Positions 1 to 64,000 of a stretch of DNA of 64,000 nucleotides are shown here, in pieces. Made by a program: the position numbers and the translations under genes. Source of the DNA: Vitrella brassicaformis CCMP3155. Its lineage: Eukaryota; Protista; Chromerida. Below the pieces are notes generated by a model. It had not been told where the DNA came from, did no database searches, and saw only the letters and a list, made by a program, of their open reading frames with translations. The stretch covers positions 173,591 through 237,590 of the forward strand of contig CDMY01000947.1 of the NCBI GenBank assembly GCA_001179505.1, in the 5' to 3' direction. Numbering within the stretch: position 1 is the first letter of the stretch; every line of letters begins with the position of its first letter.

Positions 1-224
1 ATCTGCGCAGAAAGAAGAAAAGACAGGCACGGCACCTCCACGAAGAGTATAGACAGGGAGGGAGGGACGCAGGCGGCCACGGTCAAGCAGCAGGCATCCA
101 TCCATCCATCCATCCATTCGTCTCGTTTGTCGCAAAACAAAACTGCCCCCCATCACATTACTCACACACACACACATGGATGTGTCAGCGGAAGGTGCTG
201 GATGACAGGAGCACAGGCAGCCCG

Positions 225-1860
225 TCAGTCTTCGTAGTTTTGCGGCGCAGCTGCCTTCAGCTCTGGATACACACACTCACATAATAAACACGCCATGAGC
301 ACTGCACTGTCTGTGTCTGTCAATGTTGCCCCCCTGTCCAACGCACCTCTGTCATCGAGCACGAGCGAACGGATCTGCTCAAGCACCGATATGGGCGTGG
401 CGGGCGACGATGACGTGCCGTCCGGATGCCCACCACCCCCACCACCACCAGCCTTCGCCCCCATGGCTGCCTCCGAAGACAACCCCCTGCCGGCTCTCCC
501 GTGCCCCCCACGTCTCCCACCACACCGCATCTCGGGGAGCGACACCGCCCTGTAAGGCAACAGGGGACCCGGCACATCGACTTGACCGACATGGTCCCCA
601 ACTTCAGCAAGCGTAAGCACTCCTGGTGCCCGCGCAGGTGACGGTGCGGGTGAGTTGTACAGCACGACGCCCATAGTGGCCACGGGTGGGCCGGACGTTG
701 GTGCGATGGCGATGGATGGGTGGCGAGAGGGCGGGGCAGAGGGGCCGGGGAGGTCGGGAGGGGCGGGGTGGGGGAACGGGGTGCTTGGGATGGGGAGGGG
801 CAGAGGGAGGGGGTGAAAGACCGGGGTGCTGTCAAGAACGGAAACACCAGGTCTGCGTAGGTAGAGAGAAACGACAAACAACAGGACGTTCATATATTCC
901 GTCTTGCGTGGGGTGTTTGTTGGGGCTGCGTGCGTGTGTGTGTGGTGGGTACTCACCGCTCGTGGGCAGAGGCGGACGTGTCAATGTGTTGCTGCTGTGT
1001 GTCGCCTGTGTGTGGTTCATGCTGGCCATCGGTGTTGACATCTTCTTGCATGTCATCGAGGTGGTGCGCCCATTTGCAGCGGGGCCTGTAGCACCGACCC
1101 GCCAGCCAATCGTGGCATACTTTGGTCTTCACGAAAAAGCTGATCGACATTCCAACACCGAACACGTGGATGGATGGATGGATGGCTGCAGACACCGATG
1201 CACATCGTCTTTTTTGTCACAAGTGATGGTTTCTACTTGGTGGTCCTCAGTGCGTCCTTTGAGTGGGCAAACGTACAGAAGGGGTTCCGACAGTTCTGCA
1301 ACTGTGCGTGGTGCAAAGCAACAGGACACCCACAGAGAGATCCATGTGAAGCGGGCACGTGTGAGTGCATGTGTGCAGTTCACTCGGCTGACATACATCA
1401 GGGCAGAGTGACGTCCTTGAGAGGTCAGGCCGCTGCCTCAGCTCCCCCAGGCCATGGGCGAACCGGCACTGCGCACCCCACGTGCAACGACCCGCCTGAT
1501 GCCACTTACCTATACACACACACACCGCACACACACACAGAGCATCCACAATGTGTCTGAGTGGCGCTCGCAATGCTCACATAATCTGGTCTTGCGCAGC
1601 TGTTCCTCGAATCTGCTGCGATTGGTCTCGATGATGCCCGCCGGTCCTCTGCGTCTGTTGCCCTCCCACCGCTGCATCGAGAAGGGCCTGGGCGGGTCGC
1701 ATGGCGCCGGCACGGGCCCAGGCAGATGCCCAGGGAACTGAGGAGGGAAGCCAGGCTGCCCGAACTGAACCAAACACACACATGAAGTCCAGCATACCAC
1801 ACACAAACAGACATCTCCTCTCTGTTAAGGCTCCTTCCTTTGACCCACCTGGTTCTGCAT
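225..1860 (-). CDS. Triple CCCH zinc-finger RNA-binding protein (ZFP36/TIS11-like, alveolate three-finger type), multi-exon
   Basis: Spliced exons give LRKTRLCEH|WQAGRCTWGAQCRFAH, RPDLSRTSLCPD|LQNCRNPFCTFAH and N|FFVKTKVCHDWLAGRCYRPRCKWAH, then a low-complexity C-terminus ending at the stop of ORF 225..956. Start MQNQ|FGQPG has a phase-0 GT-AG intron; a further upstream exon cannot be excluded. Confidence 0.85.
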
Positions 1861-2157
1861 TTATGTCAGCGGCGTGGTGGTGCGGTGGGCGGTGAACGCA
1901 CTTGCCTCCATCCTCATGTGTGTCGCCGATATCACCATCATCACGCTGCAGACTGAGCTCTCGTCGTCAGTTCTCGTTCTTTCATCGCTCACAACGAAAC
2001 AAGTGACGCATTCCCCAGTGCACTCCCCTCGGGCGTAGCATCACAAACACAAAGAGAAGGAAGAGAACGCAGTGGTGTTCGAGCCAATTTGCTTCGAGCG
2101 TCGAGACGATCGGGGGGTCGTGGGCCGAGACGGAGAGCAACCACTGCCAGTGGCATC

Positions 2158-4434
2158 ATGGCGCAGGCGGCGAATTTCTACGTGTGGGGCGCGGCGCCAT
2201 GGCAGGGGGATCCGGCGATGTACGCGCCGAATCTCGTGCAGGTGCTGGATGCCGACATTGCCGGGGTACACTTTGGCCCCTCCTTCAGTGTGGCGTTCAC
2301 CGAGGATGGTCGGCTCTATTCGTGGGGGGAGGACCACAGTGGTCAGCAGGCAGGCAGGGAGGGAGGGAGGGAGGGAGAGAGAGAGAGGAGTCACCAATGC
2401 ATTGATTGCATCATGCTCTGCACTGCAGGGTGCCTCGGCATCGGCACACGTAAGACACTCGCCAAAGAGCCCACCGCAATCAAAGGCATCCCACAGGATG
2501 AACGAGTCGTTGGCCTGGTACGTCCCTCCCTTTATGTACTCATCTCTCCCATCTATGCATCTCGATTTCCTTCTGTCTCTTCTCTCCTTATCAATGCAGA
2601 CTGGCGGGACCGATTTCGTGCTGGCATGGTCGGACAAGGGATCCGTCTTTTCGTGGGGCGACAATGCCTTCGGTCAGCTGGGCTCCGGAAACCAGGCGCA
2701 ACGATTCGAGCCGAAAAAAGTTGGCCTTTTGGAGCGAGAAATTATCACGCAGGTGAAGGGAGAGAAGGCTGTGGGCTTCTCGTTGCGTGCCTATCGTGCG
2801 TGTGCATATGATGCAGATAATTGTGGCGGCGGGGTGGTCATGTTTCGCCTTGGCGGAGAGTGGGATGGTATACGCGTGGGGCGGCAATGTCCACAACGAG
2901 CTGGGGCTGAACAGATCGGATGACCGCGTCTTGAGGCCAGAGCCTGTGCTGGCCATGAAGGGCAGGAGAATCAGGTAGGCCACTGACTGGGGGGTGTTGG
3001 TCATATGTGTCCGGCTCTTGATTCGCCTTGGTACCCTTCCTCTGTCTTAGAAAGATCGAAGGCCACAATGGCAGTATTGTGGCATATGTCTCCTCCAAAC
3101 CATCAGAGAGCCACCAAGCACCCCAATTGGTGGCTTCTCCAGTCTCAGCCCAGAGCGCATCACTGCTGCCGTCATTCACCAGAGACATCGAAGTCTTCGT
3201 AAGAACCACTCCTGCACACGAATGCATCGCGTCTTGCATTGTCTGCCTGTCTATGCCGGTGCATTCAGTGGGGAGTCGACCTGATGCGAAGAGTCCTGGA
3301 CGAGATGGCCGAATGGTGGTCTCGGGTGCTCGAAATCCGACACGGGGAGCCTTCACCGAGTGCCATCGACGCATCGGGCGGAAGCATCCATCTCCTTGGG
3401 CACGAGCCCACATCAGACGACCTCGACCAATTCGCGTCAGAAAGCCAGCTGCTGCGGGCCGCGGAGGACCTGTCAACCCTGACACGGGCGGTGCTCGACC
3501 AGATGAGGGAACTGGAGCACTCGGCCACGCTCAAGTTCCTGCTCGCGGTCATGCTGGATGACATCCGGCTGAGACACGAGAAGATCGACCGCATACTTGC
3601 CACACGACGGCTCGTCGACGCCAAGACGGATCTGCAAGGCATTGTGGACCAGGCAGAGATGAGTGGTGATGATTACCTGGAGGGAAGATACGACACCGAT
3701 AGCCAGCTGAGGAGACTGGAGCAGGCGTCGCGAGTGACTGAAGCCGCCCTTCATAATGTCAGGACCGCGCCGGCGCCTGATCTGTTCTCGCAAGAGCTGC
3801 AGCTTGCCGTCATGGAGTCCCTGGAGAAAGGCCTGCAGCTGAATGAGACCCACGCGCAGCTCATCAAGACAGCTGGCAGCAGGAGGCAGGAAAGACAAGG
3901 ACGACGAAGGCAGTCTCAGCGACACGGCTCATCTTCCATGAGAAGGGACAGCGACGCCGGCAACACAGCTGCAGGCGATGGACAAGTCGCGATCGACGTG
4001 TATGAGGATGTCTCTGCCCTCAAGCCCGTTGCGCGTCGGTGGCAGGCGCTGAAGGGTTTCAGCTTGGGAAGGCTGTGTCTCGAGTGCGAGAGGAATCGAT
4101 ACGATTACGGAAACGATGAGGTGAATACGCATACACACACACATACACATCAGCTGCCCCTCTCTATGGATGGATGTATGTGCCTTCCTTCGCACACATA
4201 CAGGAGTTCCTTGCCTTTCTGGTTCGGCAGAGCGACGCCAAGATCGACAAAACCCTTCGGCTCGACCGAGACCAACTGCTGTCGAGGAGCTGTCTCGCCC
4301 CTTCACTTGTTTACGACTTGCTGCTGGAGAACGGGGAGTTGAGGAAAATGGCAAATGCATACCAGCTGAGGGTCTATGTCCTCGACAAGGGCAGGAGACG
4401 GCAGGGCAGCGGCAGCAGCGGGAGCAGTAAGTGA
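2158..4434 (+). CDS. RCC1/BLIP-II repeat protein with C-terminal coiled-coil and an unassigned domain
   Basis: Exons encode repeated RCC1 signatures: FSVAFTEDGRLYSWGE, FVLAWSDKGSVFSWGDNAFGQLG, CFALAESGMVYAWGGNVHNELG. A heptad-rich helical exon (ORF 3239..4342) and a last exon ending RVYVLDKGRRRQGSGSSGSSK* follow. Confidence 0.85.
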
Positions 4435-5358
4435 ATCGCCGTCAAGACAAAGGGCTTAGGCGGAGTAGGTGTCTCTGAGACTATTGTGGGAATGCAGCTG
4501 TGCTCTGCTGTGCGTAGGACTGTGTGTAGGATAGACGCCATTTGGGTCGTGTCATCACTGACTGATCAATGAGTGAGTGAGTGAGTTGAAGTCGACAAAT
4601 AAGTCGTGTCCGAATGACACACCCACACACACACCCACACCTGAGGGTATACATTGCAAGCCAACGTCCTGTGCGCATGACCTCTCCAGAAGAGACAAAC
4701 AAGAGACATGCCTGCCTGGCAAAAATTGAATTAATGCTGCTGGGGGCCGCAAAACAAGCCACACACCGCCCAGCCACACATTCGGGGGGACGCAGGCAGC
4801 AAGGAGACAGACACAAGGTATGATGGATGAAGAAGGCAAAGAGAGAAAGAAAGAGAGAGAGAGGGAGGAGGGAGGGAGAGAGAGACTGGACCGACCGCCA
4901 TTGCTAATGCTCGTTGCTCGGGGCCAATTGGCCCTCACGTCAATAAAGACACAACCCCACGGCGCCCCCAAGCTCTTGCCTCTTGCTTGCCATGTGTGCG
5001 CCCTCCCTCCGTGGGCTGGCCAAAGGCATCTATCTCTGTCTGCCCGTCGATTTGGGTACCCAACGAGAGAGGCAATCCCGCAGGCAGACAGGAAGACGCC
5101 CGAATTATTGCCCTCATCAGTCAGGCAGCCAGGCAAGGAGGGAGGGACGGGGCAGGAAGGGAGCAAGGCCTAGTAAGCTAAGCTACCCATCGATCGACCC
5201 GACCACCGGTCAACAAACACACACACGCCAAGCGACAAAGACACACACAAGGCAGGCAGGCAGGCAGGCAGATAAATAAACGAGCTTTCACAGCTCGATC
5301 CAACACGCGAAAAAACACCCATTCATCTATCCCTCCCTCCTCCCCGCCCATCGTCTGT

Positions 5359-7801
5359 CTATCTGGGTGGCGCCGTCATCTCCACCCCTGTGTGGGAGTG
5401 GGAGGGGGGAGGGGGCGCAATCCCACCATCGCCAAAGTCGCAATCCAATTCTAATCTTTCCTCGTCGCTCAGCAGCTGCTGGTAGCCGTATACGCGCGAC
5501 GGCGTCGGCGCCACGTAGCTGCCGGCCCGCCCCGTCCTCAACTCGTACTGCAGCCTGTTTCTCTCTGCCCGCTTCCTCCGCTGAAACATGACCGCAACAG
5601 CCACCAGCAGACCCACCACTATCAGCACCGTCGACAGGATGACCGCCGTGGACAGACTGTGGTGGTGGGTGGCGCGGTGGTGGTCACTGCTGCTGCTGCT
5701 GGGGCCTGTGTGTGGGACGTCCGGCATGTGCAGGGAGGGGGCTCTCTTGAGGGATGGCCCCAGGCTGCTCTGAGAAGACGGAGAGACGGGGGGCGGGATG
5801 TCCTCGGCCGGCGCAAGAGGCTCCTCAGGAGCCACCACTGGCTTGGCCACAGCAGCACTTGCATCATCTTGGCCAAACTCGACAGGCTCGTAGGCGTATG
5901 AGAGCCGCCGTCTGGGGTACTTGGCGACGACGTTGACTCGCCATCTGCCGGTGGGGTCGATGTCAGAACCTCCGTCTGACATCCAGTCTGTCGGCAGGGG
6001 GTGGTAGGTGACGCCATGGGGCACGGGGTTCCACTTGACTGTCCTGCCGCTGTGCTGCGTGGTGTGGGCCTCCTCGTACAGGCCGCACGCCGTCGTCCCG
6101 TCGGACCGCATCTCACCGATCTTGCCCCAAAACAGCTACAAAGACAGACAAGGAAGACGTTGGTTGGTGGGTTCCTGTGTTGTGTCTGGGTGTTTGCCGG
6201 TCTCTCCCACCTCGTAGATGACGTCCTCGGGCTCGGCTTCCCTCCCGTCTCTTGCGACGATGTCATCGCTACAGCCTGACGTACTTGACGGCTCCAGCTT
6301 GGCCACACGAAGCTTCTCCCACTCAACTGCAGACATCAGCATCACACCACACCACACCACACCACACCACACACCCACAGAGAGCGTCAGACGGCGTCGT
6401 CCCTCCTTGTCTATCGCTCGCTGACCCGCCACCCGGCCATTTACCTTTGACTTCGGTGGATGAAGGCTCCCTGGTGACTCGAACCTTTGGCGACGATGCG
6501 CCGAGGCAGTGGACGTCCGTGATGTCCTCCACGAGCAGGATGAAGCTGCCGTGGTCCGCTGCCGGCGACTGGCTGGGGTGGTCTCGCCAACTCACACCCA
6601 GGTACTTGGCCTGGTCGACAGGGATGACCGCTGATGTGGTGTTGCGGTCCAGGGTGACGGCATGTGACGCCTGGTCCCCCTCCAGCACCTGCGCCATGGT
6701 CGACCCGCCCCGCAGCTCAGCGTCGCCCAGACACACCTCGAACCGCACCATCATCTTCTCGGGCATCGCTGCTGTGGATGCAGCCCCTCGCCTCTGCGTC
6801 GAGGCGGGGGGCAGCACCCGGTATGTCCACCTGGCCCCTCTGTCCACCTTGCCCATGCTCGGCTCGTGAAAGGGCAGAGGCGTTCCCTGCCTCTGTGAGT
6901 GCGCCCTCAAGGCGACAGTGATGTCCTTGTTGCGCTCGGACGACACGGTTCCCACATACTGGCAGGTGGGAGAGGGTGTGGAAGAAACCGGCCCGTCAAT
7001 GATGGACACGAGCTGGTTTGCGCTGTTGACCCACCCCTTGAAGTCGTGGCTTGTCGAGTTGGGCACCCGGTCGAATGGCCGGCCGGAAAGCTTCTCGTCC
7101 GTGCGGCATCCGGTGATGAATAGCTTGATGTCGATATTGCCAGGCGAGTCGGCGTCATACGGCACGTCTGCCGTGAAGGTCACCTGGCCCGATCCGATGC
7201 CGGGCGATCTGCGTGCGGTAAAGATGAAGTGGAAGGGCTCACGAGCCTTGAGAGGGAACTCCACGGCCTGGCCGCCGTCAGGTACGCGGAAGAGGCCACC
7301 GCTGCTGCCAACCTCCACCGAGTAGAGCTCGTCAATGTCCATCAAGGACTCATCCCCCGCCTGTGTGCAGTGTTAGTGTTAGGGATGAGTGATGGGTTTC
7401 TCACGCAGTCACACTGCACTGACCTGCTCGTCAACATCGATGTAGAAGTAGAGCGCGCCTCGTGGCTTGGCCTGCCGGGCGGACCAACTACATGACATGA
7501 GAAAGGCAGCAGAGCAGCCGTGGTAGGGTAAGGTAGGGTAGGTGGGCGGAATGAGTGCCTTCCTTTTCTCTGGATCTCTGTGTGTGTGCTTACGGGACGA
7601 CTAGTGCCAGGATGGTCTCGTCACTGAATGGTGCGAAGGGCTGCAGCATGGTCCCCTTGCAAGGGTCCCCGTGGTCCTCACCGCAGCCCGTCAGATAGCT
7701 GCCGTCAGCCGCACTCACGTTGCTGCTCAAACCTGCACCCCACCACCACACACACCCACACACACAGGGAGAGAGAGAGAGAGAGCAAGGACATGTGCGT
7801 G

Positions 7802-7836
<35 letters not shown>

Positions 7837-10800
7837 CCAGGCCAGCAACATACATACCGGCGTAGACGTTTTTGACTCTGGCAAGGTTGCTGGTGGACAT
7901 CATCATGAGATCCACATCGGCGAGTGGGTTGTCGACAAAGACCATGATCCGTCTGCTGGTGGCCAGCATGGCCGCGTCCATCTCCACCTCCCTGTCCAGG
8001 TCCAGCACTATCGGCATCTTCTCACGACGACCACCACCCCCGCCCTCGGTCGCGTCATGCGGCACCTCCAACGCCAGGATGGAGAAATCAGCTGCCATGG
8101 GGCTGACCTCAGCACTGAACACGCCGATGACGATCTGGCAGTCTTGTGAGGTGCTGCTGCTGCTTGTGGTTGTGCTTGTGCCGGGGGATGGGGCCATCTC
8201 CTGCAGCATCCGCCGAGTGATCCGCCGCATTGGGAGGGTCCTTGTGCGGAAAGGGGTGGCGCTAAGGGGGCGGGCTAGACGTCGTCGCGTTCTTCTTTTT
8301 CTGGTTGGTGGCGGTTTGCCGCTGCATGTGTCTGAGACGTTCCATCGGATCTCGTAGTTGCCCCTGTCTGTCTGAGTGGCGGGGATGTTGTGGGACTGGT
8401 CGTCTGTAGGGGTGGGCAGGGCCACCTTGCCCTGGCCTGCATTGGCCACGACATTATTGACATCACCTGTTTGTAAATGACATACCCCACACACACAGAC
8501 AGAAGGAATCAATCGTACCAAAGCGCACGTGGCAACGGGTGTGGTGCCGCCCGAACCGCCTGGGTGTCTGTCTTGCTCACTAACTAACCGTTGAATATGG
8601 AGACAACGATGAAGACCTCCGTGTTGTCGGGGCCGTCCTGCAGGTCACCGTCATAGCTGTAGGCGTAGTACTGAGGCGCATCGAACGACAACACCTGGAC
8701 ACCTCCACACGCACACGACACCCACCTAAATGTTCGCCTATTCATGTCTTCGTGTGGTCCCCTTGTGTGTGTGTTAGTGGCTGATTGATTTGATTACCTC
8801 TCCCTCGACAGTGTTTCCCTCAGTCAGTGTCTCCACCGTGGCATTGTCGCCCCGGCTGGCCGTCACACGGAGGCTGAACGAACAGGCGTCGCCATCGCCC
8901 AACGAATCGTCATACACCTAAGCACAAGACAGACAGACAGACAGACAAGGGCAGACAAGACAAGGGCGGACATCAATCACTCCACTCAGAGCAATTCCTT
9001 TCCCCCCACCCCCAACCCCCCCTCACCTCTAGCACAAACATGCCCGGCTTGACGCGCTGGTCCGCCTGTGTGATGAGCTGCACGTCTTGGCTGTCGGGAT
9101 AGCCCACTGTCTGGGCGCCTTCATCTGTATCCCCAGCATTAGCACCTCCCGTGGTGTCCTTGGTGTCCTTGGCCTTGGTGCCGGGGAAGTGTATTCTGAC
9201 TGAGGGGCTGCACTCCTCGGCCGACAGCTTGACCGACACTCCTGGGACCACCTTCTTGCCATACAGGTAAAAGCGATACCTGAGAGGAAGGAAGCGCCAC
9301 ACCGCATCGCATGCACAATTCTTTCGATGCATCCATTGTCCTCCCTCCTCACTTTTCATGGGTCTGCCCCATGAGCATGCCTCGCTGCGGCAGCCCTTCC
9401 TGCACCAAGATGCCCAGATCCATCAGCTCGGGGCCACCCGCCCCACAACAAGCACCACCAGCAGCACCGGGCTGCCCCGAGCCACCGGCGTCCACGCCAG
9501 CAGCGGTGAAGACGACGGAGAACTCCGACTGCTCGAAGCCATACACTTGGATTAGCAGCATGCAGTCTGGCGTGTTGGCGCCCTTGCCGCACTGGGCCCT
9601 CTCACGGTCGGCCTGCAGACAATAAATACGGTGGATGAACCAACCAACAGCATACATACTCATGTGTGTGTTGCGAGTGATTGAGAGAGGGGGCGGGCAG
9701 TTGTCTGTCACTGACCTTGAGCTGTTCCGTCGAGAGAGTGACGGCCTCGTCCCCGAGGGCGTGGAGTGACTTGTGCACGGTGGCCTGGTCGGTGTCCTTG
9801 AGAGAGCCAAGGCCGCCGGTGCCGTCTTTCAGCACGCTCGATGACACCACCATGACATACAAGTCGGGGTCGCCCGTCTTGGGGGTCACTGCACACGAAG
9901 GGAGACACACGGATCCACCGATAGATGAGGGTGGGGATATGTGTATGTGTTGTGTTGTGTGCGTGTGTGGTCACCTTTGACGTTGATTTCGTCCTCGAAC
10001 GCCTCCTTGCTGAGTGTGGCCGTGAACAAGGCGCTGCCCGACTGGAGCGTCTTGCCCTCCTGAGGCTCGAAGGGCTCCAGCTCTGTCGGCTTGCCGTCCT
10101 GACCCACACACACCCACACACACGTAGACACACACACATGCCATCCCTTCCTTCGCCCCTCCCTACGTGTGGGTGGGTGGCACCCCCCACTTACGGCAAG
10201 GTTGGCTTCAATGGTGAATGCGGTGTCCCTATACCCCAGGACGGCGATGTAGTAGACGCACTCGCCCTTCTTGTCGATGACGTCCTTGTTGCAGTACTTG
10301 CGGTGTGCGGGGTCGTCCGCCGGGATGAACACCACGTCACTCCCGAACTGGTCGCTCGAAAACACCTCGGGATCGCCCGTGCGCAGCTTCGGCTCGAAGC
10401 CAACGTACAGGTCGGCATCGCCCGCTATGACTGATACATACACGGGAACACACACACACACACGAGTGGATGGCGGCGGTTGTTCGTATGTGTGCGCGGT
10501 GCTGTGGGGTTGGGGGAAGGGCTACTTACTTGTGAGGCTGACGGTGAGGTGGTGGTCGATGTCGGCCGATGCGAGGCGGAAGAAGAGGACTTCCTCCTCC
10601 TCGATCGTGCCGAACAGAGGCACACCCTCGGCCAACAGCATGACATCACTATCGCTGCTGCCCATCAGATTGAACGCTATCTGATAAGAACCACACACAC
10701 ACACGCACACAGACGGTTGAATGAGCAATCACTGTGGTCTCGTCCTCCCCCTCTCTCACTCACCCTCTCTGCCGTGGCGTTTGTGTTTCCCTCCGTCTGC

Positions 10801-13800
10801 ACGGGCTTCAATGGCGTAACTGAAATCATGTAGCTCCCCCTCATGACAGCCCTCGGGTCATCCCCCTCCACCACCAGCAGCGGCGCCAGCCCCAGCTCCT
10901 CTTCCTCCTCCCTGCTGGGCCACGTGTGGTTCTTCCGAGTCGGCACCGACAGATGCATCGCCTCCAGCTTGTCGCTGTCCTTCAACACGTCCTCTGGGAT
11001 GGCATTGGCCCATATGGCCAGCTGCTTGCCGCCCAGAGCTGTGAGAACGAACTGCAGGGGCCGCATCAGACGCTTGGACTCGAAGTGCACCGGAAAGAGG
11101 AACACGGCCCGGTAGTCGGGGCTATCGGGGTCGGTGGACACCTCCCCCCGAACCGTCACCCCGTCCGCCAGCTTGACGGCGCCGTCAAGTGCGTCGAGGA
11201 ACGAGGCAGCGTCCTTCTGCTGGCCTTTCTTGAGGGTAGCGGAGATGTCGTAATCACTGGGGCCGGATGGGGAGAGCACCTGGATGTACCAGAGGCCGGT
11301 GACATTGGCGGCATCGTGGGCTGGGTCGATGGGCGTGTGGAAGACCATTGTGGGGTAGACACGAGAGTCGAATGGGAGCGGAGTCTCTCGCTGGTCCCAC
11401 TCTCCGACCTTCTTATCGGCCTCTGCAACTACTGCCGTGCCACTGGGTGTGGTCCGTGTGACGGTGAACTGAGGCTCGCCGCTGACAGGGGAGAGCGCCA
11501 CCTCGAGGCTGGCGTTGCCGGTCATTCCCTCGAGCATCTCACTCACAATGGGGTAGACGAACAGAGCACTCCCATTGCTGTCGAGGTGGCCGCTGAAGGG
11601 CACGCCGCTCTGCAGACTCACCGCCCCATCAACACCACCACCACCAGCAGCATTAGAGCTAGAGGAGTTGTTCTTGTTGACGTGTTGCTGTTGTGTGATG
11701 GTGAGTTGGAAGTCTGAGGTGACGTTGGAGGTGAGGAGGATGGCGTAGTACGAGTGTGGCTCGGGCCGCAGCGGGGTGGCGGCCATGTAGGAGCGTGGCT
11801 CGGGGCCCTGCTGGCTGGCGTCCAGCTGGAAGTTGCGGACATCGCACGATGCACCGCCGTCGAAGAATTTCTGCCAAGGGAGGGCATCAATCACAGACAC
11901 GTGTGGGTGGGTATGTGGGCAGCTGAGATGCGAGTGCCTGTGCGTACGTAGCATGTTTGTGAGTCGAACGGCTGGGTGTCGGATCCGCATCGTATCGCAC
12001 ACAGACTGGTGTGGTTGCCGCCCTGCCGAAGAGGGAGCCAGCCACACAGCACCACACACATGGCACACATTGTGTGGGGGCCGTTTTGGTGTTGTGCTGT
12101 GCACTGCAGCGGACCTCATCATCGAGCTGCATGACGAGTGGCTGTGGGTCGTCGCTCGGCACTCGAGTGAAGAAGACCATCGACTGAGACTCGTCCACCG
12201 AACCCACCTGCACCCACACACACCAGATATAACAGAGGGGTGGAATGAATCGCCATTAATGTGAAGCATCCGCCTGGCCTGTCTGTCCACGAGTGTCTGT
12301 CTGTCTGTCTTGTCTGTCTGTGTGACCTGTTGTAGGTTGGGCATGAGTCCCACAAACGGTGGGATGCCTGGCGTGTTCTCCACAACGAGAAGCGAGAAGG
12401 CGGCAAAGGTGTGGGCCGTCACGCCAATGTGATACCTGAACACGAACAAGACAGACAGCAGGGGGCGAGTGTCTGCATGCTGTGTCTGCAGCGTCGTTCG
12501 TTTGGTCGTCGCAGACCATCCTGTGGGCTTTGCCCTCCTGAGTAGGCCTTCCTTTGGAATGGTGACGCGGTGTGGACCCACGCTGTGAGACTCCCAGTGC
12601 TGAGTCGAATCCTACACACACATACACACACATGACGTGAGATGCCCCCATACGAGAGCATACACCAGCCTGCTTCTCTCTCTCACTTTGCCTGGTATCG
12701 GGAGTGCCGTGCCGACATCAGGGGCGACGGCGATGTCCGTCTGGCCAGTGAAGGGCGTCAGGAACACTCGAGCGGCTGCCATGGCCACAGAGACATAAAG
12801 CGATTGATCCGGCGGACGTGGATGGAAGGAGTGAATCTGCCTACGTGCATCAGGGTTGGTGAGCGTGACGCGGAAGAACGCCGTCTGGCCGCGGGGCACC
12901 GCAGCAAAGTGGGGCTTGTTGACCTCGATGGGCGTCTGAATGAGAACCAGGACACGACACACGCCAAGTGGTATGCGGCTGACGGATGAACAGTCCCTCT
13001 GTCTTTGTGTGTGTGTGTGTGCAGGTGTGATGGTACGAGTGCGTCAGGTACGGTGACGTCGACAACTACATTGGCAGGCCTGTGGCCGGTCTTCTTCATC
13101 ACTGTCACGTAATAACGGCCCTTCTCTGTCGGACATACATCACGTCCACACAACAGATAGATAGATACACGACAACACACACACATGGAAGCAGAGCAGC
13201 ATGATCGACGGGCGGCCATGCATATCGTTGTGTGTGAGCCGACCTCTCTTGGTGGATGCCACCTGGCCGTTGAGCCATCCTACTTCAGTCGACAAAGCGT
13301 TGCTACTACTGCAGTGCACACACGTGTACACAGGCAGACAGACAGCTATGAGGTGAGATCGTCTCATTGTTGCTGTGTGTGGGTCGTGCCTGTCGGATGC
13401 GTTGCTGGCGAGTGTGGGGCTGTCTTTGTAGACGGCCATACTCACAGCATCTTCCTCACCACCAGACGGATACACACTCTGAATCAACACACACATGATT
13501 GAATGTCGGTGATAGTATCACCGTGTGTGTGTTGGTTTGGCGTACGAAAGAGAGTCTCGCATCATTCTTGGATGCCCCGGCAGCGGCACATGCATCGTCG
13601 CATACGAAGACCAGCTGCAGGGGGCTGCCGCCCTCGATAATGGCCTCCGTCGAGTCACACGTCAGCTCCCCAGCCGACGATGATGAGCTCTCACTGTCAC
13701 TGCTGTTAGTGTTGACGCTGCCATTGACGCACTGCACAGGTGAGAAGAAGGAAATCGATGGATCTATCGATCGATGCATGAGGGGTTTGGTTGCTGTGCC

Positions 13801-14572
13801 GTTGTCCTCTTCAGTGAGTGCAGTGCATACGTGTATCTCGGTGTAGTTGTCTTTGGAGTATGAGTATGTGTGCACACTCGCTGCACATGACGCGGACGCG
13901 GCACACTTGCTGCCAACCAACAGAACACCACAGAAAAGCATACATGTTAGAAAGAAACACGAGGGCTTTCTGCTGTGCTTGTGCTCACAGTTCCACGAAG
14001 AGTGCGGTGATGCTGTTGGCCTGCACATCGGCTCGGTCAACCGACAGCAGGTCCAGGCCCTCGTCATACGCCTGACTCACACACCACAAGCGAAGCGATA
14101 AGATACATACACCCAAACGACACGCGTCAGGCACGGCAATCACACTCAGCAGAGCAGGCCGCCTTACGTCTGAGAGCTCGGTGCAGTTGGCCGCCCCCTC
14201 CTTCAGATAGAATACCTGCATTGACGGATCCTGCACGAACACATACGCACACACAGACAGTGCAGAGGCGATGAGAGCCCGGGGCCATTATGTTGATCTG
14301 TTCATCCCACTGACATCGTCCGTCGAGTTGGGGATCAACGACACCACCACAGACAGATCACCACCAGCACTAGCATCACCAGCATCAGTCCCGTTGAGGT
14401 CAATCCTCAGTGTGGTTGCCGCACTGCTGTTCAGCTGCAGCACTTCACTGCTCTCGCCCAAAGCAACCACGCGCCCATCGTCCCTGCAGCCTCCTTCGCC
14501 GCCAGCTGCAACACTCAAATTGGCAGCCAGGGTCAGGGCGGCGAAAAGCACGCCCACGTAGCTTCTCGGCAT
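5359..14572 (-). CDS. Very large type I membrane/surface protein (~2,000 aa, ~29 exons, hand estimate) with tandem PPC-like beta-sandwich repeats
   Basis: Signal peptide MPRSYVGVLFAALTLAANLSVAA at 14572. Repeated modules with GDADLYV/GDPDLYV and YYIAVLGYRDTAFTI-type strands. One TM helix (AVILSTVLIVVGLLVAVAVMF) followed by QRRKR and a short acidic tail. Phase continuity was checked for the junctions at 7730-7360; the other junctions were not all verified, so a split into two genes is not fully excluded. Confidence 0.75.
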
Positions 14573-15222
14573 CAAGCTGAAGGCGATGAAGGCGTCACTT
14601 ATGCATAGGCGTCACTGCACGCCTTCTCCTCTGCGCGCTTAGCTTTGGCGAGCTTTGGAGCGATCCGTTATGGAAGATACATTGCAGGGAGCCATTAAGC
14701 CGTTGTTCCTCTCCATGATCCGCCTGGTTTGCGGCGTCTTTCTGCTTTTCGGTCTGAAAACCACGCAAAGGATTGATGAGATGCTGAGGCTCAGTTGTGT
14801 GAGTTGGATATGTGAGTGGCCACCCAGGAGGCCACCGCAGTCACTCACTATCTCTCTACAATGGGATAGCCACGCACACACCACGGACCTACGCTATCGT
14901 CCTCCCTCCCTCCCTCACGCTGGAAGTGCGGCCGGCGGCGTTGACCTGCCAGCCGTGGTGGACCCTGAAGGATTGGATGGGGGGACTGTGTGCAGAGAGA
15001 TAAAATCGATATCCATTTATGATGTGTGTGCATTCCCTCGTGTGCACAGATTGATGGCCTCTTCGGGCGATCAACTCAAGTCATTCGGGTCGTGGAGCCA
15101 TCGACGTGGACACACACGTAGATGTACAATGTCAGATGGAGCATTTGGCTGCAGTCTGTCCTTCCCCCCTCCCGCCTCCATCTATGCGTCACGCTTGCCA
15201 GCCCGCCGTCACCCTCCCTCAC

Positions 15223-17636
15223 TCATGTCAGTTTGTATGCCTCCAACTCATCAATATCAAAGTGCCACCCCTTCACTGACACAGGCAGGAACACTCCGTC
15301 ATCGTCCTCCCAGCCGTGGTCGCTGGGCCTCACACCCGGCCGCTCCCACTGTCGCCACTCGTCGCGCTGGGCTTCTTCACGCATGAAACCTTGGCGCCGT
15401 TTCATGATCTCGTCGCTGGCCGCTGCTGGGGCGCCAATCTGGATCTGCTGGGCGGCCGGACAGATACCAAAATTGAAGCATGCGATCGAGAGGACGGACG
15501 TCAGCTCGGAGTCGGGCGATGAGAAATCGATGACCTCGGCGGCTCTCTCCTGCACACATGGATAGAGAGGAGACAATTACCATGACTGCCTGGCTGATTC
15601 TAATGGACACCCACCTGTGTGCCCGCGCTGCGAATCTTGCTTCCCCAGCCGGTGTAACCCACGTACGGATGGCTGTTGGTCCCCCGCAGCTTGAAGCCGA
15701 AGCATCTCGTGTCGCGGTGGCTCTGCGCCGGTCCGGTGACCTCGATGGGCCCCTCGATGAGGTTGGCGAAGAGCTCATTGCTGTCGGCCACCTTGGAGAT
15801 GAGCAGCAGGGGGGAGTGGCCCTTGACGGCATCGAAGAAATCCAGCCACTTCCAACCATCCACAGTCGCCCTGCCACGACACACACACACACATCAGACA
15901 CAGAGGCATGATGAGAGAGTGCTGTCATCCTCACGGCTGCCTGGCTGCCCTTCTCACTTGTATATGCGAATGACCGGCTCGCCCACACACGGAGGGATAG
16001 TCGGGGCGTCCTCCCAACGCTCACACCACTGCCGCATCTTGTGCAGGTGCTCGGTGGTCAGGAGTGCGTCAGCGGGGCCCAAATAGCGATCGCTATCCAA
16101 ACCGTACCTGACACAAAGCAACACACACACACAGAGAGCAGCCGTCGGGGCACTGTGTGGTGAGCAGCTCTGTGTGTTCTCGCCGCTTTTACATGGTGAG
16201 TGCGTGTCGGTAGCCCTCTATGTCTAACTCCCCCATCGCCCCCTGAACATCATCCGCCGTGATGGCCGCCCCCTTCTTCATGTGTGCGCGGGCGACGACG
16301 TCGACAATGCGCCGGACATGCTCGATGGGCGCACGAACAGTGGGGCCATACCTGAGACAACAGGAGATACCAGACAACTCACTTGTGGACTGGGTGCACG
16401 GCACGTCATGTGTCCAGCTGTGTGAGTGCGGCTCACTTGATGAATTTGTTGGCGAAGGTGGAGTCGTCGCCCAGCGACTTCGCTACACCAGTCGTCACCG
16501 TCACCGTGGATCCCGACACACGAGTAGACACCAACTGCTCAAAGCAATCACAACCACCAGATGCACTTCACTTACTGCATCCCCTTCCCCTCTGACTGGA
16601 CTGACGGCCTTCCCTCTGCTGTTTCGTCTTCACCTCACCGTATCGTCCTCCACATTGCCCGTCTTGAGCAGCGGCTTGATGGCGTCGAGCCGCTGCTCAT
16701 GTGCGGCCTTGTCCTCCAACGCCTTCTTCAGGAGTGTGTGCAGCTCTGCCGTCAGCCTGAGCGGGGCCGGCGTAGGCTGCTCGCCGTCCTCCTGCTGGCC
16801 GCTTGCTGGGTCGGCAGCGGGGAGGACGGGGTCGCCGCCCGGCCGGCAGCGCTTGTAGGCCGGATCCCACAGCAGCAACTCAACCCAATACCTGACGACA
16901 CACAACACACAAAGACACCTCATGTGCTTTGGCCATCGTGTGTGTGTGTGTTTGCCCTTGTGCTCACGTGAATGGCGTGTCGTGTTGCTTGGACGGCGGG
17001 ATGGACATGTTGCTGATCTGCTCTCCCTCGTACATGATCAGGTGCATCACGCACCTGCTCTCTCGCACCAACAACCACACGCACATGTGAGAAGAGATGC
17101 CGCGATGAATAAGTGATCCATCTTTCTTGCCTTCCTGACCACTGAAACGCAGGCGGCCAGACTTGCAAAAAGATGCGATTGTTCTCGTCACGGATGAAGG
17201 CGCTGTCGAACTTGCCCGAGAACATAACCGCCAGCACACTGCCCTTGACCGCACACAGAGTCGACCGCTGGACCTCCACGTGCTCGCCGCTGACATTCAA
17301 CTCCAACACCTCCTTCATCACCTCATCCTGCAGCACACAGCAGACCACATCCCACACAAACACACGCGCGATGAATGCATGTCATTGACTGCCTTTCCGC
17401 TTTCTCGTCCAATCGCTCACCTTTGGTTTGTTCGGCGCTGCAGGAGCCCCGCCCATGGCCCTCTCGCGCTCCTCGAGCTCTGCCAGCATCGCCTGGAGCA
17501 CATCCACGACAGACTGCCCGTGCTCAAGGGTGGCGAGAATGCCGCTGCGACCATCGCTGTCCTCATCGGCGCCATCGGCAGGACACTTACGCTTCGCGCC
17601 AGAGGAAGCTGCTGCGGCTGCCGCTGATGCAGACAT
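15223..17636 (-). CDS. BTB/POZ (KCTD/T1-type) x2 + TLDc-like domain protein, copy 1
   Basis: Nine exons: VLELNVSGEHVEVQRSTLCAVKGSVLAVMFSGKF...RIFLQVWPPAFQW (T1-BTB), a second degenerate BTB (LVSTRVSGSTVTVTTGVAKSLGDDSTFANKF), and a TLDc-like segment (ATVDGWKWLDFFDAVKGHSPLLLISKV). Close paralog of 38708..41045. Confidence 0.85.
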
Positions 17637-17715
17637 GTTCTCTGCAGTTTCTGATGCGCACAGTCCCTTCCGTTTCTGATGCGAGCTCAAAACCTGTGAG
17701 GAAGGGCAGAAGGGA
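17637..17715. promoter_or_regulatory. 79-bp divergent intergenic spacer with 12-bp direct repeat GTTTCTGATGCG x2
   Basis: Lies between the inferred ATGs at 17636 (-) and 17716 (+). The repeat copies are at 17647-17658 and 17672-17683. Regulatory function is inferred from position only. Confidence 0.45.
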
Positions 17716-20700
17716 ATGGATGAATTGGGCGGCGAGGAAAGTGGCAAGAGATGCCAATGGTTCAGACAACACTCTGGTGAGCCAAAACCATCAGGCAGCG
17801 ACTGGCCTGATTGATATGACTGACTGACTGAAGATGACTCACTATGACTCACCGCTGTTTGCTTGTGTTGGTTTGCAGCCAAATGGGCAGCGATCGAGTG
17901 CACGAGGTGACTGGCATCAAGAGCAGACAGGCAAAGATCTCGTCATCTCTGCATTGATTGTGCACTTGCTTCTCTCGCCCTGCCCTGTGGTTCTCAGCTA
18001 CTGGAAGGCCCTTCCGCACTTTCGCATGAAATACACCAACGATGCACTTGAACAAGACTACCACGTGTTCCTCTACAAGGTGAGTCAGTGAGTGAGAGCA
18101 CGAGCGCATCTGTTGCATCGTGAGTGAATGAGAAGCTGTCCTGGTGAATCGCGTGCAGGATTCTCGCGAGGTCGTCCAAAGCTTGGCGCTGGCGGGGTCT
18201 CTGTGCATGTTTATAAGTCTGATCATCCGCACGCCCACTCGCGACGCAGCCGTCCACTCGAGCTTCGCCCGCGTGCTGATCCCGCTGCCTTTCGCGGTCG
18301 TCATCTTCATGTATGTGGCCTTCAACAGGCGGCTGATTGATGGCTATGTCTGGTGGCGGCTGCGAACGTTCAGGGACAGCAGCAGCAGCAGTGGTGGCGA
18401 CGTCGGTGCGGCGCGGCGTCGGTATGTGCTGCAGTATTTGGAGTGGGAGTGGGCTGTGTCCTTCGTTGTGTTCTTCCTGGCGGCCTGCCTGATGCCCCTC
18501 CACGGCAGATACACATACACTGCTGAGTAGGCACACACACACACAACGCGGAAGGAAGGGAGGGAGAGCGTGCACTGTGTTGTCAATGTCCCGTGTGGTT
18601 CAGTGACGGGTTCACTTGGAGCACCCCGCGGATACGGTGCTTCCGATACTATGGTCGGTGTGCCACAGTCAGATCTTCTCTTCACACGGGTGTGGTGTCT
18701 GTGGATTTGCTGATAACTTTCAATCAGGTGTGGGCATAGTGGAGGTGCTGGTGCTGTGTCTGGGGTGGCTCATCTTCAAGTGCAGCAGCTTTCCCTCGTT
18801 CTTCCTGGTCCTGGGCAATCTCATTATGCATTTTGTGCTTGAGTTCGGCTCGGGCGTGCCGAACGAGCCAAACATGGAGGGGCGCAGCTTCATATCTTAC
18901 ACCCTCCTCGCCATCCTACTCATCTGCGGATCACGGCAAATGGAACTGGTCAGTCAGTCAGTCTTGGAGGGAGTGCTCAAAGAGACGGGAGAGGGAGGGA
19001 TATTGGCTGCCGTGTGTGCAATGCGGCCTTGTTCTCGCTGCTTGTGTGTGCAGGTGTGCCGGACGATGTTGTACCAGAAACACAAGGTGGGGCCGGCGGC
19101 TGGTTGGCCACCGCTCTTCTCTTAACGCCGTAGTCCACTTGTGTTGTGGGTGTCATCAGGTGGCTTGTGAGAAAGAGGCCAAGCGACAACTGCTGGAATC
19201 CTTCGCTCAGATGGTCGGCATAGCAGCGTGGGAATGGGATACAAGGCTTCCGGTCCGCAAAGGTGAGATGAGACAGAAGCACATCACCCCGCCCAAAAAA
19301 AAGCACACACACACATCCTCACTGTTCCTGCCTGTGTTCGTTCATGTGTGTGACACATGCAGCCTGCTACCAGACAAGGGTGATCGCGGCGTTGACTGGC
19401 CGTCCCCCGACAAGTGACGATAACCCCGCCGAGTCCGTCAACCAACCGCGGTCCTCTCCCTCCGGCACACCGGAGTCTCTCCCCTCGTTCGCGTCTGCGC
19501 ACGAACGGCGCGCCGCGTGCTGGTCCCGCATCTTGTCGCTCTTCAAGTGGACGTGTTGCTGCAAGAAGAAAAGAGGGAGGGCGGTGGCAAGCCGTGATGA
19601 CGGGAGGGCAAGCAAGGGGCGAGAGGAGAGCAGCGGCGTGTGTGTGGAACAGTGCGTGCAGCCAGAGAGGAAGGGCGAGATGGTTGAGGTGGTTGCGGTG
19701 CGGGACGAGGCGTCGACTGCACCGTCGGCCAATCTCCCAAGGCCAGAGAGGGATGCTGGGGCTGGCGTGACGGCAGCCGTGGGTGAAGAGGCGCCGGCAA
19801 CGACGAGTGAGTGAAGGGTCATCACACATAATCCGGGCTGTATGTGACCGACATCCTTACCTTGCGTCAGGCTTTCCTTGTTTCGCTGGATTCTGGACAT
19901 CGCATGTGGTGCCGTCTGACCGAGACAAGATCGAGCAGGCCATCGTCAAGTGTGCCGAAGACGGACAGCCCTTCGAGATTGAGGTATGTATATGTACGGG
20001 AACGAACTGACAGACACAGAGTGGATGCAGGCATGGTTCTCTATCCTCTCTCAGATCATGTATGAGAGGGCTGATGGCCAGGTTCGGTGGTTCCGGTGCG
20101 GGGGCAGGAAGGAGCAGCCGCAAGGGGCGTTGCTGTACGGTTTCATAAAGGTGCAGTCAGTGCAAGGATGAGGCAATCAATGAAATGCAGGGGTTGCCAG
20201 GCCAACAGACTGGCCATTCCGTCTGTGTGTGTGTATATATGCCCAGGACGTGACAGAGGTGCGTCGGGCATCTAAGGCGCAGGAGAAGCAGCTGCACCTG
20301 CTGCAGAGGGTTGCAGATGCCACCCTTGATGCAACTGCCGTCGTGGACCTACAGGCAAGTAGGGGGGATGCACACAGTCAGCCAGCGAGCCAGCAATGTG
20401 GTGGTGTGTCGTGTGTGAGTGCAGGAGGAAATGATTGTCGAGAGCTCCCCGCTTTTGAACCTGTGGCAGCGGAGGCCTATGGAAGGTAGGTACCCACGCC
20501 AGTTCGATGGATGGATGGATTGAGGGTGCTTCTTTTTCTTGTGTTGTGCCTGTCAGGAGCGAGTCTCTGTGAGCTGCTGGATGCCTCGACCATCAAGAGC
20601 GTCAAGATCGACGTGTCCATCTGTGAACACCCCCCTGCACTAAGGGCCCGCATACATCGCAGATTCGACAACACACAGGCAGAGGTACACACACAACAGC

Positions 20701-21235
20701 CAGCACACATGGGGGACTAGACAGCTAGGCAGCTGCTGTGGCGTTGCAGTGTCAGCTGTTGGCTTTTGTCGACGAGAATGACCCGGCAATGGTGTTCCTG
20801 GGGTTCCAGAACCTGCGTTCTTCCTCTCCGCCGTTCCTGCCCCTCAAGCTGCTGCTGGTGCAGCCGCCGTCTCGGCGGCAGCCCCCACCATCGACGTCGA
20901 CGCAGCAGGCCTCAACACCCTCACTCAGCAGAAGTGTGGAGAGCCACAGGCTTGACGAGGCCCCCCCTCCACCCCCACCCTCCTACCCCCCACCCCGCTT
21001 ATCTCAGCCGCAGCCGACGTCGTCGTCCCATTCGCATCACTATCATTCGCGGCAGGGTAATGTGATTGTTCAGAGGGAGAGGGAAGAGCCGCCGGCGTAC
21101 ACGCCTGATGACGAGACGCATACCTATGGGACCGATGAGGGCGACCCCTTCGAGATCGAGATGCCCCCGCATCAGCACCATATGCTTTACGGGCGGGGGC
21201 ATCCCATTCCATCAAGGAAAGCCATGGGTGACTGA
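17716..21235 (+). CDS. Membrane protein with ~6 TM helices, a signalling helix and two PAS domains; no recognisable catalytic output domain
   Basis: Phase-consistent splicing from MDELGGEESG through FRMKYTNDALEQDY and six hydrophobic segments, then RQMEL|VCRTMLYQKHK|VACEKEAKRQLLESF. PAS/PAC follows: GIAAWEWD...FWTSHVVPSDRDKIEQAIVKCAEDGQPFEIE|IMYERADGQVRWFRCGGRKEQPQGALLYGFIK|DVTE. A degenerate second PAS and a P/S-rich tail end the protein (stop of ORF 20738..21235). Confidence 0.8.
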
Positions 21236-21914
21236 CACATGACATGAATGGGCCGGGCCCTTGTGTGGATGTGTGTTTTGATTGTATTGTATGTGTATTT
21301 TGGGTGTGCACATCACATTCGTTCGTATGGGTGGCGGGGATTGTGCATGCCTTTCCATGCATCATGTGTTCCACTTAGTGCGGGTGCCTGCATGCCTTCA
21401 TTCATCGGGATTGATTCATCAATCAACTGGCAGCCCTAGTCTGCCTGCCTACCGTGTGAGCCGATCGATGTAGGCAGTGAGTGCCATTGGTGCTAGCTAG
21501 GTCAGTCGGCTGTCTGTGTCGGTCGATTTGACGTGACCGACATTCATTTTTGTCGCCTTGCCGGCCGGCCATGTTGATGGGCCAGACATGTGGTGGGTGC
21601 ACTGCATGGACGGTGCACTGCCAGGGCGCTGCTCCCTCTTTCTCTTCCTCTCTCTCCCTCTCCCTCTCCCTCTCCCTCTGTGTGTGTGTGTGTGCGCGCG
21701 TACGTGTGTGTGTCAATGTGACTGAATACGTATGAGTATGGATGTGGTGATCTAGATCTATGGATTGTTTGCCGGTCTGTCTGTGTCTGTCTGAGGGGAG
21801 TAGACATTCAGACTCTCTTCTCCGTGCTCGCGGTGCTCTTCTCTGAGTTATCCTTCGTGCCCTAGAGCCTGTGATTTGTGGCGTGGGGCCCAACATTCCG
21901 ACCCCAGAAAGGCG

Positions 21915-24900
21915 ATGAAAGCAGGGGAGAAAGAGGCCTCTCAGGGGGAGGATGCAGCAGCCACCTTCGAGCCCTGCCCTCTGTCTGAAACTCCCGACAA
22001 GCCCAACTTCACGTGCTGCCTACACTCGCCGAGGCGCAAAGTGAAGCAGAGCGCTTCCCCGGTAGAGGTGGAGCTTCCTCGGAGCCCTGGGGGGGGGTTT
22101 TCCCCTTTGCCGCGTCCCGTCCCTCTTTCATCGACATTCTCTCATCCCAGACCTCGCTATGGCCTCGATTCGGCACGTGTTATGAGTCCGCGGCTGGGGC
22201 TACCGGCTGCTACGGGACATCCCCTACTATCGTGGAGTGGGGACACTGCCCTCGTGGCTTCAGCTGCTGTGCCGCCCTATCCCATCAATGAGAACAGGTC
22301 GTCCACCACACACGAACTTGCTCTACTGCTTGCTAAGGCTGAGAGCCGCTGTGAGAGGTACAGTCGGCAGCTTGACGACTTCCAGGTGAGGGGGCGGCTC
22401 AGAGATCCGTATGCATGCCTTGACAGGCCATGGTCTGTGTCTTTTTAACAGGAGCAGTACGCTCTGACGTCTGCAAGGCTGCGACAAAGCGAAGAGGACC
22501 TCGAGACTTAGCGCTCCACTGAGATCCGCGAGAGGTTCCGGTCAGCATTCTCCCTTACCTCGCCTCCGATTCGGGAAATACCGACAAGCCCGGGCTACCA
22601 ATCACTTCCGCCAGTCGCACTTCGCCCTTTCTCGGGGGGACAATTTCTTGGAGAACCTCCCATTACTCGAGGCGCTGCTGCGACACTACTCGACACTGCG
22701 AGGTCTCCTGGAGACGGCCTGTCTATCCCTTCTATGCCGCCGCCTTCTATTCCTGCAGCTGAATCCGTTCACTGTCGAGACGAGTCTCCCTTGGATGTGG
22801 ATAAGGAAAAAAAGAGAGACGCTGCTGATGCTGGGGACATGTATCCCTCGCAGGCACCGCTGGCTGATGTAAATGCGCCCTCTCCCGATTGGCGAGCGAG
22901 GACAGGGGACATTCTCCAAGCTGGCGAGACACGGCAACAGGAGAGGATAACCCCTCAAGACTACGAAGACACAAGGACGCAGAAAGCGGCGATGCAGCCC
23001 TCTCCTTCCCACCTTTTGCCATCTGGCGATCAATCGGCCGCTTCACAAGCGACAGCTTCAGCTGGTGGGCCTCTTGCGTCAGATATCGACCACACTGTCA
23101 GAGTGAGGGACGTCCCCCGTGAGCGGCTGGCAGAAGTGAGGGACGCCGAGACACAGACAATGGCGTACGAGAGGGATCGAGACGCAGAGGCCAAGGCACG
23201 TCTCCAAGCCCGGCTAGAGGAAAAGGAGCAGCAGCTGGTCGCACAGACCGCCAAGCTGGCCGGCAGCGAGACCGAAAGAGAAAGACTCCGGGCACTGGCG
23301 GAAGATCGGCAAAGGAAGCTCGATGCACTGGAGACATCCCTGCAGGAAGAAGTGAGAAAGAGGGATGACGCATACGAGAGACACATGGCTCAGCTGATGG
23401 CGGGTGAAAGGGACAGGGCGAAGCTGAATGCAACGTGTGATGAGAGGCAGCGTACGATCGAGGAGCTTGAAAGGCGACTACAGGAGGCCGATGCGAGACA
23501 CGAGTCCACCCGCGAACGGCTGGAAAAGGCGGAAAGTTCCAGAGAGAGTGTGCTTGAAGAGATGCAAAAACATCAAAAGGAGCAAGAGGTGGGCTTGGCA
23601 CTGACTGGCACCTCAGACGAGATGAATGAGGGGGCCGTTTTTCCTCTTCTTGCCCAGGGGCTGAGGAGCGACATGATCGCTTCACACGAAAGACGAGCAA
23701 AGGAGCTGGAAACAGCAAAGGAAAAGGCGAGACAAAGCACACATTCTTGTTTCCTTCACTGCAAACTTGCTGATGCATCTCGTCCTGACAGAATTGCCAG
23801 CTGATTGCTCACCTGCAGTCTCTCAGCGAGGCGGCCCGATCTTATCGCTTCGACGTCGCCTATTCCACCGTCCCCGCCTTCATGACCACTCTACAAACCA
23901 AACTCGACAACCTGCCCGCCACAACGCCGACACAGGAGCCAACTGAAGGAGAGTCCGGTGGAGGTGATGGACAGAGAATAAGGAAGCTGGCGACCTCCCT
24001 CGCTCAGTCGGGGTTCGGACAGCGGGCACCCCGGATGATTGAGGCGCTGCAGAAGTTGATGGACATACCCGCCATGACTCCGATGGACGGTGCTGCGACG
24101 CCGGCTGCGTGGCGGGGGGAGCAGGATGCCGCGGAGGGGGTCGCTGAGCTGATGAAGGACCTGCAGGTGTGTGTGGAGGGGCTGGCGGGAGAAGGCCTCA
24201 GGCTGCACACCGTCATTGAGCAGCAACAGCAACTGTTTGAGGAGTCGCAGAATGCGCTGATATCGGCTAACAGGTCAGTGTGCATCGTCAATGACATCCA
24301 GATTGGTGCATTCATGCATGCGTCGGTCTCTTGTTTGTTGCAGCAAGCTGTCAGCTGATTTGCGCAGCCTGGCCCGTCACACATTCAAGGCGACACGGAC
24401 ATTTGGGAGAGACGTATGCATACGAAATAACTCTCAGACACACGCCCCCGCTCGCCTGTCTCTTGAGAACATGTTTTCCCTTCCCGTGCGGGCCGTCCTC
24501 CCCCTCAGTGCCGACGCCTCCCCCTCCCTGCCCTCCCCAGCCATCACCGTCGACACGCCCCCGAAACGCCCATCGCAGGGCCGCTCGCGAGCGGCGGAGG
24601 GGCCTTTGTATTGCCTCCCTGCCGCGGCTAACCCCATGCCGTCAGATCGAGAGCTTCAATGGATCCCTCCACTGGAACCGCCCACACGGAGCGAGAGGTG
24701 AATAAGGGAGGGAAGAGAGCGGCGTTGACGAAATGTAATGTCTCTTTGCGTGGATGATGCCTTCAGGTTTGATGATGATTCATTATACGTGTCGCTTCCT
24801 GTCCTAGCTACCGTACCGCTGTTGCCTCCTGAAGAGCCACACCTTCACGTCCACTGGCGGAAAAGGATGCAGAGGAGACATTCAATGCGAAACGGCGGCA

Positions 24901-25303
24901 GAAGTGCCAAACACGCCGTCCCAAGGCCAACCAGGTCCGCGGGAAGGCAAACGATACGAGGGACATAGAGACAGACGACCGACACACACTGGCTCCCTGC
25001 ATTATCGTTTCTCTCAGGATGATGCTTGCTCGTCATCCGATGTTCCGCTCCCTCACTTTTCCCAATCCAGTCGGCCGTCAGCCTGAGCTTGTTAAGACGG
25101 ACCAGCAGCACCAGCCGCCGCCTCCGAAGGAATCGTCGCCTGGAGATAGGATGCGACGGGCGCTGACTGTCCCCAACAGCGAAGGTGAGTTTCTGGGTCA
25201 GCTCCAGGAGAACTTGCAGGGCCTCAACGCATCGATTGAGATGGCTGAGGCCTCGAGAGACATGGCCAGGGCTATTTTGGAGCAGCTCAAGGCCATAAAC
25301 TGA
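21915..25303 (+). CDS. Long coiled-coil protein of unknown function; contains an in-frame TAG at 22509-22511 (possible pseudogene or alternative acceptor)
   Basis: Exons match ORFs 21876.., 22734..23804, 23882..24358, 24291..24701, 24738..24968 and 25019..25303, with E/R/K/L heptad composition. The exon starting at 22452 is in frame with ORF 22734 except for one TAG. The start codon is uncertain. Confidence 0.65.
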
Positions 25304-25594
25304 CGACACGATACCACTGGCACGCATTCGTGAAGTGTGTACGACAGAGGCCGATGTGATGCACAGATAGGTCGTCGGATTTGTCAGCGAGTGAGGAGGG
25401 TGATAGATCTGTGCATGTTGCACGCAAGTTGTAATTCAAATGTTTCGACCATACACCGGGAAATGGGCAGTGCGATCTGGGTTGAATGCTGAGACGCCTT
25501 ATTCTGAGACGCCCCCAGCACTGAGACGCCCCCACTCCCGCTATAGCTCGCAAGATCCGCCCCTTCCTCTCCGGCTCCCTCATTGAGATCCCCC

Positions 25595-27267
25595 ATGGCC
25601 CGCTTTCCTCTGCTCGTGCTGGCGCTGCTGGCTTTGTCGTCCACTCTCGTCAACTGCCAAGTCAGCAATGTAACCAATGCCACAGATGAGCAGCACGGGG
25701 GTGCCTCTCACTCCGAGGAAGAGACGCATGAACATGAAGAGGGCGTCACGCACGAAGAGGAGGGGGATCATGACCATGATCACGGAGATCACGATGATCA
25801 CCATCACGATGAGAAGGAGTGGGACGGTGAGGGGCCGCCTCCCTCGGTGTCCCTGTCAGTGAGTGAAGACCCCGTCAGTCACGGCCTCAACATCCGTATA
25901 GACATCGACCCCGTCGACTCCTTCGACATCGTCCCCGTCGAAGCGTCGGGCCCGCACCACCCTGGGGAAGGACACGTACGCGCCAGGGATCACCCACCCA
26001 CCACACAGGCAGCCACCTGCATCGCTGTCCCCCTTTTCGTCTGTGTGTCTGGCAGACCCACCTTTACTATGGGGAGGAGATGCTGGCTCGTCAGTACTGC
26101 CTCGACTACCACTTTGACCCCCACGATCACCACGGACATGGCCACGACGACGACAGCTTCAAAGTGACGCTCAACGCTAACGACCACTCTGAGTACACCG
26201 ACGCCGCTGGCAACGTCCTCGAGGCCACCGCCACCCCGCCCCCAGAAGAGGAGGGCGAGGAGGACCATGCAGAGCACATGGAAATGCCCCCAGCAGCCGA
26301 GTGGGAGGGAGAGGAGACCCCCACCCTCTCGCTCGAGACGCATGAGGACTCCAAGGGGGGCTACAACGTCCAGGTGATCGGCTCCGGCTTCGCGTTTGGC
26401 GTGCCGGGGAGGGACGACGGCAACAATGCCAGCCTGGCATTTGTCAATGTGACGATTTCAATGGAGAAGGATCATCACGACGAGCACGAGCACGAAGAGC
26501 ATGAGCATGAGGAGCATGAGGAAGAAGAGGAGGGCCATGAGGGGCATGAGCATGAGCACGCCAGCGAGACGGGCAGCGACAGCTTCCGCCTCTACTGCCC
26601 ATTCGTCCACGTCAACCTCCCCCCGGGCAAGGTCACCATCACCGCCGCCCTTCACGGCATGCAGGGGCAGCCACTCCTTCTGAATGGCGAGGCCATCAAT
26701 GCCACAACGTCCCTCACCGTCCCCGAAGATCATGATCATGCGCACTGCAGCCACGAGTGCGAGGTCCATGTGTGTCCGCATGCCGACCAAGAGGCGCTGT
26801 CCGGGTGTCTGGAGGAGGGGACGTGCGCGGCGGTGTGTCAGTCGTTCGTGGACGAGGTGCACGAGGAAAGGTGCTACGACTGCAATGTGCACTGCGACGG
26901 GCTGGAGGTCAAGATCGACAGCAATGCCGAGTTCGTCAAACAGGCCGAGCTGATGGGTGAGGGATACGGACGGAGGGAGAAAGGGGGCGCAGACGGCGCC
27001 CTTCATTCATGATTCATATTGTCTGTCGGTTTCCTGCGTGTGCGTTCAGGTTGCAACCCCCCTCCTCTGGTTGAGGTGGATGCGGAGACCACCAGCAATG
27101 CCAATGCCCACGGTAAGTGACCTACAGACACACACACACACACACGCACCCACCCACCCACGGCCGCGGGGACAGCTACCATTTGTCCGCTCTCCTCTTC
27201 TGTGCCTGCAGGCGTGGCAATCGGTTCTGCGGCGCTGATTGGGCTGCTGAGCATGCTGGCACACTGA
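25595..27267 (+). CDS. Secreted, probably GPI-anchored His/Glu-rich putative metal-binding protein
   Basis: Four phase-consistent exons. Signal peptide MARFPLLVLALLALSSTLVNC; His-Asp/His-Glu tracts; GEGH|THLYYGEEMLARQYCLDYHF...FKVTLNANDHSEY module plus a second degenerate copy; Cys/His cluster; C-terminal TTSNANAH|GVAIGSAALIGLLSMLAH*. Confidence 0.85.
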
Positions 27268-29491
27268 TGGGCTGACTGCACTGCTGACTGACTGACAGAT
27301 ACGGGGCGATCCGATCGATGGATGCGGTGGGGCGGCACATACAATACACGCATACATAAGCCACCAGGGGCGGGCTGTATGCTATGCCTGTTTTCTGTGC
27401 CGCCCCCCCGCATGTCATGTTGTCTGTCTGTCTGCGTGTGTATGTCCTCTTTTTATTGCACCGTGCATGTTCCTGTCTTCCTGGTGGGGCGACCACTGTG
27501 TGCGATGCGGCCGATGCTTGTTTGTATGCTCCTGAGAGTGAGAGTCAGTCGACTTGAGTCGTTTTTTCACCAGCACTGCCGTGTCCTGTATGTGTGTGCG
27601 GACGGCGGTGCTCCATCCATCCACTGGACGGATCGATGGAGAGCGGATGGCCCTTAATGACCCATGCGTTGCGTTGCGTTGTGGGATGTAGTAGGCGGAT
27701 GGGATGACTGGCCAGTCATCCTCTGTTTTGTGCGGAGGCGTGGCGTGCTATGCAGTCGATCTAAGTGACAAGCTAGTAGTGGTGCCTTCCCAGAGTCTCG
27801 CGTGGGTTGGTTGGTGCCCACACTGGAGAAGGCAGATTGACCCACCACTCATACATGGGCCTGATGATGAGCGCGGAGCTGTCGTTCGTTTCTTTTCTCT
27901 TCTGTGTGTGGATGACTCTGCCTGACCGAGTGGGTCTGTTGGCTGTGGTCGTCGCACGGTGAGCCTCAACACTGTCTGCAAGTGTTGTGTCTCAACGTGT
28001 GGCGGGGCCGGCTCATCAGACCCACTCGATGTGGCGTGAGGGGGCCTGGTGTGAGTGAGAGAGGTGGCTGCGGGGAGATGAATATGATTCATATGCCATG
28101 CCATCCTGACTGACTGAGTGGGTCTGATAGGACACCGTGCCTGTTGATGGAGGCTCAACGCTTTGTGCAGGTGTTGAGTCGCCGACTGCGGCCATGGCAG
28201 CTCATCAGCCCCCTCGGTCAGGCGCTGCGCTTTGTACGTGGTTGAGAGACGGAGTGAGTTGCGCGAGGGTGGGGAGATCCATACAGATTCACGCGTGTGT
28301 GTCGGTCGATGCACGCAAGTGGTCTGTGTGCCGCGCGCGTGCAGGGGAGGTGCGGTGCGGTGCAGCCACTGCCTGTCTGTCTGCCTGCCTGCCTGCTTTT
28401 TATCTGACGTGCCCAGCTGGCTTGGTGCATCCGCCACTCACTCTGCCTGCTCGTATGTGAGTGTGCGCGGCGAATGCACCGAAACTGACTGACTGACTGA
28501 CTTCTGACCGCCCGTGCGCCTCCGTGTTTGTGTGTGTGTGGCGGGGGAGTTGGGGTCTGAGTGTTTAGGATCGAAGTGATCGACGACTCGACCGAGTCTG
28601 TTACTAGGGGAGCGGTGTGTGAGTGACTGATGGACGTCTGTCTGTTTGATGCATGTCGAGAGTCCTAGAGCCAAAGGCGTTCTGGCAGTAACGTTTTTCA
28701 CAAAGCACCACCAGGGCCGACAAAGTCGCATACACAGCTGAGTGAGTGATGGCTCAACAAGTGAAATGCACTTCCTCTGGACTGGCTCAAAAGAATGCAA
28801 ACACGGGGGAACACACTCACACACTTACTGGGGGCGGGGCGACCTAGTGGAAAAACGGAGCGGCCAAAGACTCAGGTCAGGTCAGTCCACTCCGCTCCCC
28901 TCCCACAAGCACACAGACAGACAATACACACACCGAGGAGAGGAGAGGCATGGATGGATGCCAAACACACATATACAGACATGTCTCCCGCCCTTCGCCT
29001 AGCTTTGCTGTTGGCTCGGCGACCTTCGCCTCGCTGTGTCTCCAGCAGCTCATGGCGGCCGTGCGGAGGCGGAGCCTGGCTGGGACCATGATTGCGTGGG
29101 AGAGGAGGCCGGCTCCTGGGGGAGAGGGGCTCGGACGAGCCGAGCAAGAGAAAGAGATCCATGACAGCGGCAGGTTCATTCGTTGTGCGTCGGCTGCTGT
29201 CAAGGAAGCCATTCATCGGTTTGGGTACCAAAAATATGTCCACTTCAAAAAACGCCAATCGCATCCACCGACCGACGGAGCAGAGTGTCACCCAGCAGCA
29301 GTCAATCATGAACAAACACGCATGCAGCCAAAAATCACGCCACACACGGCCCCTCTGTCCCCTTGGTCCGTCTCTCTCTCCGTCCGCTGCTATCTACTGG
29401 CTAGAGCTCCGTGTTTGGCACTTGGTGGCACCAATGGAATGTTCCGTCCGTGTGTCTCTATCTATCTGTGTGTGTCTCTGTGTGTGTCTTG

Positions 29492-32400
29492 TCACTCGTC
29501 CATAAACGACAAGGGGTCGGGCCAGATGGCCTCGCTGTCTCCCGGCAGCTCCTCGGGCATCGGTATGCCAATCCCCTGCTCCCACCACGTGGGGGGCAGG
29601 TCATTATCTCCTTCCTCATCCCCCGGCAGGCCGCACCCCATACCCAAGCCCATACCGCCCATCGTCGACAGTATCAGGCTGCTGTCGCTGTAGTCGATCA
29701 TCCCATCGTCTGCATCGCGGCAGACCTCTGCCTCCGTCCAGGTCGTGTTGCCCGGCCTCTCCACCTCGTGGCCCCCCTCAGACGAGCACTCAGGGGCCTT
29801 CTCCTTGTGCTGATGCTCCAGCTCGTCGGGCTCTGAGTCTGAGTCCGAGTCAACACCGAAACGAGCACTCCAGTAAGCTGACACATCAACACACACACAC
29901 ACACACACATTGCACACACATGTATGAAGAAATTCCTCCTTGGCCATCTCTCACAGATCACTGCGTATTTCGCCCGGCAATCCATTCACTCACCGTGGTG
30001 TGCCGTATCGTCCGCCCTCTCCCTCCGCGAGTTGTGGAAGAAGAAGCGGGTGGGGTTGAAGTCCATCATACCCGCGTCCTCCCGCTGGGCCGGCGCCGCC
30101 TCTTCCTTCTCCTTCTTGGCCGGCTTCTTCTTGGGTTTGGCCTTGGGTTTGGCCTTTGGTTTGGGTTTGGCCTTGGTTTTGGGCGTCTTGGGGGCCGGGG
30201 GCTGTTTGTGGGAGGGCGGCGGGGGGCGGCTGTCGGCCTGCGATATGGTGGAGGCCTCTCTATCTTGCGGTCTGCGACGCACGCGCTTGGAGAGCTGCAC
30301 GGCTCTGCCATCGTCCAGCGAATCTAATACTGCACGGGTCCACACACATCAGGAGAGCACACCGATAATCAATCAGCCACGGGTCTGAGGTGCGGCTCTT
30401 CGGTTCATATGAGCGTGTCTCTTTGCTGACTGACTGACCATTATCGTCAGTTGGGTGATTTCGCTTTTGGCCACGGCCGCTTTTGCGTTTGTCCTTGGTC
30501 TCACAGCCCGGCTTCCACTCCTCCTCTCCATCTGCACACGCATGACACACATGACCGATGGATGCAGTGCATCAACGGGTGGAGGTCGCTCCCGTTGCCC
30601 TCCATTGGTTACCGCTCTTCTTCTTCTTCGAGCGGTTCTTTCGGGGCCTTCGCTTCGATGCCCTCAGCTCCTCGGCGGCCTTTCTCTCTTCCTCCGAGTC
30701 TCCAGACGCCTTCTGCACTGACAGGTGGCCTATGTCAACTGCATCCATCCACAAAAAACGAAATGCACACAACGAAATGTATACGTCATTCATATGGATG
30801 GAACTCCTGGCCCCCTCGGACCTTTCTCGCTGGCCTACCGTCCATTTTCGTATGAGGGGGCGGATACCGATAGCGAGGGTGAGGATAGAAGGCCTGCAGA
30901 GCGCCCGCATGCGCCCCGAGCGACAACACAGACGGCGCGTTGGCGCCAGGAGGGGGGAGGGGTGGGGGAACGGGCATGCTGTACGTGTCGAAGGGTGGCA
31001 GAATCGACACGAGAGGTGCAGCAGGGGTCCTTGCAGAGCAATATCAGAGCCAAAGGTCGTATCACTGTCGTCAAGTCGGGGCGCGAGCCGAAGATTGTCG
31101 CAAAATTCGTGGGCATCTCAGGTTTTGGAGTGCTTCTGCGCGTGTGCCCTCTCTCTGAGCGTGCTCATGTCCATTCGTTCACAGCCAGCCCATGCCCTGC
31201 TGAACGCCTCCCGCCAACCCACCCACCCTGATCATACGATATCGCCCTGCAGAGGGCCACTGCGCCGAGTACTGGCAGCATTGACGAACAGGCCGATTAC
31301 GCTGCTGCGCTGTCCATTCCACATAGTTACCATGCACACATACACACACGCAAAAACGGCCATATGCTCCCCCCACGCCGCGTCAATTTGTCCCAGCCGC
31401 CGCGGCTGTCTGTCAGCTATCTGGCTGAGTCCCGTCCGTGAGTGCGTTAACTGTGTGAGGTATATAAGGTGTGTACATCCATCGACCGCCGTGTGGTGCA
31501 TGTCCCTGCTCGCGTGCTGTCGCGTCCACTGTGCACACACACTTTTACTGGGGGCTCTGCGAGGGCCTTGCGGTGAACGATGAACAGCGCCATATGGCCG
31601 CTGTTGGCTTGGAGCAGCCTGGCCACACGACAACCAACAGACATTTATCACATACAAATCATGGCGTATCTCTCGTTGTGTGTTTGGTTGCTTACTTACT
31701 TGGCCAGCCACATGGCAGCCACGTGCGTCTTCCCTCCGCCCGTGGGGACACACAGCACCAGGTTGCCGCCCAGCGCCTTTCGATAGGCATCCTCCTCTGA
31801 ACCACACACGCACACACATACACACACACACACACAGGCACACATGAAAAGCCATCTGTGTGTGTCACACATGCTGTGTGTGTGTCATTTCTTGCGGTAT
31901 GGGCATGGCATCTTGTTGACGAGTTGCTCTTCGTCTGCGGTAGGAGCGGGGCGGAGAGGCACGGGCAGGTCCAGCGACCCTATCGTCAGGGAGGGCACCG
32001 AGAGCTTTCGGCGGTCGAAGTCGTCCCTTCTGCGCAGCTGCAGCACCGACACAGCCCTGAATGACAATGGAACGACAATTCCATGGGTGAGATGCGACAT
32101 GATACGCTGGTGCTCACTCACTTGTGGAAGGCCTCATCGCCCTTGGAGCCATTGATGACAACGCTCTTCCACGGAAAATACAGAACGTCGTCATCATCCA
32201 CATAGGAGTGATAGGCAGCCTCCCAACCAGCCTGATAGATATACCAGCACAGCACGTACACCACACAGAGCACAGCACGCAGGACACGTCACGCATAAAG
32301 CCGCACACACAGATATATCGCTTGCTCCAGGTGTTTGCTTGCTACATACCTGCCACTTGCACACGGGACACTTGATGCCGCACTTATTGAGTGGGTTTCC

Positions 32401-32673
32401 CCCGGTGTTCCGTTTGCCAAAGATGAGCACCACCGCCACTTCCGTCTTGCACTCCGGCCGGACGATGAGCAGCAGGTCCGCCTTCCGCACCGCCGCATTG
32501 CCGTCAGCCGCCTCCTTCGTCTGCACACAGGGGCAAAGGATGTCCTGATTGATGTGCTGGCTTGCTGAGAGAGGTCTGTCGGCTGACCTGATACATGCAG
32601 AGGTGTGAGGCGGTGACAGGCAGGGGGCTCGAGCATCCACCACAACTCACAACGAGACCTCTTCACTACTCAT
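29492..32673 (-). CDS. SF2 helicase-related protein (Dicer/RIG-I/FANCM-type Q motif, Walker A, motif Ia) with K/P-rich and acidic C-terminus; central exons unresolved
   Basis: Splicing gives MPCPY|QEDAYRKALGGNLVLCVPTGGGKTHVAAMWLAK|LLQANSGHMALFIVHRKALAE (exon 31700-31796). Exons 30893 to 29492 form a phase-consistent chain. The link across 31500-30900 is uncertain, and I could not find a DExH motif. Confidence 0.6.
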
Positions 32674-32820
32674 GATCTTTGCTTTCTGATGGGAGATCTT
32701 GCTGCAACTGCCCTATTCCTCTGAGACCACAGCTATTCCTGCAGCAAATAGAGCCTATCTACAAAACAGACGATCCACGACTTGGCTCGCCCCCCTGTGA
32801 AAACCCGCCCGGCAGCTGCG

Positions 32821-34496
32821 ATGTCCTCAGAGAGCTCAGAGGCGTACGATGCCGTCGTTATCGGTATGTCCGTAAGGAAAGCGGACAGATCAGCGTGTGC
32901 TGCTTCCCTCGTGTGCCTGCTGTTGCCAGGTGGAGGCATCATGGGCGCCAGCGCCACGTATGCACTGTCCAAGAGAGGCCTCAAGGTGGCCATGCTTGAG
33001 CGGTTCCATCCCACTCATCGCAACGGCTCATCGTGGGGCGATGGCCGGATCTTCCGATTCGCATACGTACGCTACGCTACGCTACCCGCACACAACAGCA
33101 TCCAAGGGACGAACGATGTGTCCACTCTCTGTCTGCCTGTGTGTCAGGTGGAGCCCTCCAAAGTCAAGATGGCGCAGATCAGCGGGGATCTGTATCAGGA
33201 GCTCGAGCGCCGGACCAGGATGCGTGTGCTCAACAGGATAGGTCAGATTGACATGGCACCAATCGGCCACAAGGAGCTGAGGGGCCTCGTCGACACGTAT
33301 GACAAGGGCGGCATCCCATACACCCGAATGACTGCTGCCGAGGTCAACAAGACATTCCCTCAGCTCCACCTGACCGACAGGGAAGAGGCCATCTATCAGG
33401 TCAGGGGACACCTGTGAAGCGACAAAGAAGGGATAACAAAGAGAAACACGTACCGCACCGCGTGGCTTCTCATGTTGTGTTGTGTTGTGTGCAGCCCGAT
33501 GGAGGTGTGACCTATGCCGATTCCGCCAGGACGGCATTCTTCGAAGCTGCGCGGCAGAACGGCGCCACGCTGCTGTTCTCCACTGTCGCCAAGGCGATCC
33601 ACAGGCAGCCCTCTGGCGGTTTTGCGGTCGACCTCGCTGCCCCTGATGACCCCTCGCCGATGCGTAGGCGGCGGATTGTGTGCAGCAAGGTGGTTGTGAC
33701 GACTGGGGGGTGGACCAATGACGTGCTCAAGATGGTGGGCCTGTGCACGCTGCCAATGCGCGTCACAAACGAGCAGGTGACAGATAGACGAATAGCACAC
33801 AATCCACCATTCATTCTCCATCATCCTCTGCATATGTGTGTCTGCTTGTGTGTCGCCACAGCCGATGTACTTCATGCCTCGTGACGGTGAGGACGTGGCG
33901 GCATTCGAGGAGGGCGCGATGCCCGTGTTCATATTTCGCGGCTTCGAGAAGGAGTACTACGGGATACCCACAGTCAAAGGCGGCGAGTGCGGCGTCAAGG
34001 TGGCTGTCCACCAAGGCTGCCACGACATGATGGACACACCCGAGGGACGCACCAAGCAAGAGAACGCCCAGTTCACAGCCGACACACAGAAGTGAGTGAG
34101 AAACATGCGAGCAGGGGGTATTATCGCTAACATAGATACCATCGAGTGGCCTGTCTCTGCCTCGCTGCATGCAGGTGGGTCCGTCGCTTCTTCCCCCGTC
34201 TGGACGAGTGTCGTTACTCAGCTCACCGGTGCCTCTACCAGATGACGGCCGACAGGGAGTTCATCGTGGGCTGCCACCCCGAATGCACAGACGTGATCGT
34301 CGCTACGGGCTTCTGCGGCGAGGGCTTCAAGTTTGCTCCATGGGTTGGCGAGGCGTGCGTGCAGCTGGGGTTCCCCGAGAGGATGGCAGAGGCGGTGAAA
34401 GTGCCGAGTGAATTCACCCTCAGTCGATTCGTGCCGTCACACAGGACGGGCAGTGAGGGTGGTGGCGGCCATGTGTATGCGCAGAGCCGCCTGTAG
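32821..34496 (+). CDS. FAD-dependent oxidoreductase, monomeric sarcosine oxidase / PIPOX / N-methyltryptophan oxidase family
   Basis: Six exons: YDAVVIG|GGIMG (Rossmann GxGxxG), GSSWGDGRIFRFAY, VVVTTGGWT, RCLYQMTADREFIVG (conserved FAD-linking Cys position) and GFCGEGFKFAPWVGE. Confidence 0.92.
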
Positions 34497-34800
34497 ATAG
34501 ACAGACAGATAGACAGACAGACAGACAGACAGACATAGAGCCAGATCTGGCTGATCTTGCTGATGGCGTGTGGGTTGTGGGTGGTGGGACGGTGAGAAAC
34601 AACGTGCCTTAATTTATTTGTAGTGTCTGACTTGATTTGCTGCACCTGGCCGAAGTGAAGTGAAGGGCATGGGGGCCTTTTTGCCTCTTCCTCTTCTACT
34701 GACGCGTGAGTGAGTGAGTGAGTGAGTGTAGCATACATCTTTCGGATGGATGGATGGATGGATGGATGACATCGATGGATGGAGATCTATGACATACATG
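34497..34800. repeat. Compound microsatellite cluster (GACA/GATA)n, (GAGT)n, (GGAT)n
   Basis: Directly visible tandem tetranucleotide tracts. The same units recur at 21645-21710, 36255-36295, 37065-37085, 51160-51190 and in most introns. Confidence 0.85.
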
Positions 34801-35097
34801 CCTTGACCGCGGCGGAGTCGGATTCATTCACTGCAGCTAGCGTGGCTGGCTGTGAGGCAGAGGTCTCTCATGGAGTCGTCACTCACTCACGGCTTCCTTT
34901 TGCAAAGACTGTGCGTTTGCAGAGGGTTCCTGTTTGCATGCATGCAACCCTATAACCCCAGCAGCCGCAACAGACGAGTTCGCCCACACTGCCTTGCAGC
35001 CGACACATTTTTTGTGCTTGGAGCGACAGCTGATTCCTGTCTGCCTCTGGACAATCACACGGGCGTCCACCACTTCCTCCCTCCCTGCAGCTAGCCG

Positions 35098-36181
35098 ATG
35101 GCGAGCGGCAGTGTGACAGTCAAGACACTCAACGGAGCGCACCAGGCGTCGGCATCATCACTTTGCGTCATCGAGGGCTCGGCGCTCGACGGCCTCGTCA
35201 AGTCCTCGGCGGTGGTGGAGCTGCGTGTGCGTGGCCGCTACTGGCGGATGATCCAGAAGCAGCTGCAGAAAGCCGAGGAGGAGAAGAGCCGCGGGAAGGC
35301 TCCGTCCTTCCTGATTGTCAGGTGGGTGAGATGTCCGGGTGGGAAAGAGCCGGGGCAGAGCGAATCCATTGGTTGGTTGGTTGGCTGCTTGGCTGGTTGG
35401 CGTGTCCTGCTGTCCGTGACACTCAAGACCTAACCTCGACCGGCTGATGAAGGACGAAGCCATCTCGCCGGTTGAGAAGCCGTGCGTCATGCAGTGCATC
35501 ACTGACCTGCAGGTCGGCACCCTCTTCGGCATCGCCCCCCTGCACCCCTCCCCGCCCAGAGTGCACGTCGTCTTCAAGCGCCACTCTCTCCCTGGCGGCG
35601 AGACGACATTCGAGCAGTCCTTCCCCCTCAGCAAGTGGCAGCTCGAGAGTGCATTCATGCAGATGCGGCGTATCGAGGACCTGGTGAGGCTGCTCAAGAG
35701 ACTGGAGCGGTGCCTGCGGCAGCTGGACCTGAACCGCTATGTGGCCCTGCCGGCAGACAGCGGGGCGGATCAGCGGGAGCGGCAGTTCCTCAGGGAGAGC
35801 CTCCACTCCGCGCTCTCTCTCACGCCATTCCCCAAGGCACTGGCGGTGGAGAAGCGACTGATGCAGGGCATCAGGTCGTGGCGGCGACTCAGCCTCTCCC
35901 CACCTGCTGTCACATTCGAGCTGGAGCCACAAGTGGCCCCATCTGCTGGTGGTGGTGCTGATGCGGGTGGTCCACCTGGTGGTGTATTGGTGTCGCCCTG
36001 CTGGTGCCCTAAGGGCGTGCGGGCCACCGTGAGCTTCACAGTGGAGGTGATGGACTGCGTGGCGGTGAAGGAGGCGACGCACAAGTGGATGGATGGGCTG
36101 CTGTGCAATGCCATGCGGCGGAGCATGATCCTCTCGTGCTTCTTTTTCGTCGTCCTCTGGAGTCGCATCCTCGAACTATGA
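35098..36181 (+). CDS. Hypothetical protein, possibly with a degenerate BTB/T1-like N-terminus
   Basis: Two exons (ORFs 35098..35433 and 35447..36181) are joined by a phase-2 GT-AG intron ending at 35427 (IVR|PNLDRLMKDE). The N-terminus SVTVKTLNGAHQASASSLCVIEGSALDGLV loosely resembles a T1-BTB start. Confidence 0.6.
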
Positions 36182-37299
36182 GTGATGGATGGTTCGACAT
36201 ACACAGAGAGGGACGGACGGAGGGCTGGGGCTGAAAACCCCCTCTCTCCTGATCTCTCTGTCTGTCTGTCTGCCTGTCTGTCTGTCTGTCTGTCGCTCTC
36301 TCCGGTCGTGTGATGCGTGTCGTGTAAGATAGACCGGTTGGGCTGGTGTGTGTGTACTAGGAGAGTGTTATGCGTCTGCTCCATGCCTAGCCCGTCGCTC
36401 CAGCTGCCTGCCGGCCGTGGTGTCTTTCTGAAATGGTGCAGAGAGGGATGGTGCCGAGAGATTTTTGCCTGCTTGCAACATTGCGTGAGAGAGAGAGCCT
36501 GCCAGGAAGAAAAGGGGTCTTTCTTCCGACCCGTCTGCCTGTCAGTGAGTGCGTATGAGGGATGCGCCGCCTGGTTTTTCCGCCGATTTGTCTGGTCGGT
36601 CGCAGTAAGCAAGCAGTGTGCCGCAGAGTGCGGCCCGTGGCGTGAGTGTGGTGAGCCGTGTTGGCGTGTCTGTCTGTCTCCCAAGACCTACATGTGTTTG
36701 TGTGTGGATGAGAAGACCCGTCAGCTGACTGAAAGCTTTTGTGATGCCCTCTCTTGGATTGGCACAAATGAATTGACCGATTCATTGTTGTCATCCATCC
36801 ATCCATCTGTCTGTCCAAAGCTACCTGTCCGTCTATGTCTTTCTGCCTCACTGAAACACAGCAAAGGGACACAGGGAGAGAGCAACCGCCCCTCCCGCCA
36901 GCCGTACAATGCTGCTATCCACACACATCCACATGCAGACAGGCAGACAGACAGACAGGCAGCCACACGCTCAGGTCAAGGCACTCACTCTACAGCGCTA
37001 TCATCCTACTACTCACAGGCGATCAAAACACCCACGCACGCAATCTAATGCACCGAGAGAGAGAGAGAGAGAGAGAGAGACAACCAGACAGACAGCGAGA
37101 CAAAAAAGTGTGATGAAAAGAAGAGGCCGGTACAGCCACTACGATGGATGCTGCGAGGCCGGCTGTGGCTGCGTGTGTGTCGGGTAGCTTTGCCATTTTA
37201 GACCGAGCCATCCGACACACGCCCCCTCGCGAGCCAGCCAGCCGCCTGCCTACTTGCCGTCCTTGCCCATCTCTTCTGTCTCTGTTTCGGCCTCTCCTC

Positions 37300-38556
37300 T
37301 CAATGAGGTGCATTCTTGAGGAGCAGGTCCTCAATCAGTTTGAGGTCATCGAGCAGCTTGGACTGGTTCTTAGGTTTCTTCGCCAGTTTCTCGATCAGCT
37401 TCTGCAGGTCTTCCTTCTTCTTGGTGAGGTCCTCGGCGACCTTGCCCTCGATCTTAGTGGATATCTTGAGCTCGTCGACGAGCGGCTCAACCAACTCGGT
37501 CAGGTCGACATCCTTGATGTTGGTCTTCTCGGGCATCTCAGGGACATCCTCCGGATCGATTTTGTCGGGTAGGATGGCGTCGATGGTCGTCTTGAAGTTG
37601 TCGAGGGTGGGGGTGCCCGGCTCGCCCTGGCCCCTCGCCCCGATGGTGTTGAGCAGCGACACGACCGCTGTGAAGGACTCCTCCTTGAGCGTGTCGTCCA
37701 GACCGTTGAGGATGTCACGCCCAAGCTGAACAAACAGACGACAGGGAGGGAGGGAGAGCAGGCAGGCAGGCAGGATGTCATAATGTGTTGCTCTCTAGGT
37801 TGGTAGCCTGTCTGTGTGGGATGTGAGGTGGTGGGGTGTGATCGATATGGACACATACGGACCTGTTGTGGCGCTGAGAGAGGATTGAGAGTGATGGCGA
37901 CCACATTCCTGACAAACGTGCGAAGGACGTTCAGGGCCTCGCCGGTCACCTACACGACACGACCACGGACAGTCCATCACTGTACTCATCGGACTCTCAC
38001 AACCAACAGCAGGCCCCATCCACGACGCTCACCTGCCCGAATTCCTCGATTGGCTGTGCCAAGCCCTCGAGGGACTTGGTGATGGGATCAGAGGCCGCGC
38101 TCTTGTTGGGCGGCGGCACATTGCCCACTCTGGGCTCCTTGGACGGAACGAAAGGTGAGTTGGCGTCTTCCGTGGCATCCTGCGACACGCTGTCCTTGCC
38201 ATCATCGGTTGAGGTGTCGGTGCTGTCGTCATCACCGGTGTCGTCGTCCTGCATTCTGCGCCGCTGCTCGGCGGCCTTCCGGAACTCTGGAGTGCGGTAC
38301 TTGTACCGAGAGAGCCGGCCGTAGTTCATCACTCGCCATATGGCACCTGTTGAGGTGGACCGACACACAACACGTCAACAACACGTCAGTCAATCAGCGC
38401 CATTTGCTTGGTGTCTGCCCTACGTAGCTGGTCTTCTGGTAGTTTCAACAGCTGCCAGAAGTCGGGTTCTGTCCGCTGCTTCACTGGCGCAGCCGTCACG
38501 TGGTTGAGGAGCAGGATGGCGGTGAAGCACGCCGCCACAAGCGACGCAGACTTCAT
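37300..38556 (-). CDS. Small secreted protein with acidic linker and Lys/Leu-rich helical C-terminus
   Basis: Exon 1 MKSASLVAACFTAILLLNHVTAAPVKQ (signal peptide) splices in phase to RAIWRVMNYGRLSRY...RRRMQDDDTGDDDS. Later exons match ORFs 37500..37949 and 37300..37662. Confidence 0.75.
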
Positions 38557-38707
38557 CTTGGGGCCGCTGCCTGCCCTTCACAAGCTGATCGATGTGTGTG
38601 GCCGTCGCGCAGAATCCTCGCAGTTGACGAGACAAAACGTGTACACTGTACGGGTGAACCGCTCCCCGCCAAGGGTTTCCCGGCGAAAGAAACAGAGTGC
38701 TGAGGAC

Positions 38708-39215
38708 ATGTCTGCAGCAGCGGCAGCAGCAGCAGCTTCGTCTGGCACAAAGCGTAAGTGGCCTGCCGATGGCGCCGATGAGGACAGCGACGCGCGCGGC
38801 GGCATTCTCGCCAGCCTTCAGCATCATGGGCGCCTCGGCGATGCACTCCAGTCGATGCTGGAAGAGCTCGAGGAGCGCGAGAGGGCCATGGGCGGGGCCG
38901 CTGCAGCGCCAAACAAAGCAAGTGTGTGACATCCTCTCTCTGTTTGGGTGTCGTCGTGTGTTGATTGCAGGATGAGTTGATGAAGGAGGTGTTGGAGTTC
39001 AACCTGAGCGGCGAACTGTTCCGCGCCCGCCGGTCGGCCCTCTGTGCGGCCAAGGGCAGTGTGCTGGCGGTGATGTTCTCGGGCAAGTTTGACATCGCGT
39101 TTTTCCGTGATGAGAAGAATCGCATATTCTTGCCCGTCTACGGGCCCGCCTTCAAGTGGTGAGAGGGGCGGACGAACACTGGAGGGACTGGCGGATGGGG
39201 TGTGTGTCATGTCGG

Positions 39216-39246
<31 letters not shown>

Positions 39247-41045
39247 ATCTGATCAGGTTGGTTGGAGAGCTCATACTGTATTCGGGCGAGCAGGTCGACA
39301 ACGTGACCCTGACACCAGCCAGACAGACTGATGCGCCATACAAGTGAGGAAGGAAAGGCCAAGGCCTATTCGCTCGCTATGTGCGTGCGCATGTTCCCGC
39401 CATCGTCAGGTACTGGGCCGAGTTGCTGCTGTTCGACCCCTCCACGAAGCGGCGCAGCAACGACGGTGCGGTGGCGGCAGGAGGAAACGACCGGCAGCGC
39501 CCCGCACAAGACGGCCAGCAGGGAGGGGGGCAGCCAAAGGGCGATGCCGAGGACCTCTCTGTTGAGCTGACCAGTATGATCAGGCGGGCCAAGGCGGACA
39601 AGGTTGCGCAGGAGGCGAGGCTCGACGCCATCAAACCGCTGCTGAAGACGGGCAATATGGAGGACGATACGGTGAGACGAACGACAAAGACAGAACAGCA
39701 GAGGGAGCCAACCACAATGATGTGCTCTGTTTCATTTCTCTGTGTCCTCAGTTGGTGTCGATTGATGTTCTCGGTCAGCGGGTCACCGTGACGACTGGCG
39801 TAGCGAAATCGCTGGGCGACGACTCGACGTTCGCAAACCGATTCCTCAAGTACACACAATGACAACCCAATGGCCACGACACACACTGATGGTTGGCGTA
39901 TTGCCGTGGTTTGTTCGTTAAGGTATGATCCTCTGGCGGTCGATGTGCCGGCCGAGTATGTGCAGCGAGTGGTGGACATCGTCGTCCGTGCCCACATGGA
40001 GGAGGGGGCGGCCATCACAGCGGCTGACGTGCAGGGGGCGAGGGGTGACCTGGCCATCAAGGGATACCGACACGCACTCACCATGTAAGAGCGGCGAGAA
40101 CACACACACAGAGCTGCTCGCCACACAGTGCCCCGACGGCTGCTCTCTGTCTGTGTGTGTTGGTTTGTCTCAGGTACGGTTTGGATAGCGATCGCTATTT
40201 GGGCCCCGCTGACGGCCTCCTGACCACCGAGCACCTGCACAAGATCCGGCAGTGGTGTGAGGGCGAGGAGGTCGCCCCCGCACACATCCCGTCGTGTGTG
40301 GGCGAGCCGGTCATCCGCATATACAAGTGAGAAGGGCAGCCGACAGATGTGAGCATGACGGCATCCTCTCATCATGCCTCTGTGTCCTGATGTGTGTGTC
40401 ATGGCAGGGCGACTGTGGATGGTTGGAGGTGGTTGGATTTCTTCGGTGCCGTCAAGGGCCACTCCCCACTGCTGCTCATCTTCAAAGTGGCCGACAGCAA
40501 TGAGCTCTTCGCCATCATCATCGAGGGGCCCATCGAGGTCACCGGACCGGCGCAGAGCCGCAGCGACACGATATCATATGCCTTCAAGCTGCGTGGGACA
40601 GACAGCCATCCATACGTGGGCTACATCGGCTGGCGCAGCGACATCGAAATCGCGGGCACACAGGTGGGTACTCATCCGAACCAGCAACGCAGTCATGGTA
40701 ATGGTCCCGTCCCTCCATCCATGTGTGCAGGAGAAAGTCACCGAGTTCATCGATTTCTCTTCGCCCGACTCCGATGTGACGGCCGTCCTCGCCACGGCAT
40801 GGTTCTCCTTCGGTATCCGTCCGGCTGCTCAGATCGGCGCCCCAGCAGCAGCCAGCGATGAAACGATGAAGCGCTGCCAGGGCTACATCCTGGTGGAGAA
40901 TCAGGACGACGAGTGGTGGCAGTGGGAGCGGCTGAGTGTGAGGCCGAGCGACCACGGCGGTGTCAGTGACCGAGTGTTCCTGCCTGTGTCAGTGAAGGGA
41001 TGGCAGTTTGAGATCGATGAGCTGGAGGTAGTCAAGCTGGCGTGA
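38708..41045 (+). CDS. BTB/POZ x2 + TLDc-like domain protein, copy 2 (inverted paralog of 15223..17636)
   Basis: All nine exons splice in frame by hand to the TGA at 41043-41045. Intron positions match copy 1, and intron sequence is visibly conserved. Confidence 0.88.
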
Positions 41046-42299
41046 GGGAGGGAGGGTGGAGGGGGGCTGCAGACGCGTGTGTGCGTGTATTCGTGACGGA
41101 CATACGCGTGCCTTCCCATCTACTAGTTGTACAGATGACCATCGCTGCGCCTCTCGTCCGTGCCGATCTGCTGGTTGTTCACGACTGCACATACGCACCA
41201 TCCACCAACACCTACCCACTACAGACGTTTCCGCCTCTGTGTGTGCGGTCTGTACCGGGCAGATGAAGGTGAGAAACTGACCGTAGTATCGTCCTCAAGT
41301 GTTTGTTCTACGCATGCAGGCCGCAGTCAGACAAAAACAGCACCCGCACTCCACGGATGTATCCAACACACTCATTTCATGCCTCGGCTACAAGTCCCTC
41401 CCTCCTTGCCTTCCCTGTAGTCTACACGTTCACACCAGTGAGCTCTGCTCTGCTCGTCTCTGCTCTGTACCACCATCGTCGGCACCGCATCATTTCAACG
41501 CACTCGCGCATTTAGGCAGACAGGCAGCCACCAGGTGGTGACTCACTCACTTGCACACCAAAAATGCACGCACACGCCTGGCTGCGCTGGCTGGGTGGGT
41601 GGATCGATGGGCGATGGGGTGGGGGTTTGTAGACGCACACACATACACCGTATACAAATACATACACACACCATCTCACAGCAGGTACGACAGACAGCGG
41701 GATAGACACGTGAAGCAGATCCGTTTCAGTGTTGGTGGTGTATACTCTTCAAGGAAGATACATACGTGTGGGTAGACCGATCCTGTTCTGTGTCTCTTCC
41801 GTCCGTCCGTCCGTCCGTCGGTCAATCAGGCAGGCAGGCGAAACCTTAAAACGCGGGCGGACACCACACGCGCATCCACGGCAAACAAAAGGAAAGGGGG
41901 CCGGCCACACAATCAACCATCGTGATGCGGAAAAATGTCCATTACAACTCTGCCTGTGCTGCTGCTCTCGCCTCCTGGCTGACCTTGGTTACGACCCGCA
42001 CGTTGTCGGAAAGCGCCACGTGGCTGCTGAGCCATCTGACGCAGTCCAACAGACCAGCGGACGTACCAAGATGGACCCAGGCAGGCAGGCGTGGGCAGAT
42101 TCTCTCTCTGTCTGATTGTACAATTGCATCCGTGTACATCAATCCATCCAGCCAGCCAGCCAGCCATCCTGCCCTTTAAGAAACGCTATCAAAACGGAAC
42201 ACAGCGCACAGACGTATGCATACGTACGCACACAGTCTTCGATCGGGGCCCCCTGCTCACTCATTCGCGCACACGTCGTGGATATGGATGCTTAGCTGG

Positions 42300-45200
42300 C
42301 TAGCTGCCCCCCGCAGCGGCAGCAGCAGCAGCTGATGCGGCCGCCGGCTGTCGCCCGCCATTATCGTCCTGCTGTGCCGCCTGTGCCGCCTCTGCGTTGG
42401 GGTCTGGGTTGACCAGCGTCAACAGCACCTCAAATGTGTCCCTGACACACACACACACGTGGATATCAATGGAGGAGCATTCGTGTGTGTGGGGGGCTGT
42501 GGATGGGTCAGTATACCTGGCGCTGATGTTCTTGATGGAGTATGTGGTGCCGGGGGGGACGCGGATCCAGTCGTCTGATGGATGGATGGATGAGACGAGA
42601 CGAGACGCCGAGAGGTGGATGGACACACTGTGTGGGGCCATGTGTGTGAGAAGGTGGACTTACCGAGTCCGGCGTATTCCTCTCGGTTGCCCATGGTGAC
42701 GAGCAGCGTCTTGTCGTCGTCGGGACCGTCAACGACCTGCATCAACTGCACAACACAACACCATACAGCACAGGAAGGAATGGCCGACAAACCGATGGAT
42801 GGATGGACAGTTCGGTGGTTGGTTTGTGCCGGCTGACTGACCAGCCATTTGTCTTCGGACGATTCGAATCCCTTTTGGTCTCCAGGGCTGAAGGTCATGT
42901 AGCACATGAACACCTCAGGACGCTCAAACGACACTGCCAACTGCGTCATGGATGCACACAACACAGGCAGATACACACGCCAGTACACGTGTCTCATGTG
43001 CACTCTGGCCTCTCTCTCTCTGTGTGTGTGTACCTGGAACCGGTCTCCCGCCTCATCGTCATCCTGCTCGTTGAGCGCATCCGGCAGCCGCACGAAATGC
43101 ACATCGTCGCGGTGCACAACAGTCCCTGCACACAACCACATCCACAACCACAACCACACAGACACAAAGGGCATGACACCTGCTGTCTCTCTCTCTCTCT
43201 CTCTCTCTGTGGGTGTTTCCCCGCCTCACTGAGTTCGGGTGGTTGTCCCTCGAGGTCCCGCATGATGCCCCGCTCGGGCGGCGCGTCCTCGTCGTCCTCG
43301 TCCTCATCCCTATCTCTGTCCCTCTCACGCTCACGCTTTCGCTTCTTGCGACGCTTCTTCTCACCACCACCACCACCGGCCGCTGCAGCGGCGGCTGCTG
43401 CTGCTGCTGGGGCCGGCTGGTCCTCGTCAGACTCCTCACGCTTGATGGGACGATCCTGATGTGGCGACAGAGACATGTATGTCGAGATGGTGTGGGTTGT
43501 GAGTGGGTCTCGTACGCCTGCATACCGCTTTCTGGAGGCGTCCTTTCTTGGCTTTGCCCCCGTGTATCTCGGGGGTCTCGTCCGGACAGATGTACGCAGC
43601 CTCGAAACCCATCGCATCTGAACGACACACACACACGCAGGCACGCACAGGAAGAGAGACACAGACGTCAGGTAGGTCCGTGTATTCCTCCCTGTTTGCC
43701 TGTCTGTTTGTCCTCTCTGCTGACCTTCTCCGGGCCTTTTGCGGTATTCGATGTGTTCGTTCATCCAGCCCTTGAGTGGGCGGAAGCGCACTCGCTTGGG
43801 ATACCGCCGCTCGTGCACCTCATCGTCCCTGTCGCCGCTGTCACCAATCGCAGCAGCAGCAGCTGCAGCTGCCGCGGCAGCTGGTGGTGGGGGTGGGGGT
43901 GAGGGCACCGCGGCGATGGCGAGCATGGCCTTCTTCTTGCTGTTGCTCTCACCGTCCCTATCAGGAATCGACTTGCGGGCGCCACGCGAATCGAAATGGT
44001 TGCCGATGATCTCGGCCAGCTGATGGAGGAAGGACACACAGGCGCGTTGAAGGGCATATGTGTGTGGATGTCCGTGAGTCGGCTTACGGTGAGCTTTTTG
44101 TAGTCTGGGAACTGTCTGCCAGCGTTGCCCCCCATGTGTGGGTGCTTGTACACACGGCCGCGGGGCTTCTTGGGAGCGGGGGGCTGCTCGGGAGCTGCAA
44201 ACCACACACAGACCACACCAACAACCACATAGGACAATTGCGTGTGTGTGGTTGGCTGGTTGGTTGGTGATGTACGTGTGAGTGGGCTGACGCCTCTGTC
44301 CTGAGTCATCATGAGAGGGAAGGGGTTGTCGGTCGGCCGCCGCTCGCGCATGTCCTCATCGCCATCGCCGTCACCGTCACCGTCATCCTCACGGCGACGA
44401 GACGCTACAACGTTGTTCGATCCAACACCTTTATTGACGCAGCAGACAGAGAAAGCATAATATGTGTGTGTGTCTTGTGGGGCAGGTATGGTATGTGCTG
44501 TCTGCTCTGGGTAGTGTACTGCCTTACCTTGTGAGACGAGCTGTGCCCCGGCCTGCACCTCAGCAGCCTTGGGCTCCTCGTCTCCATCTCCATCTCCGTC
44601 TCCGTCTCCTGTGCCGCCCATGCCACCAGCAGCGGCCGCTGCTGCTGCGGCTGGTGGGCCGCCCAGATCTACACATACAGACAGACAGGGAGAGAAAGGA
44701 TTGTAAATGCCTGTCTGTCTGTCAGCGTGTGTGCTCACCTATGTCCATAGCGTCGCCAGGATCGTAGTCGTCATCATCCTGCTCCTGAGCCCCAGCGCCG
44801 TCCCCATCCCCTTGGCCGTCACCCTCACCCCCATCGCCGCCTCCACTGCCCCTACGACGACCACCACCGCTAGTACCAGCACCCCGAGACCCCTCACGGC
44901 CACCACGCGAGGATGGACCACCAGCAGGCGCCTCCCCGCCCTCGCCACCAGCACCACCAACAGCCATATGCTCATCTTCGTCATAGTCGTCCTCAGCCGT
45001 GGCGTCGTGTACCGCCGCATCGTGATCGATCTCGTCAAGACGGTCAGCCGCTGGGGGCAGGTGCCGGGGGGCGGGGGGAGGGGGTGACACGGACGGCACG
45101 ATGGCGGCAGCCGCAGCAGCTGCTGCTGCCGGCGGTGGTGATGCCTCGGGAGAGCGCTTCTTCTGCCTCTGGTCGGTCTGCTCCTGGTCTGCGTCTGCAG

Positions 45201-48200
45201 GCGGCTTGCGTGACGACTGGCGGCTAATGCGGCTGGACTGGCCTGATGGCGGGGGCCGCATGGCATCGCGGTCGCGATCGTCCCGCAGCATCCTCTCGCG
45301 ATGCCTCTGCCCACCACCACCGCCAGCCGCTGCGGCCGCTGCTGCTGCTGGTGCAGATGAAGCCGCCTGCTCCCGGAGTCGTCTCGCGAGTTGCCGGTCG
45401 ATGTGCTGGCTGAGCTCCCGTTGCCGTGCCTCCTCGTCTGCCTCCCTGTTGGCCTGTCTGACCTCCTCCTCGGTGACGTCCTCGCCGCCCATGAATTTGA
45501 GTTCGGGGTCGACCTTCATCTCGGGGCGGCGCCGCTCGATCGGCGGGCCGAGGTCCTCGTCGTCATACATGCCAGCACGCTTAGACAGCAACTTGATGCG
45601 CTCCATACGAGCCAACTGAGAGACCACGCAGCCATCCGACACGATGGATCGGTCGCCGGTCCTTGGTGCTTTCAGTTTGCCAGCGTTGTCACGTACCGTG
45701 TCTTGTGAGCAGGGGCGTGATTTGGGTCGGTCGTCGTCCTCTTCCTCCTGCTCACCGTCTCGGTCTCGGTGGCGATCGCGGCTGGTGTGGCGATCCCGCT
45801 GCTGGTCGCGGTCGCGGTCCTTCAGGCTCTGCACAAAGGTGGGGGCGATACGACCTGCACACAGACACAGACATTGACCAACACACAGACAGGGAGGAAC
45901 ATTGCAACCACGTCGTCTGCCTGATCTGTCGCCATTGGCTTACGTGGAGCAGCGCCCCTTTGCGTCTCTTCATGCTCGTCTCCCTGGTCCTCCTGGCTGG
46001 GCGGCCGGTGACCGCGGTCCCCGCCAGTGGGCCGCCGCTTGAGTTTGCCCCCGTCCAGACGACCGATGCCCAGGTCACTCGAGTCACGCGATTTGCCCCC
46101 AGGTGAGCTGGTGCGGTCAGCAGGGTGGGTAGTGGGGGGGCGGGGAGGGCTGTGGTCGTCCCTCGGCGCCTCACTGGGCGCAGCTGCAGCAGGGTGTGGC
46201 TGAGGGTCGCCACGGCGAAATAGCTGACGACACAAATAAATAAATGGGAGCGTGAAGAGAGTGAGTGAAGGTGTGTGGCGGTTGGTGTGCCTAGTGTGCT
46301 CTCGGTCTGTTGCGTACTGGTGATGGTTTGTGCATGGGCTCCCTCATGGAGGCGTTGTTCCGGGGCCGCATGTCGACGTCCCTCCCAGCACCCTCACCCC
46401 CACGGCCCTGCTGTCGCTCCTCCTGGATGTCCATCTGCTGCTGCACACCATCACTGTCACCCTCCCCACCCCGTTGCCGCATTCTGTCCCTGGCGCGCTG
46501 GTCCTGGGAGTCGCGCGTCAAGGGGTGCCGCATGCCGGCTCCCATATCAAGCCCGGTGGCGTGGCCCTCGCCGTTGACACGGATACCACGGCCACGGCCG
46601 TGCTCACGCTCACAGACATGCTCATCTAGCTGCGGGGGCTGCAACTGTGGCTGTCCGGATGGTGTTGGTCTCGGCGGAATGGCGGCAGCAGCAGCGGGGG
46701 CGGGTGGTTGTGGGTGTGGTGTGTCGGTGCCGATGCCCCTGTTGATGGGCGTCTGGTTGGCGCCCCGTCTGCTGGCCATGCCGGGTGTGTATGGGGGTGG
46801 GGGCGAGGTGGGCAGCGGGGAGGGGGCGAGGGACGACGACACACGAGAGGCTTCTGCCGCCTCGGGGGACTGAACGCCACCAAGACTGCATCATGGCATC
46901 CAGCACATGACAGACAAGGACATGAGTGACAGGCCTATCTTCTGCCGCATCTTGCTTGTCTCCCTTACCCAGCATGATTCAGCATCCCTCCTCGTCCGGA
47001 GTATCCCTCTCTTCCCGCCCCTCCATGGCCACGCTCGTGTGGCTGCGGACTCCCGACCACAGACAGACCGCCAGGCGAGTACTCGGGCGGTGGGCGAGAC
47101 GGCCGCCGTGACGGTGTGTCACCACCCTCCTCCCCCTCCCCATCCCGATTCCCATTGCCGTCATTGTCATCATCACCATTGCTCGAGTCCTGCTGCGCCC
47201 GAACCCCCCGCGGATTTAGGAACGACTCCCACTCCTCCTGACCCTCTGCGCGACCTCGTGCTGATGCCGGGTCATGTGACTGGGGCGCCGAGGGGTCTTC
47301 AGCAACACCAGGGGGCTGCCTGGACGAGGAGGGCAGCCCCTGCCCCCCCGCTGCCGACATGGCGTCCGCCTCGCCTGGAGTGAGGTCAACGCCCCGCCCG
47401 ACGCTCCTCTCCATTGCTGCGGCCGCCTCTGGGGATGAGAAGAGGGTGCCTCCGTCCTTGACTGAGCCTGACTGCTCTGGGGGCCCTCTGGCTGGTGTGC
47501 GATAGTGGGAGGGGGCTTCAGACCGTGGCGGAGGGGAGAAGGGCTGGCCGTACTCGTCCGCCAGGTGCGGCTCGTCACCCATGCCGTTGAGCTGCGGATA
47601 CGCAAACGCCGCCGGCGCTGTGCCGGCACGACGGTCGCGAGCTGACAAACAGGAAACGACAAACCGATGATATCAAATTGGTACAGTGTCTGTGTCCTCT
47701 GAGTGAGTGGTGCTGTGTCCGTTCTCACCTCCTGGATCGGGTGACTGGTTGCTGGCACTCGATTGGTCGATGTCGTGCCGCATCTGGTCCTCCCCCGGAG
47801 CTCTGCCGACACTGATGCGGCCACCGGGCATCTCACCGCCAGCCGCATGGGGACCAGGGAGGCCCAGCGAGTCGTCCAGGAACGCGCCGGCGGGGTGGGG
47901 GATGGCGGGGTCCTGAGGAAAGATGGCCACGACACACGGACACCATCAACAAGGGGAATGCCTGCTGCATACGTGACGGATGTGCATCTGTGTGTGGGTA
48001 CACACCTGGTCCTCAGTGTCGAGAGGTGCTGGTGGTTCCTCGTGAGGTCTGGGTGGGCTGTGGCCCTGCAGCATCTGCTCAAAATCACCGGGGGAAGGAG
48101 GCGCAGCCGCATGGTATGGAGGACGCCTGACAAAACAAGACCAGACAACATGCACACGGCATATGATACACATGGTGAGATGACACATTCATGTCGTCAG

Positions 48201-48521
48201 CACAGCTGTCTGTCAGCCATTGATCGCTGTTCAGGGTACGCACCTGTTGAGTGGGTCTAGGTTGGGTGGCGGGGTGAACGTCACAGGCGAAGGAGCATAC
48301 GCCATACGAGCCTGCGTCATTCACACACATCACATCCCTATACGCCCTCAGTCAATCGTATGAGACCCTCCCGCCCTTCTCGCCCAATGCTTACATCCGG
48401 GATGCCTTCACGACGACCAGACGAACGCTGCAGCAGCCACGCAAACACGGATTTGCATCCACGGCCATGAATCGCTGCCGCCTTGCGTCGCGCATCATTT
48501 GGGAGTATGTTCGCTCACCAT
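42300..48521 (-). CDS. CENPC: Centromere protein C (CENP-C/Mif2) ortholog
   Basis: CENP-C motif RRYPKRVRFRPLKGWMNEHIEY at 43741-43815. C-terminal cupin FMCYMTFSPGDQKGFESSEDKWL|LMQVVDG...YAGL|DDWIRVPPGTTYSIKNISAR|DTFEVLLTLV. Long disordered N-terminal region. Junction phases are consistent from ~47930 to the stop; the first exons (48521-48000) are less certain. Confidence 0.82.
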
Positions 48522-48919
48522 GTTGGATCTAGCAGCGTCTTGCAGGCGGCTGGAAGCAGCCGCGCACCATCGTAGGATCAAACTGGCCTCGCGACGGTCT
48601 GCTGGTCCGGCGGAACGATGCTGAACTTCCAATTCTTACCCAATCGTGCGATACAGCGCGACGGCTAAGGCTACGCTACACTCGTTGAGGGACAGCCAAA
48701 ACTAAGAGAGAGCCGTTTCACGAAATGTCCTAAGCGGGAAACGATGTTGCGTGAAACGATTGTTTGCCGTTTGCCATCGTGTTTGCTTGTATTTGTATTT
48801 CCCTGACTCATCCGCGAGAAGGAGGGTGGCTCAGAGGCCGTCCGACATTGCGGACCGGGCTGGCGAGGGGCTCACCTCATCGCCGCAGCCGTTGACCGCA
48901 CGAACGGAAAGAAGCTGAG

Positions 48920-50226
48920 ATGACGGGCCAACGTGAAGCCGCCGATGTCAACAACAGCGCCTCCAAGGGTGGAATTTTGGAATGGCTCTGGCCGCCGCAC
49001 TATGACCAGGCGATCACGTAAGTTCACCCGACTCTTGGATGATTACCTTCAAGTGTCTGTCTGTCTGTGTGTTTCCTCATGCAGCGGGTCGGTGTTCGAG
49101 TATTGGGGGTGTGCCCCGGTGAGTACGCTTGTCACTAGGATCCTGTTCGCCATCTGTAAGACAGACACAAGCAATGCAACAAACACAGCAGGCCTGCAGT
49201 GGTCAGGCAGCCGAACGATCCCCTTCTCTCTTTTTGCAGATTTCGTCGTGTGGTTTGCCCTTGGTTTTGAGGTCAGTCCACAAAGACGGAGAGGGCTCGT
49301 CATACGGGAGGGAGGTACCGGTCTATTGCTTGGTGATTGTGTGGCCTCAGAGAAATCTCACGGGCGAGTATTTTGCATTTTTGACGATTTGGGGCTTCAT
49401 TATTAGCGGTGACCATGAGACATCTGATGTTTGACGGAGACACAACATGGCTTGACACCAGTGGCCTTGCGTTATTGCTGCAGGCGGTTATGCGATTGCG
49501 TCTGTCGTCTTGAGCTCCTACCAATTGCAAGGCGACAAGGACGCTGGCGGGCGTCCCCTGCGCCGATGGACATGTGTCCTGTTTGAGATTGCCCTTCCCT
49601 TCGAGGCCGTGATCACCATACTGTTTTGGACCCTCCTCTGGCTCCCAAGGCACGTGTCATCACACAATACACTGTGACCTGCCTGCCTGTGTCGCTTCTT
49701 TTCTCCTTTGCAGATACCTGGATGGTGACGAGAACTTTGACTACGACTTCGCCGTGACTGTGCAGCTTCACGGAGGCGGGCTCCTGCTGCTGGTCATCGA
49801 GTTTGTGCTGAACCGCATCCCCTTCTTCAATCGCCATCTGCTGGTGTCTCTAATCGTTGGCTGCCTGTATATCCCTGTGAATGCCGGTCAGAGACACATG
49901 AGATCAGTGCACTGACAATTCTCAGCTGAGTCGGATGCGACTCCGAGTGTGTGTGGCATGTGCCATGCAGCCGTGACCTTGATTCGAGATGACCCCATCT
50001 ACGACATCATTGATTGGATGACCCCGCTGTCCGCCGTCTTTGCGCTGGGGTCTCTCGCTGGTGCGCACCGCCAGCAGTGCTCTCCCGTGGACCCATTGGC
50101 ATTGTGAGATTGCGTGTTCTCTGTCCTCCAGGCTTGGCGATATTCCACTATTTCTTCATGTGTCTCCGGCGTCATGCCATGTCGTCCGACAAGCCGGCAG
50201 AGGTACCAGCAGGACATGGGGTGTGA
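48920..50226 (+). CDS. FAR-17a/AIG1/ADTRP-like (rolling stone-like) multipass membrane protein
   Basis: Eight phase-consistent exons with YFAFLTIWG, FEAVITILFW, VQLHGG, IEFVLNRIP and PIYDIIDW, which are the family hallmarks. Confidence 0.8.
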
Positions 50227-50442
50227 GCCGCCTTGCCTGGTCGGTGCATCCTCATGAAGGCGCGTGACGGGCTGATGAGTCCATATGTAAGCTGCCGACT
50301 GTGTGTATGACGTCTGGAAGAGACATTAGTGTTCGCGCTATGGGACCAAGCTGTTAGGCTTGTGTTCCATCCTGAGATGGTTGAACGGTGGATGTCTGAG
50401 TGTGGGGGCGTGTGTGTGTGTGGGGGGGGGGGGGGGGGGGGA

Positions 50443-50741
50443 NNNNNNNNNNNNNNNNNNNNNNNNNNNNNNNNNNNNNNNNNNNNNNNNNNNNNNNNNN
50501 NNNNNNNNNNNNNNNNNNNNNNNNNNNNNNNNNNNNNNNNNNNNNNNNNNNNNNNNNNNNNNNNNNNNNNNNNNNNNNNNNNNNNNNNNNNNNNNNNNNN
50601 NNNNNNNNNNNNNNNNNNNNNNNNNNNNNNNNNNNNNNNNNNNNNNNNNNNNNNNNNNNNNNNNNNNNNNNNNNNNNNNNNNNNNNNNNNNNNNNNNNNN
50701 NNNNNNNNNNNNNNNNNNNNNNNNNNNNNNNNNNNNNNNNN
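50443..50741. other. Assembly gap (N run) flanked by poly-G
   Basis: 299 N with G homopolymers on both sides. Confidence 0.99.
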
Positions 50742-52587
50742 NGGGGGGGGGGGGGGGGGGGGGGGGAAGGTCTGGCCAAGTGGTCGGACAGTAATGTCGG
50801 CCCTGATTTGATTCAAAGGCTAGCTAATCACCACCACAGCATGCCATGCACGGCACGGTACGTACGTGTCCACACACATCCATACACACACACTGATAGG
50901 TACGCACACGCACATACAGAGAGAGAGAGTGTCCCGTCCGGCCGGTAGGCAGGCAGGCAGACAGACGGCATCTATCGGAAAGACGCGTCGATGGAGGGAT
51001 GGATGGGTCGATATCAAGGGTGGACGCGTCAGTGGAGAGCCAGCTCGGCTGGAACCGCAGTGAGTGTTGTGTTTCGTATTGACAGACAGACAGACAGGCA
51101 GCACTACCAGAGGCAAAGGGGGCGGTGGCCAAAGACTCACCCGACCCATTCATCAAAACGAGTGCCGAACAGACAGACAGACAGACAGACACATCCATCC
51201 CATGATGCATTGAAAACTAAGAAGCAGGACGCAATTTGGCAAGGTCGCGATCGAGGCAGGCTCGATCGGCACACGGTGTGCCAGCATGCCAGCACTCGAA
51301 GTCCACCCACCCCCCAGCTGTCCAGCCATCCATCCATCCAGCGGCCAGCTACAGGTTCTCTCTGCTCTGCGCGTTACATACAGAAAGATCAAGCGTCTCA
51401 CTTTATTCAGTGAGCTACCATGGCCAACCCATCCCCCCATCCCCCCACCTGTCTGTCCACGCAGTGAGCGTAGTGTTCCCCGATTACTTACCTACGGGCG
51501 TCGTCTTCTAGAGCAGTCATGTGTGTGGCGTGTGTGGCCCATCCCACCCCCCTGGTCAGTCGGTATGCATGGCCGTAGGTATCCGTACTCCAATGCATTG
51601 GTTGGTTGGTTGGTCCGTACGTCGCCTCTATACCCACCTCTCTCCCACCCATCCCATTCACTCACCCACACGTGCAGTGCACGAGCAACAATTGGCCTCT
51701 TGGAGTGAAAGGCTGTGTTGCGCATCTGTAGTGTCTGTCTTGGCTCTCTCCTTCCGTCCAGATCGACCAGCGGTAGCCGAACCGCTCTCACTGCAAAAGA
51801 GTGGCTGGCGACTGCTGGTGAGACTGGTCGAAAGGAGCGAGCCAACACACGCACCGACAAACAGAACGAAATGAAGCTGTCTGTACCACTCGTGTGTGCA
51901 TCCGAATTACGACCGAAAGAGGGCGAGGATGGCCGCAAAACCAACCAGCCAGCCAGACAAACAAACAAACATGGGGATTGGTGACAAAACGGGCGGACAT
52001 GTGTGTGTGAGAGAGAGAGAGAGAGAGAGCCAAAACGGTAGGGAGAGTGAGAGGCAGGGGACAGCACATTCGTTTCGAGCAAAAACAAGGAACACAAAAC
52101 AAAGGAGGAGGGGAAACAAACGGATAGAGAGAAGATACGCATGCGGTGGGCGGATCATTGAGAGGGAGCGGGCCATCAAATGCGATGGAACCAGCTAACC
52201 GCCGCCCTCCCTGCATCCGTCCCTCCGTCCCTCCCTCCCTCCCTGTCTCCCTGCCTGCACCTCTGGATCGTCCGTTCCCATATGTGCCATGCTGGCGCGC
52301 GTGGGTGAGAGTGGGCGGGCAGGCAAGGGCGGGAGGGCGGGAGGGGAGATGGGTTGCGAAGGGAAAAGTCCCTTCGTGGCTCTCCCAGTGTGCTTCAAAC
52401 ATGACTACTGCGTATGGCGTGGTGGGCTGTCGGTATGTATGTATACACAGGCAGGCAAGGCAGGATTGATAGACAGGCCAGTCATGCATTGCATGCGCGT
52501 GTGCATATGAGGGGAGGGGGAGAGGGGGTGGGGAGGGGTGGGGAGGGAGGGAGGGGGTTAAAATCCACAAACGGTACCGCCGCACGA

Positions 52588-54513
52588 TCACTGCTCGCCC
52601 TCCTTGCCTGCACACACACACACAGATCAGGCACTTCATCTGTGCGCTCTTGGTCGCGTGGATGCGGCTGTGCGTGAGAGTGTGGTTGGTTGCGGTGCGT
52701 ACCCTCTTCGTTGGGGGCCATGTCGGAGGTCCAGAGGGTGAGGTTGTCACGCAGCAGCTGCATGATCAACGTGCTGTCCTTATACGAATCCTCACTGAAC
52801 ATATCACACATATCACACACAGATCAATGCATTCAATGCAGGCCCAGGTGTGTGCATGTCATGTCATGGTGCGTATGTGCGGCCTCGTTCATGTCCGTCT
52901 CTTCGTTTGTCCGTCTAACGTAACGTACCTGACATTGTCTAGTTCGGCGATGGCGTCCTCGAACGCCTGGCGGGCCATCTTACACGCCTCCTCCGGGTTG
53001 TTCAGGATCTCGTAATAAAACACTACACCAACACAGTAATGCCACACACGACAGTGTGCCCTCCGCCTCTCCCTCCCTCGCTGGTGTGTGTGTGTGTCAT
53101 CTGATGGGAATAATATGCCCACTAACTGACCCGAGAAGTTGAGCGCGAGTCCGAGTCGAATGGGGTGTGTGGGGAAGAGGTCGGTCTGGGCGATGGTGGA
53201 GGCCTCCTTGTAGGCCTCGTGGGCGCTGTTGGCGGCGGTGGTCTTGGTGTCGTCCTGGCTGAACTCGCTGATGTAGCGGTAGTAGTCACCCTTCATCTTG
53301 TAGTAGAACACCTTGCTCTCGCCCTAAACACACACGCGCACACACACAGGGGTGGATATGATATGCCATCGGACATGGACAGGTGCACATGTGTGTGGGT
53401 GGTGGTGGTGGGTGACGGACGTACCGATGAGCTAGCGGGGATGAGGTGCGACGTCAGCAGATCCAGGATGTTGTTGCAGATGTCATTCAGCTCCTTCTCA
53501 ACCTAAACGCATCCATCCATCCGTGTGTGCGTCCGTTGTGTAGTGTGTGTTGAGCCCTCACTCATGCAGTCACTCTCTGCCCAAGCCTACGACGGGTTAC
53601 TTACCTTCTTGCGATACTCCTCGGTGTGGGGTATGTTCTGCGCGTTGCCCTTGGACTTCTCCTTCTGCTCCACCGACGATATGATGCGCCACGACGCGCG
53701 ACGGGCACCTACCGCATTCTTGAACGCTAAACACATGACACACATGACAGGACACGCCCAACACACACGCCACACACGGACAGAAACAGATGCAAAGGCG
53801 GCTGTGCCATCAGGCTGATACACGTGTGTTGTGTTGTCTTGTGATGTGTCATGGTTGTGGCGGTGCATACCCACGGACTGCAGCAGGGGATGGGAGGAGA
53901 CAGTGTGGCCGAGGCGCGCGCATGCAATACACGCACACACACACAAGGACAGGTCAAGTGGATGCCACCCATGCGGATGCGCCAACTCGTGTCTGTCTGC
54001 TCTTATCGATGTCCATCTGTGCCCCCCTGCCCTGCCCCGCCATCCGCCCCGTGTCTCATCTACCCACACCCATGTGGATCTGTGTGTGTGTGTAGTGTAT
54101 TGTGGTGTGGTGTGGTGTGGCTGACCAGCAGGTTGCGCTCCTCAACGGTCAGTTCCTCGCCCATCTTGACGACGGTCTCCATGAAACTCGCCATCTCTGC
54201 ACACAACACATCACACGCACCACACACAGCAGAAAGGGACCACACACCGGATCTGGGCCTCTGCCTTCCTCTTTTCCTCTCTCGCTGCCCTGTGGCCTTA
54301 GCGTACCATCGTATCTCTCGGCCTGCTCCGCCAGCTTGGCCTGCCACATCGACACACCACACACCGCACACGCCATCTCCTGGTGTGATCTGATCTGCGT
54401 CAAATCCCCTCCCTCTTCTAGTCCCCGCCTGGCTGCCCGCGCGCCCGCCGGCGGGCCTGGCCTTGACATACCTTGTACACGTACTCCTCGCGCTTGCTCT
54501 TGTCCTCACCCAT
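52588..54513 (-). CDS. 14-3-3: 14-3-3 protein
   Basis: [14 protein letters not shown]|[11 protein letters not shown]|EM...ERNLL|SV|[16 protein letters not shown]...[14 protein letters not shown]...[14 protein letters not shown]|VFYYEILN...|[25 protein letters not shown]...|GKEGEQ*. The phosphopeptide-binding Lys/Arg/Arg/Tyr residues are all present. Confidence 0.98.
53871..53877 (-). other. 7-nt microexon (TCCGTGG) of the 14-3-3 gene
   Basis: Flanked by ctgctgcag| and |gtatgc on the minus strand. It is required to restore both the frame and the invariant LLSVA(Y/F)KN sequence. Confidence 0.9.
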
Positions 54514-54727
54514 CCTCACAGACGCTGGTGCAGGGGCGCTGTAGTGATGCTACTGTAGGCAACGGGGCGATGTGAAACGAGGTGGCTGGCTCGTGCACGC
54601 GATGGGAAGGCAACAAACCGCAAGACGGTGCGCTTCAAAAACTGCAAGCTCATATCGCTCTCCTCTCGCGAAAGCGATAAAACCATGGCAGATGCGTACC
54701 TTCGCCATAGCATAGTCAAGTGAGGTC

Positions 54728-55879
54728 ATGAATTTCAACCGCGGGAGTCCTAGCAGCCCTCAGCCTGCGGCAAGGGTTCCCAGAACATCGTCGGGCGGCT
54801 CTGTGGACGGCAGCCGCCCCACGCGGCGCCGCAGCCGTCGGCACACCCGTCCGCACAGCCATGCCGAGCGGTTTGCAGACGCCATGCGTGCTGCGCAGGA
54901 CTCGGAGGGCGTGTATGAGGAGCAGGCCAAGATGATGATGGAGGAGCTCGACGTCGACGAGCAGCGCCTCTACTCGGAGAGGTTCCACGAGCTCAGGGGC
55001 CTCATGGACCAGTATGCCTCGTATGGCGTCAGGCAGGTATCTGGATGGATGGATGGAGTGAAGATCCTGGGTGTGCACTGGATGGATGGGCGGATTGCTG
55101 GTGTATGTCAGGTTGATGAGCGTACCAAGAGGTTGGTGAAGGAGTACGATAGCGGGGCAGCAGCGGCAGCGGGCCAGGCGGCACCAGACGGGGGTCAGAA
55201 GTGTCAGCAGCGCCTTAGGGAGAAGGAGATGGAGCGTCAGGAGTTGCTCGTTCAGCTCAACCAGCTGCAGAGCGAGTCCTGCCAGCTCCAGAAATCCGCC
55301 TTCATGGGCATCGCATCCAAGGCCATCAAGCACACACACGGCCGTGAGGACATAGACATGGACCCGATGGACGACGGCCACGCCGCCCCTCCCCCTCCCC
55401 AGCCCCAGCAGCCATCGGGCTTCATCGGCGGCGATGTCGATAGCGATGACGAAGCCGACCAGCAGCCTCACCCCGAGCCCCAGCAGCAGCAGCAGCAGCA
55501 GCAGCAGCCGGATCAGCTGCTGTTGTTGGTGTCCTCGACGCGTGCCGCATCGGACGCCCTCTCCCGCAACGTGGCGGACAAGATCAAGACGGCTGAGGCC
55601 CTGCTGGAGGTGAGGGAGCTGCAGCGGGCGGGCGTGTCGCACGCTGAGCGGGCCCTGCTGCAGCGGGGCGTTAGCGGGGAGCGGCCGTCACTGGGGGGTG
55701 GAGGGGGAGGGGCAGGAGGGCCTATGAGCATCGGTGGGGTGTCGCCCGTGCAGCCAGGTGCATCCCCATCCCCTGGTGGTGGTGGTGTGTCTGGTGCGTC
55801 GGTGACGGTGCGGGCGTCGGGGGGTGAGGGGGGATACCCAGCCACCGTGCCGGACGATAGCCCATTGGAGCAAAGCTAA
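54728..55879 (+). CDS. Hypothetical coiled-coil protein with poly-Q and G/P-rich tail
   Basis: ORF 54728..55879 with helical segments. It contains a likely 75-nt stopless intron at 55037-55111 (gtatct...gtcag, GGAT repeats). Confidence 0.65.
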   Translation: MNFNRGSPSSPQPAARVPRTSSGGSVDGSRPTRRRSRRHTRPHSHAERFADAMRAAQDSEGVYEEQAKMMMEELDVDEQRLYSERFHELRGLMDQYASYGVRQVSGWMDGVKILGVHWMDGRIAGVCQVDERTKRLVKEYDSGAAAAAGQAAPDGGQKCQQRLREKEMERQELLVQLNQLQSESCQLQKSAFMGIASKAIKHTHGREDIDMDPMDDGHAAPPPPQPQQPSGFIGGDVDSDDEADQQPHPEPQQQQQQQQQPDQLLLLVSSTRAASDALSRNVADKIKTAEALLEVRELQRAGVSHAERALLQRGVSGERPSLGGGGGGAGGPMSIGGVSPVQPGASPSPGGGGVSGASVTVRASGGEGGYPATVPDDSPLEQS

Positions 55880-56188
55880 GCGTGAGGAATGGATGGATAG
55901 ATGGAATGCGGCAGAGAGGTAGACCGTAGACGGGAGATGAGATGCGTGTGATATGGCCGCGGGACCTGGCTGACGGACGGTGGCTGCACTGCATGTACTG
56001 AGATGGACCCGTTTCTTTTGTGGATGTTCGTGTGTATGGGGGTTGGATTGGATCTGCTTGCATAATCATGTGAAGTATTGGTTGGCACATTGCGATCCGT
56101 CCCAGCATGCACACACAGCCGGCAGACAGCGACACGCAGAATCCCTATCTCACTACTCGCCGCAAACCTTCCTTTCGTGCAGATACCC

Positions 56189-59100
56189 TCACCCCATGTA
56201 CCGTTTGCATGATCGACGTGGCCGTGTGGTCACAGTGCTCGACGCATCTCCCCCACGGATGCAGGGCGCCGGATGGCTGCGGCTGCGGCGGGCTGGTCGT
56301 GGTGCCTGTCGTAGGCTGATCAGCGGTGGGCGGCTTCGGCTTGGCCGCCTGCTGCTTGTCTTCTGTTTGTGTGTGGGGGTGTGGCTGGATGTTGTCCTTT
56401 GTCGGTGGGGTTGGCGGGGGAGGAGAGGAGGGCTGGGAGTGTGCATCTCTATGTAGCCGACAGCCTGCAGCACAGACAGACAGGGAAGGGCAGGCAGAGA
56501 GATCAGATATGGAAAACTGCGTGGCCTGCTGTACGTACCTTGTAGAACTCGTCTTCGCTCAGGGAGCCATCTCTTGCGGTGTCCATGCTTCCGAACAGCC
56601 GCCTAGGAATGTTACAGATGCGACAAGGAGAGTAGGGCAAAGCCCCACGCGTCGATCGTGTCTCCTCCCCACTTGGCGTCCCCCTCTGAGAGGCCCAACT
56701 TGCCCGTCGCCCCAGCGACAAACTCGCCCACGCCCAGAAGACCATCCTGTAACAAAGCAGTGAGCGAAAGTCCGCATATGGGGTCCATCCGTCATTTCAG
56801 GCAGAAGGCGTCAGTCACCATGTTTGTGTCCATCGCAGCGAACGCGTCTTTGGGGTTGTCCATGTGCAGGTACAGACGTCGCTTGAGCTCTCTCTCGTCA
56901 ACCCCCAGAGCATTTGAGAACTCTGTGCGGTCGATCTGCTCATCACCGCTCTGTTGCGCAGCACAACATGTGGAGCAATTGGGATTAATGTGTGTGTGTG
57001 TGTGTGCTTGGTCTGACCTTGTCGAGCGCTTTGAAGATGCCGGGTAGTGAGCTTGTGGGCAGCCCTATGGATGCGACGAAGCGTCCAAATTCCTCGATGG
57101 ACAGATGGTCATCTTTGTTCTTGTCGAACTGCATTTGACACACGAAATCGCGGCTGTGTATCTCCCTCCGTCTCGTGTCTGTGTGTTCTTACTTTTGTGA
57201 AGGCTTCATTCCAGTCTTTGTAGGCCTTGTTGACCTTCTTGAGCAGATCACCCAGCGTGGCTGAAAACACAGCGGGGCAAGTCATTCCTTCCGGCCTTCC
57301 CCTCGTGTCTCTATGTGTGTGTCTCACCGCCCAAGGACTCCATGTACTCCATCTCATCTACTTTGCCGTCACGATTGACGTCAAGCCCGGCAAACAACTC
57401 CCTGCAGGAGGCGGAAAAAGGCGCAAAGCATCTGTTCGTGACAAGTTGGCGCCCGTTGCCGACTCACTTTGCATTGGCCTCCGATGAGACGCCCACTTCT
57501 TCTACGTGCTTGATGAACTCACTCTCGTCGAGGGCGCCGTCGCCATTCTGAAAAGGGCACATGAGAGGGCCAGGGGCATCGGGTCGCCTCGATTGTGTAC
57601 CTTATCTGCCTTGTGGAAGGCGTCCAGTGCATTGTCGAAGGCGTCGTGCACACGAATGCGGAGGCCCTCGAGGTCAACTGCATCTCATACACACACAGAG
57701 CTTGTGCATACAATGTGGGATGGCAGGGGATAGATATTTCCTGTTAGTTTCCAGTGCCTGCCCACCTCCAAGCGCATTTGTGTATTCGTCTCTGCTGGCT
57801 TTGCCGTCCCCATTGGCGTCCACCTGTTTGAGCAGCTCGACCGCCTTTTCCGTCCCAATCGACAGATGCTGGGTGCCTGCACACAGACATGAGAGGGACA
57901 AATGGATGTGCCTCCCTTCCCCTGTCTGTCTGTATGCGTGTCTGTCTGCTGGATCTCCCTACCGGCCTTACACTCGTCGGCGGTCAGGTGGGTGTCTTTG
58001 TCCTGGTCCCACAAGTCGAAGGCAGCCTTGAGCGACTGGAAGGCTCTGACGATGCGGGCGCGCAACTCATCCAATGTTACTGTACGCAGAGCAGAGCAGG
58101 CAGGCATTCTCGGCTGGCTGTCTGAACTTATTTCTTGCGATACCTTGTGTACCATCTTCGTCGCGGTGTTGACTGCCCGAGAATCCCATCGCCCGGTAGA
58201 ACTCCTCGCGAGACACAAACCTGATCGACGACATCGCTGATGGACGAGTGTGGCGTTCGGCGTGCTGTGTGTGTTGGCTGTTGCATACCCCTTCTTGGAT
58301 GTGTCAATGTCCTTGAAGAGCTTGGCTGCGTCCTGGTCGTTCACTCCGAGCTGCCTCATGCCTGCAGCCATCCACGGGTCGACACACACGTATTCAAGTG
58401 GCCGGCCATGTGGTATCTTACCGGCTGTCCATTCGTCAGGTGAGATTTTGTCGTCCTTGTCTGCGTCAAAGGTTGCGAAGGCTGCCTCGGGATTCTGCAG
58501 ACGCTTGTACACTCGATGTCTCAGCTCCTGCACGTCGACTGAGACCAAGGAGGGTTGCTGTATCAGTCCAGTGTCTCACCTGTTGAGTTCGTCTTCTCCT
58601 CAGTTGCCACGTCGTCAGGATCGCTCGCAACCCCCGACTTGGCGAATGCGGGCTCGGGCGAGGACTTGCCGTCGCAGAAGTCGACACCGACCGCCCCAGC
58701 CTCTCCACCAAAACTGCCGGATGCAATGGCTGCTTCCGCCTTTGATTTGAAGTCCTTGCACGCAGGACTCAGTACAGTCTCGGATGGCTGCAAGAGGGAA
58801 AAACAGGTAAAAGCAGCACCACAGATTTTGTCTGCAGCGATGGCATACCATTCCTCTGTCCTTGAAGATGGCCCCGAGCTCATTCTGGCAGGCGAACTCG
58901 AGGTTGTTCAGAAAGCCAGCATCCTTCACGTCTGCCTTTCCCCCCGCCTCTTTTGCCTCCATCAGAGCGAAATTGATGCTGGCCAGGCAGGACGCTCTCA
59001 GCAGCCGACCCGGGATGTAGTCGATCAGTTCAGTCTTGGTCAGATACGAGTCGTTGACCGTCAGAGCACCGCAGAACGCCACTCCAGTGGGCAGACCGCC

Positions 59101-59493
59101 TCCAGCTGGCAGCAGGCGATCCTCTGCCAGGCCGCCCGGCTTGTCGAAAGCTTCAAACGCAATCGTTTTGAACCGCGCGCAATCATCAAGCGCCTCCACA
59201 GGATTCTCCATGCCTTGCTCGCCGAGGAACTTTAGACAAGTCGACTGCACCGTGGTCAAGGAGTCAGGCGAGAATTGTGTGCCGGGCATCTTGGTCTGGT
59301 CGTGGGCTGAGATAATGGCAAAGCATGTCTGCACACAACAACCACAAACACAGGGCACTGCGACACAGCACGTGTGCATCCATGCATCACTCACGTCGAA
59401 GAAGCTCTTGTCCTCGATTGCATTGAAGAGTGGGGCTGCTGCTGACGTCGAGAAGGCGCCCACTGCAAGGATCCACCAAAGAGGCGGCCACAT
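56189..59493 (-). CDS. Secreted protein with Cys-rich N-terminal region and ten EF-hands in five tandem modules
   Basis: Signal peptide MWPPLWWILAVGAFSTSAA. Spliced EF loops: DADKDDKISPDE, DTSKKGFVSREE, DQDKDTHLTADE, DANGDGKASRDE, DKNGDGALDESE, DVNRDGKVDEME, DKNKDDHLSIEE, DKSGDEQIDRTE, DTNMDGLLGVGE, DTARDGSLSEDE. The 3' end below ~56470 is uncertain. Confidence 0.85.
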
Positions 59494-59552
59494 CGGGAAC
59501 GCCAAACTCGCGTGTTTACCTTTGGCATGATTTGTAAACAGACGCGTTGGAG
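59494..59552. promoter_or_regulatory. 59-bp bidirectional spacer with dyad symmetry (TGTTTAC...GTAAACA flanked by CGCG and CCAA/TTGG)
   Basis: TGTTTAC at 59513-59519 and GTAAACA at 59534-59540. Each gene sees GTAAACA..CGCG..TTGG just upstream of its own ATG. Function is inferred. Confidence 0.55.
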
Positions 59553-62500
59553 ATGATCTTTCTTTTCGCGGCTCTCGCTGCAGCGTCATCGGCTGCAGCG
59601 CTGCGTGAGCGCACCGTCAGCGGCGACGACCATCCAGTGGGCAATGTCATCACACTCATACAGAACGTATGCGAATGTGGGAAGCACAGATCTGTAATGC
59701 CACCGAATACCGGTGCTGCAATGTGCGTTGTGTGCAGCTGAAGAAGTCATCTGTGAAGGCCCGAGAGAGCACAGAGCTGACATGGAAGGAAACAGCACCC
59801 TCATGCCAACGCAGCATCGTGGAAGGCAAGAGGGACATTACAACGTACAGGTATGTGGATAAGGATCAGATCGCCCTCGACAGCGGTGATCTGCATCTGT
59901 CGTCTCTTTTCCAGGGACAAGAAAGCTCGGTTGGCCGCCCTGGTCCAGGAGCTGACCACATCTATCGATGTGCTGGCTGCCGATATCGATGAGCTCGTCA
60001 AGGTGCGAGACGAGAAACAGGCCGCCAAGGACAACGCGACGGCCGTCCGAACAGAGGAGAACGCACAATTCAATGCCAACAGTGCCGGTAGGTAACCTGG
60101 CGCACCCAAGTGCTGAATCCATGACATGCATCTACCTATGCTGTCCATGCACAGACTTCAATGCGACGCTGGCGGCCCTCGATATGGCAATCGCGACCAT
60201 TGAAGCCTCCAAGGCGGATGCTAGTCTCGTTCAGAACCTGAGAGCCCCCAACCTTCCTGGCAACAAGATCCGCTCCCTCATCGCACAGCTCCGCAGCCAT
60301 GTGGACGAGCCGCCAGCTGCGGCAGTNNNNNNNNNNNNNNNNNNNNNNNNNNNNNNNNNNNNNNNNNNNNNNNNNNNNNNNNNNNNNNNNNNNNNNNNNN
60401 NNNNNNNNNNNNNNNNNNNNNNNNNNNNNNNNNNNNNNNNNNNNNNNNNNNNNNNNNNNNNNNNNNNNNNNNNNNNNNNNNNNNNNNNNNNNNNNNNNNN
60501 NNNNNNNNNNNNNNNNNNNNNNNNNNNNNNNNNNNNNNNNNNNNNNNNNNNNNNNNNNNNNNNNNNNNNNNNNNNNNNNNNNNNNNNNNNNNNNNNNNNN
60601 NNNNNNNNNNNNNNNNNNNNNNNNNNCCCCCCCCCCCCCCCCATCCCCCAGGCCAAGGCATACGACTTCAAGTCGGGGTCGGTCATCGAGGTGCTCCAGA
60701 CGCTGAGGGACAAATTCCTGGAGGATATGCGCACCGCTGAGATTGCCGAGATGAACGCGCAGCAGACGTACGCAATCACCGCACAAGACCTGCAGAACTT
60801 CATTGATGACACTCAGGTATGGCCATAGCTGTCGGCCGGGAAGTGGGGATGCAGTGAATGTCTGTCGATTTGTTGCAGGCGACGATTGACGCGAAGGGTG
60901 GCGAGAGGGACGAGAAAATACAGGCACTGACCACAGCCAACACAGATCTCGCGTCCGTCAAGACACTCCTGGAAGAGGGTATGTGCCTGCACACACGCTC
61001 CAATGAATGGCCAAGCAAATCAGCGCACCAATTTGCGTGCAGCCGAGAATCTTCTCAAGACGACAGAGGACACGTGTGCGCAGCAGAAGACGGAGCACGA
61101 GCAGAAGCTGCAGCTCATTGATGAGGGGCTTGAGACGATGGACAAGGCAATCGAGATACTCATGAAGGTGGGCGGCGGCATTTCCCCCATGCCCCCTCTG
61201 TGCCCTCTCATCTGACCAGCCTGTCTATCTGTTTGTGCAGGTGGCAGGGCACCGCTACAAAGAGGCCAACAAGGCACGTATGGCCGAGAGGGGACTCGTA
61301 GGGGGAGGAGAGTCGTTCATACAGGCGGCAAAGGCAATACGACACGACTGACATACACAGCACCCCGACGCACACTCCAATCCATCCGTGTTTTTGTTTT
61401 TGCAGGTCGTCACGTGTGTGGATCCGTCTGACACGATGCAGGCCGCGCTGAGGAAGGCATCCACCTTCCTCAGGAGCAGCGGCAAATTCAGATCCACCGA
61501 ATACACCGATGTGCGTGAGACACACGAACCTGTCTCGCTGACGGATGATATGTCTCTGTCTTTGTTCTGACCATCCCTTTCAGATGCTGAAGAGCCTCCA
61601 GACGATCGCCGATAAGCCAGAGGGCGTCTGCCGATACTGTGACAAGAGTGCGCGGGCCGTAGAACAACACGAGGGCCATCGCGCAGGAATGAGATCGGGT
61701 CGTTCCCTCTGCGCACGTGTGCGTCTCAGGTCCGTTCAAGACCATCAAGGAGCAAATTCAAAAACTCATCTTCAAGCTCAAGGCCGACCAGACGGCTGAA
61801 GATCAACACAAGGCACGTAGTCTCCAACACACACAACATGAATAATTAAGATTAAGTGGATGATACCTGCTCACGCGTCTCTTCCTGTCTATTCGTGTCT
61901 GTGTGTCAGAACTGGTGCGACCGCGAGATGCAGGAGAACACCATGCGCAACGAGTCCAAGACTGCCAAGCACATGGAACTCACCATGAAGCTGACGCAGC
62001 ACCAAGCCGACGTGACGGTGAGTGCCCTGACATGCATACACACGCACATGTTCACGCATTCGCCCACCGCTGTGTGTGTTTGTTTCTGGTGATCAGTCGC
62101 TGACGGCCGACATGAGTGAGTTGGAGCGGCAGATCGCCGAGCTGACCAGCCAGATGGCCGAGGAGACCAGCCTGCGGCAGGAAAACAAGGCAGAAAACGA
62201 AGCATCCATCAAAGGTCCATCCATCCATCCATCCATCCATGACACACACGGATTGCAATCATCTTGCGCCCTTTCTCCCCCATGTGACAAATGTGTTGTA
62301 GATGCTGAGGAGGCGCAGGGAGCGGTGCAGCAAGCCTTGCAGGTCATCCGAAGCTACAACACCAAAGTGACCGCATTCAACGCACAGCCGTCGCCCGACA
62401 CGTCCTCACCGGTGCTGCTCGACCTGGCGGTGCCTGACGCGGGAGAAGTGCTCAAGTGAGAAGATACCTAATTCCATCTTTCTCCCCCTCTTCTCACGTG

Positions 62501-63443
62501 TCATGTCTCCCGCTGTGCAGTCTCTTGATGAACATTCTGACGGAATACAGCGAGATGGAGGCCGACACGCGGGCTGCCGAACAACAGGACTCCCGATCGT
62601 ACAAAACGGTCAGCCAGCAAAAAATGTATTCGTCCTTTGCTGCGCTGCATTCCCATCCGTATGTCGTCAGTATATGGACGAGGCCTCCAGCCAGAAAGCG
62701 ACCATGGAGAGCGACGTCAAGCAGAAGAGCAACAAGGTGGATGAGCTCAAGGCGTCCATCGAAGCACTCCAGGTGGGTGGGTATACACGGGGGACACACC
62801 GACAGACACCCAGCAAAGCCCCTCTCTGCATACATCCATCAGAAAAGGACGAAACAGCTGGGCAAGGAGCTGCACGCGGTTCAGAAGTACCTTGCAGACC
62901 TCGACCATCCATGTGGTGAGCAAACAAGCGCAAAGAAGATAATGGCTGCATCATGAGATCGTGGTGGTGTATGCGATTGCTGAGTCATCAGGTGAGGGTG
63001 AGTCAACTTACGAGGACCGCAAGAAGGCCCGCTCGGACGAAATCGCCGCCCTCGGCTCAGCGCTCACCACGCTCAAGGAGGCATTCGATAGTGTAAGAAA
63101 CAACACAACCACATCCACAACGTGTCTCACCTCCTTGTGCGTGTCTTACCGTCAGATGGAGGTGGCCAAGGCCCAGACCCCGGTGTACACACCTCCCCCT
63201 CCTGCACAGCAGCCCGCAGCACTCGCCAGCCATGCAAACAACCACACCCTCTCGTCCCAGCCAGCCACCCAGCGACAGAACTCCACACAAGCATCGATCA
63301 CGGCTGGCGTGACCAACAACAAGGCTGATGACGGGCCCCTCTTGCCGGTGGCGAGCCTCGCGGCGCCTGAAACATCAGAGAAGAAAGCCTTGTCCTTCCT
63401 GAGGAGCAAGAGAACGGTGCATGCACACGCGGCCGTTGGATAG
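59553..63443 (+). CDS. Secreted, internally duplicated long coiled-coil protein (alveolate family; architecture resembles trichocyst/mucocyst matrix precursors)
   Basis: Signal peptide MIFLFAALAAASSAAA. Two homologous halves: HPVGNVITLIQNL / PFKTIKEQIQKL...NWCDREM; KSGSVIEVLQTL...EMNAQQTY / LLMNILTEYSEMEADTRAAEQQDSRSY; TCAQQK...LETMDKAIEIL / PCG...YEDRKKARSDEIAALGSALTTL. About 19 exons, with an assembly gap inside one exon. Confidence 0.8.
60327..60626. other. Assembly gap (N run) inside an exon, followed by poly-C
   Basis: 300 N between codons for PPAAA and PPPPPIPQ. Confidence 0.99.
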
Positions 63444-64000
63444 GTTTGCCATGCTGGTCCTTCCCTCCCGCTTGGCGCGTGTACTCTGCTCATGTTTGGT
63501 GCTTCTGCGGCCCTCGCATTGCCGGAGGAGGCTGGGCTGCCCGGGAATAGACAGACAGGGCGGGAAAATGTGCAGTCCAGCAAACACTTTGACTCATGGT
63601 GACTGACCGTGCCATCGCAGGTCTCATGTGTGTGCATGAATCTGTGTCTGTGGTTTAATGCGTGTCTCGGTGAGATGCGGCCCATACACCGGAACAAATG
63701 AGCCTGCTATCCTCCTCGACACGCACTCCATCGGCTACTGTAGCCCACACCCAGCACCAAACTGTCAGAAGTGCAAGTCGGTCCAGGGTTTAGGGTCTAG
63801 GGTTCATAGACCGACGATCCACTGATCTGTGAGACAGGACGGCTGTTGAGTCTTTGTCCGTTCCATGAGACAGGCCATGGCGGACAGGACGTCAGACAGA
63901 ATGGACTGACGCATACTACATGTCCTACGTGGACTCTCCACAAAAACCACAGACCTTACGTTGCATTGACTTAATCCTTTATCCGGGACTGACCGCCCGG

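What the first reader, a model, noticed from the sequence alone, without database searches (positions are those of the whole stretch)
56470..63443. Candidate Ca2+-responsive extrusome module: EF-hand protein and matrix-like protein sharing a 59-bp dyad-symmetric spacer
Seen in sequence: two signal-peptide genes whose ATGs are 59 bp apart (59493 -, 59553 +). The spacer is an imperfect inverted repeat, CCAAACTCGCGTGTTTAC-(14 nt)-GTAAACAGACGCGTTGG, so both genes have GTAAACA..CGCG..TTGG within ~26 nt of the ATG. Established: ciliate trichocyst/mucocyst matrix proteins are signal-peptide, internally duplicated coiled-coil precursors whose lattice expands in response to Ca2+. Inference: the symmetric element co-regulates a lattice protein and a luminal 10-EF-hand Ca2+ sensor or buffer for the same secretory organelle. 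I know of no description of such a linked pair.
Basis: partly seen in the sequence, partly recalled or inferred. Interest (0 to 1): 0.75.

Follow-up and report, generated by a model that had tools for sequence, protein, structure and literature searches.

The report
Trichocyst-matrix-like gene beside secreted EF-hand gene
In the alga Vitrella brassicaformis, a gene related to trichocyst-matrix proteins and a gene for a secreted ten-EF-hand calcium-binding protein start 59 bases apart on opposite strands; the spacer holds two copies of a short DNA word also found before three of the four other genes of the same matrix-like family, but nothing yet shows that the two proteins work together.

Summary
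The two start codons lie at 59493 (-) and 59553 (+), 59 bp apart, and the spacer carries an imperfect dyad. About 2% of shuffled or random 59-mers score as well.

The assembly gap lies inside a poly-C intron, and the exons on either side join in frame.

The plus gene is a diverged, two-unit member of Pfam 38.1 PF27870 ("Trichocyst matrix protein T1-F domain"). That family occurs in ciliates, dinoflagellates and diatoms, and Vitrella has five copies.

The minus gene (CEM37666.1) encodes a signal peptide, a cysteine-bearing N-domain and five EF-hand pairs. The deposited model omits two EF-hand exons. Dinoflagellate mRNAs encode the same layout.

New here: the core GTAAAC/GTTTAC lies within 50 nt of the ATG in four of the five T1-F paralogues, yet it is rare in the DNA at hand (11 per 119 kb, six of them in those promoters). 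The dyad is therefore probably a real promoter element of this family.

The "extrusome module" is not shown:
- Head-to-head spacing under 100 bp is normal in Vitrella.
- No other paralogue has an EF-hand neighbour.
- No RNA data were reachable.
- I found no report of extrusomes in Vitrella.

The verdict is partly supported. An untested first-reader note on another piece of this genome also flagged a trichocyst-matrix-like protein.

The parts
59494..59552 (.). 59-bp spacer between the two start codons; presumed compact bidirectional promoter and/or the two very short 5'UTRs
59505..59519 (.). left arm of the imperfect inverted repeat; holds CGCG and TGTTTAC (GTAAAC core at 59514-59519 on the minus strand)
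59534..59548 (.). right arm of the inverted repeat; holds GTAAACA (core 59534-59539) and ACGCGT
59553..63443 (+). T1-F-family (trichocyst-matrix-like) gene, 19 exons, about 750 codons, stop TAG at 63441-63443; two GC-AG introns (61274-61405 and 61813-61909)
   Evidence: exon model; family profile hits; colinear with paralogue
59553..59666 (+). exon 1 of the plus gene: hydrophobic signal-peptide-like start followed by the family's conserved N-terminal motif
60325..60651 (+). intron 4 of the plus gene; contains the assembly gap 60327-60626, bordered by poly-C tracts
60652..60816 (+). exon 5, the best-conserved T1-F segment (family profile E=7.8e-15; 41% identical to the C759 paralogue)
56539..59493 (-). 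secreted multi-EF-hand gene (CEM37666.1 / A0A0G4H2A3), 16 exons in my model; a further exon may start at 56464; the deposited model instead reads through to a stop near 56612
58580..59328 (-). exons 2-3: cysteine-bearing, predicted all-helical N-domain; pairwise homologous to the N-domain of dinoflagellate P0123 (E=1e-10), otherwise without detectable relatives
58422..58538 (-). EF-hand exon left out of the deposited model (it needs a 41-nt intron); same end phase and motif as exon 58079-57963
56539..56602 (-). EF-hand exon left out of the deposited model (tenth EF-hand); exon phase parallels 57401-57328

Best explanation
Two secretory-pathway genes of Vitrella brassicaformis CCMP3155 sit head to head on one very compact bidirectional promoter. 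The plus gene is a diverged fifth paralogue of the T1-F ('trichocyst matrix protein T1-F domain') family. It has a signal peptide and then two homologous units, each a long antiparallel helical hairpin with conserved cysteines. The minus gene encodes a signal peptide, a cysteine-bearing helical N-domain and five EF-hand pairs, a layout shared with dinoflagellate proteins. The dyad in the spacer is two inverted copies of a GTAAAC-core element that characterises the promoter-proximal 50 nt of T1-F genes in this genome. It is most likely the binding site of a dimeric transcription factor that is still unknown. By position it could drive both genes. Shown here: the anatomy, the family memberships, the recurrence of the motif, and the placing of the gap in an intron. 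Inferred: that the motif binds a factor and acts in both directions. Not shown: that the two proteins meet in one organelle.
For: Organism and gene identity. Spacer and dyad. T1-F membership: relatives of the C759 paralogue carry PF27870, Atlas clusters are named 'Trichocyst matrix protein T1-F domain-containing protein', and a profile of those relatives hits window exons at E=7.8e-15 and 4e-4, colinearly. Fold: helices 27-153 and 202-311, pLDDT 81, with only generic coiled-coil matches. Duplication. EF-hand gene. Dinoflagellate homologues with the same layout; their mRNA carries the end of the dinoflagellate spliced leader (the leader sequence is from my own knowledge). Motif: GTAAAC/GTTTAC lies within 50 nt of the ATG in the window gene and in the C938, C356 and C256 paralogues. 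Only 0.4-0.9% of 59-nt windows in 119 kb of Vitrella DNA hold it. Six of its 11 occurrences lie in these promoters. P(at least 3 of 4) is 7e-4 even under a conservative null that shuffles the same sequences. Compact head-to-head genes are typical of Vitrella (PMC4501334).
Against: No transcript data, so start sites, 5'UTR introns and co-expression are unknown. The core was shortened from 7 to 6 bases after seeing the data. In an unbiased test, some 6-mer is shared by 4 of 5 shuffled promoters in 6% of trials. The C759 paralogue, the most conserved one, lacks the motif. The strict half-site is rarer genome-wide than its reversed control (29 against 135). No Forkhead or CG-1 DNA-binding domain was found in the genome, so the factor is unidentified. 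The window gene's membership rests on exon-level matches because the joined model was not searched.
Confidence: 0.6

Rival explanations
1. The first reader's module: the EF-hand protein is a luminal Ca2+ sensor or buffer packed with the T1-F lattice protein in one extrusome-like secretory organelle, and the dyad co-regulates both.
For: Both products have signal-peptide-like starts. The plus gene is in the trichocyst-matrix-named family. The shared spacer holds the T1-F promoter motif. Both protein families also occur in dinoflagellates, which do have trichocysts. Ca2+ triggers trichocyst matrix expansion (10.1101/2024.08.22.609204). An EF-hand protein, calmodulin, was once reported in extruded trichocysts, though this is disputed (PMC9608856).
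Against: None of the four other T1-F loci has an EF-hand ORF within several kb. Spacers under 100 bp and head-to-head pairs are the norm in Vitrella, with modest co-expression. The family occurs in diatoms, which lack trichocysts. I found no report of extrusomes in Vitrella. There are no expression or localisation data.
Confidence: 0.18
2. Neighbours by accident of a compact genome: the GTAAAC element serves only the T1-F gene, or is a 5'UTR/RNA element. The EF-hand protein is a general Ca2+ buffer of the ER/Golgi or of the cell surface, unrelated to T1-F function.
For: The median intergenic distance is 92 bp, and head-to-head clustering is said to stabilise rather than co-regulate transcription. 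The EF-hand part matches SPARC-type and general secreted EF-hand models. The dyad itself reaches only p of about 0.02. The EF-hand gene is single-copy while T1-F has five copies.
Against: The dyad is symmetric, so both genes see a GTAAACA..CGCG half-site within 26 nt of the ATG. The deposited product does not end in an HDEL/KDEL-type retention signal, although the true 3' end is unresolved.
Confidence: 0.22

Closest known systems
Pfam 38.1 PF27870, 'Trichocyst matrix protein T1-F domain' family (name as given by Atlas cluster labels)
   Same: Signal peptide, two homologous long-helix units, conserved cysteines, and the conserved aromatic-x-F-x-S-G-G-type motif that opens the second helix. The profile match and colinearity run over the whole gene.
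   Different: The window gene is the most diverged of five Vitrella copies (32-48% identity per exon to the C759 copy). It has a Pro/Gln/Thr-rich tail and 18 introns. The Pfam model itself could not be run here.
Paramecium trichocyst matrix proteins (TMP T1/T2/T4) and Tetrahymena granule-lattice (Grl) proteins
   Same: Secreted, acidic, heptad-rich precursors. The predicted unit of two long helices split by a flexible linker recalls a precursor cut into two 15-20 kDa polypeptides (size and pI data in 10.1101/607622).
   Different: The ciliate precursors described are about 370 aa, whereas this protein is about 750 aa with two units. No direct alignment to a biochemically validated TMP was possible. 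Processing, crystallinity and Ca2+-driven expansion are untested.
CREC family (reticulocalbin, calumenin, Cab45): luminal multi-EF-hand proteins of the secretory pathway (from my own knowledge)
   Same: Signal peptide followed by several EF-hand pairs, with a predicted luminal or secreted location.
   Different: Ten EF-hands rather than six or seven, an extra cysteine-bearing N-domain of about 230 aa, and no HDEL-type end in the deposited model. The nearest relatives are dinoflagellate 16-EF-hand proteins, not CREC members.
Bidirectional (head-to-head) promoters of chromerid genomes (Woo et al. 2015, PMC4501334)
   Same: Head-to-head genes with a spacer below the genome's 92-bp median intergenic distance.
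   Different: Here the spacer carries a dyad whose core recurs at paralogous promoters, which the paper does not describe.
Forkhead-type site GTAAACA and MluI/CGCG-box motifs (from my own knowledge)
   Same: The half-sites contain the exact forkhead core heptamer and a CGCG/ACGCGT box.
   Different: No Forkhead or CG-1 domain was found in the Vitrella genome. The resemblance is in sequence only, and the binding factor is unknown.

Membership tests
PF27870 T1-F (trichocyst matrix protein T1-F domain) | Significant match to the family profile | tested here: met
   Tested by proxy. A profile (A2) built from relatives that carry precomputed PF27870 hits scores window exon 60652-60816 at E=7.8e-15 and exon 61045-61167 at E=4e-4, in order. 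The Pfam model itself is not in the local library.
PF27870 T1-F | Full-length two-unit architecture behind a signal peptide | tested here: met
   Window exons match P0127 colinearly from residue 198 to about 608. Exon 1 has a hydrophobic start plus the family's N-terminal motif. The two halves of P0127 align at E=1e-9.
Ciliate trichocyst/mucocyst matrix proteins (functional class) | Proteolytic processing, crystalline packing and Ca2+-triggered expansion inside an extrusome | not testable with these tools
   Needs biochemistry and electron microscopy. I found no report of extrusomes in Vitrella; PMC4501334 ascribes the chromerosome to Chromera.
EF-hand superfamily | Pfam EF-hand matches above the curated cut-off | tested here: met
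   P0121: EF-hand_1 at 112.7 bits, EF-hand_7 at 115.7 bits. The two extra exons match EF-hand models below cut-off, as expected for pieces of 38 and 21 aa.
CREC family | C-terminal HDEL/KDEL-type ER retention signal | tested here: inconclusive
   The deposited C-terminus is not HDEL-like, but the real 3' end is unresolved, so the test is not decisive.
Co-regulated bidirectional gene pair | Head-to-head orientation with a short shared spacer | tested here: met
   59 bp.
Co-regulated bidirectional gene pair | Correlated expression and start sites inside the spacer | not testable with these tools
   No RNA run holds the locus.
Conserved functional gene pair (T1-F + EF-hand) | Linkage repeated at paralogous or orthologous loci | tested here: not met
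   There are no EF-hand ORFs in the 10-14 kb around the C759, C938, C356 and C256 paralogues. Orthologous loci in other species could not be reached.
Forkhead-regulated promoter | A Forkhead-domain factor encoded in the genome | tested here: not met
   PF00250 has no match in G000, but the controls did not ring either, so absence is not proven.

The most novel reading that the evidence does not exclude
A luminal multi-EF-hand protein (signal peptide, Cys N-domain, 10-16 EF-hands), shared by chromerids and dinoflagellates, is the Ca2+ trigger or buffer partner of T1-F matrix proteins. Both would be switched on through a GTAAAC dyad. That would make this an ancestral alveolate extrusome cargo module surviving in a chromerid for which I found no report of trichocysts.
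Probability: 0.13. Interest if true: 0.75.

Novelty: new member of a known kind. Interest (0 to 1): 0.42.

Why it matters
Chromerids are the free-living sisters of apicomplexan parasites. Five genes of a trichocyst-matrix-named family in Vitrella, with a shared promoter word, give a concrete handle on which secretory cargo the alveolate ancestor had and how it was switched on. The motif can be tested directly by binding assays with the alga's DNA-binding proteins. The EF-hand neighbour, with dinoflagellate homologues, is a candidate luminal calcium protein. If it proved to be packed with the matrix protein, it would bear on the old, unsettled question of how Ca2+ is sensed inside extrusomes. 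As it stands, the linkage alone is ordinary for this genome.

Tried and rejected
Exons were searched one by one by reference, and the deposited proteins P0121 and P0127 stood in for full-length products.
3. Exon-wise scans against the local Pfam library gave nothing for the plus gene, because PF27870 is newer than that library.
4. The PDB sequence profile search and Foldseek against the PDB gave only generic coiled coils.
5. AlphaFold on the EF-hand protein's N-domain without an alignment failed (pLDDT 43), so no fold search was run on it.
6. The word search and the 1.84-billion-protein search with the N-domain exon found only the Vitrella protein itself. A pairwise comparison later showed real but weak homology to dinoflagellate P0123, so I dropped the label 'orphan'.
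7. Sequencing-run search: only DNA contigs hold the locus, and the one possible RNA run does not.
8. Genomic context of a Prorocentrum relative gave no DNA.
9. I looked for a regulon at the 29 genome-wide half-sites and 5 dyads. There was no consistent link to signal-peptide genes.
10. The supplements of Woo et al. 2015 hold no per-gene Vitrella expression table.
11. The paper on Oxyrrhis trichocyst protein candidates (Rhiel et al. 2018) is not held.
12. Gavelis et al. 2017 reported no homology between dinoflagellate and ciliate extrusome proteins; the Pfam family now spans both groups.
Full report
ORGANISM AND LOCUS. The window is G000:C947:173591-237590 of a 72.7-Mb, 1064-contig assembly. 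The minus-gene product is identical over its shared part to CEM37666.1 / A0A0G4H2A3, "EF-hand domain-containing protein" of Vitrella brassicaformis CCMP3155, on a 237,590-bp contig. GC content is about 58%. Introns are short (41-132 nt) and mostly GT-AG.

OBSERVATION. The two start codons lie at 59493 (-) and 59553 (+), so the spacer 59494-59552 is 59 bp. Its arms, 59505-59519 and 59534-59548, are 80% complementary without gaps. With two small indels both arms read GTAAACA..CGCG..TTGG outwards. The pattern GTAAACA-N0-3-CGCG occurs only here in the window. As an inverted repeat it is only mildly unusual: about 2-5% of dinucleotide shuffles and of random genomic 59-mers score as well. Both N-termini have uncharged hydrophobic cores.

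THE GAP. Logan contigs of three DNA runs end at 60326 and run on into at least 25 C. They resume at 60627 behind another C-run. Exon 4 of the plus gene ends in phase 0 at 60324, directly before a GT. Exon 5 begins in phase 0 at 60652, after a C-rich tract ending in CAG. The paralogue on contig C759 has one uninterrupted 180-codon exon across this point, and both window exons align to it with only a few residues of length difference. The gap is therefore a homopolymer-C problem inside an intron, and the flanks belong to one gene and join in frame. The C759 paralogue has a similar poly-C-flanked gap in one of its own introns.

GENE MODELS. A script chose GT/GC-AG junctions that keep the frame between stop-free segments.
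- The plus gene has 19 exons and about 750 codons. Two of its introns have AAG|GCACGT donors.
- The minus gene has at least 16 exons.
- The deposited 613-aa model (P0121) skips exon 58538-58422 and reads through the donor at 56673 to a stop near 56612.
- Both omitted exons are open and match EF-hand Pfam models.
- They have the same intron phases as their internal paralogues (58079-57963 and 57401-57328).
- They align to the first and last EF-hand region of the dinoflagellate homologue P0123.
- The 3' end remains open: a further exon from 56464, or the deposited read-through.

THE PLUS GENE. Exon 5 hits a second locus in the genome. That paralogue's large exon retrieved 784 proteins, 52-61% identical among those listed. 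Most come from marine eukaryote catalogues, one is from Prorocentrum cordatum, and many carry precomputed PF27870. The local Pfam copy lacks that family. Atlas clusters nearest to the full-length paralogue P0127 (CEM32657.1, 713 aa) are named "Trichocyst matrix protein T1-F domain-containing protein". PF27870 is present in 90-98% of their members, and the recorded taxa are ciliates and diatoms. A profile of these relatives scores window exon 5 at E=7.8e-15 and exon 7 at 4e-4. P0127 matches window exons colinearly through both halves. One family unit folds as two helices of 127 and 110 residues joined by a flexible linker (pLDDT 81). Structure searches give only the family's own cluster and generic antiparallel coiled coils. 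The two halves of P0127 are homologous (E=1e-9). Vitrella has five full-length copies: the window gene and those on C759, C938, C356 and C256. However, the family is not confined to organisms with trichocysts.

THE MINUS GENE. It encodes a signal peptide, a predicted all-helical N-domain of about 230 aa with repeated cysteine spacing, and then 76-residue EF-hand-pair modules. The N-domain exon has no hit other than itself among 1.84 billion representatives, nor in the word search. The EF-hand region does find proteins of about 1050 aa with 16 EF-hand-like loops. Their N-domains align to the Vitrella one pairwise (28% identity over 137 aa, E=1e-10). One is encoded on an intron-free 3.6-kb contig that begins with TTGGCTCAAG. 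That is the end of the dinoflagellate spliced leader, according to my own knowledge. The architecture is therefore shared with dinoflagellates.

THE MOTIF. The strict half-site is rare in the genome (29 hits against 135 for the reversed control). The dyad TGTTTAC-N4-34-GTAAACA occurs five times. The sites show no common kind of neighbour. The promoters of the T1-F paralogues tell a different story:
- C938 has TGTTTAC at -45.
- C356 has CGCG at -38 and GTAAAC at about -23.
- C256 has CGCG at -36 followed by the perfect palindrome GTAAACGTTTAC ending at -18.
- C759 has only a one-off variant.

The hexamer is rare. There are three in the 64-kb window, two of them in the spacer. There are 11 in 119 kb of Vitrella DNA, six of them in the 295 nt upstream of the five ATGs. 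It is 7e-4 under a conservative null that shuffles the same sequences.

There are two caveats. I shortened the core from seven to six bases after looking. And a blind search over all hexamers reaches the same degree of sharing in 6% of shuffles. I conclude that GTAAAC is probably a real promoter-proximal element of this gene family. No Forkhead or CG-1 domain was detected, so the factor is unknown. ApiAP2 proteins are the obvious candidates, from my own knowledge.

THE "MODULE".
- For it: both products enter the secretory pathway, they share a spacer that holds the family's element, both families also occur in dinoflagellates, and Ca2+ triggers trichocyst expansion.
- Against it, or untested: Vitrella's median intergenic distance is 92 bp. 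Head-to-head pairs are over-represented there, and their co-expression is described as modest (PMC4501334).
- No EF-hand ORF lies near any other T1-F copy.
- No RNA data could be laid on the locus.
- The same paper ascribes the chromerosome to Chromera, and I found no report of extrusomes in Vitrella.
- The one historical precedent for an EF-hand protein in trichocysts, calmodulin, is itself disputed (PMC9608856).

VERDICT. The anatomy is real, and the gene identities are now firm. The dyad probably matters for transcription of T1-F genes. A functional partnership of the two proteins remains an untested idea with modest prior probability. An earlier first-reader note on another piece of this genome (s1-227143) also flagged a trichocyst-matrix-like protein; it had not been followed up.

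Noticed in passing
window 58422-58538 and 56539-56602 (minus strand): The deposited model CEM37666.1 omits two exons that each encode an EF-hand. One omission stems from a 41-nt intron, the other from reading through a donor site.
   Followed up: yes
window 61274-61405 and 61813-61909: Two introns of the plus gene appear to use GC-AG splice sites with the same donor context, AAG|GCACGT. No GT donor keeps the frame at 61813.
   Followed up: partly
window 63390-63420; window 61455-61475; C-termini of P0122-P0124: A short hydrophobic-F-L-x-(x)-R motif closes each unit of the window T1-F protein. It also ends the dinoflagellate multi-EF-hand homologues. It may be a shared sorting or processing signal, or it may be chance.
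   Followed up: no
L004:6240-6540 (C759) and window 60327-60626: Both T1-F genes carry an assembly gap flanked by long C-runs inside an intron. Homopolymer-C introns seem to break this assembly repeatedly.
   Followed up: partly
L041 / G000:C947:444-466: At the start of the same contig, a dyad TGTTTAC-N9-GTAAACA lies 14 nt upstream of an ORF of at least 160 codons with a hydrophobic start. Its product has no recognised features.
   Followed up: partly
L044:1-10 and L045:1-20: Metatranscriptome contigs of the EF-hand homologue and of a T1-F relative begin with the end of a dinoflagellate-type spliced leader (TTGGCTCAAG, and a variant TTTTAGCTCAAG). This places both families in dinoflagellates.
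   Followed up: partly
window 62215-62245 and many other introns in the loci: Tracts of TCCA repeats recur in introns across this genome; in one frame they read as His-Pro-Ser-Ile repeats.
   Followed up: no
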